A DNA stretch of 56,040 nucleotides from an uncultured Gemmatimonadota bacterium (GTDB lineage Bacteria > GCA-2686955), in NCBI GenBank assembly GCA_964490075.1, contig CAZBBK010000036.1, positions 1 to 56,040 on the forward strand, given 5' to 3'. Of this stretch, positions 1 through 56,040 are shown one piece after another. How positions within the stretch are numbered: the first letter of the stretch is position 1; the number at the start of each line of letters is the position of its first letter. The notes below the pieces were generated by a model, which did not search any database, was not told the DNA's origin, and was given only the letters and a program-made list of their open reading frames with translations. Position numbers and translations under genes: made by a program.

Positions 1-1
1 G

Positions 2-112
2 GGCACCTACGAGCTGACCCTGCGCGTCCAGCCGCGGGTGCAGCTCGACCGCTGGTTGCTCACGACTCGCGACCGGTTCCCCTTGCTCGCGGAGCGGCCG
101 CACGATTGGTAG
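2..112 (+). CDS. 3' end of a CDS entering from the left edge; product unknown
   Basis: Open frame with GC3-rich codons, GTYELTLRVQPRVQLDRWLLTTRDRFPLLAERPHDW, ending at TAG 110-112. Confidence 0.55.
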   Translation, partial: GTYELTLRVQPRVQLDRWLLTTRDRFPLLAERPHDW

Positions 113-510
113 GGGGGTGGGCGGGGGATTTCGCCACCCACCACCTGGAGCCGCCCGATCAGTCGCCGGCGCGGGTCGGGCCGGATGCGGTCTCGACCGA
201 GCCGCCGCTTTTCGGGCCGCGCTGAGAGAGCGAAATCGAGCGCGTGCCCGCGCCGCCCAGAGTCGCGAGCTGCGGGCGAGTCACAGCCGCAACAAGCGTC
301 TTGACGGCAGAAGTCCCCGGCCACGACCACGCGCCGGGTGCCGCGCTGAGGATTCAACATGGGGCCCTCGTTCCGGGGACAATCCCAACCCCAATCCCGG
401 ACCCAATCACAGCGCCCGCCGACCCGCCACCCCCCGATCGGTGATAGTCTGCCGAATTCCCGCGGTCGCGGCGCACCCGGCTCCGCGAAGCGTGCCGTGA
501 TCTGGACGCA

Positions 511-1275
511 ATGGCCCCCACATCCACCAGCTCGGGCGATCCCAACGCCGCCGTGCGGCGCATGTTCGACGCCATCTCAGGGCGCTACGACCTGCTGAAC
601 CGCGTGCTCTCCGCCACCTTCGATCGATCCTGGCGGCGCCGCGCGGCCGCTCTGCTGCCTCCCTGTGGAAAGGTGCTCGATCTGTGCGCCGGCACCGCCG
701 ATCTGGCGATCGCGATCGATCGCGCGCAAGGAGGTGAGGCGCGCATCGTGGCGGCCGATTTCTCGGGGCCGATGCTCGATCTGGCGGGCCCAAAGCTGCG
801 CCGCGCGGGGGTCCGCGCCGGGATCACACGGGCCGACGCCCGGATGCTGCCGCTGCGCGCGGAATCGTTCGATGGCGTGGCGGTCGCGTTCGGGATTCGC
901 AATATCACGCCGCCCGAGGCGGGACTGCGCGAGATGGCCCGGGTGCTGCGGCCTGGTGGTCATCTGCTGGTCCTGGAGTTCTTCGGTCCCGCGGGCGGGT
1001 CGTTGCGTACGATCTTCGCCTTCTATTTCCGACAGGTATTGCCGCGTCTGGGGGGGGCGATCTCGGGCGCCTCGGAGGCCTACCGCTACCTGCCGGATTC
1101 GGTGGCCCGCTTCGTGACCCGCGATTCCTTCGGCGAGCTGCTGCGCTCCTGCGGCCTGGACGAGCTGGCGCGTGAGGAGCTCTCGGGCGGCATCGCGACC
1201 GCGTGGCTGGCGCGGCGGCGCCCAGAGCCGCGCGCTGCGGAGGCGCGCTTGGGTGCCGAGGCCGGTTGCCGATGA
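511..1275 (+). CDS. ubiE: Demethylmenaquinone/ubiquinone methyltransferase (UbiE/MenG family)
   Basis: VRRMFDAISGRYDLLNRVLS, SAM motif VLDLCAGTAD, AFGIRN, EMARVLRPGG, AYRYLPDSV. Confidence 0.93.
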   Translation: MAPTSTSSGDPNAAVRRMFDAISGRYDLLNRVLSATFDRSWRRRAAALLPPCGKVLDLCAGTADLAIAIDRAQGGEARIVAADFSGPMLDLAGPKLRRAGVRAGITRADARMLPLRAESFDGVAVAFGIRNITPPEAGLREMARVLRPGGHLLVLEFFGPAGGSLRTIFAFYFRQVLPRLGGAISGASEAYRYLPDSVARFVTRDSFGELLRSCGLDELAREELSGGIATAWLARRRPEPRAAEARLGAEAGCR

Positions 1276-2144
1276 GCTCCGGATCGCTGCTGCGGCAGAC
1301 CCGCGTCACGCTCGAGATGATCAAGTTCTCGCACACCGTCTTCGCGCTGCCCTTCGCGCTGCTCTCCGCGGTGCTGGCCGCCGACGGGATGCCCGCCGCC
1401 GGCGTGCTGCTGGGGATTTTGGGAGCGATGGTCGGCGCGAGATCGGCGGCTCTGGCTTTCAATCGCCTGGTCGATGTCGGCTTCGACGCCCGCAACCCAC
1501 GCACCGCGGATCGGGCTCTGGCGGCCGGCCACGTCAGCCGGCGCTACGTCGTGGCCTTCACCCTGGCCTCGGTTGCGCTCTTCGTCGGCTCGGCGGCATG
1601 GTTGAACCCGATCTGCCTGGCGCTCTCACCCCTCGCACTGGCGGTGGTGCTCGGCTACTCCTTCACCAAGCGCTTCACCGCCGCCAGCCATTTCGTGCTC
1701 GGCCTGGCGCTCGGAATCGCACCGACCGGGGCCTGGCTGGCCGTGACCGGGTCTTTCGCCCTCACGCCGCTCTTGTTGAGCGCGATCGTGATCCTGTGGA
1801 CGGCCGGATTCGACCTGATCTACGCCTGCCAGGACATCGACTTCGACCGCTGCGCCGGTCTTCGCTCGCTGCCGGCATCGCTGGGCGCGGCGGCGGCGCT
1901 CGAGCTGGCGCGCTGGCTGCACCTCGGCATGCTCGCGGGCCTGGTCGGGCTCCCCTTGATGGTGGCGTCGCTGGGTTGGATTTACTGGGTCGGTGTCGCC
2001 GCGGTCGCCGGGATGTTGGCCTACGAGCACAGCATCGTCTCGGCCGAGGATCTGAGCCGTGTCGATCTGGCCTTCTTCAAGCTCAACGGTGCCCTCAGCG
2101 TGGCGCTGGCGTTGGCGATCATCGTGGACGTGGGGCTCCGATGA
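1272..2144 (+). CDS. mqnP: UbiA-family prenyltransferase, futalosine-pathway MqnP type
   Basis: MIKFSHTVFALPFA, GARSAALAFNRLVD..DARNPRT..R, YSFTKRFT, GFDLIYACQDIDFD; ATG 1272 overlaps the ubiE stop (ATGA). Confidence 0.88.
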   Translation: MSSGSLLRQTRVTLEMIKFSHTVFALPFALLSAVLAADGMPAAGVLLGILGAMVGARSAALAFNRLVDVGFDARNPRTADRALAAGHVSRRYVVAFTLASVALFVGSAAWLNPICLALSPLALAVVLGYSFTKRFTAASHFVLGLALGIAPTGAWLAVTGSFALTPLLLSAIVILWTAGFDLIYACQDIDFDRCAGLRSLPASLGAAAALELARWLHLGMLAGLVGLPLMVASLGWIYWVGVAAVAGMLAYEHSIVSAEDLSRVDLAFFKLNGALSVALALAIIVDVGLR

Positions 2145-3157
2145 ACGATCGATGGCCGCCGCCGCTGCCACCGGTCTCACTGGTCGCGGGCGCCGCACCG
2201 ATCCGTCTCGGCGTGGTCTCCTTCCTCAACGCCCGGCCCCTGGTCTGGGCGCTGGAAGAGCGCCCGACACCGCAGCTCGTGCTCTCCTACGACCACCCGG
2301 CGGCGCTGGCGCGCCAGCTGCGCGCGGGCGAGATCGATGTCGGCCTGGTGCCGGTGGCCGAGGCACTGCGCAATCCTTCCTGGTGCGCGATCGAGGGCCT
2401 CTCGATCTCTTCGGACGGGCCGGTCTGGTCGGTCAAGCTGCTCACCGAGACGCCCCCTCGCGACGGCGAGCACCGGCTGCGACGGATCGGAGTCGACTAC
2501 CGGAGCCGCTCCTCGGTGGCGCTGCTGCGCGCCCTCTTGGCCGACCTGGACGGACCGGTGCCGGAGCTGGTGGAGATCGATCCGTCCACCGATATCGCCG
2601 CCGACGGCCGCCCGGCCGATGCCCGACTCGACGGCGTGCTGGTGATCGGGGACCGGGCGTTGGATCTCCCCGAGGGCTGGGATCTCGGCGCGGCGTGGAG
2701 GCGCAAGACCGGTCTGCCCTTCATCTACGCGTTGTGGATGGCCCGAAACCGCCGGTGCGCGGCCGCGCTCGGGGATAGACTTCGGGCAGCCCGCGACCTC
2801 GGTCTGGAGCACCTGGATCGAATCCTGGCCCACGACTCCGCCTTTCGCGGCCGGGACGAGAAGCTGATGCGCCGCTACCTCAGGGAAGCAATCGACTACG
2901 GCTGGAGCGACCGGCACCGGCGGGCGATCGCCCGTTTCGCGCGCGCGATCGGCGTCGATCCCGGGTCGCGCTCGGTCCACGAGGGCGATCCACGCCCCGC
3001 TCCGAGCGCTGCTGAGCACGGCCAGTCGATCACCGAGTTCATCCTCGTCCTGGTGCTGGTGAGCATCCCGGTGTTTCTTTCGCTGCAGGCATTCAAGATG
3101 GCGCTGGGCGAGTACTTGCGGCGCCTGGCGATCGGGGTGTCGATTCCCTTTGTTTGA
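2141..3157 (+). CDS. mqnA: Chorismate dehydratase MqnA with a C-terminal Flp/Tad prepilin-like extension (338 aa)
   Basis: RLGVVSFLNARPL, ISSDGPVWSV, SRSSVALLR, VLVIGDRAL, WDLGAAW..KTGLPFIYALW are MqnA motifs. ATG 2141 overlaps the mqnP stop. The tail reads HG|QSITEFILVLVLVSIPV. Confidence 0.85.
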   Translation: MNDRWPPPLPPVSLVAGAAPIRLGVVSFLNARPLVWALEERPTPQLVLSYDHPAALARQLRAGEIDVGLVPVAEALRNPSWCAIEGLSISSDGPVWSVKLLTETPPRDGEHRLRRIGVDYRSRSSVALLRALLADLDGPVPELVEIDPSTDIAADGRPADARLDGVLVIGDRALDLPEGWDLGAAWRRKTGLPFIYALWMARNRRCAAALGDRLRAARDLGLEHLDRILAHDSAFRGRDEKLMRRYLREAIDYGWSDRHRRAIARFARAIGVDPGSRSVHEGDPRPAPSAAEHGQSITEFILVLVLVSIPVFLSLQAFKMALGEYLRRLAIGVSIPFV

Positions 3158-3353
3158 GTAGCTCACTGCCACCGGCGAGGGCAACGCCGTCCGCATCGAA
3201 TCGCCGCTGCCAGCGCTTTGCCTGCGGTTTTTCCCCCATGGGGGTGTTAGAATCGGCACCAAAGGACCATCGCCGGGTGGCGGAAGCGCCGGGCGATCGC
3301 CGAATTGCCGCGGAATTGTCCGAAAAGGGCGCGGAGCGGAGGTCGCCAGTGGT

Positions 3354-3369
3354 TGGCACGCCGCTTGCG
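3354..3369 (+). promoter_or_regulatory. Sigma-54 (-24/-12) promoter for the flp/tad operon
   Basis: TGGCACG-ccgc-TTGCG matches TGGCACG-N4-TTGC, ~105 bp upstream of the first pilin. Confidence 0.8.
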
Positions 3370-3473
3370 CAACAGTCGAGCGAGCGGTGGTGAGGCCGTC
3401 TCCGAGGCGTCCACCATCGAGCCAACGAGGATCCAGCTCGGACCGCGTCGACCCGAGTCCGAGGGAGACGAAG

Positions 3474-3656
3474 ATGATGAACCTGCTCCGTCGCATTCAC
3501 GACGATCAGCGGGGCCAGGGGCTCGCCGAGTACACGCTCCTGATCGCCCTCATCGCCATCGCGCTCATCACAATCGTTACCTCTTTCGGTGGCAAGCTGG
3601 GCGAGATCTTCACCTCCGCCACCACCGAGCTGAACGACAACGTGCTGCAGCCCTAG
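3474..3656 (+). CDS. flp: Flp family type IVb major pilin
   Basis: DDQRG|QGLAEYTLLIALIAIALI (G|xxxxEY Flp motif); 60 aa; RBS GAGGGAG at 3461-3467. Confidence 0.92.
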   Translation: MMNLLRRIHDDQRGQGLAEYTLLIALIAIALITIVTSFGGKLGEIFTSATTELNDNVLQP

Positions 3657-3677
3657 GTCGCCCCTCCAGCCATCATC

Positions 3678-3860
3678 ATGCGAGTCCCGAGCCGAGAGCG
3701 AACGCCGCGCGAGCAGGGCCAGAGCCTGATCGAGTACATCATGCTGGTCGCCCTGGTCGCGGTGGCGTTGATCTTCTCCACGCAAGAGCTCGGCATCGCA
3801 TTCTCGGATCTGTTCCGCAGCACCGCCGACTCGATGGCCTCCACCGACGTATTTCGCTAG
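3678..3860 (+). CDS. flp: Second Flp family pilin
   Basis: EQG|QSLIEYIMLVALVAVALI; 60 aa. Confidence 0.85.
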   Translation: MRVPSRERTPREQGQSLIEYIMLVALVAVALIFSTQELGIAFSDLFRSTADSMASTDVFR

Positions 3861-3868
3861 GTTCTGGC

Positions 3869-4399
3869 GTGCCGCCGGACGTTCTGCCGACGGTCGCGCT
3901 GGTCGCGTTCGTGCTGGCCGCCGCGTTCACCGATCTGAGATCGCGGCGCATCCCCAACGCTCTCACCTACCCCTGCATCGTCTTCGGCTGTGCCTTCCAT
4001 GCCCTGGGGGGAGCATGGTCCAGTGCTCTGCTGGGCCTGGCCTTCGGGTTCGGCCTGCTGCTGCTGCTGGCGCTCCTGGTCCCGGGAGCGCTGGGGATGG
4101 GGGATGTGAAGATGGCGGCGGCGATCGGGGCCCTGGGGGGCTTTCCCTTCGTGGTCGACGCGCTGCTCTGGGGCATGGCCTTCGGCGGAGTGGGCGCGCT
4201 CGTCACCATGGCCGCGCGACGCCGCCTGGGGCTGCTGCTGCGCCGGGTGAGGGCCCTGCTCGAGGCGGTGGCGGTCGCGGCGCGAGCCGGAGGACGGGTG
4301 CACCTGGCGCCCCGAGCCGACGCCGGGGCGGAGGTCCCCTTCGGCGTGGCGCTGGCCGCCGGCACCCTCTTCGTGCTGCTGCGCGGAGGGCTGGCATGA
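3869..4399 (+). CDS. cpaA: A24-family prepilin peptidase (TadV/CpaA)
   Basis: TDLRSRRIPNALT, GMGDVKMAAAIGA, VPFGVALAAG; GTG start inferred at 3869. Confidence 0.9.
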   Translation: MPPDVLPTVALVAFVLAAAFTDLRSRRIPNALTYPCIVFGCAFHALGGAWSSALLGLAFGFGLLLLLALLVPGALGMGDVKMAAAIGALGGFPFVVDALLWGMAFGGVGALVTMAARRRLGLLLRRVRALLEAVAVAARAGGRVHLAPRADAGAEVPFGVALAAGTLFVLLRGGLA

Positions 4400-4950
4400 G
4401 GCGGCGCGAGGGACAGACCGTCGTCGAGGTGCTGGTGGTGCTGCCTCTGCTCATTCTGCTGGTGCTGGGCCTGTTGCAGTACGCCCTGGTGCTGCAGGCC
4501 AAGCAGCTGGTGAACGCCGCGGCGTGGCGGGGGGCGAGGGCGGCCTCGGTGGCGGCCGACTATGAGGGCTGGCCCGGCTGGGATCTGCTGCCTCGAGTGC
4601 AGCTGGCGGCGATCTCGGCGCGCAGCCCGGCGCCGCCCCCGCCCAACGTCGAGAAGCGGATTCGCGCCGCCGCCGCCGACCTGGTGCCGGCGGAGGATGC
4701 ACGCCATCTCGACGACCTGCTGCAACGGGTCGCCTACACCATGGACCGGCGCAACCTGCGGGTCGACCACCAGGATCTGCTGCGGTCGGGAGAGGGGGGG
4801 GAGCCGGTCCCCTCGGTCACGGTGCTGGTTCGTTATCGATTTCTGCTGCAGTTCCCGCTGGTCGATCAGATCTTCGACCGCGTCGACGGTCGCGTCGATC
4901 AGCGCATGCTGATCAGTGCGCGCTGCACTCTGCCCGTGGAGCCGGCGTGA
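4396..4950 (+). CDS. tadE: TadE-like pseudopilin
   Basis: REG|QTVVEVLVVLPLLILLVLGLLQY...NAAAWRGARAA; ATGA overlap with cpaA. Confidence 0.85.
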   Translation: MRRREGQTVVEVLVVLPLLILLVLGLLQYALVLQAKQLVNAAAWRGARAASVAADYEGWPGWDLLPRVQLAAISARSPAPPPPNVEKRIRAAAADLVPAEDARHLDDLLQRVAYTMDRRNLRVDHQDLLRSGEGGEPVPSVTVLVRYRFLLQFPLVDQIFDRVDGRVDQRMLISARCTLPVEPA

Positions 4951-6200
4951 GGACTGTGCTCGGCGCGCGGCGGCAGGAGCGGGGGCAGGTGGTGCTGGTG
5001 CTGCTGGTCGGGGTGCTGATCGCCACCCTCTTCATGGTCGGCGGCTTCGAGGTCACGCGCCTGGTGCAGCGCGCCCTGGTCGGGCAGAACACCTGCGACG
5101 GCGCGGCGCGCGCGGCGGCGACCTGGCAGGCCCGAGGGCTCAACGTGATCGGCAGCGCCAACGTGGCCTCCAGCCTGCTGCTGCTGGAGTACGTGCTGCC
5201 CTTTCCGGAGATGGATGCCTTCGATCCGGCTCTGGAGGAGGCGGCGCGCGAGATCGCCGCGCTCCAGGACTCGGTGGCGCTGCTCTATCCGGCGATGGGC
5301 GTGGTGGCGGCCTCGGCGGTGGCCCGCCAGGCGGGGATGGACGCCCTCAGCGCGGAAGATCTGCGCGAGATGGGCTACGAGGAGGCGGCCGAATGGCTCG
5401 CCTCGATCGAGAGCTCCGGCGAGCTCGGCGCCGTGCTTTCGGGCGCCCTGCACGCGGTGCCGGTGGGGTCGGATCAGGCGCAGCCGATGCTCTCGTTGGG
5501 GGTGCATCGCGCCGAGCGAGAGGGGCTGGCGCACCTGGCCGCGGCCTTCCTGGCCAGCGACGGCACCGCTCTCGACATGATCTTCGGACAGTTCGACGCG
5601 CCGATCTACGCATCCGCCCAGGCGCCGGTGCTGCTTTTCGGGCACCACGGACCGGCCGACTACTCGCTGGTGGAGAGCCCGGGCGCGGCGGAAGACGTGA
5701 TGCAGCTGATCTACTTGGTGGCGCCGGGGGTCCATGGTACCGAAAACGTGCTCACCCATCGCGGGGTCGCCAAGCTGGAACGCTTCCTGGGCTATCCACC
5801 GCGGACCACGCCGATCGGTCTCGAAGATCTGCTGGTCGTGCGCGCCCTGGGCCCGGTCGATGCCGACGAGCTGGCGGCGCGTTTCGGCTGGACCAAGACC
5901 GCGCTGGTGGAGCGCAGCATCGAGCTGGCGATCGAGGCTTTGCAGTCGACTCCCGACTTCGCCTTTTCCTTCTACGTTTTCGACCGCGATCCCTGGACCC
6001 GATCGGGGGCTTCGACGACCATGTTGGCGCGCGAGCGCGGCTGGAGCTCGGCGCTGGTGCCGGGCGAGATGATCGATGCGGTGTTCCTGGCGGCGGCCGC
6101 ACCGGTGGCCCACGAGCCGACCGTGGGAGCGATGGTGCTGCCGATCTTCGACGACGTGGGTCTGCGCCAGGTGGCGGACGACGATGGGGACGGCCGGTGA
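4947..6200 (+). CDS. tadG: TadG-like (Tad N-terminal domain) minor pilin, possible tip protein
   Basis: ERG|QVVLVLLVGV, then QNTCDGAARAAATWQARGLN; C-terminal part not recognised. Confidence 0.7.
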   Translation: MRTVLGARRQERGQVVLVLLVGVLIATLFMVGGFEVTRLVQRALVGQNTCDGAARAAATWQARGLNVIGSANVASSLLLLEYVLPFPEMDAFDPALEEAAREIAALQDSVALLYPAMGVVAASAVARQAGMDALSAEDLREMGYEEAAEWLASIESSGELGAVLSGALHAVPVGSDQAQPMLSLGVHRAEREGLAHLAAAFLASDGTALDMIFGQFDAPIYASAQAPVLLFGHHGPADYSLVESPGAAEDVMQLIYLVAPGVHGTENVLTHRGVAKLERFLGYPPRTTPIGLEDLLVVRALGPVDADELAARFGWTKTALVERSIELAIEALQSTPDFAFSFYVFDRDPWTRSGASTTMLARERGWSSALVPGEMIDAVFLAAAAPVAHEPTVGAMVLPIFDDVGLRQVADDDGDGR

Positions 6201-6733
6201 AGGCACGGGCGACGGGCGGGCAGGCCGCGGTGGAGCTGGCGATCGGCCTGCCGATCCTCATTCTGCTGCTGATCACGATCCTGCAGGGAGCGATGCTCGG
6301 TGTGGCGCTCCACGAGGCACAGCTCGTGGCCAACCAGGTCGCCGCCGAGGCCGCGCGCTCGCCGGGCCTGCTCTATGTCGACCCGGCGCGCTTCATCGAC
6401 TTCGGCGTCTACCATGCGATCGGCGGGCGCGAGCTCATGACCGGAGAAGCGGCGTTCTCGGGGAATCGGAGCTTCCAGATGGGGGCCATGCGGGTGCGGG
6501 TGGAGTACGCCGATCTGCTGAAGGTCGACGAGCGCCGAACCATCGGCAGCAAGCTGACCGGCGGCAGCGACGAGGAGGGTGCCGCGCAGCTCATGGGCCG
6601 GCTCGACTTCGGACATGTGCGGGTGACGGCGGAGCGGGAGATCGAGGCCTTGCCGGGGATCCGCGCCTTTCACCCGCAGAGCTTCATCGTGCGCGCTTCC
6701 GCCGTGGGGGGGCTGGCCGAGGAGGCACGGTGA
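6197..6733 (+). CDS. TadE/TadF-like pseudopilin
   Basis: GG|QAAVELAIGLPILILLLITILQ...AAEAAR; GTGA overlap with the upstream stop. Confidence 0.8.
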   Translation: MKARATGGQAAVELAIGLPILILLLITILQGAMLGVALHEAQLVANQVAAEAARSPGLLYVDPARFIDFGVYHAIGGRELMTGEAAFSGNRSFQMGAMRVRVEYADLLKVDERRTIGSKLTGGSDEEGAAQLMGRLDFGHVRVTAEREIEALPGIRAFHPQSFIVRASAVGGLAEEAR

Positions 6734-6787
6734 GACGGTCGATTGCGGTAGAGTCCGACCCCAACCCAACGCCAGGAGGGGCGCATC

Positions 6788-7645
6788 TTGGAGACCAAGC
6801 CCGACGAAGGCGGCCCTGAGAAACGCTACGACCTGCTCACGATCGCGATCGCGCTGATCGCGGGGCTGCTCGCCATCTGGGCGGGCAATCGCTACTTCGG
6901 CGCCCAGATCAAGTCGGCCGAGGAGCCGGAGATCCAGATCCTGGCGGCGGCGCGGGATCTCGCCGCGGGGGAGCAGATCGCCGAAGACGCGGTGGTGGTG
7001 GTGCCCTATCCGGCGCGGGCGGTGACCGGCGACATGGCCCGGCCGCAGGATCGCGTGGTGCTGGTCGATCTGCCGCTGCGGGTGGCGGTCAGAAAAGGCA
7101 ATCCGATCCTGCGCAGCTATGTGAGCGGTGCGCCGATCGATGCACGGCTCTCGATGCTCCTCCAGGAAGGCGATCGCGCGATCACCATCGCGGTCGATCC
7201 AGTCTCTGGACTGGCGGGTCATCTGCGTCCGAACGATCGCGTCGACGTGCTCGGCACCTTTCAGGTTCCTTCCGCCGATCCGGCCCGCGCGCTGCGCACC
7301 CGTACGCTGTTGGTCAACGTGCCGGTGCTCGCGGTCGGCGAGCGCACCGGGACCAGCTTCGCGGACCAGCGCTTGCCCGGGCTGGCGCTGCTCTCTTCCC
7401 AGACCCGATCGCGCGCCCAGGCCACCACGGTGACCTTGCGGGTGACGCCCGAGCAAGGAGAGATACTGGCCTTCGCCAGCGAGAGCGCGCGCCTGAAGCT
7501 GCTCTTGCGGCATCCCGACGACGCTTCGCCACGATCCGAGCCGGTCGATCACACGCTCGGCGAGCTCTTCGATCTGCCCGAGCGAACCGCGAGCGATGCG
7601 CCACCGGCCCGTCCACCCCGATCCCCGGTGACCTATGAGCGATAG
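6788..7645 (+). CDS. cpaB: Flp pilus assembly protein CpaB/RcpC
   Basis: N-terminal TM, SAF domain (AARDLAAGEQI), RAITIAVD..SGLAGHLRPNDRVDVL, TVTLRVTP; TTG start with AGGAGG RBS. Confidence 0.9.
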   Translation: METKPDEGGPEKRYDLLTIAIALIAGLLAIWAGNRYFGAQIKSAEEPEIQILAAARDLAAGEQIAEDAVVVVPYPARAVTGDMARPQDRVVLVDLPLRVAVRKGNPILRSYVSGAPIDARLSMLLQEGDRAITIAVDPVSGLAGHLRPNDRVDVLGTFQVPSADPARALRTRTLLVNVPVLAVGERTGTSFADQRLPGLALLSSQTRSRAQATTVTLRVTPEQGEILAFASESARLKLLLRHPDDASPRSEPVDHTLGELFDLPERTASDAPPARPPRSPVTYER

Positions 7646-8963
7646 CGTCTTGCGCTGGCTGGCCGGCCTCCTTCTGGCCGTGGCGGCGAGCGCGCGGCCG
7701 GCGCCGGCCGCAGCTCTGATTCCCCCCTTGCGGCTCGATCTGAACGAGCAGCAGACCCTGGAGCTGGCGCGCTTCGAGAGCATCTATGCCGCCGACCGAT
7801 CGGTGGTGGCGGTGCGCCCGCTGGCGGGCAATCGCCAGGTCATCCTGACCGGCGTCGGCGAAGGCTCCACCAGCATCACCATCGTCTACCCGGGCGGCCG
7901 CACCGAGACCCGGAGCATCCGCGTGGTTTCGCAGCGGATCGCGGCCGATGATCTGCAGCTCCTGATCGGCGACATCTTCGGGATCCAGGTGCTCGAGGTC
8001 GGATCGAATATCGCGGTGCGGGGGGCGATCCGCACCCGCAGCGAGCTGAGCCGCTACCGAAAGGTCGTCGAGCGCTTCGACAACGTGATCGACCTGGTCG
8101 AGGACCTGAGCACCGGCAGCAATGTGCAGCTCGACGTGAAGGTCTTCGAGCTCACCCGCAGCGGGGTCGAGGAGCTCGGAGTCGAGTGGTTCGAGACCAT
8201 CCAGCAGTTCGACGTCGACTTCTCCGACCAGCCGCGCGGGCTCGAGTACCAGCTCACCCCGCCGCGCGGTGGCCTGCTCTACGGCGAGGAGACCCTGGCC
8301 GATCTGACGACACCGGTCACGGTCGGCAAGATGGCGCGGATCACGCCGCTCCTGGTCGAGCTGCGAGCCCTGGAGGAGCGCGGCGACGCCCGGCTCCTGG
8401 CCAAGCCCCAGCTGGTCGCGGAGAGCGGCAGCGAGGCCCGTTTCCAGGTCGGGGGGCGTCTGCCCTATCCCTTGGAGAGCAGCCAGGGGGCGGTCTCGGT
8501 GCAGTTCCAGGAGTACGGCACGATCCTGGAGATCCAGCCCAGCATCGTCTCCGCGGGGGCCATCGCCCTGGTGATTCGCGCTGAGGTTTCGGAGCCCGAC
8601 TACGTCAACTCGGTGCTCGGAACGCCGGGCATCCGGTCGCGCGAGGCGTCGACGACGGTGCAGCTGTTGGAAGGGGAGACCCTGGCGATCGCCGGGCTCC
8701 TGTCGACAGCCGAGTCCGAGTCGCGGCGCTCGCTTCCGATTCCGTTCCTCGCCGGGCTGCCGCTGATCGGGTCGCTGCTCGGATCGGAGCGCACCGAGGT
8801 CGATGAGATCGAGACCTTGATCCTGGTGACCCCGCACATCTTGACGGCCGGAACGTCGACCGTGGGCAGCGCCACGCTGGAACAGATCCGTGGCGAGCGG
8901 GAGAGCCGCGCGCGGGGGGAGTCGGCGGCGGCGGCGCCGGAGAACGAGCCGGAAGGGTGGTAG
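7635..8963 (+). CDS. cpaC: Tad secretin RcpA/CpaC
   Basis: Signal peptide; ARLLAKPQLVAESGSEARFQVGGRLPY, EYGTILEIQP, GETLAIAGLL, IPFLAGLPLIGSL, ETLILVTPHI. Confidence 0.9.
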   Translation: MSDSVLRWLAGLLLAVAASARPAPAAALIPPLRLDLNEQQTLELARFESIYAADRSVVAVRPLAGNRQVILTGVGEGSTSITIVYPGGRTETRSIRVVSQRIAADDLQLLIGDIFGIQVLEVGSNIAVRGAIRTRSELSRYRKVVERFDNVIDLVEDLSTGSNVQLDVKVFELTRSGVEELGVEWFETIQQFDVDFSDQPRGLEYQLTPPRGGLLYGEETLADLTTPVTVGKMARITPLLVELRALEERGDARLLAKPQLVAESGSEARFQVGGRLPYPLESSQGAVSVQFQEYGTILEIQPSIVSAGAIALVIRAEVSEPDYVNSVLGTPGIRSREASTTVQLLEGETLAIAGLLSTAESESRRSLPIPFLAGLPLIGSLLGSERTEVDEIETLILVTPHILTAGTSTVGSATLEQIRGERESRARGESAAAAPENEPEGW

Positions 8964-10546
8964 ACGCGGTGTCGCTGGTGCTCCTCGTGCACACTCCCGA
9001 CGGCCGCGTGGAGCCCCATCGCGTTGCCTCCGAGCACTGCGTGATCGGTTCCGCCGCCCAATGCGAGATCTTCCTGCCGCACACCGGCATCGAGGCTCGG
9101 CACGCGGCCATTCGCGTGCGCCCCGACCGCTCCTGGGAGGTGGTCCACAGCGCCGCCGAGGGGGTCACCTACGTCAACGATCGACGCGTTTCCGAGCGCG
9201 TCATCGAGGCCGGCGATATCGTGCGGGTGGGCAAATGCGAGCTGCTGGTCCAAGCCGAGCCCGGACGCAGGGTCGGATCGGCCCTGACGGCGGCGGAGGA
9301 GGAGCTCTTCTTCGACACCAAGGTGAGCCTGCACCGGCGGCTGATCCAGCGGATCGACCTGCGCCGTCTCGACGAGGCGGCGCTGCGGACCGAGGCCGAG
9401 CGCGTCATTCGCACGCTGATTCGAGAGCTCGACAGCGAGATCCCCGAGTTCGTCGAGCGCGATCGCCTGGCCAAGGAGCTGGTGGAGGATTCGCTGGGAC
9501 TGGGGCCGATCGAGGATCTGCTAAACGATCCCGAGGTCAGCGAGGTGATGGTCAACCGGCGCGACCAGGTCTTCGTCGAACGCGACGGCCGGCTGCTGCC
9601 GACCGACAAGAAGTTCCTCGCCGACGAGCAGATCGTCAACGTGATCCAGCGCATCGTGGCGCCGCTCGGCCGCTCGATCAACGAGGCCCGGCCGATGGTC
9701 GATGCCCGCCTGCCCGACGGCAGCCGGGTCAACGCGATCATTCCGCCGCTGGCGATCAATGGACCGACCCTGACGATTCGCAAGTTCTCGCGGGTGATCT
9801 TCGAGGTGGCCGACCTGATCGATCGCGGCAGCCTGTCGTGGGAGATGGCGCGCTTTCTGCGCCTCTGCGTGGAGTACAAGCGCAATCTGATCATCAGCGG
9901 CGGCGCCGGGTCGGGCAAGACCACGCTGCTCAATATCCTGGCCAGCTTCATCCCCCCGGCCGAGCGGATCATCACCGTGGAGGACGCGGCCGAGCTGAGT
10001 CTGCCGCAGGAGCACGTGGTGTCGCTCGAAGCCCGTCCCTCCAACCTGGAGGGGAAAGGGGAGGTGACCTTTCGCGACCTGGTCATCAACTCGCTGCGCA
10101 TGCGCCCTGATCGCATCATTGTCGGCGAATGCCGCGGCGGCGAGGCGCTCGACATGCTCCAGGCGATGAACACCGGACACGAGGGCTCGCTCACTACCAT
10201 CCACGCCAACACTCCGCTCGACTCCCTGACCCGTCTCGAGACGATGGTGCTGATGAGCGGGCTCGAGCTGCCCTCGCGGGCGATTCGCGACCAGATCATG
10301 TCGGCGATCGAGATTGTCGCGCAGACCCAGCGCTTCTCCGACGGCAGCCGCAAGATCACCCAGATCTCGCAGGTCTCCAACCAGACGCCCGGCCGCTTCG
10401 AGCTGGTCGATCTGTTCCGCTTTCGGCAGACCGGGATCGACGGCGACCAACGGATCTCCGGCGAATTCGTCGCCACCGGCGTGCGCCCCCGCCTCATCGA
10501 CCAGCTCCAGGAGCAGGGCCTGGAGATCCCCTGGGATCCTCGATGA
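8957..10546 (+). CDS. cpaF: TadA/CpaF pilus ATPase with an N-terminal FHA-like domain
   Basis: Walker A GGAGSGKTT, LRMRPDRIIVGECRGGE, AMNTGHEGSLTTIHAN; residues ~5-98 FHA-like (VIGS..CEIFL....IEARHA). Confidence 0.93.
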   Translation: MVDAVSLVLLVHTPDGRVEPHRVASEHCVIGSAAQCEIFLPHTGIEARHAAIRVRPDRSWEVVHSAAEGVTYVNDRRVSERVIEAGDIVRVGKCELLVQAEPGRRVGSALTAAEEELFFDTKVSLHRRLIQRIDLRRLDEAALRTEAERVIRTLIRELDSEIPEFVERDRLAKELVEDSLGLGPIEDLLNDPEVSEVMVNRRDQVFVERDGRLLPTDKKFLADEQIVNVIQRIVAPLGRSINEARPMVDARLPDGSRVNAIIPPLAINGPTLTIRKFSRVIFEVADLIDRGSLSWEMARFLRLCVEYKRNLIISGGAGSGKTTLLNILASFIPPAERIITVEDAAELSLPQEHVVSLEARPSNLEGKGEVTFRDLVINSLRMRPDRIIVGECRGGEALDMLQAMNTGHEGSLTTIHANTPLDSLTRLETMVLMSGLELPSRAIRDQIMSAIEIVAQTQRFSDGSRKITQISQVSNQTPGRFELVDLFRFRQTGIDGDQRISGEFVATGVRPRLIDQLQEQGLEIPWDPR

Positions 10547-11397
10547 GCGCGACCTACGCCGCGGTGCTCGCCCTGATCGGCGCTTCGACGACGGCGGCGA
10601 CCTTTGCCGGGCTGCGGATCGTCAGGCGGCGCTATCTCCGCTTTCGGAGCTCCTTCCTGGGGCGCGCCGCGCGCGAGCTGGACTACCTCTACTCCGACCT
10701 GCAGGCCGACCAGGTGCTGATGGTTTCGCTTTTCGCGACCGTCTTGCTGGCCCTGGTCGCGCTCCTGGCCGGTGCCGGGCTGGCGGGTGTGGCGCTGATG
10801 GTGGGGATCGGGCTCGCGGCGCCCCGGATGATCTTCGGCCAGCTCCGGGCGCGGCGCTCGCGGCGCTTCGCGGGCCAGCTGGTCGACGCCATCGCCATGA
10901 TCTCCAACTGCCTGCGGGTCGGACTGAACTTGCACCAGGCGGTGCGCACGGTGGTCAACGAGATGGAGGCGCCGATCTCGGAGGAGTTCGGGCTGGTGCT
11001 GCGCGAAACCAGCATCGGGGCCCCGATCGAGCAGTCTATGGCGGCGCTGGCGCGGCGCATGAGCTCGGAGGATCTCGACCTGGTGGTGACCGCGATCTGG
11101 GTGGCCCAACAGACCGGCGGCGATCTCGGCGAGATATTCCAGAACATCTCGCGCCAGATCCGCGAGCGCAACCGTGCCGAGCGCAAGTTGGTGTCGATGA
11201 CCAGCGCCGGCCGGCTGCAGGGGGGGCTGGTGGCGGTGGTGCCGCCCTTGCTGCTGCTCTGGACCATGGTGGCCGATTCCGAGCGGGCGCTCGCCCACTA
11301 CTCCACGCCGCTCGGCTTGACCATGCTGGCGATCGTGGCTGGATTCTACCTGCTGGCCTTCGTCGCGATTCGCTGGCTGACGAGCCTGGAGGCCTGA
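10543..11397 (+). CDS. tadB: TadB inner-membrane platform protein
   Basis: FAGQLVDAI..ISNCLRVG, PISEEF, QQTGGDLGEIF..I...IRER; T2SSF-like. Confidence 0.88.
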   Translation: MSATYAAVLALIGASTTAATFAGLRIVRRRYLRFRSSFLGRAARELDYLYSDLQADQVLMVSLFATVLLALVALLAGAGLAGVALMVGIGLAAPRMIFGQLRARRSRRFAGQLVDAIAMISNCLRVGLNLHQAVRTVVNEMEAPISEEFGLVLRETSIGAPIEQSMAALARRMSSEDLDLVVTAIWVAQQTGGDLGEIFQNISRQIRERNRAERKLVSMTSAGRLQGGLVAVVPPLLLLWTMVADSERALAHYSTPLGLTMLAIVAGFYLLAFVAIRWLTSLEA

Positions 11398-11402
11398 GCG
11401 AG

Positions 11403-12269
11403 ATGCGCTTCCTACTGCTCCTGGTGCTCGGCGTATCGATCGCCCTGCTGGCCCACCAAGCCATCCTCTTCGGCTCCTACTTGCTGCGGCTGCAGGCGGA
11501 GCGGCGCCGGCAGATCGCCCGCGCCCTGGGAATCGTGGGCGGAAAGGCCCCGCGGCGCTGGCACGACGACCCTTTCGGCCGTGGGACGATCGCCGACTTG
11601 AGGGCCGGTTACCGGAGGCTGGTGGTGCGCAGCGGTCGCGCGCTGGAGATCGGCTTCGTGGAGTTCCTGGCGCTCTCCGGCACGCTCGGCCTGGCGATCG
11701 GCGCGGCCGCCATGGCGCTGGGTGCCGGTGCTTTCACCGCGGTCCTGCTCGGGCTCTTGACCGGAGCCCTGCCCGGGCTCTGGGTGCGCGGGCGCGCCGA
11801 GCGGCGCGGTCGCGAGATCGTCCGGCTGCTGCCCGGCTTCATGGATCTCCTGGTGCTCTCGGTGGAATCGGGGCTCGACTTCACCTCGGCCGTGGCCCGC
11901 ATCATCGACCGGGCGACTCCCTCGGCGCTGACCGAGGAGATGCGGATCGTGCTGCTGGAGATCCGCCTCGGTGCCGCGCGCCGCGCCGCGCTGCGCAGTC
12001 TCTCCGGGCGCCTCGATCTGCCCGAGATCCGCGCACTGGCGGCCGCGATCATCCAGGCCGATCGCTACGGCGTGTCCCTTGGCCAGACCCTGCGCATCCA
12101 GGCCGAGCAGGTGCGCGCCCGGCGCTTCGAGAGGGCGGAGCAGCGCGCCGGCAGGGCGGCCGTGTTGATCAGCTTGCCGACCGTGCTCTTTCTCGTGCCC
12201 TGTGTTTTCCTGATACTGGTCGGGCCCTACGTGCCGGAGGTGCTGCGCTCGCTCGGAACCGGGCTCTAG
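11403..12269 (+). CDS. tadC: TadC inner-membrane platform protein
   Basis: LPGFMDLLVLSVESGLDF, IQADRYGVSLGQTLRIQAE, ISLPTVLFLVP. Confidence 0.88.
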   Translation: MRFLLLLVLGVSIALLAHQAILFGSYLLRLQAERRRQIARALGIVGGKAPRRWHDDPFGRGTIADLRAGYRRLVVRSGRALEIGFVEFLALSGTLGLAIGAAAMALGAGAFTAVLLGLLTGALPGLWVRGRAERRGREIVRLLPGFMDLLVLSVESGLDFTSAVARIIDRATPSALTEEMRIVLLEIRLGAARRAALRSLSGRLDLPEIRALAAAIIQADRYGVSLGQTLRIQAEQVRARRFERAEQRAGRAAVLISLPTVLFLVPCVFLILVGPYVPEVLRSLGTGL

Positions 12270-12272
12270 ATC

Positions 12273-12629
12273 GTGACCGCGACCCATTCCTTGCGCCGCG
12301 ACGGACGGGTCACCGCGCTCAGGGTGCGGCGGGCGTGTAGTCTGCGCTCCAGGCTGGTCGGCTTGATCGGCCGCGGCGCCCTGGAGCCCGACCAAGGACT
12401 CTGGATCACTCCCTGCAACTCGGTGCACACCTGCTTCATGACCTTTCCGATCGACGTCGTGTTTCTGGATGCACGGCTGCGCGTGGTGCGGGTGCGCCCC
12501 GCTCTGCCTCCGTGGAGAGCGGCCTGGGGAGGATGGAAGGCGCGGCACGCACTGGAGCTGGCCGCCGGCGCGGCGCGGCGGACGGAGATTCGCGTGGGCG
12601 TGAGGCTCGAGCTGGCCGACGACGAATGA
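12273..12629 (+). CDS. DUF192 family protein
   Basis: RLVGLIGR..L....GLWITPCNSVHTCFMTFPIDVVFLD...ALELAAG. Confidence 0.85.
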   Translation: MTATHSLRRDGRVTALRVRRACSLRSRLVGLIGRGALEPDQGLWITPCNSVHTCFMTFPIDVVFLDARLRVVRVRPALPPWRAAWGGWKARHALELAAGAARRTEIRVGVRLELADDE

Positions 12630-12678
12630 GCGACCGAGGCTCGCTGGAGAGCGGGCAATCAACGACGAGGATGAGCAG

Positions 12679-13260
12679 ATGGTCCGACCGATGAGAAGAC
12701 TCGGGGGGCAGTTGTGGGTCTACGCGGCGGCGCTGGCGCTGCTCGCCGCGGCCGGGATCCTGCATCGTGGATCGCCGGTCTCCGACGCCGACCTGCCGCC
12801 ACCGGCACCGAGCGCCGCGCTGGAGACGGCTCCTCCCTGCGCATCCTTCGTGCCCGATTTGGCCACACTGAGCCCGGCCGTGGGACCGGTCGATCTGCGC
12901 GTGGCCGCGACGCTGATCGAGAGCGGCGATCGGCTCTACGAGGAGCGCGATCTCGCCTGGGGCAACCTCTACGAGGCGATCATGGTCTGGCGCGCCGCCG
13001 CCGAGGAGGCGGCCGGACTCGATCCCCGGCCGCCCTTGCTGTACCTGGCGCTGGAGCGGATCCTCAAGGCGGAAGAGGAGTTCTGCGAGCGCTTCCGCTT
13101 TCATCGCAGCTCCGCCGAGGTCGCCTTCGCGGCGGGCGACCTGGAGCGAGCCCTCTACCACGCCCAGGTCGTGCTCGAGTCGATCCCCGAGCCTTTCGAT
13201 GCCCGCTACCAGTGGGCCAAGGCGATGCAGCTCAAGAGCCGTCCGGCGGGCGAAGAGTAG
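12679..13260 (+). CDS. Hypothetical membrane-anchored protein with a helical/TPR-like C-terminus (start may be 12691)
   Basis: N-terminal hydrophobic segment, Pro-rich linker, helical repeats (GDRLYEE..GNLYEAI..W; AFAAGDLERAL); tight spacing in the operon. Confidence 0.6.
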   Translation: MVRPMRRLGGQLWVYAAALALLAAAGILHRGSPVSDADLPPPAPSAALETAPPCASFVPDLATLSPAVGPVDLRVAATLIESGDRLYEERDLAWGNLYEAIMVWRAAAEEAAGLDPRPPLLYLALERILKAEEEFCERFRFHRSSAEVAFAAGDLERALYHAQVVLESIPEPFDARYQWAKAMQLKSRPAGEE

Positions 13261-13274
13261 CGCGCGGCCGAGCC

Positions 13275-14939
13275 ATGGATCGATCCGGCCACTCAGAGCG
13301 GACGGCGCTGACGCTGGTGGTCTCGCTGGGGACGGCCCCGCTGGCGCGGCACGCGCTGGGGGTGCGAGCCCTCCTGGTGGGAAGCGGGCCGGACGCCGAC
13401 ATCCGCCTGGAGGCGCGCGGGGTTCGGCCCCGCCACGCGGAGCTCAGGCGGCACGGGCAGGGCGCCCTGCTCACGCCCCTCGATCGCGAGTGCAAGCTGC
13501 TCCTGGACGGCCGGCCGGTGGCCGGCGACCTGCTGCTGCGTCCCGGTCAGCTGGCGCACGTGGGGCTCTACACCCTCGAGCTCGAGCTCCCGGGGACCCG
13601 TCCGGCGGTGGCCCGCACCACGCGCGATGCGCTCGGGCAGCTGGAGCTGATCATGGGCGGCAAGACGGTGCGGGTCTTCTCGCTCCACCATGGCGCCACG
13701 GTCGGGCGCGATCCCGGCTGCTGGGTGCCGGTGGACGATGCGGAGCTCTCCGAGCGCCACGCGGAGTTCTACCGCGCCGGCGATTCCTCGGTGCATATCC
13801 GTGATTTGCAGAGCGAGGGAGGGACGCGGGTTGGAGGGAGGACGATCGCCGATGCGCCGCTGCTGACGGGCGACAAGATCGACATCGGCTCGTTTCAGTT
13901 CCGCTTCCGGGCCGCCGATCAGTCCTCGTCGAGCTGGTTCGCGGGGCGAGCCTGGCCGTCCTGGGTGCTGCTCCTGTTGGCGGCGTTCTGCCTGGGCGTC
14001 GTGCTGGTGCGCGGCCAGGCGCGGCGCGAGCCGGATCCGGCGCGAGCCCTGCGCGAGGCGAGCCTGGCGCTCGACGCGGGGGACGTGGAGCGTGCCCGGC
14101 GGGCCCTGCCGGCGCCTGGGAGCGAGTTTCCCGACTCGCTCGGCCGGGTGCGCCGGCGCCTGGTCCAACGCGTCGACGCCGCATCGGCCCGGCGCCAGGC
14201 AGAGGATGCACTGGCCCTGGGCCAGGCGCAGCGGGCGATCGACCACCTGGTCCTCGCCCACGGCCTGGCGCCCGGCGAGTCGGCTACCACCGAGCTCCTG
14301 CACCGCACTCTGCGGCGCCTCGGGCGCGAGGAGGCGCCCGTGGCGGCGCTCCCTTCGGCGCTGATCGAGCCGCCCCCGCGCGCGCCGCCGATCGAGTCGC
14401 GTTCTCCGCCGCGCCGCCCACCCGGAGCAAGGCCCGAGATCGACACCGATCCGCCACGCGTGGCCTGGGGCGCCTCGGATCGGATGCACCTGCTGCCCGG
14501 CGAGGCGCTGACCCTGATCATCGAGCGCCGCCCCGGGGAGGAACGAGCCCTGGACTGCTCCTGGAGCGCCGAGCGCGGCAGCTTGAGCGCCGATGGGCTG
14601 CGCGGCCGTTATCTCGCTCCCGCGCGGGCGGCCGGCTCGGTGGACCATCTGCGCGTCGAGGTGCGGGCACCGGGTGGCGCGCCGCGGGTGCTGCGTGCGA
14701 CCATCAGCATCGGCCGGCCGGCCGCCTCCGCGGCGGCCGATCCCGAGGCGGAACGTCTCTTCTGGAGCGGCTACCGCCTGCTGCGCGAGCCGACGCTGCA
14801 CGACCCCTCGCGCGCCCGCGCCGAGCTGCGGCGCGCGCTCGAGCTGCTCGAGGGCGGCCATCCGCTGGCACGGCGGGCGCGGGAGCTGCTCTTGGAGATC
14901 GAAGATGAGGCGGACTCGGGAGACCAAGTCCCGAAATAA
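13275..14939 (+). CDS. Double-FHA membrane protein (FHA-FHA-TM-TPR-Pro linker-beta domain-TPR), 554 aa
   Basis: FHA1 LVGSGPDADIRL....VRPRHA; FHA2 VGRDPGC......LSERHA...DLQSEGGT; TM WVLLLLAAFCLGVVLV; ATG 13275 lies 14 nt after the upstream stop. Confidence 0.75.
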   Translation: MDRSGHSERTALTLVVSLGTAPLARHALGVRALLVGSGPDADIRLEARGVRPRHAELRRHGQGALLTPLDRECKLLLDGRPVAGDLLLRPGQLAHVGLYTLELELPGTRPAVARTTRDALGQLELIMGGKTVRVFSLHHGATVGRDPGCWVPVDDAELSERHAEFYRAGDSSVHIRDLQSEGGTRVGGRTIADAPLLTGDKIDIGSFQFRFRAADQSSSSWFAGRAWPSWVLLLLAAFCLGVVLVRGQARREPDPARALREASLALDAGDVERARRALPAPGSEFPDSLGRVRRRLVQRVDAASARRQAEDALALGQAQRAIDHLVLAHGLAPGESATTELLHRTLRRLGREEAPVAALPSALIEPPPRAPPIESRSPPRRPPGARPEIDTDPPRVAWGASDRMHLLPGEALTLIIERRPGEERALDCSWSAERGSLSADGLRGRYLAPARAAGSVDHLRVEVRAPGGAPRVLRATISIGRPAASAAADPEAERLFWSGYRLLREPTLHDPSRARAELRRALELLEGGHPLARRARELLLEIEDEADSGDQVPK

Positions 14940-14948
14940 GGAATTCCC

Positions 14949-15830
14949 ATGCCAGAAATCGGAGTGATCGGCGGCTCGGGCCTGTATCGAATGGACGAGC
15001 TGAAGAATGTCCGGGAGCTGAAGATCGACACGCCCTACGGCGATCCCTCCGATCTGTTCCGCATCGGCGAGATCGAGGGCCGCGAGGTCGCCTTTCTGGC
15101 CCGCCACGGCCGCCACCACCGCCTCGATCCTTCGCACCTGCCTTTTCGCGCCAACATCTTCGCCTTCAAGAAGCTGGGCGTGCGGCGCCTGATCTCGGCC
15201 AGCGCCGTCGGCAGTCTGAGGGAGGAGATCGCCCCCCTGCACATGGTCGTGCCGGACCAGTTCTTCGACCGTACCCGCGGGCGCTGCTCGAGCTTCTACG
15301 GCGACGGCGTCGTGGCCCATGTCGCCTTCGCCGATCCGCTCTGTCAGGGGCTCCGCGAGCTGCTGCAACGCTCGGCGACCGGACAGGGGGTCAGGGTCCA
15401 CGAAGGCGGCACCTATGTCTGCATGGAGGGGCCGGCCTTCTCCACTCGCGCCGAGTCGCTCACCTATCGCAACACCATCCACGGCGCGGCGGTGATCGGC
15501 ATGACCAATCTGCAGGAGGCGAAGCTGTCCCGCGAGGCCGAGATCTGCTACGCCACCCTGGCCCTGGTCACCGACTACGACTGCTGGCACGAGGGCGAGG
15601 ACGACGTCACCACCGAGGCCGTGATCGAAATCCTGCAGCAGAACGCGCAGGCGGCTCGGGCGGTGATCCGCGAGGCGGTGCGTGGTGTCGATCTCGAGCG
15701 AAGCTGCGACTGCGAGCGCGCCCTCTCGACGGCGTTGTTGACGCCGATCGACGCGATCTCGGAGGCCGATCGGATGCACCTCTCGGTGCTGCTGGGGCGG
15801 CTGGTGGGCCCCTCAAGCCCTGACCAGTAG
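14949..15830 (+). CDS. mtnP: S-methyl-5'-thioadenosine phosphorylase (MTAP/PNP family)
   Basis: IGVIGGSGLY, TPYGDPS, FLARHG, SAVGSLREE, EGPAFSTRAES, GMTNLQEAKLSREAE, VTDYDCW. Confidence 0.92.
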   Translation: MPEIGVIGGSGLYRMDELKNVRELKIDTPYGDPSDLFRIGEIEGREVAFLARHGRHHRLDPSHLPFRANIFAFKKLGVRRLISASAVGSLREEIAPLHMVVPDQFFDRTRGRCSSFYGDGVVAHVAFADPLCQGLRELLQRSATGQGVRVHEGGTYVCMEGPAFSTRAESLTYRNTIHGAAVIGMTNLQEAKLSREAEICYATLALVTDYDCWHEGEDDVTTEAVIEILQQNAQAARAVIREAVRGVDLERSCDCERALSTALLTPIDAISEADRMHLSVLLGRLVGPSSPDQ

Positions 15831-16304
15831 CACCTCTTTCGGCCCTTCGGGCGGGGGCTCGGTCTGCGCCGCGGCCAGCAGGTCGTCGTAGACCACGGCG
15901 CGCGCCTCGAATCGCCGGGTGTCGAGCACCGTCTGGACTCCGGTCATGGTCTGTGCGTCGACCACGATCGGGCCGGCCAGATTGGCGGTGATGTGGCGCG
16001 GATCGCGGCTCAGCATGGCGATCGCCAGCACCAGCACGTCGTGTCCCGGCTGGAAGCCGATCCCGGTCAGCAGCTCGGGCGCGACCGGCACCCGGTAGTC
16101 GCTGCGGAAGAGCAGCGGATCGATCACCGCGAAGGCCAGCTCGCCCTGGTCGAGGCTCTGCAACCAGCGAAAAGGAGCGATCCCCTCGTCGTCGATCAAG
16201 AGGAAGCGTGTCGCGCCCTCGAAGCCGAGCAGTCCGGCCGGGAGCGTTAGCACATCCTCGTCCTTCCAATCCAGCTCGCCGAAGAGTCGGGTGATGAGGG
16301 TCAT
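15813..16304 (-). CDS. fliW: Flagellar assembly factor FliW
   Basis: TRLFGEL, GLLGFE, F.WLQS, F.VIDP..F..DY, TANLAGPIVV; follows flgL. Confidence 0.9.
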   Translation of the reverse strand: MTLITRLFGELDWKDEDVLTLPAGLLGFEGATRFLLIDDEGIAPFRWLQSLDQGELAFAVIDPLLFRSDYRVPVAPELLTGIGFQPGHDVLVLAIAMLSRDPRHITANLAGPIVVDAQTMTGVQTVLDTRRFEARAVVYDDLLAAAQTEPPPEGPKEVLLVRA

Positions 16305-16326
16305 GGCGGATCGGCTCCCCTTCGCG

Positions 16327-17907
16327 CTAGATATAGTCCATCAGACTGAGATTCAGGACCGACGAGGTGGTGGCCAGCGCGGCTTCGTAGATCGACTGAC
16401 TGGAGGATAGCTCGACGATCGCCGCGGCGAAATCGACATCCTCGATCTCCGAGATCGCCAGCTCCATGTCCATGCTCATGCTCAGCATGCGGTTCTCGCT
16501 CAGCTGGAGCTCCTGCAGCCGGGCTCCCGCGCCGGCCCGCGCGTGGATGATCGAGTCGACCGCCTCGCTGAGACCGTCGACGAGCGAGTTGGCGGCATCC
16601 TGGTCGAGGCTCTGCACCGCCTCGCGGAGATCGTGGAGCAGGGCGAAGACGTCGCGCTCCTCCTCGGTTCCGACGATCCCCAGGTCGGACGCGGTGCGAC
16701 CGTTGCCCAGATCGGCGACGTGCAGCGTGGTGCCGTGGACCAGGGAGTGGATCTCGATTCCGGTGCCTTGCTCGTTGATCTCGGCTTCCACGCCGACGCC
16801 GCTGGCTTCGATCCGATCGAGGATGTCGGCCACGGTCTCGGTGCCGGTCAGATCGACGTAGGCCTCGTTGTCGCCGTTGGCGATGTAGATCTCGCCGCGG
16901 TCGTATCCTTCGCCGCCGTTCAGCAGCTCGACCTCGTTCTCCTCGGTGAGCTTGGGGTCGAGATCGCGCCCCACCAACACCCCGTCGGTGCGCCCGGCGA
17001 TCTCCCAGATGCCGAGATCCTGGGCGGTGGTGCCCTCGTCGACCTCCAGCACCATCAGGCCGAGCTCCGGGTCGGGATTGGCGCTGACGTCGGTGAGGGT
17101 GATGCCGCGTCCGTCGGCACTCAGCGCGGCCTGCACGTCGACATCCTGCAGCTCGTTGATGGCCTGGATCACGTCGCCGATGTTCTCGACTCCGGCCGGC
17201 ACCAGGTCGAGGATCTGGCTCTTTCCCTCGCGGTCGTGGATCTCGAAGCGCCCCATCTCCACGCCGGCTCCGTGGTGGAGATCGGAGAGGGGGGTGGTCA
17301 GGTCGAGAATCGGATCGAGATCGGCATCGCCACGGCTGATCATCGCGGTGCGACCGGCCATCGCCTGCTGGCCGTCGATGTTGATCTGGGTGCGCATCCC
17401 CTCGGGCCCGCTGGCGATGTAGATCGCTTCGCTGTCGCCCCGCCAGAACACCTGGCCATCGGTTCCTTCCACGAAGGGCGCGGTGTCGCTGTCGCGGCCG
17501 CCGAAGACGTAGCGGTCGTTGTACTTCGAGTTCATCAGCGTGGTGACCTGGGAGCTGATGCTGTCGAGCTCTTCGACCAACGCGATCGCCTCGGCCTCGG
17601 TGGTGGAGCTGTTGGCGGCGTCGATCGCCACGTCGCGGGCGCGCACCAGGAGCTGCTCGGTCTCCGCCAGGGCCGTGGAGGCGAGCGAGAGCATCGAGGT
17701 GCCGTACCCCGCGTTCGACATGTACTGCTCGAAGCCGCTCATCCGCTCGCGCAGATCGAGTGAGCGCGAGAGCCCCACCGGATCGTCGGAGAGCGAACGC
17801 ACGCGGCGCCCGTCGGTGACCTGCTGCTGGGCCTCGATCATGCGCCGTTGGCCGATCTGGATCTGGTGTGCGATCTGGTGCTTCAACGAGAGATTGGTGA
17901 CCCGCAT
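16327..17907 (-). CDS. flgL: Hook-associated protein 3 FlgL with inserted domains
   Basis: MRVTN start, SDDPVG, YVFGG, ARAGAGAR, C-terminal YEAAL......LSLMDYI. Confidence 0.9.
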   Translation of the reverse strand: MRVTNLSLKHQIAHQIQIGQRRMIEAQQQVTDGRRVRSLSDDPVGLSRSLDLRERMSGFEQYMSNAGYGTSMLSLASTALAETEQLLVRARDVAIDAANSSTTEAEAIALVEELDSISSQVTTLMNSKYNDRYVFGGRDSDTAPFVEGTDGQVFWRGDSEAIYIASGPEGMRTQINIDGQQAMAGRTAMISRGDADLDPILDLTTPLSDLHHGAGVEMGRFEIHDREGKSQILDLVPAGVENIGDVIQAINELQDVDVQAALSADGRGITLTDVSANPDPELGLMVLEVDEGTTAQDLGIWEIAGRTDGVLVGRDLDPKLTEENEVELLNGGEGYDRGEIYIANGDNEAYVDLTGTETVADILDRIEASGVGVEAEINEQGTGIEIHSLVHGTTLHVADLGNGRTASDLGIVGTEEERDVFALLHDLREAVQSLDQDAANSLVDGLSEAVDSIIHARAGAGARLQELQLSENRMLSMSMDMELAISEIEDVDFAAAIVELSSSQSIYEAALATTSSVLNLSLMDYI

Positions 17908-17920
17908 CGCTTTCCCCGCG

Positions 17921-19291
17921 TCAACCGACCATCGACAGGGTGGTCTGGATGAGCTCGTCGACCGTGCTGACCACCGTCGCCGACGCCTGGTAGGCGTTCT
18001 GCAGGCTGATCAGCTCGACCATCTCCTCGTCGAGATTGACGCCCTTCACCTGCTCGCGCTGCAGCAAGGACTGCGTGGAGAGGGTCTGGGCCATGGTGGA
18101 AGAGAACTCCGCCTCCTGGCTGGCGAGGCCGATGGCGAGCACCAGGCTGTTGTACGATTCGCCGATGGTGGCGCCCTCGTGCACCGGCCGATCACGCAGC
18201 TCCGCCAGGCGCAGGGCGATTTCGTTGTCGCCCGGCAGGCCCGATTCGGAGCTGGCGATGCGCTGCGGATCGGCGGCGATCGACACGTCGACGGCGATGG
18301 TGCGCGCCGAATCGCCGGTGAAGAAGTCGAGCCCGGTGTAGAGGCCGTCGGCGGAGTAGCCCTCGCGGTGGATCGCGTTGACCTGCTCGATCAGGGTCTC
18401 GGCCACCTCGTCGAGGCCGGCGAGGATCTCGGGAATGACCTCGTCGCGCTCCTCCAGCATCGCGGCCAGGCTCCCCGCCCGAGGCTTGAACTCGGTTCCG
18501 TCCTCCGAGTAGACGACGCGCAGCGCCGAGGCGTCGCCGGAGACCTCGGTCTCGAGCTCGATGCGGTGCGCCGCGGCGCCCTCGACCAAGGCCAGGCCAT
18601 TCGACGAGACCCGGAGGCCCTCGGGGCCCTGGGCGATGTCGATCTCGGTGAGCTGGGCGAGCTCGTCGACGAGCGCATCACGCTGGTCGAGAAGATCGTT
18701 GGCATCGATGTCACCGCCCTTGGAGACCGCCACGATGTCGGCGTTGAGCGCGGCGATCTGCGCCGTGAGGCTGTTGATGGTGCCCACGGTGTAGCCGATC
18801 TCGGAATCGATCTGGGCGCGCAGGTCGGAGGTCTCGCTCTGCAGGTCGTTGAAGGAGCGGGCGAGCTGCTGCGCCTTGCCGACCAGGCTGACGCGGGCGG
18901 TGGGATCGGTGGGGGTGTTGGCGAGCTCGTTCCAACCGTCCCAGAACTCGCTCAGCGCCGAGCCCAGACCGGTGCCCGAGACCTCGTCGAAGAGCGCCTC
19001 GAGCTGTTGTAGGGTGCCGGTCATGTGGCCGAACTGGCCGGCGCTGGCCTGGTCGTCGCGGTAACGGCCGTCGAGGAAGGCGTCGCGCGAGCGCAGGATC
19101 TCGGAGATCTCGATCCCCATGCCGAGGGTGCCGGCGCCGATGTCGCGGAAGCCGATGCTCGCGGTCAGGCCGCGCTGGCGCGAGTAGCTGGGATCGTTCG
19201 CGCGCGCGATGTTGGTCGACACCAGGTCGATGCGCGTCTGGGTGGTGTAGAGGCCAGTGGCGCTCGAACGAATGGTGGAGAAGAGCGACAT
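17921..19291 (-). CDS. flgK: Hook-associated protein 1 FlgK
   Basis: NIARANDPSYSRQR, NDLLDQRD, GVNLDEEMVELI..QNAYQASA. Confidence 0.93.
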   Translation of the reverse strand: MSLFSTIRSSATGLYTTQTRIDLVSTNIARANDPSYSRQRGLTASIGFRDIGAGTLGMGIEISEILRSRDAFLDGRYRDDQASAGQFGHMTGTLQQLEALFDEVSGTGLGSALSEFWDGWNELANTPTDPTARVSLVGKAQQLARSFNDLQSETSDLRAQIDSEIGYTVGTINSLTAQIAALNADIVAVSKGGDIDANDLLDQRDALVDELAQLTEIDIAQGPEGLRVSSNGLALVEGAAAHRIELETEVSGDASALRVVYSEDGTEFKPRAGSLAAMLEERDEVIPEILAGLDEVAETLIEQVNAIHREGYSADGLYTGLDFFTGDSARTIAVDVSIAADPQRIASSESGLPGDNEIALRLAELRDRPVHEGATIGESYNSLVLAIGLASQEAEFSSTMAQTLSTQSLLQREQVKGVNLDEEMVELISLQNAYQASATVVSTVDELIQTTLSMVG

Positions 19292-19303
19292 CTCAGATCC
19301 CCA

Positions 19304-19813
19304 TCAGGCCATGCGGTCCATGAGAGTGCGCTCGCCCCGACTACGTTCCACGTGGCCGGCGGGGGCGTAGATCGGGTTCTCCTGGTCGTGCGCCTTGAGG
19401 GCCTGCATGGTGGCATCGGCGAACTGGATGGCGCGCAGGAGCAGGCGCGTGGTGATGCGCTGGGTTCGCTCCAGGGTCGAGGCGAGCAGCCGCAGCTCGT
19501 CGCGCTGGTCGCGCAGCCGGGTGCGCGCCGCCGAGCGCGGCATGGCGCGCAAGAGCCGGGTAAGCGTGACCTCGGCGGGATCGAGCCCGACGGCGCCGGC
19601 GGCGCTGCGCAGCATCTCCTGCTGGCGGGGCTGGAGCTCGGCCAGGCTGCCGGAGAGCTGTTGCTTGCGCCACATCAGTTCCTCCACGCGCTGCGCCTCG
19701 CCGTGCACGATCGCCTGCTGCTCCTGACGACTGACCCGGAGCAGCTCGCGATGGCCGTCGATCGCGGACTCGAGCACGTCGGCGAACTCTTCTGCGAGGG
19801 GACTTGCGGACAT
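19304..19813 (-). CDS. flgN: FlgN-like export chaperone
   Basis: Helical 169-aa protein directly upstream of flgK; C-terminal Y...G motif. Confidence 0.7.
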   Translation of the reverse strand: MSASPLAEEFADVLESAIDGHRELLRVSRQEQQAIVHGEAQRVEELMWRKQQLSGSLAELQPRQQEMLRSAAGAVGLDPAEVTLTRLLRAMPRSAARTRLRDQRDELRLLASTLERTQRITTRLLLRAIQFADATMQALKAHDQENPIYAPAGHVERSRGERTLMDRMA

Positions 19814-19823
19814 GGATCTTCCT

Positions 19824-20684
19824 CTATCTCAACATCGTCTGATTCGCGCTGGAGTTGAGTCCGGGCTCGTAAGTCCATGAACGAAGAACCCTTTGCACGT
19901 AGTCGACAGTCTCCGGGAAGGGCGGGATGCCGCCGTGCCGCTCGACGGCGCCGGGACCGGCGTTGTAGGCCGCCAGTGCCAGGGGCACGTCGTCGTCGAA
20001 GCGGCGCAGCATCGAGGCGAGGTAGCGGGTGCCGCCTTCGGCGTTCTCTCGAGGGTCGCGAGGATCGCCGATGCCGAGCTCGGCGACGGTGCCGGGCATG
20101 AGCTGCATCAGACCGATCGCTCCGCGCGGCGACACGGCGGTCGAGTCCCAGTCCGATTCGCGGGCCACCACCGCCTCGGCGAGGCCCGGGGGCAGGCCGT
20201 GGCGGGCCGCGGCGGAGGCGACGATCGACTGCAGTTGGTGGCGGCTGGGCGGCGATGCCGGGCCGGCGGAGGGAGTGGGGAGGAGGCGCGGTGGGGGGGC
20301 GGCGGTCGAGCCCGGCAGGTGCGGCGTGGCTCGGCGGCTCGATGCGATCAGCTCGGCGCTGGGCGGGGCGCCGGTGAGCTGGCGGAAGAGCTGCGCGGCC
20401 AACCCGCTGCGATTGTTGGCGGCGATTCCCTGGGCCAGCTGGGCGTCGGCGATCTCGCGGTAGAGCGAGATTTCGGCATGGGAGCGCTCGGTGCCGGCCA
20501 GCGACTCCGATGCGCCGCGCATCGAGCTCAGCATCTTCTGCACCAGCAGCGATTCGAACTCGATGGCGGCCTGGTAGATGCGGCGCATCTGGGCCGGTTC
20601 GTTCGGCGCTCCGCCGCCGGGGCCGGAGCGCTCGGCTTGCCGCAGAGCGATCGGTTCCGAGCCGCTTCCGCCGATCGAAGCCAT
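19824..20684 (-). CDS. flgJ: FlgJ-like rod-binding domain fused to an SLT (GH23) lytic transglycosylase
   Basis: N-terminal AAIEFESLLVQKMLSSMR...GLAAQLFRQL; C-terminal RES, GAIGLMQLMPGT, LALAAYNAGPG, PPFPETVDYV. Confidence 0.8.
   Translation of the reverse strand: MASIGGSGSEPIALRQAERSGPGGGAPNEPAQMRRIYQAAIEFESLLVQKMLSSMRGASESLAGTERSHAEISLYREIADAQLAQGIAANNRSGLAAQLFRQLTGAPPSAELIASSRRATPHLPGSTAAPPPRLLPTPSAGPASPPSRHQLQSIVASAAARHGLPPGLAEAVVARESDWDSTAVSPRGAIGLMQLMPGTVAELGIGDPRDPRENAEGGTRYLASMLRRFDDDVPLALAAYNAGPGAVERHGGIPPFPETVDYVQRVLRSWTYEPGLNSSANQTMLR
19832..19858 (-). promoter_or_regulatory. Sigma-28-like promoter for flgN-flgK-flgL-fliW
   Basis: Minus strand TCAA-N15-GACGATGT versus consensus TAAA-N15-GCCGATAA; just upstream of the flgN RBS. 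Confidence 0.5.
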
Positions 20685-21790
20685 CACATCACCACCAGCT
20701 CGGCCCGCAGGGCGCCGGCCCGGTGCAGCGCCTGCAGAATGTGGATCAGGTCGCGGGTCGAGGCCCCGAGGTCGTTCAGCGCCTGCACCACGTCGCTCAC
20801 GGTGACCGTCTCGGTGACCTCGATCACGGTCTGCCGCTCCTCCTGGACCGCGGCGTCGACCTGGTCGACGACCACCGTCTGGCCGGACGAGAAGGGACCC
20901 GGTTGGGAGACCAGGGTTTGGTTGCGGATCTCGATCGACAGGCTGCCGTGGCTCACCGCCGAGGCGGCGAGCTGCACGTGCTCTCCGACCACCACGGTGC
21001 CGGTGCGCTCGTCGACCACCACCCGCGCCGGCCGGTCGTCCTCGAAGGTGAGGGTCTCGATCTGCGCCACCAGGCGGACCACGGCGGCGGGATCGGCGTC
21101 CTCGGCGTCGAGCGGGATCTCCACGCGCCCGGCGTCCTGCGGATTCGCTCGTTCCGCGCCCAGGGCGGCGTTGATCGCGGCGGCCAGCTCGCGCGACGAG
21201 CTGTAGTCGGGCTGGTGCAGATCGATGGCGATCGCCTTGGGCGGCCCGCCATCGGGCAGCGGAGTACGGCTGATCGCGGCGCCGGATACCACCCGGCCGA
21301 CGGTGGCGACGTTCTTGCGCAGGCTGCCCTGGTTGCCGGTGTCGACGTTGAATCCGCCCACCGTGACCGGTCCCTGGGCGCCGGCCACGACCGTGCCATC
21401 GGGGCCCAGGAGCTGGGTCAGCACCAGCGTGCCGCCGCGCAGAGAGCGGGCATCGCCGAGCGCGGAGACGGTGACGTCGGCGCGATAGCCCGGTCGCGAT
21501 CGGGCCGGAACCTCGGCGGTCACCACCACGGCGGCGACGTTGCGCACCCGCACCCGATCCGAGTCGACGTTGACCCCCATCTTCTCGAGCATGTTGGAGA
21601 GCGACTGCGCCGTGAACTGGGTGGTCGAGCCGTCGCCGGTGCCGGAGAGACCGGCCACCAGGCCGTAGCCGACCAGCTGCACCCGGCCGGTTTCGTGCAC
21701 CGAGGCGACGTCTTTGATGCGCACCGCTGCCTGCGCGGCGTGCGACGCCAGGAGGGCGATCGCGACGATGAGGGTGGCGTGGGGGCGCAT
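20684..21790 (-). CDS. flgI: Flagellar P-ring protein
   Basis: RIKDVA, QLVGYGLVAGLSGTGD, GDARSLRGGTL, DERTGTVVVG, AGALRAEL; start at MRPH overlaps the flgH stop. Confidence 0.95.
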   Translation of the reverse strand: MRPHATLIVAIALLASHAAQAAVRIKDVASVHETGRVQLVGYGLVAGLSGTGDGSTTQFTAQSLSNMLEKMGVNVDSDRVRVRNVAAVVVTAEVPARSRPGYRADVTVSALGDARSLRGGTLVLTQLLGPDGTVVAGAQGPVTVGGFNVDTGNQGSLRKNVATVGRVVSGAAISRTPLPDGGPPKAIAIDLHQPDYSSSRELAAAINAALGAERANPQDAGRVEIPLDAEDADPAAVVRLVAQIETLTFEDDRPARVVVDERTGTVVVGEHVQLAASAVSHGSLSIEIRNQTLVSQPGPFSSGQTVVVDQVDAAVQEERQTVIEVTETVTVSDVVQALNDLGASTRDLIHILQALHRAGALRAELVVM

Positions 21791-22359
21791 CAGAAGATCC
21801 ATCCCAGGAAGCGCGAGATCAGGCCTTGTCTGGAGCTGGTGTCCAGCGCGCCGGTTCCGCGGTAGGAAATCCGGGCATCGGCCAGGTAGGTGGAGAGCAC
21901 GGAGTTGTCGGCCGAGATGTCCTTGGGACGCACGATTCCTTCGATCTCCATCACCTCTTCCGCCTGGTTGATGATCACGACGCGGCTGCCCTGAATCACC
22001 AGGTTGCCGTTCGGCGTCACCTCCCTCACCCGGGCGGTGATGTTGGCGGTCAGTTTGCCCGAGCGGCTGGTGCTGCCCTCGCCGTCGAAGCTGTTGTCGG
22101 CGCTGCCCGAGACTCCGAAGAGCGGAATCGCCGAGAGCGGCCCGGTGCCCGGTCCGCCGCTGGTGGCGAAGGAGGCCGACTTGTTGCTGGCGGTGATGGA
22201 GGACTGGTCGGCGCTGGCCGACTCTGTTACGCGGATGGTGATGATGTCGTTGATCTGGAAGGCGCGCTGGTCCGAGAAGAGGGAGCCGCTTCCATGCGCC
22301 GCGGCGCCCGCCAGGACCAGGGCTGATGCGGCGATTAGGGTGCGCTTCAGGATGTTCAT
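21790..22359 (-). CDS. flgH: Flagellar L-ring protein
   Basis: SLFSDQRA....DIITI.V.E, PNGNLVIQG, GIVRPKDI..DNSV.S..LADARI.Y.G. Confidence 0.92.
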   Translation of the reverse strand: MNILKRTLIAASALVLAGAAAHGSGSLFSDQRAFQINDIITIRVTESASADQSSITASNKSASFATSGGPGTGPLSAIPLFGVSGSADNSFDGEGSTSRSGKLTANITARVREVTPNGNLVIQGSRVVIINQAEEVMEIEGIVRPKDISADNSVLSTYLADARISYRGTGALDTSSRQGLISRFLGWIF

Positions 22360-23045
22360 CAGGGCTCCAGTTCGGCTCGGCCGGGGGCCAGGGCGCGAGC
22401 CCGCAGCGCCCGGCGCATCCGCGGGTCGTGGATTCGGAAGGTCTCGCCGATCGCCGCGTCTTCGAGGGCCCGCCCCGCGAGCACCAGGCGCAGTCCGCCG
22501 CGCTCGAGCGTGGCTTCGACGCGGTCTCCGGAGCGGATCTGGGGGATCGGCTCCAGGTCGCTGCTGCGCAGCGCGGCGCCGCGGGCGATTGGGCGCCGGG
22601 CGCGCTGGCCCTCCGGCATCCGGGCGAGCAGCTTCGGCGCGAGCTCGGTGCGCCGCAGCTCGACGTCGTCGGGGCCGATCTCCTCTCCCCGGGCGATCGA
22701 CCGCCGGGCGCGGCAGGCGGGGGCGTAGGCCCTCAGGCGGACCGCGACGGTGGCCACCGCTCGGCTCCCCCGGCCGGCGCCGGCGGTCCGCAGCGTGACC
22801 ATGTGCACGCCCGGGGCCAGCGGCGCCCTCGGGCCGGTGATCCGCAGGTCGGCCTCCCCGCAGGTGCGATCGGCCGGAATCGAGGTCGCCTCGACCTGGC
22901 GATCGTCGAGGCCACTCGAGGCGGCCAGCGAATCGACGTGGTCGCGAGCCAGAGCGGCGATCTTCTCCCCCGATACCAGCGCCTGGGCCGAGCTCCATGC
23001 GCTCGGAAGGGCCAGCAGCAGGATCGGGATCAGAAGTCGAAACAC
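22359..23045 (-). CDS. flgA: P-ring formation chaperone FlgA
   Basis: Signal peptide, SAF domain, IRSGDRV......GL.L...GRALED...GE; lies between flgG and flgH. Confidence 0.85.
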   Translation of the reverse strand: MFRLLIPILLLALPSAWSSAQALVSGEKIAALARDHVDSLAASSGLDDRQVEATSIPADRTCGEADLRITGPRAPLAPGVHMVTLRTAGAGRGSRAVATVAVRLRAYAPACRARRSIARGEEIGPDDVELRRTELAPKLLARMPEGQRARRPIARGAALRSSDLEPIPQIRSGDRVEATLERGGLRLVLAGRALEDAAIGETFRIHDPRMRRALRARALAPGRAELEP

Positions 23046-23049
23046 CGAT

Positions 23050-23835
23050 CTACCTCAGGTTGTTGGCGAGTTGCAGCATCTCGTCGGAGGTCTGAATCGC
23101 CTTCGAGGAGATCTCGTAGGCGCGCTGCGCCAGGATCATGTTCACCATCTCGGTGACCACCTCCACGTTCGACGACTCGACGAAGCCCTGGCGCAAGGTG
23201 CCGATGCCCTGGGTGCCGGGCGAAGCGAGCAACGCATCGCCCGATGCCGGCGTGCGCCGGAACAGATTCCGCCCCTGCGCCGCCAGACCGTTGGGATTGA
23301 TGAAGCGGGCCAGCACCAACTCGCCGAGATTCACCGGCAGATCCTCACCGTGAAGGAAGGCCTGCACCACGCCGTCGGCGGAGATCACGATCGATGTGGC
23401 GTCGTCGGGAACCACGATTTCGGGCTCCACCCGGAAACCGGAGGAGGTGACGATCGTGCCGTCGGCGGAGAGCTTCAGACTTCCGTCTCGCGTATAGGCG
23501 ACTTCTCCGTCCGGCATGCGGACCTGCAGGAATCCGTCTCCTTCGATGACCACGTCGAGCGGGTTCGATGTCTCCACCAGGTCGCCCTGGGCGAACTGCC
23601 GATTGGAGGCGACGATCGCGGTGCCGTGCCCGACCTGGAGCTGGACCGGCACCTCGACTCCGCGATAGAGGCTGGCTCCGGCTTCCTGGAGCTTCTGATA
23701 GATCAGGTCCTGGAACTCCAGAGTGGAACGTTTGAACGCCGTGGTATTGACGTTGGCCAGGTTGTTGGCGATGGTGTCGATCTGTCGCTGCTGGGACGAC
23801 ATTCCGGTGGCGGCTGTGTGCATTGCGTTCAGCAT
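23050..23835 (-). CDS. flgG: Distal rod protein FlgG
   Basis: ANNLANVNTTAFK, FQDLIYQ, YTRDGS, ESSNVEVVTEMVNMI.AQRAYE. Confidence 0.95.
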   Translation of the reverse strand: MLNAMHTAATGMSSQQRQIDTIANNLANVNTTAFKRSTLEFQDLIYQKLQEAGASLYRGVEVPVQLQVGHGTAIVASNRQFAQGDLVETSNPLDVVIEGDGFLQVRMPDGEVAYTRDGSLKLSADGTIVTSSGFRVEPEIVVPDDATSIVISADGVVQAFLHGEDLPVNLGELVLARFINPNGLAAQGRNLFRRTPASGDALLASPGTQGIGTLRQGFVESSNVEVVTEMVNMILAQRAYEISSKAIQTSDEMLQLANNLR

Positions 23836-23854
23836 CGCGGTCCCTCTGGTTGAC

Positions 23855-24580
23855 TCACTGGGCGCGTCCGACTCGGGTGATCGCGGTCTTGACCGTGTCG
23901 CCCTGGATCTTCATGGCGCGTTGCGCCGCTTCGTACTCGCGAAACAGCGTCATCATCTTGGTCATCTCTTCGATCGCGTTGGCGTTCGAGCTCTCCAGGA
24001 AACCCTGTCGCACCTGGGTGTCCCGAGCGTCGAGGGTGGCGGTGTCGGCCGGGAGAAAGAGGCCCGCCTCGATCTTCTGCAGGCGGGTCGGATCGGCGAC
24101 GTCCAGCAGCCGGAGGCGGTCGATCGGCCTGCCGCCGGTCGATATGGTGCCGTCGGCGCCGATGCTCAGAGAGGATGCGCCGCGCGGGATCGAGATCGGT
24201 CCACCCGCTCCCAGCAAGGGTTCCCCGCGTGCGGTGACCAGCTTGCCGTCGGGGGCGAGGTGGAAGGAGCCGCCGCGGGTGAGTGCCTCTCCATCGGCGG
24301 TCTGCACCGCGAAGAAGCCGGATCCGGAGAGCGCCAGGTCGAGAGGCGCGCCGGTCCCCTCCAGGGCTCCCTGGCTGAAATCGGTCACCATGCGCTCGCT
24401 GAGCGCCAGCCCCTGATCGTCCAGTGCGTTGGATTCGCCCTGGTGGCGCAAGATCTCCACGAAGAGGCGGTCCTTCTTGAAGCCGGAGCTGTTCAGGTTC
24501 GCCAGGTTGTTGGAGATCACGGCCTGCTGATTGAGCCGCGGCAGCACGGCCAACGCGGCGTGGCGTAGTCCTTTGACCAT
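23855..24580 (-). CDS. flgF: Proximal rod protein FlgF
   Basis: SNNLANLNSSGFKKD, TDFSQG.LE.TG.PLDLAL, QGFLESSN; upstream of flgG. Confidence 0.88.
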   Translation of the reverse strand: MVKGLRHAALAVLPRLNQQAVISNNLANLNSSGFKKDRLFVEILRHQGESNALDDQGLALSERMVTDFSQGALEGTGAPLDLALSGSGFFAVQTADGEALTRGGSFHLAPDGKLVTARGEPLLGAGGPISIPRGASSLSIGADGTISTGGRPIDRLRLLDVADPTRLQKIEAGLFLPADTATLDARDTQVRQGFLESSNANAIEEMTKMMTLFREYEAAQRAMKIQGDTVKTAITRVGRAQ

Positions 24581-24609
24581 TTCGTCTCCTCTGCGCTGAG
24601 GGCGAACCC

Positions 24610-24625
24610 CGCAACAGTCGTGCCA
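24610..24625 (-). promoter_or_regulatory. Sigma-54 promoter for the flgFGAHIJ operon
   Basis: Minus strand TGGCACG-actg-TTGCG, 30 bp upstream of the flgF ATG. Confidence 0.85.
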
Positions 24626-24699
24626 TGGCCTATCTCTGCGTAACTTTAGGTGTGGCTCGCACTTGCGCCCTAGTGGGCGCTACGTGGCGGGGGCTTTTG

Positions 24700-24736
24700 C
24701 GGCAGAATATACCGGGGGGGGCGGCAGACTTTGCCG
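24700..24736. promoter_or_regulatory. Paired enhancer (UAS) sites for a sigma-54 activator
   Basis: CGGCAGAATATACCG (24700) and CGGCAGACTTTGCCG (24722), 22 bp apart; same geometry upstream of flgB. Confidence 0.7.
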
Positions 24737-24744
24737 CCCGCGAG

Positions 24745-25860
24745 TCACACCGACACCACCAGGGCGTGGGCGCGCGCCAGACGGGCGGCGTCGGCCGCCC
24801 TCTCGATCAGCGCCAGGGCCGATTCGTCCTCTTTGCGCAGCTCGGCCGTGCCCCCGGCGGCGCGCAGACTGGGACCGCGGTCGACGGGAATCCGCGCGAT
24901 GCAATGCGCGCACTGCTCCAGGATCTCTCGGGCGGAGGCCAGCGACGAACCGGGGAGCACCAGCACGAACTCGTTGACGTGACGGCGCCCCGCCGCCTGC
25001 TGATCGAGCAGATGGCGGCGGATCACGCGGCCGACCTCGGCCAGCGCCCGATCGGCTTCCGCGACGCCTACCGATTCGCGAATCGCGTCGAGCTCCAACA
25101 CCTCGAGCAAAGCGACGGTCAGTGAGGTGCTCCTGCGTCGAGCGTGGTGGAACTCCTCGCGCACTCTGCGAACGATGCCGCGCTCCGAGAGCAGGCCGGT
25201 CAGATCGTCCGGAGAGAGGGCGCCGGTGAGGGATCGTTGACTGCGCATCCGCACCAGAATCGATGCCAGGGGTCGCGCCACGGTTGCCAGCAGCAAGAGA
25301 TCGTTGTCGTCGAAGGCATCGCGCACTGTGTGAGACAGATTCAGAACGCCGATGACTTTGTCGCCATGGGGCAGCGCGATGGAGATGAAGCTGCGTACGT
25401 AGGACTTCGAATGCTCGGGGTTGGGGTGGATGTTGGTGAGCAGAACCTGCTCCTCGTGACCGGCGACCCAGGAGCTGAAGCCCATGCCGGCGCCGAACTC
25501 GAAACGATCGAGAAGATCGACCACCGGACCGTTGCGATAGACCACCGAAAGCGTGGCGCTGTCGCGCTGCTCTTGGAAGAGCGTCACGCCGTGGAAGGGG
25601 ATTTCTCGATCGACTACCTGCAAGAGCTGCTCGTAGTTGAGTCGCGCCTTCTCGTTCAAAGCGCGAAAGATGGCCAACATGAGACGCTTGGCGCGCACCT
25701 CCAGCACCGGATCGGCATCGGGGCACGGCTCCGCCAGAGTCATGACCATGGCGCGGAAGTCGTGGATGGTGAACAGACTTCCCTCGGGAAGGTCATCGAG
25801 CATCGAGGCGACTCTGTGGCTCAACATATCGATCGCCCTGGCCGCCGTCGCCTTGTTCAT
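24745..25860 (-). CDS. GAF + degenerate GGDEF domain protein
   Basis: GAF (GMGFSSWVA...SFISIAL.....IGVLNL.H....AFD); DDLTGLL; GGDEF position reads HVNEF. Confidence 0.8.
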   Translation of the reverse strand: MNKATAARAIDMLSHRVASMLDDLPEGSLFTIHDFRAMVMTLAEPCPDADPVLEVRAKRLMLAIFRALNEKARLNYEQLLQVVDREIPFHGVTLFQEQRDSATLSVVYRNGPVVDLLDRFEFGAGMGFSSWVAGHEEQVLLTNIHPNPEHSKSYVRSFISIALPHGDKVIGVLNLSHTVRDAFDDNDLLLLATVARPLASILVRMRSQRSLTGALSPDDLTGLLSERGIVRRVREEFHHARRRSTSLTVALLEVLELDAIRESVGVAEADRALAEVGRVIRRHLLDQQAAGRRHVNEFVLVLPGSSLASAREILEQCAHCIARIPVDRGPSLRAAGGTAELRKEDESALALIERAADAARLARAHALVVSV

Positions 25861-27317
25861 TGGCTCTTATCCCCCAGATCTTCGAGCTGAATCGTCAACC
25901 CGTCTTCGGCGAGGCGTGCACGGGTGGCGCCCTGGCTGGAGACGGTTTCCAGGAATGCGTCGGTGATGCGGATGGCAACACCCGTGTGCAGCACCTCTTT
26001 GGCGACGACCGCGCCGGAGCGGGCGTCGTCGACGGCCATGCGCTCGATGCGCTCTTGTTCGCTGACCAACTGCTTCAGGCGCTTTCCGACCAGCGCCTGC
26101 TGGGCGCGGATCTGGGCCAGCTCCGGAGGCTCGCGGTCACTCTCTTGCTGCAGAGGACCCCGAGGCCGCAAGCGCACACTGGCGCGATCGAGTTGCTCCC
26201 ACTTCTTCTGTACCTGCTTGATCTCCGCGCGCAGTTGGCGCCGATGCGAGCGATGCCGCGAATGGGGATCCAGCGAAACTCTGGTGTTGATGCCGCGCGC
26301 CGATCCGAGCTGCTTGGCGCTGATCTCCAGCCCGGCCCGCGCCCGCCCGCCGGCCAGGGTGCCCCCGAGCGTGATGCGGCTGCCGCTGGAGATCTGGCAC
26401 TGGGACGCACTGGTCAGAATGAACACGTTGCCGTGAGCCTCGATTTCGCACTGCTCTGCGCTCCGGGCGGCGAAGTTGCCGGCGCAGCCCGCGCTGCCAT
26501 GGTGCTTGCCGAGCAGACCGCCTCCCAGCACGATGCTGCCTCCGGCGCGCAGCTTGGCGCCGTCGACCGTTCCGGTGACGAAGAGATGGCCGGCGGCCTC
26601 GAGCGGTGCGGTGCCGGATACGCGGCCGATGACCAGGAGGTGACCGAGGTGCGGCTCCGAGCTTGCGTTGAGCCTCAGTGGGCCCTGGATGGTCTCTACC
26701 GGCAGCACGTCGATGCGCGGTGGGTGCAGGAGCACCATTCCTTGGCGCGCGGCGTGGATCAGCAAGCGTTGCTCGTCGAAGGTGGGGTGGACGCCTGCTC
26801 CGAGCTCCAGGCGACTGAGCGCGGCGCGGATCGGCAACAGGGGCTCACCGGTGACGCTCTGTCCCGGCTTCAAAGTGTCGTCGACTCGGACTTCGGCTAT
26901 CAGGTCGCCCTCGGCGACCGAGCCGCAGGCTTCGACCGCGGCGCAAGCGAAGGCTTGCGAGCGATCGAGATCGTTGGGGCCGGGCACGGCCAGGCTCACT
27001 GCCGGTTGGATCAGCAGCTCGGCTCCGAACTCGGGAAGTGAGCCGACGGCGATGGTGAAGGGCTGCTCGCCGCGGGAAAAGGTGTTCAGACGTTCCAGAG
27101 CCGCATGAATCGTGGCCGGCTGAATGCCGCTGCGCAGCTTGTGTTGCTTGAGGTAGGCGACCAGGGCGGGGAGCTCGAAGGGAGTGACCGGCGGCGGGTG
27201 AGAGAGCACCACCAGGTCGCAGGAGAGCCCGTCGGGGGAGATCTCGAGTCGCAGCAGCGATTCCAGCTTCGAGGGCGGTCCATCGAGCGAACCGGCCGCT
27301 TTGCGGTGATCGCTCAC
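25857..27317 (-). CDS. FapA/DUF342 family flagellar assembly protein
   Basis: LEISPDG, PGQSVTGE, beta-helix-like repeats (V.G.V, A.G.I.L.GG), LGSARGINTRV, coiled coil, V....LHTGV.I.I; GTG 27317 with GGAGG RBS. Confidence 0.82.
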   Translation of the reverse strand: MSDHRKAAGSLDGPPSKLESLLRLEISPDGLSCDLVVLSHPPPVTPFELPALVAYLKQHKLRSGIQPATIHAALERLNTFSRGEQPFTIAVGSLPEFGAELLIQPAVSLAVPGPNDLDRSQAFACAAVEACGSVAEGDLIAEVRVDDTLKPGQSVTGEPLLPIRAALSRLELGAGVHPTFDEQRLLIHAARQGMVLLHPPRIDVLPVETIQGPLRLNASSEPHLGHLLVIGRVSGTAPLEAAGHLFVTGTVDGAKLRAGGSIVLGGGLLGKHHGSAGCAGNFAARSAEQCEIEAHGNVFILTSASQCQISSGSRITLGGTLAGGRARAGLEISAKQLGSARGINTRVSLDPHSRHRSHRRQLRAEIKQVQKKWEQLDRASVRLRPRGPLQQESDREPPELAQIRAQQALVGKRLKQLVSEQERIERMAVDDARSGAVVAKEVLHTGVAIRITDAFLETVSSQGATRARLAEDGLTIQLEDLGDKSQ

Positions 27318-27940
27318 GAGGGTCCTCCAGATGCCGCGAGCTGCTGGCCTGCCTCGCTCTCGAAACGACCCAGCTCGAGACCGATCCGGCGCGCGAGATC
27401 GGTGATCGCTTCGGCCTCCAGCCGGCGCAGCTCGAGGGCTGGCGGCGGCTTGGGGGGAGCGTTGGAGAGCAGGCGGTGCGACCAGCCACCACGGCTGCGG
27501 CCGGTGATCCGGGCCCCTGGGAGCAGCATGTCGTGATCGCTGGAGAAGACCGTGATGATCGCCGACGCGCTGCTGGTGGGGGCTACGCGGTTCCAGAGAT
27601 AGGGAATGCGGGTCGACCGAGCGACGTCCAGGCGCAGCGGTTCGGGTCGAACGATGAGCACCCGCCCCTCCTGGCGCCAGGTGAAGGGGTCGGAAAGAAG
27701 CGACTGCACCTGTGCGCGCTCGACGATCTCGAGGGCGCCGTAAACGCCGGTCGACGCCAGCTGCCGGGAGAGCTCCAGGGCCAGGTTGGCGAAAGCGTCG
27801 CTGGGGCGGGATTGGACCAGGAATGTGCGCACGCCCGGGCGCTCTCGATCGACCCGCAAGGGACGCAGCGCATCGGATCCGCCGAAGAAGAGGCAGCCGG
27901 AGATGGAAAGCGTGATACCCGCCAGTGCCCAGCGTCTCAT
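27314..27940 (-). CDS. Hypothetical lipoprotein
   Basis: MRRWALAGITLSISG|C lipobox-like signal; overlaps both neighbours by 4 nt. Confidence 0.65.
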   Translation of the reverse strand: MRRWALAGITLSISGCLFFGGSDALRPLRVDRERPGVRTFLVQSRPSDAFANLALELSRQLASTGVYGALEIVERAQVQSLLSDPFTWRQEGRVLIVRPEPLRLDVARSTRIPYLWNRVAPTSSASAIITVFSSDHDMLLPGARITGRSRGGWSHRLLSNAPPKPPPALELRRLEAEAITDLARRIGLELGRFESEAGQQLAASGGPS

Positions 27941-28335
27941 GAGCGCAGCTCCTCGTCGAGCGCCGCCTGGGGCCTGATTGCGTCTTCCAGATCCTGGAGC
28001 CGGGCTTCGGTCTTGGACAGGCGCGCTTCCAGCTCTCGGTAGATGCCCAAGGCGATCTGTAGCTCTGACTCGCGCTGTGCGATGCGGCGACTGAGCCTCT
28101 TGCCCTGCTCGGCTGGAAGCGGCGGGCTCGCGGCGGGCTCCTTGCGGCGCGCGCGCCGGCGTCTGCCGAGCGTCGCCCCGGCCACGGCCGGCAGAATCGA
28201 GCTGGCGACAACCAGGGCGGCGAAGAGCGCCGGGGAGTCGAGCAGCTCGCTCAAGCCGACGCGGTAGATCGCCACGCAGGGCACCAGCAGCGCCGTGACG
28301 GCCAAAGCAACCGACCAGATCGCCGAGACTCTCAT
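27937..28335 (-). CDS. Hypothetical protein with two TM segments and a C-terminal coiled coil
   Basis: MRVSAIWSVALAVTALLVPC..., second hydrophobic segment, YRELEARLSKTEARLQDLE; ATG 2 nt after the upstream stop. Confidence 0.6.
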   Translation of the reverse strand: MRVSAIWSVALAVTALLVPCVAIYRVGLSELLDSPALFAALVVASSILPAVAGATLGRRRRARRKEPAASPPLPAEQGKRLSRRIAQRESELQIALGIYRELEARLSKTEARLQDLEDAIRPQAALDEELRS

Positions 28336-28337
28336 CC

Positions 28338-28682
28338 TCAGGCCTCCAAGTCCACGTGCGCGCCGGGCTCGCCGGGCGCCTTTTCGTGAGCCTGGGACTC
28401 CTCGTCGTAGAGCACGAGCTGGGTTTCCTCCTGTCGATTGGTGTTGCGATTTCGATTGCGCCGCCGCCGCTTCTTGTCTTTGCCGTCTTCCTTGGCGCTC
28501 AATCTGGCGCGTTCGCTCTTCTCGGCGGCCTGTGCGCGAGTTCGACTGGCCTGAGCCTGGCGTGCCGCCTCTTCCGACGCGGCGCGCATCGCCTCGGCCG
28601 GTTTCTGGTTTTCTTCGGCGACGGTTCTCACCGCTGCCTCTACGCGATTGACCAGGTTTTGTGTGCTGATGGGTCGAGTCAT
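28338..28682 (-). CDS. Hypothetical charged protein downstream of fliA
   Basis: RBS GGAGGGAAG; 114 aa; ends PGAHVDLEA. Confidence 0.65.
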   Translation of the reverse strand: MTRPISTQNLVNRVEAAVRTVAEENQKPAEAMRAASEEAARQAQASRTRAQAAEKSERARLSAKEDGKDKKRRRRNRNRNTNRQEETQLVLYDEESQAHEKAPGEPGAHVDLEA

Positions 28683-28721
28683 CTCTTCCCTCCGCTGGTG
28701 CGTGTGCGCCCGATCCTAGAT

Positions 28722-29498
28722 CTAGGTCGGCGCTCTGGCACTCCTCTCCCGTTGCTCCGCCATGCGTCCTCTGAGCTTCAGGATGGTCTTGGTGTGGATC
28801 TGCGAGATGCGGGATTCCGAGAGCTTCAAGATGCGTCCGATCTCTTTGAGGGTGAGCTCTTCGTAGTAGTAAAGAGCCAGAATCAGCTTCTCTTTTTCGG
28901 GCAGGCGGTCGATGGTGCGCGCCAGCTCGTCGCGGAGCTCTTCCGATTGCAGCGAGTCCAGAGGATTGGACGAAGTGCTCGATTCGAGCACGTCCATCAA
29001 AGTCATGGTGCCACTGCTGTTGTCGTTCGAGTAGATCTGTTCCAGAGAAAGCACGGTGGTGCTCGATACCTCGCGCACCATCTTGCGAAATTCGGGGATG
29101 CTCACCGCGAGGTGCTCGGCCACCTCGGCGTCGGTCGCCGGCCGACCCAGCTTCTGGTCCAGGTGCCGGCACGCGCCTTCGATCTTCTTGGTCTTCTGGC
29201 GGATGGAGCGCGGGATCCAATCGAGCGATCTGAGCTCATCCATGATGGCGCCGTATACCCGCATCTTGGCGAAGGTCTCGAAGGCGATGCCCTTTCCGGG
29301 ATCGAAACGCTCGATCGCGTTCATCAATCCCAGGATGCCCACGCTCTCCAGGTCTGACACTTCGACGTGCGGCGGCAGACTGGCGGCGGTCTTCGACGCG
29401 ATATAGCCGACCAAGGGCAGGTAGCATTCGATCAGACGATTGCGCACATCGGTGGTTCGAGCGACCTGGTACTCGGCCCAGAGTTCTTGGTTTTTCAT
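28722..29498 (-). CDS. fliA: Flagellar sigma factor sigma-28 (FliA/WhiG)
   Basis: YLPLV, GAIMDELRSLDWIPRS.R, LYYYEELTLKEIG.IL.LSESRISQIH. Confidence 0.96.
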   Translation of the reverse strand: MKNQELWAEYQVARTTDVRNRLIECYLPLVGYIASKTAASLPPHVEVSDLESVGILGLMNAIERFDPGKGIAFETFAKMRVYGAIMDELRSLDWIPRSIRQKTKKIEGACRHLDQKLGRPATDAEVAEHLAVSIPEFRKMVREVSSTTVLSLEQIYSNDNSSGTMTLMDVLESSTSSNPLDSLQSEELRDELARTIDRLPEKEKLILALYYYEELTLKEIGRILKLSESRISQIHTKTILKLRGRMAEQRERSARAPT

Positions 29499-30331
29499 GG
29501 CGCCACACTTTGCGTCGGGGTCTGCGTTGGCGAAGGCTCGGAGTCGGGCCGGCGGGTTCGAGCGACGACTTGACCGGCGATCTCGAATACGGCTCTGCTG
29601 GCGCGGGACTTGGGTTGTTCCAGGATGAACGCGCTCTGGGTGCGCGTGGCTTCGGCGACGGCGGCGTCCTCCGGTACCCAGCCGAGCATCGGAGGTGAGA
29701 GCGCGAGAAACTCGCTGGCGACTCGCCGCAGGCGCTCAGCGATGGTGTGCGCTTCGGATTTGTCGCGTGCTCGGTTGATGACCACGTGCACCGCGTGGGC
29801 GGCGCCCAGATCTCGCATCACTTTCAGCATGCCGTAGGCATCGGTGAATGCCGCCGGCTCACCGGTGACCACGAGCAGGACGATCTGAGCTTTCTGCACC
29901 ACTTCCAAGGTAGGGGGTGCGAGGCCGGCGCCGGTGTCGCATACCAGCAGATCGCGGTCCTTCCGCAACAGCTCGATGTTGCGGACCAGATCGGCCGCTC
30001 CCGCGTCGGGCCGTCTCGCCAGCGACAGATCGGCGCAGGGGCCTGGTAGCAGCTCGAGGCCCAGCGGTGCTTCCTGGATCGCCGCGTGCAAAGTGGAGCT
30101 GTCTGGGGTGGCGAAGAGCGTGTGCTCCGCGGCGGGGGGCAGCATGCCCAGCAGAACATCGGCGTCGGCGAAGCCGAGATCGCCATCCAGGAGCAGCGTG
30201 CGGCGGCGGCGCCCGGCCGCGGCCAGGGCCAGGTTGACGGCCAACGAGGTCTTGCCGACGCCGCCCTTGCCGCTGACCACCGCGGCCAGGGGGGCGTGGG
30301 GGCGGCCGGCCGGGGAGCGGGCGTCAATCAT
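29495..30331 (-). CDS. flhG: FlhG/FleN MinD-like ATPase
   Basis: SGKGGVGKT, DGDLG.A..DVLLG, DTGAG, TGEP.A.TDAY..LK; lies between flhF and fliA. Confidence 0.9.
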   Translation of the reverse strand: MIDARSPAGRPHAPLAAVVSGKGGVGKTSLAVNLALAAAGRRRRTLLLDGDLGFADADVLLGMLPPAAEHTLFATPDSSTLHAAIQEAPLGLELLPGPCADLSLARRPDAGAADLVRNIELLRKDRDLLVCDTGAGLAPPTLEVVQKAQIVLLVVTGEPAAFTDAYGMLKVMRDLGAAHAVHVVINRARDKSEAHTIAERLRRVASEFLALSPPMLGWVPEDAAVAEATRTQSAFILEQPKSRASRAVFEIAGQVVARTRRPDSEPSPTQTPTQSVAP

Positions 30332-31391
30332 CGCCCAGGTCTCCCAGAAGGGCGGCGGCCAGACGATCGGGTCTGGCGGGGGCGATGTCGTCGGGAATCG
30401 CCGGACCCGTGGTGATGTGGCTGAAGGGCAGGCCGAGGTCGGCGCAGGTGAGCAGGATGCCGGGGCGCACCGTCTCGTCCAGCTTGGTGACGATGATCCG
30501 GGAGGGGCGCAAGACCGCGAGCCGCTCGGCCCAGGCGCGCAGGTCCGATGCCGACGAGGTCGCGGCCAGTGTCATCACCACGTCGCGCACCCCCAGGGCG
30601 TCGAAGACAGCGCAGAGCCGATCGAGGTCCGCGGCGCCCCGCCCACCGAGCCCGCTGGTGTCGACCAGGACGATGTCGCGATCGCGGAGCTCGGCCAGAG
30701 CCGGTGCGGCGTCCTTGGGCCGGGTCACGGTGCACAAGGGGAGGTCGAGGATGCGGGCGTAGGTGCGTAGCTGCTGCAGCGCTGCGATGCGCCGATTGTC
30801 CTCGCTGATCAGTCCGACACGGCGCCGCTGCTGAAGCGAAAAGCGCGCGGCCAGCTTGGCGATCGTGGTCGTCTTGCCGGCTCCGGTCGGTCCCACGAAG
30901 GCGACCACGTCGCTGCCGCCGCCGCTCGCCTTCAAGGGCGCAACGCGCTCCAGGAGCTCCAGCACGCGGCGCCGCACGAAGGCCTCCGTCTCGCGCGGCG
31001 TCACCGCCGCGCAGCTCTGGGCGATGTGCCGCACCAGAGTCTGCTCCACACCGACATCGAGCAGGTGGGTGAAGATCGGCGACTCGTGGGGCACCTGGAA
31101 GCGGATGAAGCTCTCCAGGATATCGAGGCGTTTGTGCACCTCGTCGACGCCGCGCGCGGGCGCCGTTGCCCCACCGGGGCGTGCAGCGCGCTCGGGCGTG
31201 GACCTCGGGCCGGGCCGAGGAGGCGTTCGCTCGGCACGAGGCGCAAGCGACTTCTCGACCGCGACCGACACTTCGCATTCCCCGCCCAGAGAGGTTCCCG
31301 TCGAGAGGATGACCGCCTCCTCGCCGGCTTCGCGGCGCACCCGGTCGAGCGCCTCCTTCATGGAGCGGCCCCGGAAGGTCAAGATCCTCAT
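30324..31391 (-). CDS. flhF: SRP-type GTPase FlhF
   Basis: MRILTF.G.SM.EAL..VR, GPTGAGKTTTIAKLAA, DTSG, TKLDET. Confidence 0.92.
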   Translation of the reverse strand: MRILTFRGRSMKEALDRVRREAGEEAVILSTGTSLGGECEVSVAVEKSLAPRAERTPPRPGPRSTPERAARPGGATAPARGVDEVHKRLDILESFIRFQVPHESPIFTHLLDVGVEQTLVRHIAQSCAAVTPRETEAFVRRRVLELLERVAPLKASGGGSDVVAFVGPTGAGKTTTIAKLAARFSLQQRRRVGLISEDNRRIAALQQLRTYARILDLPLCTVTRPKDAAPALAELRDRDIVLVDTSGLGGRGAADLDRLCAVFDALGVRDVVMTLAATSSASDLRAWAERLAVLRPSRIIVTKLDETVRPGILLTCADLGLPFSHITTGPAIPDDIAPARPDRLAAALLGDLGDD

Positions 31392-31407
31392 CGTCGATCG
31401 GCCCTCC

Positions 31408-33504
31408 TCATTGCGGCGCTGCCGCCGGCGCCTTGCCTGCTTGCACGGTGCCGATGGAGCTCACCTCGGTGGTCGGCGGTACCTCCTGGTAGGAGAGCAC
31501 CGCCAGGTGGGGAACGAGCGGCGCAAGCATGCGGCGCAGGGCGGCACGCAGTGCACCCGATGTCAAAATGATCGGCTGCTTGCCGGAAGAGATGACTTCT
31601 TCCATGGTGGTCGAGATCGACTGGGCCACCGCGGCGGCGTCGGATGGCCCGAGCACGATCGTGCGACGCCCCTCCAGGTCCTTGAGCGAGGCCACCAGCA
31701 TCTGCTCCAGCGCGGGATCGAGGGTGGCGACCTCAAGGGTCTGATCGGATGTGTAGAGGCGACAGATGGTCCGGCCGAGCTGCTGGCGGACGTGCTCGAG
31801 GACCATCTGAGGATCGCCCCCCGCGCCCAGCGCCTCGGCGGCGGCCTCCAGAATCGACCCCAGGTCGCGCACCGGCACTCCCTCGTCGAGCAGACCGTGC
31901 AGGATCCGTTGCAGCGTGCCGTGCCCCACCGGCTCCGGGACCAGGTCCTCGACCAGAGCGGGGGAGTCCTTCTTCAGCGCGTCGACCAGGGCACGCACCT
32001 CCTGGCGACCGACCAGGTTCGCGGCGTTGGTCTTGATCGTCTCGGTGAGGTGGGTGGCGATCACCGCGGGCACCTCGATGACGGTGTAGCCGGATGCCTC
32101 GGCCTTCTCGCGACGGCTCTCCGGAATCCAGTAGGCCGGCAGACCGAACACCGGCTCGGTGGTGGGAACCCCTTCGAGCCGCCCCTCGGCCAGCCCCGGA
32201 TCGAGGGCCATGAGCTGCCCGACCAGCACCGTGCCGCCGGCGACCCGCTCGCCGCGGATCTTGATCGAGTACTGATTGGACTGCAGCTGCATGTTGTCGC
32301 GAATGCGCACCAGGGGGACGACGATCCCCAGCTCCACCGCGCACTGGCGACGAATCAGGGTGATGCGCGAGAGCAGATCGCCGCCCTTCTCCGTGTCGAC
32401 CAGGGGGATCAGGCCGTAGCCGATCTCCAGCTCCATCGGATCGATGTGCAGCAGATCCTCGATCCGTTCGGCCTCCTCGGCGGCCGGCGCGTTGGCGGGA
32501 CCGGCGGCCGGGCCGGCGGGAGCGGCGTCGGGCTCGGCGGAAGCGGCCAGCGCGCGCCCCCCCGCCAGGCTGATCGCGCCGGTGATCGCCGCCAGCACCA
32601 GGAAGGGGACCGTCGGCAGGCCCGGAATCACCGCGAAGATCGCCAGGATGACCGAGGCCAGGAGCATCGCCCGCGGCTGGACCAGGATCTGGCGGGCCAT
32701 GTCGCGCCCCAGATTCTCCTGGGTGCCGGCGCGGGTCACGATGATGCCGGCGGCGGTGGAGATGAGCAGCGCCGGAATCTGCGAGACCAGCCCATCGCCG
32801 ACCGTGAGGATGGTGTAGGTCGCCATCGACTCGGAGACCGTCATCCCGAGCTGCGCGACGCCGATGATGAAGCCGCCGACGATGTTGATCAGGGTGATGA
32901 TGATGCCCGCCACCGCATCGCCGCGGACGAACTTGCTGGCGCCGTCCATGGCGCCGTAGAAATCGGCCTCGGAGGCGATCTCCTGGCGCCGCTTGCGCGC
33001 TTGGGCTTCGTCGATCAGTCCGGCGTTGAGATCGGCATCGATCGCCATCTGCTTGCCGGGCATCGCATCGAGCGTGAAGCGTGCCGCCACCTCGGCGATA
33101 CGGCCCGAGCCCTTGGTAATCACCACGAACTGGATGATCACCAGGATCAGGAAGATCACCATGCCGACGACGTAGTTGCCCTGCACCACGAAGCCGCCGA
33201 AGGCGCTGATCACCGAGCCGGCGTTGCCGGTGCCGAGGATCAGGCGGGTCGATGCGACGTTGAGCGCCAGGCGAAAGAGCGTGAGCACCAGGAGCAGGCC
33301 CGGGAAGACGCTGAACTCCATCGGCTCCGCCGTATAGAGCGCGATCATCAGCACGACCAGGCTGCAAGTGATGCTCAAGGAGAGCATCAGATCGAGCCCC
33401 ATGGGAGGGATCGGCACGATCATCACGGCCAGAATGGCAAGCATGCCGGCCGCCATGAGCATGTCGCTGCGCTCGATCAGCGCCTTGATGAAGCTCGGGC
33501 CCAG
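31408..33504 (-). CDS. flhA: Export gate protein FlhA (CTG start at 33504 proposed; first ATG is 33462)
   Basis: RIAEVAARFTLDAMPGKQMAIDADLN, FYGAMDGASKFVRGDA, VLSYQEV. Confidence 0.95.
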   Translation of the reverse strand: MGPSFIKALIERSDMLMAAGMLAILAVMIVPIPPMGLDLMLSLSITCSLVVLMIALYTAEPMEFSVFPGLLLVLTLFRLALNVASTRLILGTGNAGSVISAFGGFVVQGNYVVGMVIFLILVIIQFVVITKGSGRIAEVAARFTLDAMPGKQMAIDADLNAGLIDEAQARKRRQEIASEADFYGAMDGASKFVRGDAVAGIIITLINIVGGFIIGVAQLGMTVSESMATYTILTVGDGLVSQIPALLISTAAGIIVTRAGTQENLGRDMARQILVQPRAMLLASVILAIFAVIPGLPTVPFLVLAAITGAISLAGGRALAASAEPDAAPAGPAAGPANAPAAEEAERIEDLLHIDPMELEIGYGLIPLVDTEKGGDLLSRITLIRRQCAVELGIVVPLVRIRDNMQLQSNQYSIKIRGERVAGGTVLVGQLMALDPGLAEGRLEGVPTTEPVFGLPAYWIPESRREKAEASGYTVIEVPAVIATHLTETIKTNAANLVGRQEVRALVDALKKDSPALVEDLVPEPVGHGTLQRILHGLLDEGVPVRDLGSILEAAAEALGAGGDPQMVLEHVRQQLGRTICRLYTSDQTLEVATLDPALEQMLVASLKDLEGRRTIVLGPSDAAAVAQSISTTMEEVISSGKQPIILTSGALRAALRRMLAPLVPHLAVLSYQEVPPTTEVSSIGTVQAGKAPAAAPQ

Positions 33505-33661
33505 GGCTCCGCCTCCTGACTCGGTCCGTGCCCCTCGCCCGGCATTGGCGCCCGATGGCGGCGATGACGCGGGAGAAACGCGGCAGGTACTCGTACAAAA
33601 GTGTGCCCGTCAAAGAGATCGGCAGATTCGGCGATTCGATGAGTCGGGACGCGCGCGGACT

Positions 33662-34732
33662 CTAAAGACCCGTCGCCTTCTTGCGCCGATAGACCAGGGC
33701 GAGGATCTCTGCGACGGCGCCGTAGAGCTCGCGCGGGATCTGCTCGCCGATCTCGGTGGTGGCGTAGAGGGCGCGGGCGGTGACGGCATCCTCGACGATC
33801 GGCACGCTCGCCTGCTCGGCGATCTCGCGGATCTTCAGCGCCAGCAGATCCGCGCCTTTGGCGACCACGACCGGGGCGGCGGACTGGGGAGCGTCGTACT
33901 TCAGGGCGACCGCGTAGTGGGTCGGGTTGGTGACCACCACGTCGGCGTTCGGCACCGCCTTCATCATCCGCCGCCGCGACATCTCCTGCTGAATCCGCCG
34001 GATGCGGCTCTTCATCTGCGGGTCGCCCTCGGTCTCCTTCATCTCGTCCTTGACCTCTTGGCGGGTCATCTTCAGGTCTTGCGAGAGCTGCCACTTCTGA
34101 AAAGTATAGTCGAGCACCGCGAGCACGATCAGCGCCGCCAGCACGCGCAGCACCAGCGTCGTGACCAGGGTCACGGTGAGCAGCAAGAGGTGGTGCAGAT
34201 CGGAATTGGCCAGGCTCGGCGCGAAGCCGATGTAGTCGCTCACCGTCCAGACACCGATGCCCCCCATGATGCCGACCTTGGCCAGCGATTTGAGCAGCTC
34301 CATCGACGAGCGCTTGCTGAAGAAGCGACCGAATCCCTTGATCGGATTGATCTTCGACAGCTTCGGCTGGATCGCCTTGCTCGACGCCAGAAAACCCACC
34401 TGGGCGAGATTGACCGCCACTCCGGCCAGCAGCAGAACCACGAAGAAGGGACCGGCAACGGTGGCGACATAACCGAACCCGGCGAACGCCCCCTTTCGGT
34501 TGGCGATCTCCACCACGTCGACATCGCCGGCCCGCTGCCAGACAGTGAGCATCAGATTCGCGAGCCGCTGCAGGGCGACGCCGCCGAAGGCCCACAGAGC
34601 CAGTACCGCCGCCAGCAGCACCGCGACCGAGTTGAGCTCGGTGCTCTTGGCGACCTGTCCCTCGGAGCGGGCCTTTTCCCGCCTGCGGGGTGTTGCCTGC
34701 TCGGTGCGTTCTTGGGCGCTTGCTTCGGCCAT
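33662..34732 (-). CDS. flhB: Export switch protein FlhB
   Basis: ERTEQATPRR, EGDPQMKSRIR, autocleavage motif TNPTHYAVAL. Confidence 0.96.
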   Translation of the reverse strand: MAEASAQERTEQATPRRREKARSEGQVAKSTELNSVAVLLAAVLALWAFGGVALQRLANLMLTVWQRAGDVDVVEIANRKGAFAGFGYVATVAGPFFVVLLLAGVAVNLAQVGFLASSKAIQPKLSKINPIKGFGRFFSKRSSMELLKSLAKVGIMGGIGVWTVSDYIGFAPSLANSDLHHLLLLTVTLVTTLVLRVLAALIVLAVLDYTFQKWQLSQDLKMTRQEVKDEMKETEGDPQMKSRIRRIQQEMSRRRMMKAVPNADVVVTNPTHYAVALKYDAPQSAAPVVVAKGADLLALKIREIAEQASVPIVEDAVTARALYATTEIGEQIPRELYGAVAEILALVYRRKKATGL

Positions 34733-34735
34733 GGC

Positions 34736-35518
34736 TCAAGCCCCCGAGAGCGCTGCCAGCAGAGTGAGGGCGTCGCGTTGCAGGCCGTGCCAGGCGAGGC
34801 CGAAGGCCGCCGCGAAGAAGGGCGCGCTCAGGTAGCAGCCCACGAAGCCGAGCGCGACCTTGATCGGAAAGCCGACGATGAACACGTTCATCTGCGGCAC
34901 GGTGCGGGCGATCAGAGCGAGCGTGATCGAGGTCGCGAAGAGCGCCGCGATCACCGGTGCCGCCAGCTGGACGGCCAGCGTGAAGATCTCCGCGGTCAAC
35001 CGCACCAAGAGCCGCGCGGCGCCGCCGGTCAGCACCAGTGCATCGATCGGCACCAGCTCGAAGGAGCGAACGATCGCGCGCAGCACGAAATGATGCCCGT
35101 CGACGGCCAAGAAGAGCAGCACCGCGACGACGTAGAGGAACTCACCGACCACAGAGAGCGACACCTGGCCCTGGGGATCGACGGTATTGGCCATCGCCAA
35201 CCCCATCTGGTAGCCGATGACATGCCCCCCGAACTGGGTTGCCGAGAAGATCAGGGAGAGCGCGAAGGCGAGCATCCCACCGATCGCAACCTCTTTGAGG
35301 CCGAGCACCACGAACTGCGAGAGCACGTCCTCTTCCAGATCGGGAACATCGACCAGTGGGGTGACGATCAGGGCGATCAACAGAGCGAGACCCAGGCGGA
35401 TTCGGGGAGAGACGTTCTTGAATCCGTAGAAGGGCGCCAGCGCCAACATGGCGCTCAGTCGCAGCAGCACCAGAATGAAGCGCCCCGAGGCGAACTCGAA
35501 GAGCGCGAGCGGCTCCAC
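34736..35518 (-). CDS. fliR: Export apparatus protein FliR
   Basis: G..IGYQMGL, ARTVPQMNVFIVGFP.K. Confidence 0.93.
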   Translation of the reverse strand: MEPLALFEFASGRFILVLLRLSAMLALAPFYGFKNVSPRIRLGLALLIALIVTPLVDVPDLEEDVLSQFVVLGLKEVAIGGMLAFALSLIFSATQFGGHVIGYQMGLAMANTVDPQGQVSLSVVGEFLYVVAVLLFLAVDGHHFVLRAIVRSFELVPIDALVLTGGAARLLVRLTAEIFTLAVQLAAPVIAALFATSITLALIARTVPQMNVFIVGFPIKVALGFVGCYLSAPFFAAAFGLAWHGLQRDALTLLAALSGA

Positions 35519-35519
35519 G

Positions 35520-35789
35520 TTACGACGCCAATAGCGGAATCGAGATGATCAGCTCCGTGGTGTAGCCGACGATCAGAGAGATCATCCACGGCAGGAAGAC
35601 GATCAGCGCCCCCACCACCGCCAGAATCTTGGGGATGAAGGTCAAGGTCATCTCGTGGATCTGTGTCACGGCCTGGAAGATGCTCACCGTCAGCCCGACC
35701 GCCAGCCCCAGGGCGAGCATCGGCGAGGCCAGAAAGAGGGTCAGCAAGAGAGCCTGTCGGGCCATCGAGACAGCATATTCTTCAGTCAT
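35520..35789 (-). CDS. fliQ: Export apparatus protein FliQ
   Basis: SIFQAVTQIHEMTLTFIPKI. Confidence 0.95.
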   Translation of the reverse strand: MTEEYAVSMARQALLLTLFLASPMLALGLAVGLTVSIFQAVTQIHEMTLTFIPKILAVVGALIVFLPWMISLIVGYTTELIISIPLLAS

Positions 35790-35804
35790 GGCGCGCGATC
35801 CGGG

Positions 35805-36557
35805 TCAGGCGAAGCTCTCGACCAACGAGCGAACCACCAGGTACCAGCCGTCGGTGAGAACGAAAAGGAGGATCTTGAATGGCAGCGAGATCATCACCGG
35901 CGGCAGCATCATCATTCCCATCGACATCAGCACCGATGCCACGACCATGTCGATGACCAGGAAGGGGATGTAGAGCATGAAGCCGATCTGGAAGGCGATC
36001 CTGAGCTCGGAGACGACGAAGGCCGGCACGATGGTCGAGAAGCCGAGATCTTCCGCAGATCCCGGGCGCTCGGCGCCGGCGATGCGCACGAAGAGACCGA
36101 GGTCCTTCTCGCGTGTCTGACGCAGCATGAATCCCTTGAGCGGCTCCTCCGCGAGCGCCAGGCCCTCGCCCTGGGTGATCTCTCCGTCGAGATAGGGCTG
36201 CAAGGCGTGGTCGTGGATCTCGGTGAGGATCGGACGCATGATGAACAGAGTCAGGAAGAGGGCCAATCCGATCAGCACCTGGTTGGGCGGCATCTGGTGG
36301 GTGCCCAGCGCCTGGCGCAGGAAGCCGAAGACGATCAACAGACGAGTGAAGCAGGTGGTGAGGATGAGGATGGCGGGAGCCAGCGACAAGATCGTGAGGG
36401 CGACGATGACTTGAATCGTGGTGGCGACATCTTCTGGAGCGTCGCTGGCGCCGATGTCGAGCTGGACCGATGGCAGGGGCGCCTGGGCGCACGCCTCGGG
36501 AGCCGCGAGCAGCAGGCCGAGCACGGCGATGAGCAGCACGGAGGCGGCAGGGTACAC
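35805..36557 (-). CDS. fliP: Export apparatus protein FliP
   Basis: PPNQVLIGLALFLT, GMMMLPP..ISLPFKILLFVL.DGW. Confidence 0.96.
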   Translation of the reverse strand: MYPAASVLLIAVLGLLLAAPEACAQAPLPSVQLDIGASDAPEDVATTIQVIVALTILSLAPAILILTTCFTRLLIVFGFLRQALGTHQMPPNQVLIGLALFLTLFIMRPILTEIHDHALQPYLDGEITQGEGLALAEEPLKGFMLRQTREKDLGLFVRIAGAERPGSAEDLGFSTIVPAFVVSELRIAFQIGFMLYIPFLVIDMVVASVLMSMGMMMLPPVMISLPFKILLFVLTDGWYLVVRSLVESFA

Positions 36558-36922
36558 TAGGCGGGCTCCTTGCTCGAGGCGCGCTCGATGGAATCCTGGA
36601 ACGAGGGGGGCGCCGTGTCGAGCTCGGCGAGGGTTCGATAACCGTCGCCGGTTTCGGAGAGCATGAAGACCCGGCCCTCGACGCGCACCAGGAGCAGAGC
36701 TTTGCGCGGTGCCAGGTACTGGCGGCCCAGCACCTCGGCGAAGGGGGCGCCCCGCAGTCGGGAGACCGCGCCGGGAGCCAACGCGGGCAGCCAGCGCCGC
36801 GCGCTCACCAGCAGCACCACGACGATCAGGGTGCCGAACAGAAGACGCAGCGCCGGACCCCAGATCGACAGGGGCTCGGCGCCGGCGAGCAGCGTGTCGG
36901 TGCTGTCGGCCCAGCCCTTCAT
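36557..36922 (-). CDS. fliO: FliO-like protein
   Basis: Single TM, then LAPRKALLLVRVEGRVFML; lies between fliN and fliP. Confidence 0.75.
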   Translation of the reverse strand: MKGWADSTDTLLAGAEPLSIWGPALRLLFGTLIVVVLLVSARRWLPALAPGAVSRLRGAPFAEVLGRQYLAPRKALLLVRVEGRVFMLSETGDGYRTLAELDTAPPSFQDSIERASSKEPA

Positions 36923-37467
36923 CGGCTCTGCGCGATGCCCCGCAGGCGGTCGAGACGACTCAGCATCTTGGTGATGCGGATGCCGAAGTTGTCGTCGATG
37001 ACGACGATCTCTCCGGTCGCCATCACGACGCCGTTGATCACCAGGTTGGCCGGCTCGCCGGCCATCTTGTCCAGGGTGATGACCGAGCCTCGCTGCAGAC
37101 CGAGAATCTCCTTGACCAGTTTCTTGGCCCGGCCCAGCTCGACGACCACCGGCAGGTGGACGTCGAGCACCAGATCGAGATCGACATGGTCCAACGCTGG
37201 CGCGGTGCCGTCCAGCTTATCGAGCTTGACCGGTGTCGCCGCCACCTGGTCCTGAGCTTGCGGCGCCGGTTTCTCGTGCGTCGCGTCCAGCACCTCGGCC
37301 TCCTGCTCGAGGAGCAACTCCTCATCGGTCTGATCGTCGCTCTCGGCGAGCAGGCTCTCGACCTCGTCGGGACTGAGCTGGTCGTCCTCGTCGGGCTTGT
37401 CGGTGTCTTCGAGCTGCTCGGAGCTAGGCTCCATTGTTCCGTCCTGGGTGATTTCCTCTTCCGCCAT
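36919..37467 (-). CDS. fliN: C-ring protein FliN with an acidic N-terminal extension
   Basis: LDVHLPVVVELGR, LDKMAGEP, GEIVVIDDNFGIRI. Confidence 0.92.
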   Translation of the reverse strand: MAEEEITQDGTMEPSSEQLEDTDKPDEDDQLSPDEVESLLAESDDQTDEELLLEQEAEVLDATHEKPAPQAQDQVAATPVKLDKLDGTAPALDHVDLDLVLDVHLPVVVELGRAKKLVKEILGLQRGSVITLDKMAGEPANLVINGVVMATGEIVVIDDNFGIRITKMLSRLDRLRGIAQSR

Positions 37468-37476
37468 CGGTTTCTC

Positions 37477-38541
37477 CTAGGCCGGCTGCTCCGGGTCGCT
37501 CTGGGGGGTGTCGGTGATTTCGGCGATGTCGTCCGGGGGATGTTCTTCGGTGATCTGGACCGCCTTCTTCATTCCGTTCAGGCCCGGCTTGCCGCAGAAT
37601 CGAAAACGGTCGCCGACCAGCACCTGAATCGGCTCGTCGGCCGACTGGTCGAGACGAATCACATCGCCCGCTTCCAGCTGCACGAAGTCGCGCATCGGCA
37701 CCTGGGTGCTGCCCACCACGGCGCGCAGATCCAGCAGCGTGTTGTGGGTCTCACGCGTTAGCAGCGATTTTTCCGTGGGAGTCTGTCCGCGCAGATTCGA
37801 TACGAACCACGAGGTATTGGAGAGCTGCCCGAGCATCGGCTCCAGCAGCAAGTATGGGAAACAGATCGAGAGCAGGCCGTAGCTCTCCTCCATGATCACC
37901 TTGAAGGAGAGGAAGAGCACGATGTCGTTCTGCAGAGAGATCTGCACGAAGCGTGGGTTCGACTCGGTGGAGTGGAGCTTGGGACGGAACTCGCAGAAAG
38001 GGGCCCAGGCGGTGGTCAGGTCCTCGAAGGCCCGATCGACGATGCGCCGGCTGACCGCGTCCTCGATGTGGGTGAGCTCGCGGCTGTTGTCGATGGATCT
38101 GCCCCTTCCGCCGAAGAGCCGGTCGACGATCGAGAACACCAGCGGCAGATTGACCTCGAAGAAACCCTTGCGCTCCAGGGGCTCGACATCGAAGACGAAG
38201 AGCGAGGTCGGATTCTGCAGCGACATGATCACTTCGGAGTAGGTGAGCTGGTCGATCGACTCGATCTGGATCTCGATGAAGGAACGCAGGATCGACGACA
38301 GGCTGGTCGAAAACAGGCGCGAAAAACTGTCGTGAATCGAGAGCAGAGTGCGCAGCTGGTCCTTGGAGATCCGATTGGGGCGTTTGAAGTCGTAGTCGAA
38401 TACGTGATCGCTCTCGTCTTCGCGCGCGACCTGTTCGGCCGCGGTGTCGATCGTCATCGGCTCGTCGTCGAAGCTGTCGACGAGGGAGTCGATATCGGTC
38501 TGTGACAGGCCTTCGGTCGAGTCGGGAAGTTCGGGCTTCAT
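37477..38541 (-). CDS. fliM: C-ring protein FliM
   Basis: LSQTDIDSL, YDFKRPNRISKDQLRTL, DRLFGG.G, ESNPRFVQI. Confidence 0.94.
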   Translation of the reverse strand: MKPELPDSTEGLSQTDIDSLVDSFDDEPMTIDTAAEQVAREDESDHVFDYDFKRPNRISKDQLRTLLSIHDSFSRLFSTSLSSILRSFIEIQIESIDQLTYSEVIMSLQNPTSLFVFDVEPLERKGFFEVNLPLVFSIVDRLFGGRGRSIDNSRELTHIEDAVSRRIVDRAFEDLTTAWAPFCEFRPKLHSTESNPRFVQISLQNDIVLFLSFKVIMEESYGLLSICFPYLLLEPMLGQLSNTSWFVSNLRGQTPTEKSLLTRETHNTLLDLRAVVGSTQVPMRDFVQLEAGDVIRLDQSADEPIQVLVGDRFRFCGKPGLNGMKKAVQITEEHPPDDIAEITDTPQSDPEQPA

Positions 38542-38560
38542 GGGTCGGTCCGCACGCGGG

Positions 38561-39085
38561 CTACTGAATGACGAAGTCGGTGAGGTAGATGTTGGTGACG
38601 GTTCCGGTGATCATGCGATCGTTGAGCTGCTCCTGGATCTCCATGCGAATCAGGTCCTTCTCTTGGAGCGTGTCGACCTCGTCCAGGGACTTGGAGGTGA
38701 GGATCCCGATGAGTGTGTCGAGAACCTGGGGCTGGCGGGTTTCGATCTCGGTGTAGGCGGCTTCGGAATCGACCTCGATGCCGAAGCCACACTTGATATA
38801 GCGCGGCATTCCAGAGTGGCCGGCCGGGTTGACCACCAGCTCCGGGATCAGGAAGACGCTGCCGATCTCTTCTCGATCGTCGGCGAGGGTCGTCTCCTCG
38901 GCGGGGAGCTCGTGGCCGTCGATGCGGAAGAGCACCTGGGTGATGAGCGCGTAGGAGATCGCCATCTGGGCCAGGAGCACCGCACCCAGCACTAGGGGCA
39001 AGCGCAGCGCGCCGCCGCCTTTGGCCTTCTTGGCGGCCGGCTCGGGGGTGTTGCCGGCTTCCTTCTTCTCTTCTTGGTTGGCCAT
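38561..39085 (-). CDS. fliL: Basal body-associated protein FliL
   Basis: N-terminal TM, LVVNPA, C-terminal IYLTDFVIQ. Confidence 0.88.
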   Translation of the reverse strand: MANQEEKKEAGNTPEPAAKKAKGGGALRLPLVLGAVLLAQMAISYALITQVLFRIDGHELPAEETTLADDREEIGSVFLIPELVVNPAGHSGMPRYIKCGFGIEVDSEAAYTEIETRQPQVLDTLIGILTSKSLDEVDTLQEKDLIRMEIQEQLNDRMITGTVTNIYLTDFVIQ

Positions 39086-39109
39086 GGTTGCTCTCTTCGG
39101 CTGTGGGGC

Positions 39110-39853
39110 TCAGCTCGTCTCCGGAGTCGATACGGAGCTCATGAACTCCGGCGTGCCGAGCTCCTGGTCCATCAGGACTCGGAGCTCCACGCGCCGGTTT
39201 CTTGCTCGGTTCGCGGGACTGTCGTTGACGGCGATCGGCTGGTACTCGCCGTGTGCCGTGGCGCTCATTCTGGAGGGGGAGATGCCAAGGCGCTCGAGTG
39301 AGCGCAGCACCGCCATCGCGCGATCGGAGGACAGCTCCCAGTTCGAGGGGTAGCGGGCGGTGTGGATCGGCCGATCGTCGGTATGTCCCGCGATGTCGAC
39401 CTCGCCGTCGGCTGTGGCCAGGATCGTGGCCAGCGACTTCAAGATCGGTGCCGCCCCTCCGCGCAGGTCGGCGTTGCCCGAAGGGAAGAGCAGGCGCTCG
39501 CTGAGCTTGATGCGCAGCTCGCCGCCCTGGCCGTCGATTTCCACCGGCGATCCCAGGCTGTCCGCCTGGCCGACCAACTGCTCGATCTGTCGCCGCACCA
39601 CCGATTGCTGGATCTTGATGGTCGCCAGCGAAGGCCTGGGAGGCGCATCGGTGACGTTCACTGCCGTGGACGATTCGAGCACACCGAAGGCGCCCTTCAG
39701 CGAGCCGGCCAGCTCGCGGAACTTGGCCTCCTGGATCGACGAGAAGGAGAGCAGCAGGACGAAGAAGGCCAGCAGCAGACTCATCATGTCGGCGAAGGTG
39801 ACGACCCACTTCGGCGCCCCTCCCGGCTCTTGTTTCTTGCTTGGACCTGCCAT
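39110..39853 (-). CDS. motB: Stator B subunit (MotB/PomB) with OmpA-like domain
   Basis: WVVTFADMMSLLLAFFVLL, GHTDD, SNWELSSDRA, RNRRVE. Confidence 0.93.
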   Translation of the reverse strand: MAGPSKKQEPGGAPKWVVTFADMMSLLLAFFVLLLSFSSIQEAKFRELAGSLKGAFGVLESSTAVNVTDAPPRPSLATIKIQQSVVRRQIEQLVGQADSLGSPVEIDGQGGELRIKLSERLLFPSGNADLRGGAAPILKSLATILATADGEVDIAGHTDDRPIHTARYPSNWELSSDRAMAVLRSLERLGISPSRMSATAHGEYQPIAVNDSPANRARNRRVELRVLMDQELGTPEFMSSVSTPETS

Positions 39854-39874
39854 GGTGCTGGCTTTCTTCGGGGT

Positions 39875-40657
39875 CTACTCGGCGGCGACCTCGTGGGCTC
39901 GCAGCGCCGGAGCCAGGAAGCTCTTGAGCTTCTGCTCCACCACCCGCGGGTTGTCGCCGGATTGGATGGAGAGCACGCCCTCCAGCATCAGAGACTTGAC
40001 CAGCACCTCCTCCTCGGAACGCGCCTCGAGCTTGTCTTTGATCGGCAGTGCGATCACGTTGGCGACGATCGCGCCGTAGAGGGTGGTCAAGAGGGCGGTG
40101 GCCATGCCGGGGCCGAGCAGGGCGGGATCGTTCATGTTCTGGAGCATCTGCACCAGGCCGACCAGGGTGCCGATCATGCCGAAGGCCGGGCAGTAGTCCC
40201 CGAGCTTGCCGAAAAACGCCGCGCCGACCCGATGCCGCTCGGCGACGTAGGCCAGATCGGTGTCGAGGATCGAGCGGATCAGCTCGGGCTCCATGCCGTC
40301 CACCGCGAGCTCGATGCCGTTGCGCAAGAAGTGGTCGTCGATGCCCTCCGCCTCTTGCTCGAGCACCAGGATGCCCTCCCGGCGCGCCTTCTTGGCGAAC
40401 TCGACGAGCTGTCCGATCACCTCGATCGGCGATTGCGGCTTGGAGAAGAAGGCCTTCTGCACCACGCCGATGGCGCCCAGGAACTTGGGCAGGGGGAAGG
40501 CGGTCATGGTCGCGGCCAGTCCCCCGCCCAGGGTGATCAGCATCGAGGGCAGGTTGACGAAGCCCAGGGCGCCGCCGCCCATGAAGATCGCCAGGCCGAT
40601 CAGGGAGGCCGCGGTGACCAGGCCGGAGATTGTGGAGATATCCACGGCTGGGAGCAT
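39875..40657 (-). CDS. motA: Stator A subunit (MotA/PomA); start may be GTG 40645
   Basis: ARREGILVLE, PAFGMIGTLVGL, ALLTTLYG, IQSGDNP. Confidence 0.94.
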   Translation of the reverse strand: MLPAVDISTISGLVTAASLIGLAIFMGGGALGFVNLPSMLITLGGGLAATMTAFPLPKFLGAIGVVQKAFFSKPQSPIEVIGQLVEFAKKARREGILVLEQEAEGIDDHFLRNGIELAVDGMEPELIRSILDTDLAYVAERHRVGAAFFGKLGDYCPAFGMIGTLVGLVQMLQNMNDPALLGPGMATALLTTLYGAIVANVIALPIKDKLEARSEEEVLVKSLMLEGVLSIQSGDNPRVVEQKLKSFLAPALRAHEVAAE

Positions 40658-40730
40658 CCTCTGCCGGGGTTTTCGCTTCGGCCTCGGGCGCAGGCGCCGC
40701 GCGCCTGGCGCAAGAGACCACTCCTTCGTC

Positions 40731-40757
40731 TCTTCGGCCGCTTTGGCGGATCGTTCA
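40731..40757 (-). promoter_or_regulatory. Sigma-28-like promoter upstream of motA
   Basis: Minus strand TGAA-N15-GCCGAAGA, just downstream of the flgE terminator. Confidence 0.5.
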
Positions 40758-40766
40758 GCTCTATCG

Positions 40767-40802
40767 AAAAAGGGGGCCCCCTGATCGTCGATCGGGGGCC
40801 CC
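40767..40802 (-). terminator. Intrinsic terminator after flgE
   Basis: Minus strand GGGGCCCCCGATCG-A-CGATC-A-GGGGGCCCC hairpin followed by CTTTTT, ~20 nt after the flgE stop. Confidence 0.75.
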
Positions 40803-40821
40803 GTCGCCTACCGGTTCGGGA

Positions 40822-43551
40822 CTAGCGCTTCAGGTTCACGGTCTCGATCAGCATCTCATCCGAGGTCGTGATGACCCGGGTCGATGCCTGGAAGCCGCGT
40901 TGGGTGGTGATCAGATCGGTGAACTCGGCCGCCAGGTCGACGTTGGACTGCTCGAGCCCGCCCGAGACGATCGAGGCGCTGATGGGTGCCCCGGCGGTGC
41001 CGATCACCGCGTCTCCGGAGTTGGCGCCTTCGGCGTAAAGGTTGTCGCCCTCCTTGGTCAGACCGTTCGCGTTGTTGAAGGTGGCCAGGAAGATCTGCGC
41101 CAGGGTCTTGGAAATCGAGTTGGTGTAGTGACCGGTGATCACGCCCAGCTCGTCGATGGTGATCGAGGCCAGATCGCCCTTGCCGTAGCCGTCCTGATTG
41201 GAGGCGACGACGGTCGAAGCCGAGGAGAACTGCGAGATCCCGTCCAGATCACCGAGAGTGCCGGCATCGAACTCGATCTCCACGGTCTCGGCGCCGGTGT
41301 TCGGATCGTAGGTGAGCGCCGCCCCGTCGTCGGAGGCGAAGCTCGCCAGCGAGCCGTCGGAGTTGAAGGAGATGGTTCCGGTGCCGCCGCGCAGCAGGGT
41401 GGCGTCGCTGTCGAGCGAGGCTTCCCAGGTCCAGTAGTTCTCGATCTCGGACTTCTTGAAGGTCAGCACCACGGTGTGGGTATTGCCCAGCGAGTCGTAG
41501 CTCACCACCGAGGCGGTGGTGATCGCGTCCATCGCCTCTTGCAGGGTGTTGAACGACAGACCGTCGGAGAGCACCGCGTTGCCGGGCTCGGTGATCAGGA
41601 TGTTGTCGAGCGAGTCCTCCTCGCCGGGGTCGCCGACGATGTAGAGAGCGCCGTTCGACTGGATCTCGATCCCGGAGCCGCTGCGGATGTCGAGAGCGTC
41701 CTCGATCAGCTCGCCCAGCTCCTCGTAGGTCGCGATATCGGTTCCGATGCGCACCGTGATTCGCTGCAAGGGCTCACCGCCGAGAGTGATGTCGATGTCG
41801 ATCGAGTCGCCGGTATTGAGACCCAGGTGCTCACCGGAGGTCGAGTAGAGGTCGACGAGTTCGTTGTCGGCCGCGGCGGCGATCAGGAAGCGATCGGAGA
41901 GCAGGGAGTCGTCGACCACCAGATCCTCGCCGTCGAGTCTCAGCGCGCGCTCGTAAACGTTGCGATCGGAGGGCGCGACCTCGATCTCCATGTCGCGGAT
42001 ATTGTACGAGTCGACGCCGGCGGGGTTGAAGTAGGAGAGCTTGCCCTCCGTGGTCACGGTGACCTCCGCGCCGGCGCTGACTCCCTGCATGGCGCTCTGC
42101 AGCTCCTCGGCGAGATCGTCGAGCGTGCCGAAATCGTCGCCCGCCACGAAGGAGGCACGGAAAGCGAAGGCATCGGATTTGCCGGTGCGGTCGGTGGCGT
42201 CGAGCTCGCCTTGCAGCTCCGAGACCGCGGCGGCGAATACGGTGTTGGTGCTCGAGGAGCGGATTTCGACCGTAATGTCGTCGGTGGCGTGGTTGTTCTC
42301 GATGCGCAGCGTACCGTCGTCCTCCTCCACGACCGCGATCTCGGTACCGCCGCCGAGACCGGAGAGGTTGAGCTCATCCTCGATGGCGTCGATCAGATCG
42401 CCCCAGTGGTTGGTGTCGGGCTGGATCAGTTCGATTTCGAGGAAATCGGCGTCGATCGTCTCTGTGCCGGCCAGGCCGATCGTCGCCATCTCGGCGGCGT
42501 CGTAGCCCGACATCTTCACGTGAGTAGTTTGGTTCAGCGGTCGAATGTCGAAACTGCTGCCGTTGTCGATCACCTCCAGGGGCGCGCCGGAGGCCTTGAT
42601 TGCCTCGGCGATCTTGTCGACCGCCTGAGAAGCGCTCTCGCCGACCAGCGCGGGAACCGACACCGTGAACGGTTCGAAAACATCGCTGGTGCTCTCGTCG
42701 TGTACCTCGATCGTGAATCCGACCACCTCGCTCAGGAAGTCATCCGTGTCGAGCGTCGCCGACTCGATCTCACCCAGGTAGCCCGAGACATAGAGCGAGT
42801 CGCCGAGCTGCAGGCCGAGCGAGGTGCCCGAGCCGTTGTAGAGCTGGTCGATCTCGGTGCCGCGGCTGGCGAGCGAGTTGAAGAAGACCTGGTCGCCCTG
42901 ATTGATATCGAGCGCCACGCCGCTGCCGTCGTAGAGCGAGAAGATGCTGTCGGTCTCTTCGGGGATCGAGAGCACCCCTTTCGACTGCAAGATGCTCTCG
43001 AGCGGCTCCATCGACGCATCGAGATTGCCGGTCCAATCGACCTGGGTCGTGGCCTGGGCCGGGAACTTCTGCCCGAATGGGAGCGAGATATCGCCCAGGG
43101 TGCGCGATCCCACCAGGCTGCCCTCATCGTCCGCCATGCTCCCTTGCAGCACCAGTCCGGTGCCGGGATCGACCAGCCGGCCGGCGCCGTCGAACTGGAA
43201 CATGTTGGTGCGCGTGAAGTACTTGTTGTCGCCATCGGCCATGATGAAGAAGGCGTCGCCCTGAATGGCCAGGTCGGTGGTCACACCGGTCGAGACGATC
43301 GATCCCTGTATGAAGCGCTGGCCAACGGAGTTGACGTCCATGCCGAGCCCGACCTGGATCGGATTGATGCCGCCGTTGGAGGGGCTGGGCGAGCTGCCGC
43401 TGCGCAGCGTCTGCGACATGATGTCGCTGAAGGCGACGCGTCCGGACTTGTAGCCGAAGGTATTGATATTGGCGATGTTGTTACCGATCACATCCATCCG
43501 AACCTGGTGGTTTCGCAGGCCGGACACACCACTGTAGAGAGAACGCAACAT
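40822..43551 (-). CDS. flgE: Hook protein FlgE, large form (909 aa)
   Basis: MLRSLYSGVSGL..HQ..MDVIGNNIANINT.GYK; C-terminal LEQSNVDLAAEFTDLITTQRGFQA; RBS GGAGGG. Confidence 0.95.
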   Translation of the reverse strand: MLRSLYSGVSGLRNHQVRMDVIGNNIANINTFGYKSGRVAFSDIMSQTLRSGSSPSPSNGGINPIQVGLGMDVNSVGQRFIQGSIVSTGVTTDLAIQGDAFFIMADGDNKYFTRTNMFQFDGAGRLVDPGTGLVLQGSMADDEGSLVGSRTLGDISLPFGQKFPAQATTQVDWTGNLDASMEPLESILQSKGVLSIPEETDSIFSLYDGSGVALDINQGDQVFFNSLASRGTEIDQLYNGSGTSLGLQLGDSLYVSGYLGEIESATLDTDDFLSEVVGFTIEVHDESTSDVFEPFTVSVPALVGESASQAVDKIAEAIKASGAPLEVIDNGSSFDIRPLNQTTHVKMSGYDAAEMATIGLAGTETIDADFLEIELIQPDTNHWGDLIDAIEDELNLSGLGGGTEIAVVEEDDGTLRIENNHATDDITVEIRSSSTNTVFAAAVSELQGELDATDRTGKSDAFAFRASFVAGDDFGTLDDLAEELQSAMQGVSAGAEVTVTTEGKLSYFNPAGVDSYNIRDMEIEVAPSDRNVYERALRLDGEDLVVDDSLLSDRFLIAAAADNELVDLYSTSGEHLGLNTGDSIDIDITLGGEPLQRITVRIGTDIATYEELGELIEDALDIRSGSGIEIQSNGALYIVGDPGEEDSLDNILITEPGNAVLSDGLSFNTLQEAMDAITTASVVSYDSLGNTHTVVLTFKKSEIENYWTWEASLDSDATLLRGGTGTISFNSDGSLASFASDDGAALTYDPNTGAETVEIEFDAGTLGDLDGISQFSSASTVVASNQDGYGKGDLASITIDELGVITGHYTNSISKTLAQIFLATFNNANGLTKEGDNLYAEGANSGDAVIGTAGAPISASIVSGGLEQSNVDLAAEFTDLITTQRGFQASTRVITTSDEMLIETVNLKR

Positions 43552-43565
43552 TTCTAGGCCCTCCG

Positions 43566-43674
43566 GCGCGGGAAGGCTACCCGCGCGGGAAGAGGTTTCA
43601 CTAGCTCTTCGAAGCCCCGCGTCGGTCGATCGGCGGGACAAGGGCCTCCTCGAGCTGAGCTCGAGGTCCGGCCC
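43566..43674 (-). ncRNA. Candidate structured cis-regulatory RNA leader of flgE (four hairpins)
   Basis: Stems at 43642-43674, 43615-43638, 43589-43610 and 43566-43586 fill the 134-nt intergenic region up to the RBS; no U-tract. Confidence 0.45.
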
Positions 43675-43685
43675 CAGCCAAAAAA

Positions 43686-44066
43686 TCAGATCATCACCGC
43701 GGCATCGATTCCGGTGTAGACCCGGGCTTGGGCTTCCCCGGATGTGTGGGCGGTGACCACCACACGGTTTGGGATGTTGACGACGAAGGCGCGGTCCCTT
43801 TGCATCAAGAGCGCGTCGCGGGCACCCTTCTCGGCAACCGCGTCGACCGCCTGCTCCAGCGCGCGTCGATCCTCGTTGCTGAGGTCGATGCCGCGGCTCT
43901 GCAGCCGCGCGTTGGCGTGGGCGGAGAAACGCAAGGGATCGGGCAGCTTGGCGCGCAATGTGTCGGCGAAGTCGCCCACCCGCGGCGGTGGGGGGTGGGT
44001 GCGCGGTCGCGCCGCGGCCGGCGTCTGCGCCGCCGGGTTGATCCGCGCCAGGGTGATGCGGTCCAT
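43686..44066 (-). CDS. TIGR02530-family flagellar operon protein
   Basis: LRFSAHA..RL..RGI.L, KGARDAL.......FVVNIPNR.VVTA, VYTGIDAAV; lies between flgD and flgE. Confidence 0.85.
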   Translation of the reverse strand: MDRITLARINPAAQTPAAARPRTHPPPPRVGDFADTLRAKLPDPLRFSAHANARLQSRGIDLSNEDRRALEQAVDAVAEKGARDALLMQRDRAFVVNIPNRVVVTAHTSGEAQARVYTGIDAAVMI

Positions 44067-44069
44067 GGC

Positions 44070-44780
44070 TTATGCCTCCTCTTCGGGGCTCTGGGGTGGA
44101 TCGTCGGCATCGCGCGAGGGCTCGTTGATCTCGAGCACGTCCGAGAGCAGAACCACGCGGTCGCCGAGCAGGAGCACCGAGCCGCCGCCGCCGTAGCGCA
44201 CGCCGGTCACGGTGCCGGTGGTGAAGGTCTGGACTTGAACGGTCTCTCCGCTGTCGGAGAGGGCCGAGACGGAAAAGGTGTAGTTGCCGGCGGGCAGATC
44301 GTTGCCGTAGTCGTCGGTGCCGTCCCAGTCGACGCTGTTGCGGCCGCTGGCCAGATCGTCCTGATTGATGCTGCGGACCGTGGCACCGGCGCTGTCGGTG
44401 ATGGTGATCGTCACGTCGGCATCGGCCTGCAGCTCGAAGTCTAGGCTGTGGCCTTCGCTCGATGTGTCGCGATCGATCTGGTCGCCGAAGGCGAGCACCT
44501 CTTTGCCCAGGAAGGTCGTGGTGAGCGAGTTGGTGTTGCCTTGGATCAGCGCCTGTTGGGCGTCGAGGTTCTCGTTGACCAGGGTCATCTGCTCCAGCGA
44601 GGAGAACTCCGCGAGCTGGGCGACGAAGGCGGTGTTGTCCATCGGCGAGAGCGGATCCTGGTGGCGGAGCTGGGTGACCAGCAGCTTCAGGAACTCGTCC
44701 TTGCCCATGTTGCCGGTCTGAGCGCTGCTGAGGGCCGAGGCCGGATCGGAGGTGTTGGAGGCGGGAGGCGTGACTTGCAT
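44070..44780 (-). CDS. flgD: Hook capping protein FlgD
   Basis: MGKDEFLKLLVTQLRHQDPLSPMD...FVAQLAEFSSLEQ; WDGTD..G..LP.G.Y Ig domain. Confidence 0.95.
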   Translation of the reverse strand: MQVTPPASNTSDPASALSSAQTGNMGKDEFLKLLVTQLRHQDPLSPMDNTAFVAQLAEFSSLEQMTLVNENLDAQQALIQGNTNSLTTTFLGKEVLAFGDQIDRDTSSEGHSLDFELQADADVTITITDSAGATVRSINQDDLASGRNSVDWDGTDDYGNDLPAGNYTFSVSALSDSGETVQVQTFTTGTVTGVRYGGGGSVLLLGDRVVLLSDVLEINEPSRDADDPPQSPEEEA

Positions 44781-44804
44781 GACGAGACTCCTTTTGCTGG
44801 GGTG

Positions 44805-47009
44805 TTACGCGACCAGGTCGAGGCGGCCGGCGGGAAGCGGCACCGGGCGCCGGGCGGCGGGCGGGGCATCGGGGGTGGCGGGTGATGGGGAGGGAGCGAT
44901 CGTGGAGAGCGGACGCGGCGTTTTCGGGGCGTGCTGGGGGCGCTCGTCGTCGCCGCCGCCGACCGAGACCTCGAGCCCTCCGAGGGTGATGCCGCTGCGG
45001 GCCAGGGTCTGCTTCAACGACTCGAGACGGGCCTCGATCGCCTGTCTGGCGGCATCGGTCTCGACGCGGATGAAGGCCCGCACTCCGTGCTCCTCGTCGC
45101 TGCGGAGCTCGATGCGCAGGGTGCCGAGGTCGGCGGGGGCGAGGCGCAGGCGCAGCTCCTGGCCGTTGCGCAGGATGCGCAGGCCGGCCTCGCGGCCGAG
45201 GGCATCGATCAGCTCGTGAACGGGGAGGGGCGCCGCGGGGGAGAGGGGTGCGGCGGGACGGGTTGGAGATGGCGGTTCGGCGGGTGCCGGCGGGGGTGGG
45301 GGCAGGGGGTCGGAGGGCAGGGGCAGCGCCCGATCGGCGGCGGGGGCGGCGGGCTGAGAGTCGGCCGGTTGCGTGCCGCCCGAGGCGGCGCTCGAGGGCT
45401 CCGCGGCGGCGGGCGAGGGGCGGTCGGTCGCCGCGGATGCCTGGCGGGCCGCGGAGGGATCCTCGGCCGCCTGGGAGGGCGCGGCGGCTGGGGGCGGCGA
45501 GCTCGGGGTCGCGGTGGAAGCGAGAGAGGGGAAGGTGCTTCCCGGCGTGAGCGTGGAGGCGCGGTCGCCGCCCAGGCCCGGAAGCGGCCACTGGACGGCG
45601 CTCCCCGGGCGTGGCGCGTCGCCGCTGCCTGCGCCGGGAGAGGAGGCAGAAGGCGCTGCGCGACGGGCGCTCCGGATCAGAGCGCCGATCCGGCGCGGGG
45701 CGGCGGCGGTTTCGGCGCCGGCGAGCGAGGCAGGTGGTGCGGCGTGCCGCGGCGCGGCGGCTCCGAAGCGGGGCGTGGCGCTCGCCGAGTCCCTCGGGGA
45801 AGCGACGATTGCGTCCGGGCGCTCCAGAGGGGGCGGCGGCGCGGGCGCGGGACGGGTGTGCCAGCGCGGGCCTCCGCGGCGTGCGGCGCGCGGCTCGTCG
45901 ATCGAACGCAGGGCGCGCTCGCCGGGACCGGGCGCGGGGCCACGCGGCGCTTCGGGCCGCGAGCGATCATCCGTCTCCGGGGGCGCGGCGGCGCGCATGC
46001 CGCGGTAGAGGCGCATGATGCGGCCGAGCGGCTCCTCGTTCTCGGACTCCGCGGTCTCCGCCGGGCCGGCGGTGGGGGGCGGCTCCGGCGCGGCGGCGTC
46101 GATCGGCAGCAGAGTCGCCGCCGGCTTCGCCCGGTCGCCGGTCTCGTCCTGCTCGGTGCCGGCCGGCCGCGCCTGGTCGGGTGGCCGATCGGCGCCGGGG
46201 GCCGGGGCGACGCTCCGCTCGACGCCATGGTTCGGCTCTTCCATCACGGGTTGCAGATCGGCGTGCGGGAGCGCCGCGCCTGTGTTCCGCGCTGGTGCCG
46301 CGGCGGCAGGCGCCGCGCGCGGAGCCGGAGCTTCTTGCACGGACTCCGACGCATCCGCTGCTGCGCCGCCGCTTGCGACCGCAGCCGATTCGCCGGGAGC
46401 GGTGGCCGCTCGGTGCGCCGTCGGCATCGCGCCGTCCTCGCTCGGCAGCAGGTCGAGCGTCGCGCCGGTGGGAGAGGCTTCCGCCGCCAAGGGCGCGCCA
46501 CCCTCCAGCGGCGCCCCCTTCGGAGGCGCCGCTCCACCCTGCAGCGGCTCTGCGTCCGCCCGCGGTCCTTCGCCGGACGCCGCGGCCTCGGCCTCGCCGG
46601 TCCAATCAAGGGCGCCGGCGCCGGGGCCCGCAGCGTGCCGCGCCGTGTCGTCCGCGGCCTGCTCGCTCGCGGCCGGATCGTCGGAAGCCGGCGCCGCGCC
46701 GTCACGCGGGGCGGCCCTGTTGTCGCCGTCCTGCTCTAAGCGGCTCCTTCGAGCGTCCGGCCCGCCGCCGGATTCGGGCCGCGCGACATCCGATCGGCCG
46801 CCATCGGCCTGGTCTCTTGCGTCGCCTTCGAGCGCTCGATCCAGGCGCCGCTCGAAGCGCGCCTCCGGGCGGTCGTCCTGGCCCCCGACGGCTGGCGCGG
46901 CGCCGATCGCCTCGCCGGCGGCGTCCGCGTCGGCCGGCGCACCCCGGCCCGCGGCCCGGGTCGGGCCGGCGAAGAGCTTCGCAATCAGGGAGATCGCCTC
47001 AGGGGCCAT
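44805..47009 (-). CDS. fliK: Hook-length control protein FliK (long, Ala/Pro-rich)
   Basis: C-terminal LRLAPADLGTLRIEL......AR.AIE..L..LK..L...G; disordered N-terminus; upstream of flgD. Confidence 0.85.
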   Translation of the reverse strand: MAPEAISLIAKLFAGPTRAAGRGAPADADAAGEAIGAAPAVGGQDDRPEARFERRLDRALEGDARDQADGGRSDVARPESGGGPDARRSRLEQDGDNRAAPRDGAAPASDDPAASEQAADDTARHAAGPGAGALDWTGEAEAAASGEGPRADAEPLQGGAAPPKGAPLEGGAPLAAEASPTGATLDLLPSEDGAMPTAHRAATAPGESAAVASGGAAADASESVQEAPAPRAAPAAAAPARNTGAALPHADLQPVMEEPNHGVERSVAPAPGADRPPDQARPAGTEQDETGDRAKPAATLLPIDAAAPEPPPTAGPAETAESENEEPLGRIMRLYRGMRAAAPPETDDRSRPEAPRGPAPGPGERALRSIDEPRAARRGGPRWHTRPAPAPPPPLERPDAIVASPRDSASATPRFGAAAPRHAAPPASLAGAETAAAPRRIGALIRSARRAAPSASSPGAGSGDAPRPGSAVQWPLPGLGGDRASTLTPGSTFPSLASTATPSSPPPAAAPSQAAEDPSAARQASAATDRPSPAAAEPSSAASGGTQPADSQPAAPAADRALPLPSDPLPPPPPAPAEPPSPTRPAAPLSPAAPLPVHELIDALGREAGLRILRNGQELRLRLAPADLGTLRIELRSDEEHGVRAFIRVETDAARQAIEARLESLKQTLARSGITLGGLEVSVGGGDDERPQHAPKTPRPLSTIAPSPSPATPDAPPAARRPVPLPAGRLDLVA

Positions 47010-47610
47010 CTGCCAGCTCCTTCTCGGGCGTCTCTTCGGGCAGAGTCCCCCCGGACAGCAGCGTGGAGAGCTCCGCGGCCCGCGAGGGATCGAGCGCGGC
47101 CATGATCTTGGCGCTCTGGCGTGGCTTGAGCAGCGCCAGCACCTCGGTCGCCAGCTGCGTGTCGAGGCCCTTCAGCACCCGTGCCGCGTCGGCCGGCTTC
47201 ATCGAGTCATAGAGCTTGGCCAGCTTGCTCACCTCGGACCTGCGCCGCGCCGAGAGGGTGTCGCTCAGGGCGGCCATCAAGTTGTGCACCATGGTGCGCT
47301 CGGCCGCTCGGGTCTCGGCATCCATGGCCACCCGCGCCTCGACACGCATCAGCTCGCGCTTCTCTTCGCGCAGCAGGTCGCGCTGATTCAGCAGCGATTC
47401 CCATTGAATCAGCAGCTCCGACGACTGCAGCGTTTGATCGCGCAGCGCCGCCACGATCTCGGCATCGGATTCGCGCAAACCCAGCGCCACCAGCGCTTCG
47501 TCGACGGTGATCTTCCCGGTCACGAAGAGCATCGCTTCGAAGACCAGGGTCATCGAGAGCAGCGTCAGGAGCAGCGGAATCGCGCGCGAGCCTTTGGGTC
47601 GATCGGCCAT
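46999..47610 (-). CDS. MotE/YlxF-like flagellar protein (TM, coiled coil, MgtE_N-like domain)
   Basis: KLAKLYDSMKPADAARVL..LD......L..LKPRQSAKIMAALDP..AAEL. Confidence 0.85.
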   Translation of the reverse strand: MADRPKGSRAIPLLLTLLSMTLVFEAMLFVTGKITVDEALVALGLRESDAEIVAALRDQTLQSSELLIQWESLLNQRDLLREEKRELMRVEARVAMDAETRAAERTMVHNLMAALSDTLSARRRSEVSKLAKLYDSMKPADAARVLKGLDTQLATEVLALLKPRQSAKIMAALDPSRAAELSTLLSGGTLPEETPEKELADGP

Positions 47611-47613
47611 GCC

Positions 47614-48048
47614 CTAGTCCTCTCCCCGGCGCGCGGCGATCTCGTCGATCCGCACCATCTCCTGGCGGGTCGATTCCTTGCGGTGACGCTCCTGGTGGAG
47701 CTCGCGCAGCCGCTCCATGCGCGCCGCCTCGACCCGGGCCCGCTGCACCGCCTGGCGCGCCGCGTCGACCGCCCGGGTGCAGCCATCGAGCGCCTGCCCG
47801 GCCTGGGCCAGCGCCCGCGCCGAGTCGTCGAGGTAGTCGTTCAATGCCTGGCGCCCCGCCACGTCGAAGCGCGGCTCCGCCAGCCGCCCGACATCGATCG
47901 CTCGAGCGCGCGCCGCCTCCAGGTCGAGCACCTCGGCGTGCGCCGCGTCGGCGCGGTCGAGCGCATCGACCAGCGCCAGGCGCTTCTCGCGCGTCGCCTG
48001 CTTCAAGACCTGAGTCAACGCCTCGAGGCGGAAGCGGAACCGTCTCAC
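47614..48048 (-). CDS. fliJ: Export chaperone FliJ
   Basis: RRFRFRLEAL...MERLRE...RQEM..IDEIA; GTGA overlap with the fliI stop. Confidence 0.85.
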   Translation of the reverse strand: MRRFRFRLEALTQVLKQATREKRLALVDALDRADAAHAEVLDLEAARARAIDVGRLAEPRFDVAGRQALNDYLDDSARALAQAGQALDGCTRAVDAARQAVQRARVEAARMERLRELHQERHRKESTRQEMVRIDEIAARRGED

Positions 48049-49376
48049 GATGCTCCTCCCGCCGGAATGGCCAGCAGCCGAGCCAGCTCGGCCAGGGTCT
48101 CGTCGAAGGGCGCGCAGCGATGCCGATCCTGGGCCAGGAAGTCCATGATTGAGCCCTGCAGCCGCACCGCCCGGTCGACATCGGCCGAGCCTCCGGCGCG
48201 GTAGGCGCCGATGCGCACCAGGTCTTCGATCTCGGCGTAGGTCGCCAGGGTGCGGCGCAGCTCGGCGTCGAGCTTCAGATGTGCGTCGCCGCAGATATCG
48301 CCCATTACCCGGCTCTTGCTGCCCAGTAGATCGATCGCCGGGTAGTGGTGGCGATGGGCCAGGGTGCGGGAGAGCACGATGTGGCCGTCCAGCACCGAGC
48401 GCATGTGGTCGGCCACCGGCTCGTCGAGGTCGTCGCCTTCGACCAGCACGGTGTAGATGCCGGTGATGCTGCCGCTTGGGCTGGTGCCGGCGCGCTCCAG
48501 GATCTTCGGCAGCAGAGCGAAGACCGAGGGGGTGTAGCCGCGGGTGGTGGGCGGCTCGCCGGCCGCCAGACCGATCTCGCGCTGCGCGTAGGCGACCCGG
48601 GTGATCGAATCGACCAGCAGCATCACGTCGCGGCCCTGGTCGCGGAACTGCTCGGCGATGCGGCAAGCGGTCGCGACGGCGTGCACCTTGCGCACCGCCG
48701 GCTCGTCGGAGGTGGTCACCACCACCACCGAGCGGCGCAGCCCCTCCTCGCCCAGCGCGTCGTCGATGAACTCCTTCACCTCTCGGGCCCGCTCGCCGAC
48801 CAGGGCGATCACGCAGCGCTCGGCACCGGTGCCCCGCGCCAGCATCCCCAGCACCGTCGACTTGCCGACTCCGCTGCCGGCGAACACCCCGACCCGCTGC
48901 CCCTTGCCCAGGGTGATGGCGGCGTCGACGGCGCGAATCCCGGAGACCAGGACCTCGCCGATGCGCGGCCGGGCCAGGGCCGAGCGCGGTGCGCTGTCGA
49001 CCGCGACGGTGCGCACTCCGCGCAGCGCCCCGCCGCCGTCGATCGGCCTTCCCAGGGCGTCGACCACCCGTCCCAGCAGACCCTCTCCCACCGGCGCGCC
49101 GAGCGGCCGGCCGGTCGGCTCAATGCCGCATCCCGGCGCCAGTCCGCCGAGCTCGTCGAAAGGCGTGAGGACCAGGTGATCGCCCCGGAAGCCGACCACC
49201 ACCGCGTCGCCGAGGCGCTCCCCGTCGGCGGCCAGCACGTGACAGAGCTCCCCCACGACCGCGGCCGCGCCGCGCGCCCGCAGGATCGAGCCAGAGAGCT
49301 CCTCCACCCGGCCGATTCCGCGAATCGTCGCGGCGGAGCGGATCGCGTCCAGGACGTGCGCGGCGTTGGCGATCAC
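48045..49376 (-). CDS. fliI: Flagellar export ATPase FliI
   Basis: FAGSGVGKST, LVGERAREV, AGEPPTTRGYTPSVF, LDGHIVLSR. Confidence 0.96.
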   Translation of the reverse strand: MIANAAHVLDAIRSAATIRGIGRVEELSGSILRARGAAAVVGELCHVLAADGERLGDAVVVGFRGDHLVLTPFDELGGLAPGCGIEPTGRPLGAPVGEGLLGRVVDALGRPIDGGGALRGVRTVAVDSAPRSALARPRIGEVLVSGIRAVDAAITLGKGQRVGVFAGSGVGKSTVLGMLARGTGAERCVIALVGERAREVKEFIDDALGEEGLRRSVVVVTTSDEPAVRKVHAVATACRIAEQFRDQGRDVMLLVDSITRVAYAQREIGLAAGEPPTTRGYTPSVFALLPKILERAGTSPSGSITGIYTVLVEGDDLDEPVADHMRSVLDGHIVLSRTLAHRHHYPAIDLLGSKSRVMGDICGDAHLKLDAELRRTLATYAEIEDLVRIGAYRAGGSADVDRAVRLQGSIMDFLAQDRHRCAPFDETLAELARLLAIPAGGAS

Positions 49377-50140
49377 GACGCGCCTCCCGGGTCATCGGCG
49401 ATCTGCTCGGAACCCACCGCCGCGGCCTTGGGCGCGGCCTCGTCGGTCTCCGAGTCGTCTTGCAGCGCCAGGGCGAGGGCTTCGCCGAGGCGGTCGAGCT
49501 GGCGGCCGATTCGGGCGTCGAGGGTGGTCCCTCCATCCTCGACCATGCATCCGCCGCGCTCGATCTCGGCGTCCTCGACGAAGCACAGCGCCCTTGCGCC
49601 GACCCTCGTCACCCCCTCCGCCCGCAGATGGGCGGCATCGCGCGGATTGAGGCGCACCGTGATCTCGGATGCGCCGGGCTCCACCTCGTCGAGGCACTCG
49701 GCGAGGGTGCGCCCGACGACCTCCGAATCGCGCTCCACCACCCAGCGCACCACGCGGCTCGCCAGCTCCAGCGCGATCTCTCCCAGCCGCCCCGAGAGTT
49801 CGGCGATCTGGGCGCGGATCGCCTCCTCGTGGCGCCGCGCCAGCTCCTCGGTGAGGGCCCGGGTCTGCTCCGCGGCGGCCTGGTCGCGCCGCGCCTCCTT
49901 CTCCATCTTGCGCCGATTCCGCTCGCGCTCCTTGTCGGCGGCCGCGCGCAGCGCTTCGCGTTCCTCCTCGCGCGCCCGGGTCTCGGCCCGCTCCACCCGC
50001 TCGACACATTCCGCCTCCCAGGCGGCGCGCAGCTCTTCCAGGGTCGGGTCCGCCCTCTCGGCACGCTGTTCGCGCTGCACCGGCAGGCAGACCCGTCCAC
50101 TCTTGAAGACCGGGCTCGTCCCAGGACGCCTAGTAGACAA
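49373..50140 (-). CDS. fliH: FliH (start uncertain; TTG 50140 proposed)
   Basis: Coiled coil, VRLNPRD, D..IERGGCMVE.....LDARI; lies between fliG and fliI. Confidence 0.85.
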   Translation of the reverse strand: MSTRRPGTSPVFKSGRVCLPVQREQRAERADPTLEELRAAWEAECVERVERAETRAREEEREALRAAADKERERNRRKMEKEARRDQAAAEQTRALTEELARRHEEAIRAQIAELSGRLGEIALELASRVVRWVVERDSEVVGRTLAECLDEVEPGASEITVRLNPRDAAHLRAEGVTRVGARALCFVEDAEIERGGCMVEDGGTTLDARIGRQLDRLGEALALALQDDSETDEAAPKAAAVGSEQIADDPGGAS

Positions 50141-51161
50141 ACTCTTCTCCCCCGCCACCGCGCGCGGCCCCCGCGATCTCGCCATCTTCCTCCAGCTTGC
50201 GCACCACCGCGACGATCTTCTGCTGCGATTCCTCCACGTTCTTCAGCTTCACCGGTCCCATCACCTCGAGCTCGTCGGCCAGGGTCTCGGCGGCGCGGCT
50301 CGACATGTTCTTGAAGATGTGCTCGCGCAGCTCCGGCGAGGCCGCCTTCAGCGCCAGCGTCAGGTCGGCGGTCTCCACGTCCTTCATCACCCGTTGGATC
50401 GCCCGGTTGTCGAGCAGCATCAGGTCCTCGAAGACGAACATGCTGTTGCGGATCTCGCCGGCGATCTGGCCGTCCTCCTCGTCGATCCCTTCCAGAATCC
50501 GCTTCTCGGTGGTGCGGTCGGATTCCAACAGGATGTTGACGATCGCCTGCACCCCGCCGAGGCGCGACGAGTCGCGGGTCGACAGGTTTTCGGTGGTGGC
50601 CTCCAGAATCCGCTCCACCTCGCGCACCATGCCGGGGCTGACCGCCTCCATGGTGGAGATCCGGTAGCCGACGTCGGCCTGGATCTCTTCGCTCAGGCGG
50701 CTCAGGATGTCGGCCGACTGGCGCGCGTCGAGGTGCGAGAGCACCAGGGCGATGGTCTGCGGATGCTCGTTCTGGATGAAGTTGGCGAGCTGCGCCGGAT
50801 CGACCTTGCGCAGCAGCTGAAAGTCGCGCCGCTCCAAAGCGCCCTGCACGCGGCGCAGCAGCTCCTGCGCTTTGCCGCCGCCCATCGCGGTCTTCAAGAG
50901 ATCGCGGGCGTAGCTCATGCCGCCCAGGGAGATGTACTCCTGCGCCAGGGCCAGCTCGTAGAACTCCTCCAGCACGGACGCCCGCACCTGCTTGGGAATC
51001 ACCTTCAGGTCGGCGATCTCCAGGGCCAGCCGCTCCACCTCGTCGTCCGAAAGGTGGGAGAAGATATTGCTCGCCACCTCCGGGCCCAGCGCCACCATCA
51101 GCACTCCGGCCTTCTGGCGCCCGACGAGATTCTCGTAGACCAGCTGCGGTGCGTCGCCCAC
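50130..51161 (-). CDS. fliG: Rotor protein FliG
   Basis: EHPQTIALVL, MFVFEDL, NMSSRAA, MGPVKL..VEESQ. Confidence 0.96.
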   Translation of the reverse strand: MGDAPQLVYENLVGRQKAGVLMVALGPEVASNIFSHLSDDEVERLALEIADLKVIPKQVRASVLEEFYELALAQEYISLGGMSYARDLLKTAMGGGKAQELLRRVQGALERRDFQLLRKVDPAQLANFIQNEHPQTIALVLSHLDARQSADILSRLSEEIQADVGYRISTMEAVSPGMVREVERILEATTENLSTRDSSRLGGVQAIVNILLESDRTTEKRILEGIDEEDGQIAGEIRNSMFVFEDLMLLDNRAIQRVMKDVETADLTLALKAASPELREHIFKNMSSRAAETLADELEVMGPVKLKNVEESQQKIVAVVRKLEEDGEIAGAARGGGGEEFVY

Positions 51162-51164
51162 GAC

Positions 51165-52694
51165 CTATCTCCGTTCTTTCACGGCCGACTCCGCCAGCCA
51201 AGTGCGCACCAGCTGCGCCACGTTCTCGGGGCTGTCGACCGCCAGGCCGGTAACCTCTTCGTGAATCTGGCGCCGCCGCTCCTCCTCGAGCGGGATCGCC
51301 GCCGGCTCCAGCCCGCCGCCCTCGGCATCCTGGTCGATCTCGCGCGAGCGGAAGGCCGAGTCGACGCTCGGGATCAGCCGCAGCAGGCGCTTGATCGGCC
51401 GGTAGGCGGCGACAATGCCGGCCAGCAGGATCAGCCGCAGGGCGATGGTGTAGATCATGTCGTTGCGCTCGGCCCGATCGAGCGCGGCGCGCTGCTCGCG
51501 CTCCATGCTGCGGTCGAACTGCTGGTCGGCGACCGTGACCGTGTCGCCGCGCTTCTCGTCGACGCCCAGCGCCGAGCGCACCATGGTCTCGATCCGCTTC
51601 AGCTCCTCGGTGCTGCGCGGCACGTACTGCGGCCCCTCGTCGGAGTCGATGTAGTTCCCCTCGACGAAGACCGCCGCCGAGAGCCGCTCGATCGACCCCG
51701 GCGCGGAGACCACCCGCTCGACCCGCGAGTTCAGCTCGTAGTTGGTGATCGAGCTCTCCGACGCCCCCCCGGCCTGGGGCTCGGTCTGCTCCTTGCGCTC
51801 CTCGGAGCGGATCGATGAGCGATCGGGGTCGTAGGTCGTCACCTCGCGATCGACCGCGTCGAAGTCGAGCGTTGCGTGCACCGCCACCGTGGCGTGGCGT
51901 TGGCCGAGGGCCGATTCCAGCAGTCGCAGGGTCTTGTCGGAGAGGTAGGTCTCGACGTCGCGCTGCAGCTTCAGACGCCGGTCGGAGAGCAGCGCCTCGG
52001 AGTCGGTGCGCCCGCCGCGGGCCAGCAGGCGCCCCAGGGAGTCGGTCACCGTCACCTGCTCAGAGGAGAGCCCCGAGACCGCCGCCGCCACCACCCGCCG
52101 GATCGCGTCGACCCGTTCCCCGGCCAGCCGCACCCCCGGCACCAGGGTCAGCATGACGGCCGAGGTGGTGGGGACCTTGTCCTCTTCGAAGAGGACATCG
52201 GGCGCGATCGCCAGGTGCACCCGCGCGTCCTTGACCTCGAGCATGCCGACCAGCGTGGTCTCGATCTCTTCCTCCTGGGCGCGCAGCAGCTTGGCGTCGA
52301 TCACCACCTGGGTCTCGCCGAGCCCCGATTTCTCCAGCAGGGCGAGGCCGGAGCGGCGGTTGCGCGGCAGTCCGTCCTTGGCCAGCGCCAGGCGCGCCTC
52401 GATCACGCGCGGCGCCGGCACCAGCACCGCCGACCCGGTCTCGCCGAGTCGATAGGGGATCTGCAGCGAGGACAGGCGCTCGGTGACCAGGCCGGCATCT
52501 TCGAGCGTGAGGTTGCTGTAGACCGGCCGGTAGTCGGCGCCGCTGGAGTCCGAGAAGCCGCTCGCCAGGGCGAAGACCACCAGCGCCGTGAGGCCGACGA
52601 CGAGCGCCGTGCGGACCCCCGCCGGGAGCGCTCGCAAGCGCGGTAGGGCGGTTTCGTTGAACCACTTGGAGACGTTTTGGACGGCTTCGGGCAC
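51165..52694 (-). CDS. fliF: MS-ring protein FliF
   Basis: Two TMs; ARL.LA..GLP, ARVHLAI, VAAAVSGL...QVTV.D..G, NYEL, G.IERLSAAV. Confidence 0.93.
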   Translation of the reverse strand: MPEAVQNVSKWFNETALPRLRALPAGVRTALVVGLTALVVFALASGFSDSSGADYRPVYSNLTLEDAGLVTERLSSLQIPYRLGETGSAVLVPAPRVIEARLALAKDGLPRNRRSGLALLEKSGLGETQVVIDAKLLRAQEEEIETTLVGMLEVKDARVHLAIAPDVLFEEDKVPTTSAVMLTLVPGVRLAGERVDAIRRVVAAAVSGLSSEQVTVTDSLGRLLARGGRTDSEALLSDRRLKLQRDVETYLSDKTLRLLESALGQRHATVAVHATLDFDAVDREVTTYDPDRSSIRSEERKEQTEPQAGGASESSITNYELNSRVERVVSAPGSIERLSAAVFVEGNYIDSDEGPQYVPRSTEELKRIETMVRSALGVDEKRGDTVTVADQQFDRSMEREQRAALDRAERNDMIYTIALRLILLAGIVAAYRPIKRLLRLIPSVDSAFRSREIDQDAEGGGLEPAAIPLEEERRRQIHEEVTGLAVDSPENVAQLVRTWLAESAVKERR

Positions 52695-52722
52695 CGGTGG
52701 CTACCTCGCGGAAAGGGGACGG

Positions 52723-53094
52723 CTAGATGGGCATCCTCATCACTTCCTGGTAGGCCTCTACCAGGCGGTTTCTGATCTCGATCATCAGCGAGAGCGAAAG
52801 CTGGGCCTCTTCCAGGGCCACGGTCACCTGGTGGACGTCGGTCACCTCGCCGGTGGCCAGACCGGTGAGCTGGGCGTCGGCCTGCTTCTGCGCGGCGTCG
52901 ACCTCGCCGACCAGGCGCCGCACGGTTTCGGCGAAGCCGGATGCGGCGTTGGGCGTGGGCCGGGAGTGATGCGGGCGCGCCGGCAAGGGCGGCGGGGGGG
53001 TGCCGCCACGCAGCCGGTTGGGACCGACGTCGAGGGGACGGGTGCGGCCGCCGATCTCGGGGCGCAGCGGCAGCGCGTCGGCTCCGGGGCTCAT
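52723..53094 (-). CDS. fliE: FliE
   Basis: DVHQV.VA.EEA.LSL....EIRNRLVEAYQEVMRMPI. Confidence 0.93.
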   Translation of the reverse strand: MSPGADALPLRPEIGGRTRPLDVGPNRLRGGTPPPPLPARPHHSRPTPNAASGFAETVRRLVGEVDAAQKQADAQLTGLATGEVTDVHQVTVALEEAQLSLSLMIEIRNRLVEAYQEVMRMPI

Positions 53095-53357
53095 GCCTTC
53101 AGATCCACGTTGCGGCCCTTGGCCAGCTCGGCCACCGACGCCGGCAGGCTCTCACCGTCGGCGCTGCTGAGCAGGCGATCGATGAAGGCGCGCTCGGCGT
53201 CGTTCACCTGGGGACGCGGCTCGGCGGCGGCCGGAGACGCGGGGGTCGAGCTCGCCCGCACCTTGGGCGGCGGCGCGGGCGGGGCGGCGGGCGGCCGGCG
53301 GGTCGCATCGATCTGCCGCTGGTAACGCGCCAGCAGCTGGGTCGCGTCGAGTCTCAT
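53091..53357 (-). CDS. Hypothetical 88-aa protein between flgC and fliE
   Basis: Stop overlaps the fliE ATG; GGAG RBS; ends AKGRNVDLKA. Confidence 0.65.
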   Translation of the reverse strand: MRLDATQLLARYQRQIDATRRPPAAPPAPPPKVRASSTPASPAAAEPRPQVNDAERAFIDRLLSSADGESLPASVAELAKGRNVDLKA

Positions 53358-53388
53358 GGTCGGCTCCAGCTCGATGGGTGCGCCGGGC

Positions 53389-53892
53389 TCATATGTCGAG
53401 GGCCCTGAGCGCCATCTGCTTGGCGGTCTCGAGCGCGGTGGCGTTCGCTTCGTAGGCGCGCGAAGCGGCCATCAGGTCGCTCATCTCGGTGACGATGTTG
53501 ATCGCCGGGTAGCGCACGTAGCCGCGCTCGTCGGCGTCGGGATGGCTCGGATCGTGGATCAGCGGTCCGAGCGCGTCGGAGTCGAACACGTCGACCGTGA
53601 CCGAGACCTCGCTCGAGGGGTCGGAGATCTGCTCGGGCAGCACGCCCATCGGCAGGTGGCCGCGGTCGGTGGCCGCGAGCAGGCCCTCCCGGCCGCGAGT
53701 GCGCTCGGCCAGGGTCACGGCGAAGTCGGTGCCCTGGAAGGATGTCTGCTTGCGGCGGTAGGGTCCGCCCTGGTCGGTGCGGGTGGTCTGCGCGTTGGCG
53801 ATGTTCTGCGACACCACGTTCATCTTGACGCGCTGGGCCGCGAGGCCGGCGGCGCTGATGCGCAGGCTGCCGTGGATTCCCGGTTCGGGCAT
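53389..53892 (-). CDS. flgC: Rod protein FlgC
   Basis: ISAAGL.AQR..MNVVSQNIANA.TT, GPYRRK, DPSHPDAD..GYV, ASRAYEAN. Confidence 0.95.
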   Translation of the reverse strand: MPEPGIHGSLRISAAGLAAQRVKMNVVSQNIANAQTTRTDQGGPYRRKQTSFQGTDFAVTLAERTRGREGLLAATDRGHLPMGVLPEQISDPSSEVSVTVDVFDSDALGPLIHDPSHPDADERGYVRYPAINIVTEMSDLMAASRAYEANATALETAKQMALRALDI

Positions 53893-53908
53893 CGATCGAC
53901 TCCCTCTC

Positions 53909-54334
53909 TCAGCTTCCGGCGCGGCCGGTGATCGAGCTGCGCAGCATCCCGATCTTGCGCTTCATGTAACGGGTCATGGTCTGGTAGCGGATGTTGGTGT
54001 CGGCCAGCTCGGCCATTTCGCGGTCGACGTCGACGTTGTTGACGCCGGAGGCGAGGGCTCGGTCGTCGGCGCGGCGGATGTGCGGGTGCAGGTCGTCGAT
54101 CGTGGAGCGGCCGAGGGGCAGGTGCTGGCTCTCCGAGGTGGCGCCGCGCAGGTGTCCGGTGTGGTTCAGGGCGTCGCGCAGCTCCTGCTCGAAGGGCACC
54201 TCCATCCGCCGGTAGCCGGGGGTCGCGACGTTGGCCATGTTGCTGGCGATCGCCCGCTGCCGGGTGGCATAGGCGTCCATGGACGTCGTGACGACCGGGA
54301 AGACCTTGTCGGAGAAGAGAATGCGTCGGAGCAT
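53909..54334 (-). CDS. flgB: Rod protein FlgB
   Basis: RQRAIASNMANVATPGY, NNVDVDREM. Confidence 0.94.
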   Translation of the reverse strand: MLRRILFSDKVFPVVTTSMDAYATRQRAIASNMANVATPGYRRMEVPFEQELRDALNHTGHLRGATSESQHLPLGRSTIDDLHPHIRRADDRALASGVNNVDVDREMAELADTNIRYQTMTRYMKRKIGMLRSSITGRAGS

Positions 54335-54367
54335 GGCGCACCTTTCGCGGGGTTTGCGCCGGGCGAT

Positions 54368-54383
54368 TGCAACCGTCGTGCCA
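54368..54383 (-). promoter_or_regulatory. Sigma-54 promoter for the flgB operon
   Basis: Minus strand TGGCACG-acgg-TTGCA, a perfect consensus match, 34 bp upstream of flgB. Confidence 0.88.
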
Positions 54384-54459
54384 GGATCTCGGGGAATGGG
54401 GAAGTCGTTGTGGCAGCGGCCGTGGCGGGACTCGTGGCGGCTGCGTATGGTGGATTGAT

Positions 54460-54496
54460 CGGCAGGATCTGCCGCGGCACGATGCAAACTTTTCCG
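54460..54496. promoter_or_regulatory. Paired enhancer (UAS) sites upstream of the flgB sigma-54 promoter
   Basis: CGGCAGGATCTGCCG (54460) and ATGCAAACTTTTCCG (54482), 22 bp apart. Confidence 0.7.
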
Positions 54497-54586
54497 GATT
54501 TCGGGGAAGGCGGTGCCCCGATCGCCCGCGAGTTTCTACCCTTGAGGGGCCCGCATCCGATCCGCCGCTCGACCCAGGAGGTCTCG

Positions 54587-55870
54587 ATGTCCCGTCGCTC
54601 TGCCCTGGTCCTCGTGGCCCTGCTCTTCCCCTTCGCCGCCCCCCCGGCGCGGGCCGTGGTCCCCGAAGTGGTCGAAGCGCTCACCGCCGACGACGTGGTG
54701 CTGCGCATGGTCCGCTACCCCAACCCGGGCGCGGTGCCGCTGATCTTGCAGACCGGCTTCACCGCCAACCACCTGGCGATGGATCTGCCGGTCGAGGGGT
54801 ATTCGATCGCCCAGTGGTTCCACGAGCGCGGCTACGACGTCTACGCGACCAATCTGCGCGGCCACGGTGAAGGCGAGATCCGCTCCGACGCTCCGGGGGA
54901 CTGTCGCTGGACCTTCGACGATTTCGTCGCCTACGACGCGCAGGCGATCATCGAGCGGGTGACCGAGCTTTCCGGATCCGCGCCCTACTGGATCGGCCAC
55001 TCGATGGGGGGCATGGTCGCCTACGGCTACCTGCAGGGTGCCCACTACGAGGATGTCGTGGTCGACCGGGAGTGGGTGCGGCACGGCCTCTTCGACTGGG
55101 AGCTGGTCGATGTGCTGGCGCCGCGCATCGTCGCCGATCCCGCGCTGGCGGCGGACCGGCAGGCCGGCCTGGCGGGACTGGTGACCATCTCGGCGCCGCC
55201 GCGCGCCGCCTGGGAGGTCTACGTCACCTGGTGGAACTGGCCCTTCCTGCTCTTCGACGTCGACAAGTTCTGGGCCTACAACCTGATCATCGATCAGTTG
55301 GCGCACGACACCTACGCCCAGATCGCGGTGTCTCTGCTCACCTGCGTCCCGATCGAGGACGTGGTCGAGTTCATGACCGTCGACATCCGCGATATCCCCT
55401 TCGTGGGGGAGCTCCTGGCCGACTTCCTGGAGTGGGTCTTCGACGTGGTGGCGACCAGCTTCCTGCTGGTCGACATCTTCAATCCCGACAACATGGACCA
55501 GGAAGTGATCGACGTGTTCGTGGCGCGCGGCTTCGACAACATCTCGGCGCAGGTGACGCAGCAGTTCATGCAGAGCGTGCGCAAGCACGGGCTGCGCGCC
55601 TTCGACCACCGCGACGCGCTGCACACGCCCTACCGCTACGGCAACGAGATGGCGACGATTTCGCTGCCCGTGCTCTTCGTCAGCGGCGAGTACGACAAGC
55701 TGGCCAACGACCGCATCATTCGAAAGTACGGTTACAACACTGTGCGGAGCGAGGACCGCACCCTGCGGCGGGTGCTCGGCCACGGCCACGGCGACATCGT
55801 GCTCGGCGTCGACGCATTCGAGCAGACCTGGGAGCCGGTGGAGAGCTGGATCGCGGCGCGGGGGGAGTAG
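54587..55870 (+). CDS. Secreted alpha/beta-fold hydrolase (lipase/esterase-like)
   Basis: AGGAGG RBS; signal peptide ending ARA; GYDVY..NLRGHG, nucleophile elbow GHSMGG, SGEYD, GHGDIVLG. Confidence 0.88.
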   Translation: MSRRSALVLVALLFPFAAPPARAVVPEVVEALTADDVVLRMVRYPNPGAVPLILQTGFTANHLAMDLPVEGYSIAQWFHERGYDVYATNLRGHGEGEIRSDAPGDCRWTFDDFVAYDAQAIIERVTELSGSAPYWIGHSMGGMVAYGYLQGAHYEDVVVDREWVRHGLFDWELVDVLAPRIVADPALAADRQAGLAGLVTISAPPRAAWEVYVTWWNWPFLLFDVDKFWAYNLIIDQLAHDTYAQIAVSLLTCVPIEDVVEFMTVDIRDIPFVGELLADFLEWVFDVVATSFLLVDIFNPDNMDQEVIDVFVARGFDNISAQVTQQFMQSVRKHGLRAFDHRDALHTPYRYGNEMATISLPVLFVSGEYDKLANDRIIRKYGYNTVRSEDRTLRRVLGHGHGDIVLGVDAFEQTWEPVESWIAARGE

Positions 55871-55875
55871 GGACG

Positions 55876-55898
55876 GCCGGGGCGGCAACAGCCCCGGC
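55876..55898. terminator. Hairpin between convergent genes, possible terminator
   Basis: GCCGGGGC-ggcaaca-GCCCCGGC; no U-tract. Confidence 0.4.
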
Positions 55899-55906
55899 AG
55901 GACGAG

Positions 55907-56040
55907 TCACTCGCCGCCGAGCTCCGCCTCCCCCAGCCGCGCCCACCACAGCACCTCGATCTCGATCTCCTCCACGGCGGTTCCTGCGGCGAGCCGCAGG
56001 ATGTGGGGCCCGGGGTCGGAGTCGGCGGGGACCTCGAAGC
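55907..56040 (-). CDS. 3' end of a CDS entering from the right edge; product unknown
   Basis: Open frame FEVPADSDPGPHILRLAAGTAVEEIEIEVLWWARLGEAELGGE* with GC3-rich codons. Confidence 0.55.
   Translation of the reverse strand, partial: FEVPADSDPGPHILRLAAGTAVEEIEIEVLWWARLGEAELGGE

Follow-up and report, generated by a model that had tools for sequence, protein, structure and literature searches.

Why would the gene of a menaquinone enzyme run on, in a single reading frame, into what resembles the precursor of a pilus subunit? MqnA (chorismate dehydratase) performs the first step of the futalosine pathway of menaquinone synthesis, the conversion of chorismate to 3-enolpyruvyl-benzoate. Flp/Tad (type IVc) prepilins, of which Flp1 of Aggregatibacter and PilA of Caulobacter are examples, are precursors of pilus subunits, and the leaders that prepilin peptidases remove are generally regarded as short and hydrophilic. 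In the window, the 56,040-nucleotide stretch of DNA from an uncultured marine bacterium that was analyzed here, one open frame on the forward strand (2141-3157) encodes 338 aa followed by TGA and holds both elements. The MqnA domain occupies 2141-2989 (aa 1 to ~283), and its ATG (2141-2143) overlaps the stop codon of the upstream UbiA gene (2142-2144) as ATGA. A linker with a leader-like stretch follows at 2957-3019 (aa 273-293), free of stops and of canonical in-frame starts, and leads into the candidate prepilin-peptidase-type site A-E-H-G294|Q-S-I-T-E-F at 3011-3040, where Gly294 is encoded by nucleotides 3020-3022 and Gln295, Glu299, and Phe300 stand at +1, +5, and +6. The remaining 44 aa, Q295-V338 (3023-3157 with the stop codon), form a Flp-like mature part modeled as a single helix over aa 297-332. 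The initial annotation had described MqnA and a pilin-like tail sharing one frame, G294 with a Glu at +5 and a hydrophobic helix after it, and a mature-like part of 44 aa; the 338-aa ORF confirms each of these, coordinates included.

The junction itself is informative. A codon scan by script returned zero in-frame ATG, GTG, or TTG codons between residue 244 and the site in the window's genome (G000), and the fusion of a second genome, G003, is likewise free of them over the same interval. Since there is no internal start, MqnA and tail must be made as one polypeptide. The last canonical start in the window's fusion is the ATG of M243 at 2867-2869, so the initial annotation was right about the start-free linker and one base off in placing this codon at 2866. 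Near-cognate codons past M243 are limited to ATC, which occurs at residues 251, 263, and 270.

The enzyme part is complete, as had been proposed, and it looks catalytically intact and apparently active from its residues. PF02621 (VitK2_biosynth) matches aa 21-268 with an E of 1.3e-44 and 153 bits vs a cut-off of 26, covering profile positions 1-248 of 252, and the MqnA of Streptomyces coelicolor (ScMqnA, 2nxo/7ahr) aligns through its residues 10-271 of 291 with aa 22-275 (E 2e-26). All nine PDB matches (9/9) are MqnA entries; seven are named chorismate dehydratase, and the remaining two are 2nxo (SCO4506, the same S. coelicolor protein) and 2i6e ('hypothetical protein'). Equivalents of the key ScMqnA residues named in PMC9672406 (Asn17, Ser86, Ser109-Arg110, and Tyr242) are all present in the alignment, N30 and S97 aligning to Asn17 and Ser86, and N30, S122, and Y246 are invariant across 60 homologues. 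The AF2 model of the fusion has block pLDDT values of 93-98 from residues 11 to 270. When the window's 338-aa protein (P0001) was used as the query, the fusion gene was the only MqnA-type gene found in G000; a second PF02621 gene on contig C31 of that genome appears to be more MqnD-like. The window's protein shares with ScMqnA its fold, its domain extent, and the key residues Asn17, Ser86, and Tyr242. ScMqnA, however, is a soluble 291-aa homodimer with no membrane segment (the word 'membrane' does not occur in PMC9672406), and it has no counterpart of the linker and the pilin-like transmembrane helix that extend the window's protein.

Judged by its sequence, the tail is a Flp-like prepilin module heading a Tad locus. 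The processing site has the G|xxxxE[YF] form, G294|QSITEF followed by the helix at 297-332, and it sits at residue 294 of 338 instead of near the N-terminus, where a small Flp protein of ~50-90 aa has its signal behind a short hydrophilic leader. AF2 places this long helix after a disordered linker, with pLDDT below 50 for aa 283-294 and block values of 87-92 for residues 301-330. All three tails for which DNA is available have the G, Q, S, E, and F of the site, and the conservation of these five residues between G000 and G003 goes only weakly beyond expectation at 62% identity (~0.09, a rough estimate). A C-terminal motif, Y-x-x-R-[ILV]-A...P-[FLI]-x, also marks the tail subfamily. Alignment of the tail with six neighbouring Flp proteins by hhalign gave probabilities of 94.8% and 96.8%, in register with Flp1 and Flp2, with the caveat that hhalign and profile scores rest partly on the hydrophobic helix, which inflates similarity.

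A profile of the three tails searched against 1.84e9 proteins scored 97 bits (E 3.7e-23) on the window's protein, itself a profile input, and matched seven other proteins, all small and stand-alone, and chance does not account for the pattern. Homologues of the 44-aa tail outside any fusion, which the initial annotation had suggested looking for, do exist. A tail-family profile found 58 proteins, which range from 47 to 173 aa with only two longer than 89 aa, and PF04964 (Flp_Fap) is present in 47 of the 58; NCBI gives one input member of this profile the name 'Flp family type IVb pilin'. The match of the tail profile to Flp2 was weak (E 0.005). In direct searches, the three 48-aa tails had no Pfam match at E ≤10, none of the seven stand-alone relatives matched Flp_Fap (0/7, E ≤10), the window's 71-aa tail stretch had no Pfam match at E ≤1, and Pfam and NCBIfam pilin models gave chance-level matches at most to the tails and the stand-alone relatives. 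The nearest ESM Atlas clusters, which serve as leads only, were small unnamed proteins (0.89-0.90), followed by Class_IIIsignal and Flp_Fap (0.83-0.84).

The surroundings of the fusion bring quinone and pilus genes together, all on the forward strand. The operon of mqnA opens with a gene for a UbiE/MenG-type methyltransferase (511-1275; Pfam Ubie_methyltran, E 2e-47) and continues with one for a UbiA-family prenyltransferase (1203-2144; Pfam UbiA, E 1.2e-52), and the tail lies at its end, 313 bp upstream of flp1. Flp1 (3471-3656; Flp_Fap, E 7.6e-8) and Flp2 (3678-3860; Flp_Fap, E 2.3e-6, below gathering score) are followed by a TadV/CpaA-type A24 prepilin peptidase of 176 aa without a methylase domain (3869-4399; Pfam Peptidase_A24, E 2.8e-16) and, at 4396-10546, by TadE-like, TadG-like, TadE-like, CpaB/RcpC, secretin, and FHA-CpaF/TadA ATPase proteins (Pfam TadE, Tad (weak), TadE, RcpC, Secretin, and T2SSE + FHA). 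Flp1, Flp2, the A24 peptidase, two TadE-like proteins, CpaB, the secretin, and CpaF are all encoded within 7.4 kb downstream. The peptidase ORF starts 712 bp downstream of the fusion, close to the ~700 bp first given for it, and both of its Asp motifs are intact, with D22 and D79 (in G-M-G-D-V-K) conserved with G003. We take these to be the catalytic Asp motifs of A24 peptidases. Such an assignment is in line with PMC10191384. The motifs originally quoted for the neighbouring pilins are all present (Flp1 G|QGLAEY, Flp2 G|QSLIEY, and TadE-like G|QTVVEV and G|QAAVEL), together with G|QVVLVL of the TadG-like protein, and G|Q is common to all five of these other predicted peptidase substrates of the locus. 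Over 2700-3900, a promoter scan found no promoter-like site, and both terminator-like sites lie inside coding sequence; a sub-threshold Rfam match to asX3 (E 0.067) was taken as chance.

The fusion is found beyond the window. Two further proteins, P0002 (encoded by G003) and P0003, are also 338 aa long with the tail in frame, and these three lineages, the only fused ones known and all MAG or metagenome sequences, share frame and length at 64-66% identity. Both were recovered by the full-length homologue search, in which 109 of the 113 MqnA matches were without any tail. Other tailed MqnA proteins, which the initial annotation had proposed as a search target, do exist. A search with residues 265-338 at near lengths, within the limits of a word-index search, returned only the query itself, and a tail scan of genome contigs gave G003 as the sole match. 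The one locus matched by the tail in metagenome contigs (L019) proved to be a 279-aa TadE-like protein of another Tad locus and not a relative. The intervals 2888-3038 and 2800-2991 are spanned, with 0 differences and 0 gaps, by contigs that the same study assembled from additional samples. Together with the two other lineages, these contigs exclude that a stop or start was lost in one assembly alone, a concern that the initial annotation had raised. Its statement that no MqnA-pilin fusion had been described also stood, as none was found in the literature searched on MqnA and futalosine, Flp and prepilin peptidase, and long leaders.

Selection has treated the parts of the fusion differently. 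Between G000 and G003 the tail has a dN of 0.29 and a dS of 1.78 (dN/dS ~0.16) and the MqnA domain a dN/dS of 0.21, while the linker is saturated with a pN of 0.76. P0002 and P0003 are identical over the tail (45/45), 83.5% identical over MqnA, and match at 7 of 18 linker positions; the window's linker matches P0002 at 2/18 and P0003 at 1/18. The tail is under purifying selection while the linker sequence is unconstrained and randomized, and the conservation expected of a functional tail has held up. We conclude that mqnA joined in frame to a Flp-type prepilin module is a genuine, selectively kept gene fusion.

A view of the fusion's history comes from its nearest unfused relatives. In a tree of 25 MqnAs, the fused trio and the three closest unfused proteins form two sister clades (supports 90/81 and 96/87) within a joint clade of support 100/100. 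In G001 (P0005/P0121), the unfused member with DNA, mqnA ends with its own stop, and a separate gene that follows immediately encodes the tail. The gene order, ubiE-ubiA-mqnA-tail-flp1-flp2-peptidase, is the same, and its tail shares the motif and is 42% identical to the window's tail; the difference is that stop and a tail start of its own, where the window's genes are fused. Two tail starts are available, an ATG overlapping the mqnA stop or a GTG 6-7 codons before G|Q. The called leaders of the G001 and P0115 tails are 45 and 66 aa; the long one in G001 is probably a gene-calling artefact, because the GTG, with a GAGGGGG motif upstream, gives a leader of 6-7 aa and thus of normal length. Such a relative, with a stop after MqnA and a separate pilin, had been named at the outset as evidence against the fusion, and G001 is in part that relative; because the fused state is kept in the sister clade, we read G001 as the ancestral or an alternative state. 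The fusion probably goes back to a small flp-like gene that adjoined mqnA downstream and headed a Tad locus, and came about when mqnA lost its stop, the spacer disappeared, and the small gene lost its start; in a junction DNA alignment of three genomes the linker is too diverged to reconstruct the fusing event.

How might such a protein be processed? The best explanation, which we give about an even chance, is a selected fusion made as a single chain that inserts into the membrane and is most likely cleaved by the A24 peptidase after G294. The C-terminal helix would enter the inner membrane with prepilin topology and leave MqnA cytoplasmic, and the TadV/CpaA-type peptidase from the downstream gene would then cut after G294, so that MqnA would be released in soluble form, 1:1 with a Flp-like and probably minor pilin of 44 aa. 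Steric or kinetic hindrance from a folded leader of ~290 aa is possible, and we know of no prepilin with such a leader. A complex prediction of the peptidase with a 59-aa tail segment scored 0.00 and was counted neither for nor against cleavage. If cleavage does take place, it could couple menaquinone synthesis to pilus assembly, as the initial annotation proposed. The stronger proposal, that MqnA release and minor-pilin supply are coupled both stoichiometrically and spatially with an active enzyme serving as the cytoplasmic prepilin 'leader', is tentative and in our view rather unlikely. It would give this protein a leader longer, by a wide margin, than that of any known prepilin, and would tie quinone synthesis to the building of pili.

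The main rival to cleavage is an uncleaved membrane anchor, a possibility to be taken seriously that still falls short of an even chance. Here the Flp-derived helix would be a permanent C-terminal tail anchor holding MqnA at the inner membrane, near membrane-bound later menaquinone steps such as the UbiA-type prenyltransferase encoded just upstream, and the pilin-like motif would have been retained because it serves helix packing or insertion and not processing. This agrees with the tail's place as the last element of the ubiE-ubiA-mqnA operon, with flp1 313 bp away, with its failure against the Pfam Flp_Fap model, and with a modeled topology that would put MqnA in the cytoplasm, where chorismate is. 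The possible overlap of the G001 tail ATG with the mqnA stop suggests a functional tie even in the unfused state; together with the tail's position in a quinone operon, it is compatible both with a function linked to MqnA and with one in the pilus. An anchor, however, needs hydrophobicity only, and yet G-1, Q+1, S+2, E+5, and F+6 have all been kept, as has the C-terminal Y-x-x-R...P-F found in short-leader stand-alone prepilins. The perfect conservation of the tail between P0002 and P0003 relative to their enzyme domains also argues against a mere anchor, and so does an intact A24 peptidase, predicted to recognize G|Q sites, encoded beside the fusion. Because 109 of 113 MqnA matches are tail-less, MqnA has no general need of an anchor.

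Separate translation of the pilin is improbable. It would start at M243 (ATG 2867), giving a leader of ~50 aa, or at a near-cognate codon, and the full-length fusion would arise incidentally, from two genes that overlap in one frame. All three fused proteins have M243, and the called leaders of G001 and P0115 are similarly long, but ATG 2867 is preceded by no good Shine-Dalgarno sequence, no near-cognate start near the site is common to G000 and G003, and the GTG start makes the long G001 leader a doubtful precedent. Even with an internal start the fusion protein would exist, because no stop halts full-length translation. Still less probable is an artefact or decay, whether as an assembly or sequencing frameshift or as functionless readthrough of an flp gene that broke recently. 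All data do come from metagenome assemblies, and long open frames occur in this G+C-rich DNA, that of the fusion being open back to position 1172. Against this stand the frame and length shared by three diverged lineages, the agreement of the further-sample contigs, and a constrained tail next to a saturated linker, and the artefact or decay reading is effectively refuted.

The fusion can be set beside known systems. In RiPP precursors, nitrile-hydratase-like long leaders are enzyme-derived, and there, as in the window's protein, a large N-terminal part homologous to an enzyme stands before a Gly-type cleavage site and a small, functional C-terminal product. They differ in being inactive relics that are cut by another protease class and do not yield pilins, whereas the window's enzyme part looks functional. 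The tail resembles Flp/Tad prepilins, whose general features are covered in PMC10191384 and PMC11067988, in its G|xxxxE[FY] site and ~20-residue hydrophobic helix and in a mature part of ~45 aa without a globular head. Like them it heads a tad locus whose A24 peptidase has no methylase domain, and its profile is similar to PF04964 proteins. It differs in falling below the Pfam Flp_Fap score, in having its class III signal at residues 291-317 of 338 and not at the N-terminus, and in replacing a leader of 10-30 hydrophilic residues with a folded, apparently active 293-aa enzyme. The finding has a narrow scope, since it concerns three lineages in an uncultured marine phylum that has been sampled sparsely. 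If the fusion is left uncut, a pilin helix would have been recruited as the tail anchor of a normally soluble first-step menaquinone enzyme, which bears on the membrane organization of the futalosine pathway. If it is cleaved, the 293-residue folded-enzyme leader would test the tolerance of the A24 active site, and two unrelated functions would be made as one precursor, which is rare in bacteria.

The MqnA-pilin fusion is encoded on the forward strand by a single open frame of 338 codons plus TGA (2141-3157), whose ATG overlaps the stop of a UbiA-family gene (ATGA at 2141-2144) directly preceded by a gene with a Pfam match to UbiE-type methyltransferases. Residues 21-268 of the product, P0001, match Pfam VitK2_biosynth (153 bits), and residues 22-275 align with chain residues 10-271 of 291 in ScMqnA, the Streptomyces coelicolor chorismate dehydratase (2nxo/7ahr; E 2e-26). 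Beyond residue 272, a Pro/Ser/Ala/Gly-rich segment leads into A-E-H-G294|Q-S-I-T-E-F, the bar marking the predicted prepilin peptidase cut, and a hydrophobic run ending at V338. The initial annotation placed the Gly294 codon at nt 3020-3022, where it lies, and rightly put the last in-frame ATG inside MqnA; this last canonical start before the site is M243 at nt 2867-2869, one base away from the 2866 it gave. Its claim of a start-free linker also holds: a script scanning the fusion ORF for ATG, GTG, and TTG codons detected none in frame from residue 244 to the G294 site. Because there is no internal start, the tail (residues 294-338) is translatable only within the MqnA chain.

By sequence, the enzyme part is an MqnA family member and looks functional. 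Asn17 and Ser86 of ScMqnA are reported to be absolutely conserved and required for activity, and Tyr242 and the Ser109-Arg110 loop also lie in its site (PMC9672406); these residues align to N30, S97, Y246, and S122-R123 of P0001, with N30, S122, and Y246 invariant among 60 homologues. With P0001 as query, no second MqnA was found in G000, the genome holding the window. A second PF02621 gene (locus L020, C31:56961-57740, minus strand; 223 bits) lies within a 563-aa open frame of G000 and is presumably MqnD, possibly as another fusion or possibly in a miscalled long frame.

We class the tail, homologous to Flp prepilins at profile level, as an Flp-like module and not a canonical Flp, for want of two features that define the curated family. 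By the curated-score criterion it is not an Flp_Fap member: neither that nor any other Pfam model matched it, stand-alone tail relatives likewise had no Pfam match, NCBIfam gave chance-level matches only, and the tail also lacks the N-terminal placement in a small protein that marks the curated family. Profile-profile comparison of the tails with six Flp1/Flp2 proteins of G000, its family-mate G003, and G001, a relative with an unfused mqnA, gave 94.8% (E 5.5e-8), or 96.8% (E 3.2e-10) with ten tail-family sequences, these E-values being pairwise and inflated by the hydrophobic helix; both alignments set G-Q on G-Q and E-F on E-Y. A HMMER profile of three tails found eight proteins among 1.84 billion representatives, including the window's own. 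The other seven (42-112 aa) are stand-alone homologues of the kind the initial annotation proposed seeking: P0114 (47 aa), P0115 (112 aa), and P0116-P0120 (42-59 aa). P0116 and P0118-P0120 combine a short leader of the usual kind with [E/G]-x-G|Q-[SAG]-x-x-E-Y and, C-terminally, a Y-x-x-R-[ILV]-A...P motif that all four share. An eight-sequence tail-family profile gave 58 matches at E<=1e-3 in a 5.8-billion collection, 47 of them with PF04964 and several labelled as Flp pilins in JGI or NCBI records; P0119, an input to that profile, is 'Flp family type IVb pilin' at NCBI. Scanning G000 with the tail profile gave Flp2 as the sole other match (E 0.005). An AlphaFold2 model of P0001 from 60 aligned sequences has a confident MqnA fold (10-residue block pLDDT 93-98, residues 11 to 270), disorder at residues 283-294 (pLDDT below 50), and one helix spanning 297-332 (block pLDDT 87-92 over residues 301-330), a modelled tail shape as expected of a head-less Tad pilin (PMC11067988). 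From its sequence, the tail would work like an Flp prepilin.

Four runs of one marine-metagenome study (X1-X4), the environment from which the DNA derives, hold the stretch in Logan contigs, the level (not raw reads) at which the junction was checked. The X1 contig is identical to the window over 2600-3700, and X1 may be the source of the window DNA; contigs of X2 (2888-3038), X4 (2800-2991), and X3 (3037-3423) each have 0 differences and 0 gaps. The junction mapping and the search for other tailed MqnA proteins that the initial annotation called for thus both came out in its favor, with X1, X2, and X4 agreeing across the junction and two further fusions found. In G003, an ORF cut by the contig edge reads on from MqnA without a change of frame, passes through ...E-K-G|Q-S-L-A-E-F..., and closes with P-F-V as in the window; a protein search recovered the uncut protein, P0002 (338 aa, 66% identity), together with another fusion, P0003 (338 aa, 65% identity). 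Of 113 MqnA matches at E<=1e-20, three are 338-aa fusions, and 109 are 225-298 aa long, with query coverage no higher than 81%. The remaining match, P0113 (451 aa, JGI/ENA), a distant homologue (E 6.6e-21) with a ~180-aa C-terminal extension unrelated to the pilin tail, appears by sequence to be a different MqnA fusion. Fused forms are known from three lineages in a GTDB phylum of 5 species genomes in all, and G004 (95% complete), the sole phylum member outside the family, had no match to MqnA or to the tail.

The next-closest MqnAs (57-60% identity), P0004 (282 aa), P0005 (295 aa), and P0006 (285 aa), each stop shortly after the MqnA domain. A stop after MqnA and a separate pilin start, named beforehand as evidence against a fusion, do occur in G001, and are absent from G003/P0002 and from P0003. 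At locus L002 of G001, which encodes one of these three MqnAs, MqnA ends with TGA, and an 89-aa minus-strand ORF (1178-1447) follows in another frame, its ATG overlapping that stop; the ORF product includes ...S-G-G|Q-S-L-A-E-F... and closes with P-F-W. As called, stand-alone tail genes have very long leaders (45 aa in G001, 66 aa in P0115). Both database starts are probably set too far upstream, since an in-frame GTG inside the G001 ORF, preceded by the Shine-Dalgarno-like GAGGGGG, would yield a normal 6-7-residue leader. Gene order is common to G000, G001, and G003: ubiE-ubiA-mqnA-tail, a ~300 bp spacer, and flp1-flp2-peptidase. The spacer, 313 bp of noncoding DNA in the window (3158-3470), ~320 bp in G001, and ~280 bp in G003, may hold an flp promoter or regulator site; scans of the window's copy turned up neither a sigma-70-like promoter nor an Rfam family. 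In a maximum-likelihood phylogeny of MqnA domains (first 25 rows of an alignment of 60 sequences chosen from the 113 matches), P0001-P0006 form one clade (support 100/100), with a fused trio (90/81) and an unfused trio (96/87) as sister groups, and therefore one event suffices. Fusion of two adjacent genes would be the more parsimonious direction, the root within the six being unproven, because no outgroup MqnA has a tail and the distant relatives of the tail stand alone. Comparison of C-termini suggests that MqnA naturally ends near residue 283, so that only ~10 residues precede G294, about as many as make up the proximal part of an Flp leader.

In the fused lineages, purifying selection acts on both coding parts. 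Between G000 and G003, dN and dS are 0.22 and 1.04 for MqnA residues 128-272 and 0.29 and 1.78 for the tail, ratios of ~0.21 and ~0.16 that are rough with dS near saturation; the linker (pN 0.76, saturated) keeps only length and frame. P0001 and P0002 share 68.8% of the MqnA domain, 2/18 linker residues, and 62.2% of the tail, and P0002 and P0003 share 83.5%, 7/18, and 45/45. The tail conservation on which the initial annotation made its proposal depend is thus evident in both the low ratio and the identical tails.

Downstream lie Flp1 and Flp2 (Flp_Fap; the Flp2 match falls under the gathering score), an A24 peptidase of 176 aa that has no methylase domain (3869-4399), two TadE-like proteins, a weak TadG-like one, CpaB/RcpC, a secretin, and an FHA-CpaF ATPase. 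The peptidase ORF, 712 bp downstream of the fusion, and the neighboring G|Q motifs are as the initial annotation described, with G|Q at the site in all five other predicted substrates of the locus. The peptidase retains D22 and G-M-G-D79-V-K, identical in G003, which we take to be the two conserved Asp of prepilin peptidases. The role of two conserved Asp residues is described in PMC10191384. The forward-strand ATPase (8957-10546; T2SSE E 3.7e-61) has N-terminal FHA (E 2.4e-9) and Yop-YscD_cpl (E 2.4e-10) matches, suggesting phospho-threonine-dependent control of pilus assembly. A 417-aa forward-strand protein (4947-6200), whose N-terminus bears the hydrophobic segment E-R-G|Q-V-V-L, scores weakly against Pfam 'Tad' (TadE/G-like) (E 0.0088, below cut-off) and is, by sequence, a divergent TadG-like component with no Glu at +5.

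The data show a single polypeptide, kept by selection beside an intact Tad system, whose intact enzyme part is joined through a flexible linker to a signal and helix of Flp type. The tail helix would insert post-translationally in prepilin topology, its N-terminal side cytoplasmic, which would leave MqnA in the same compartment as its substrate; prepilin topology and a cytoplasmic-face peptidase active site are described in PMC10191384. Cleavage after G294 is the likeliest fate, with about an even chance of being correct, because G-1 and E+5 are kept, because the tail is conserved like free-standing, presumably processed relatives, and because a pilin with its leader attached cannot assemble. 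The main rival, a permanent tail anchor that keeps MqnA close to the pathway's membrane steps, is a sizable but lesser possibility; the tail's location in a quinone operon and the way it overlaps the mqnA stop in G001 speak for this reading, but an anchor would not need the conserved processing-motif residues. Internal initiation of a pilin seems improbable, M243 being a formal alternative start with which the full-length product would persist anyway, and an artefact or relic is very improbable, the same architecture in other lineages being a weightier argument than contig agreement. If the peptidase does cut, the product would be expected at low levels like those of an enzyme and would for that reason probably be a minor pilin, a speculative assignment.

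The nearest apparent analogy is to the enzyme-derived long leaders of RiPP precursors. Literature searches of limited coverage found no described domain-sized prepilin leader and, as the initial annotation had supposed, no described MqnA-pilin fusion. The distribution is narrow, with three fused lineages, and in these the MqnA-tail fusion is real, conserved, and unusual.
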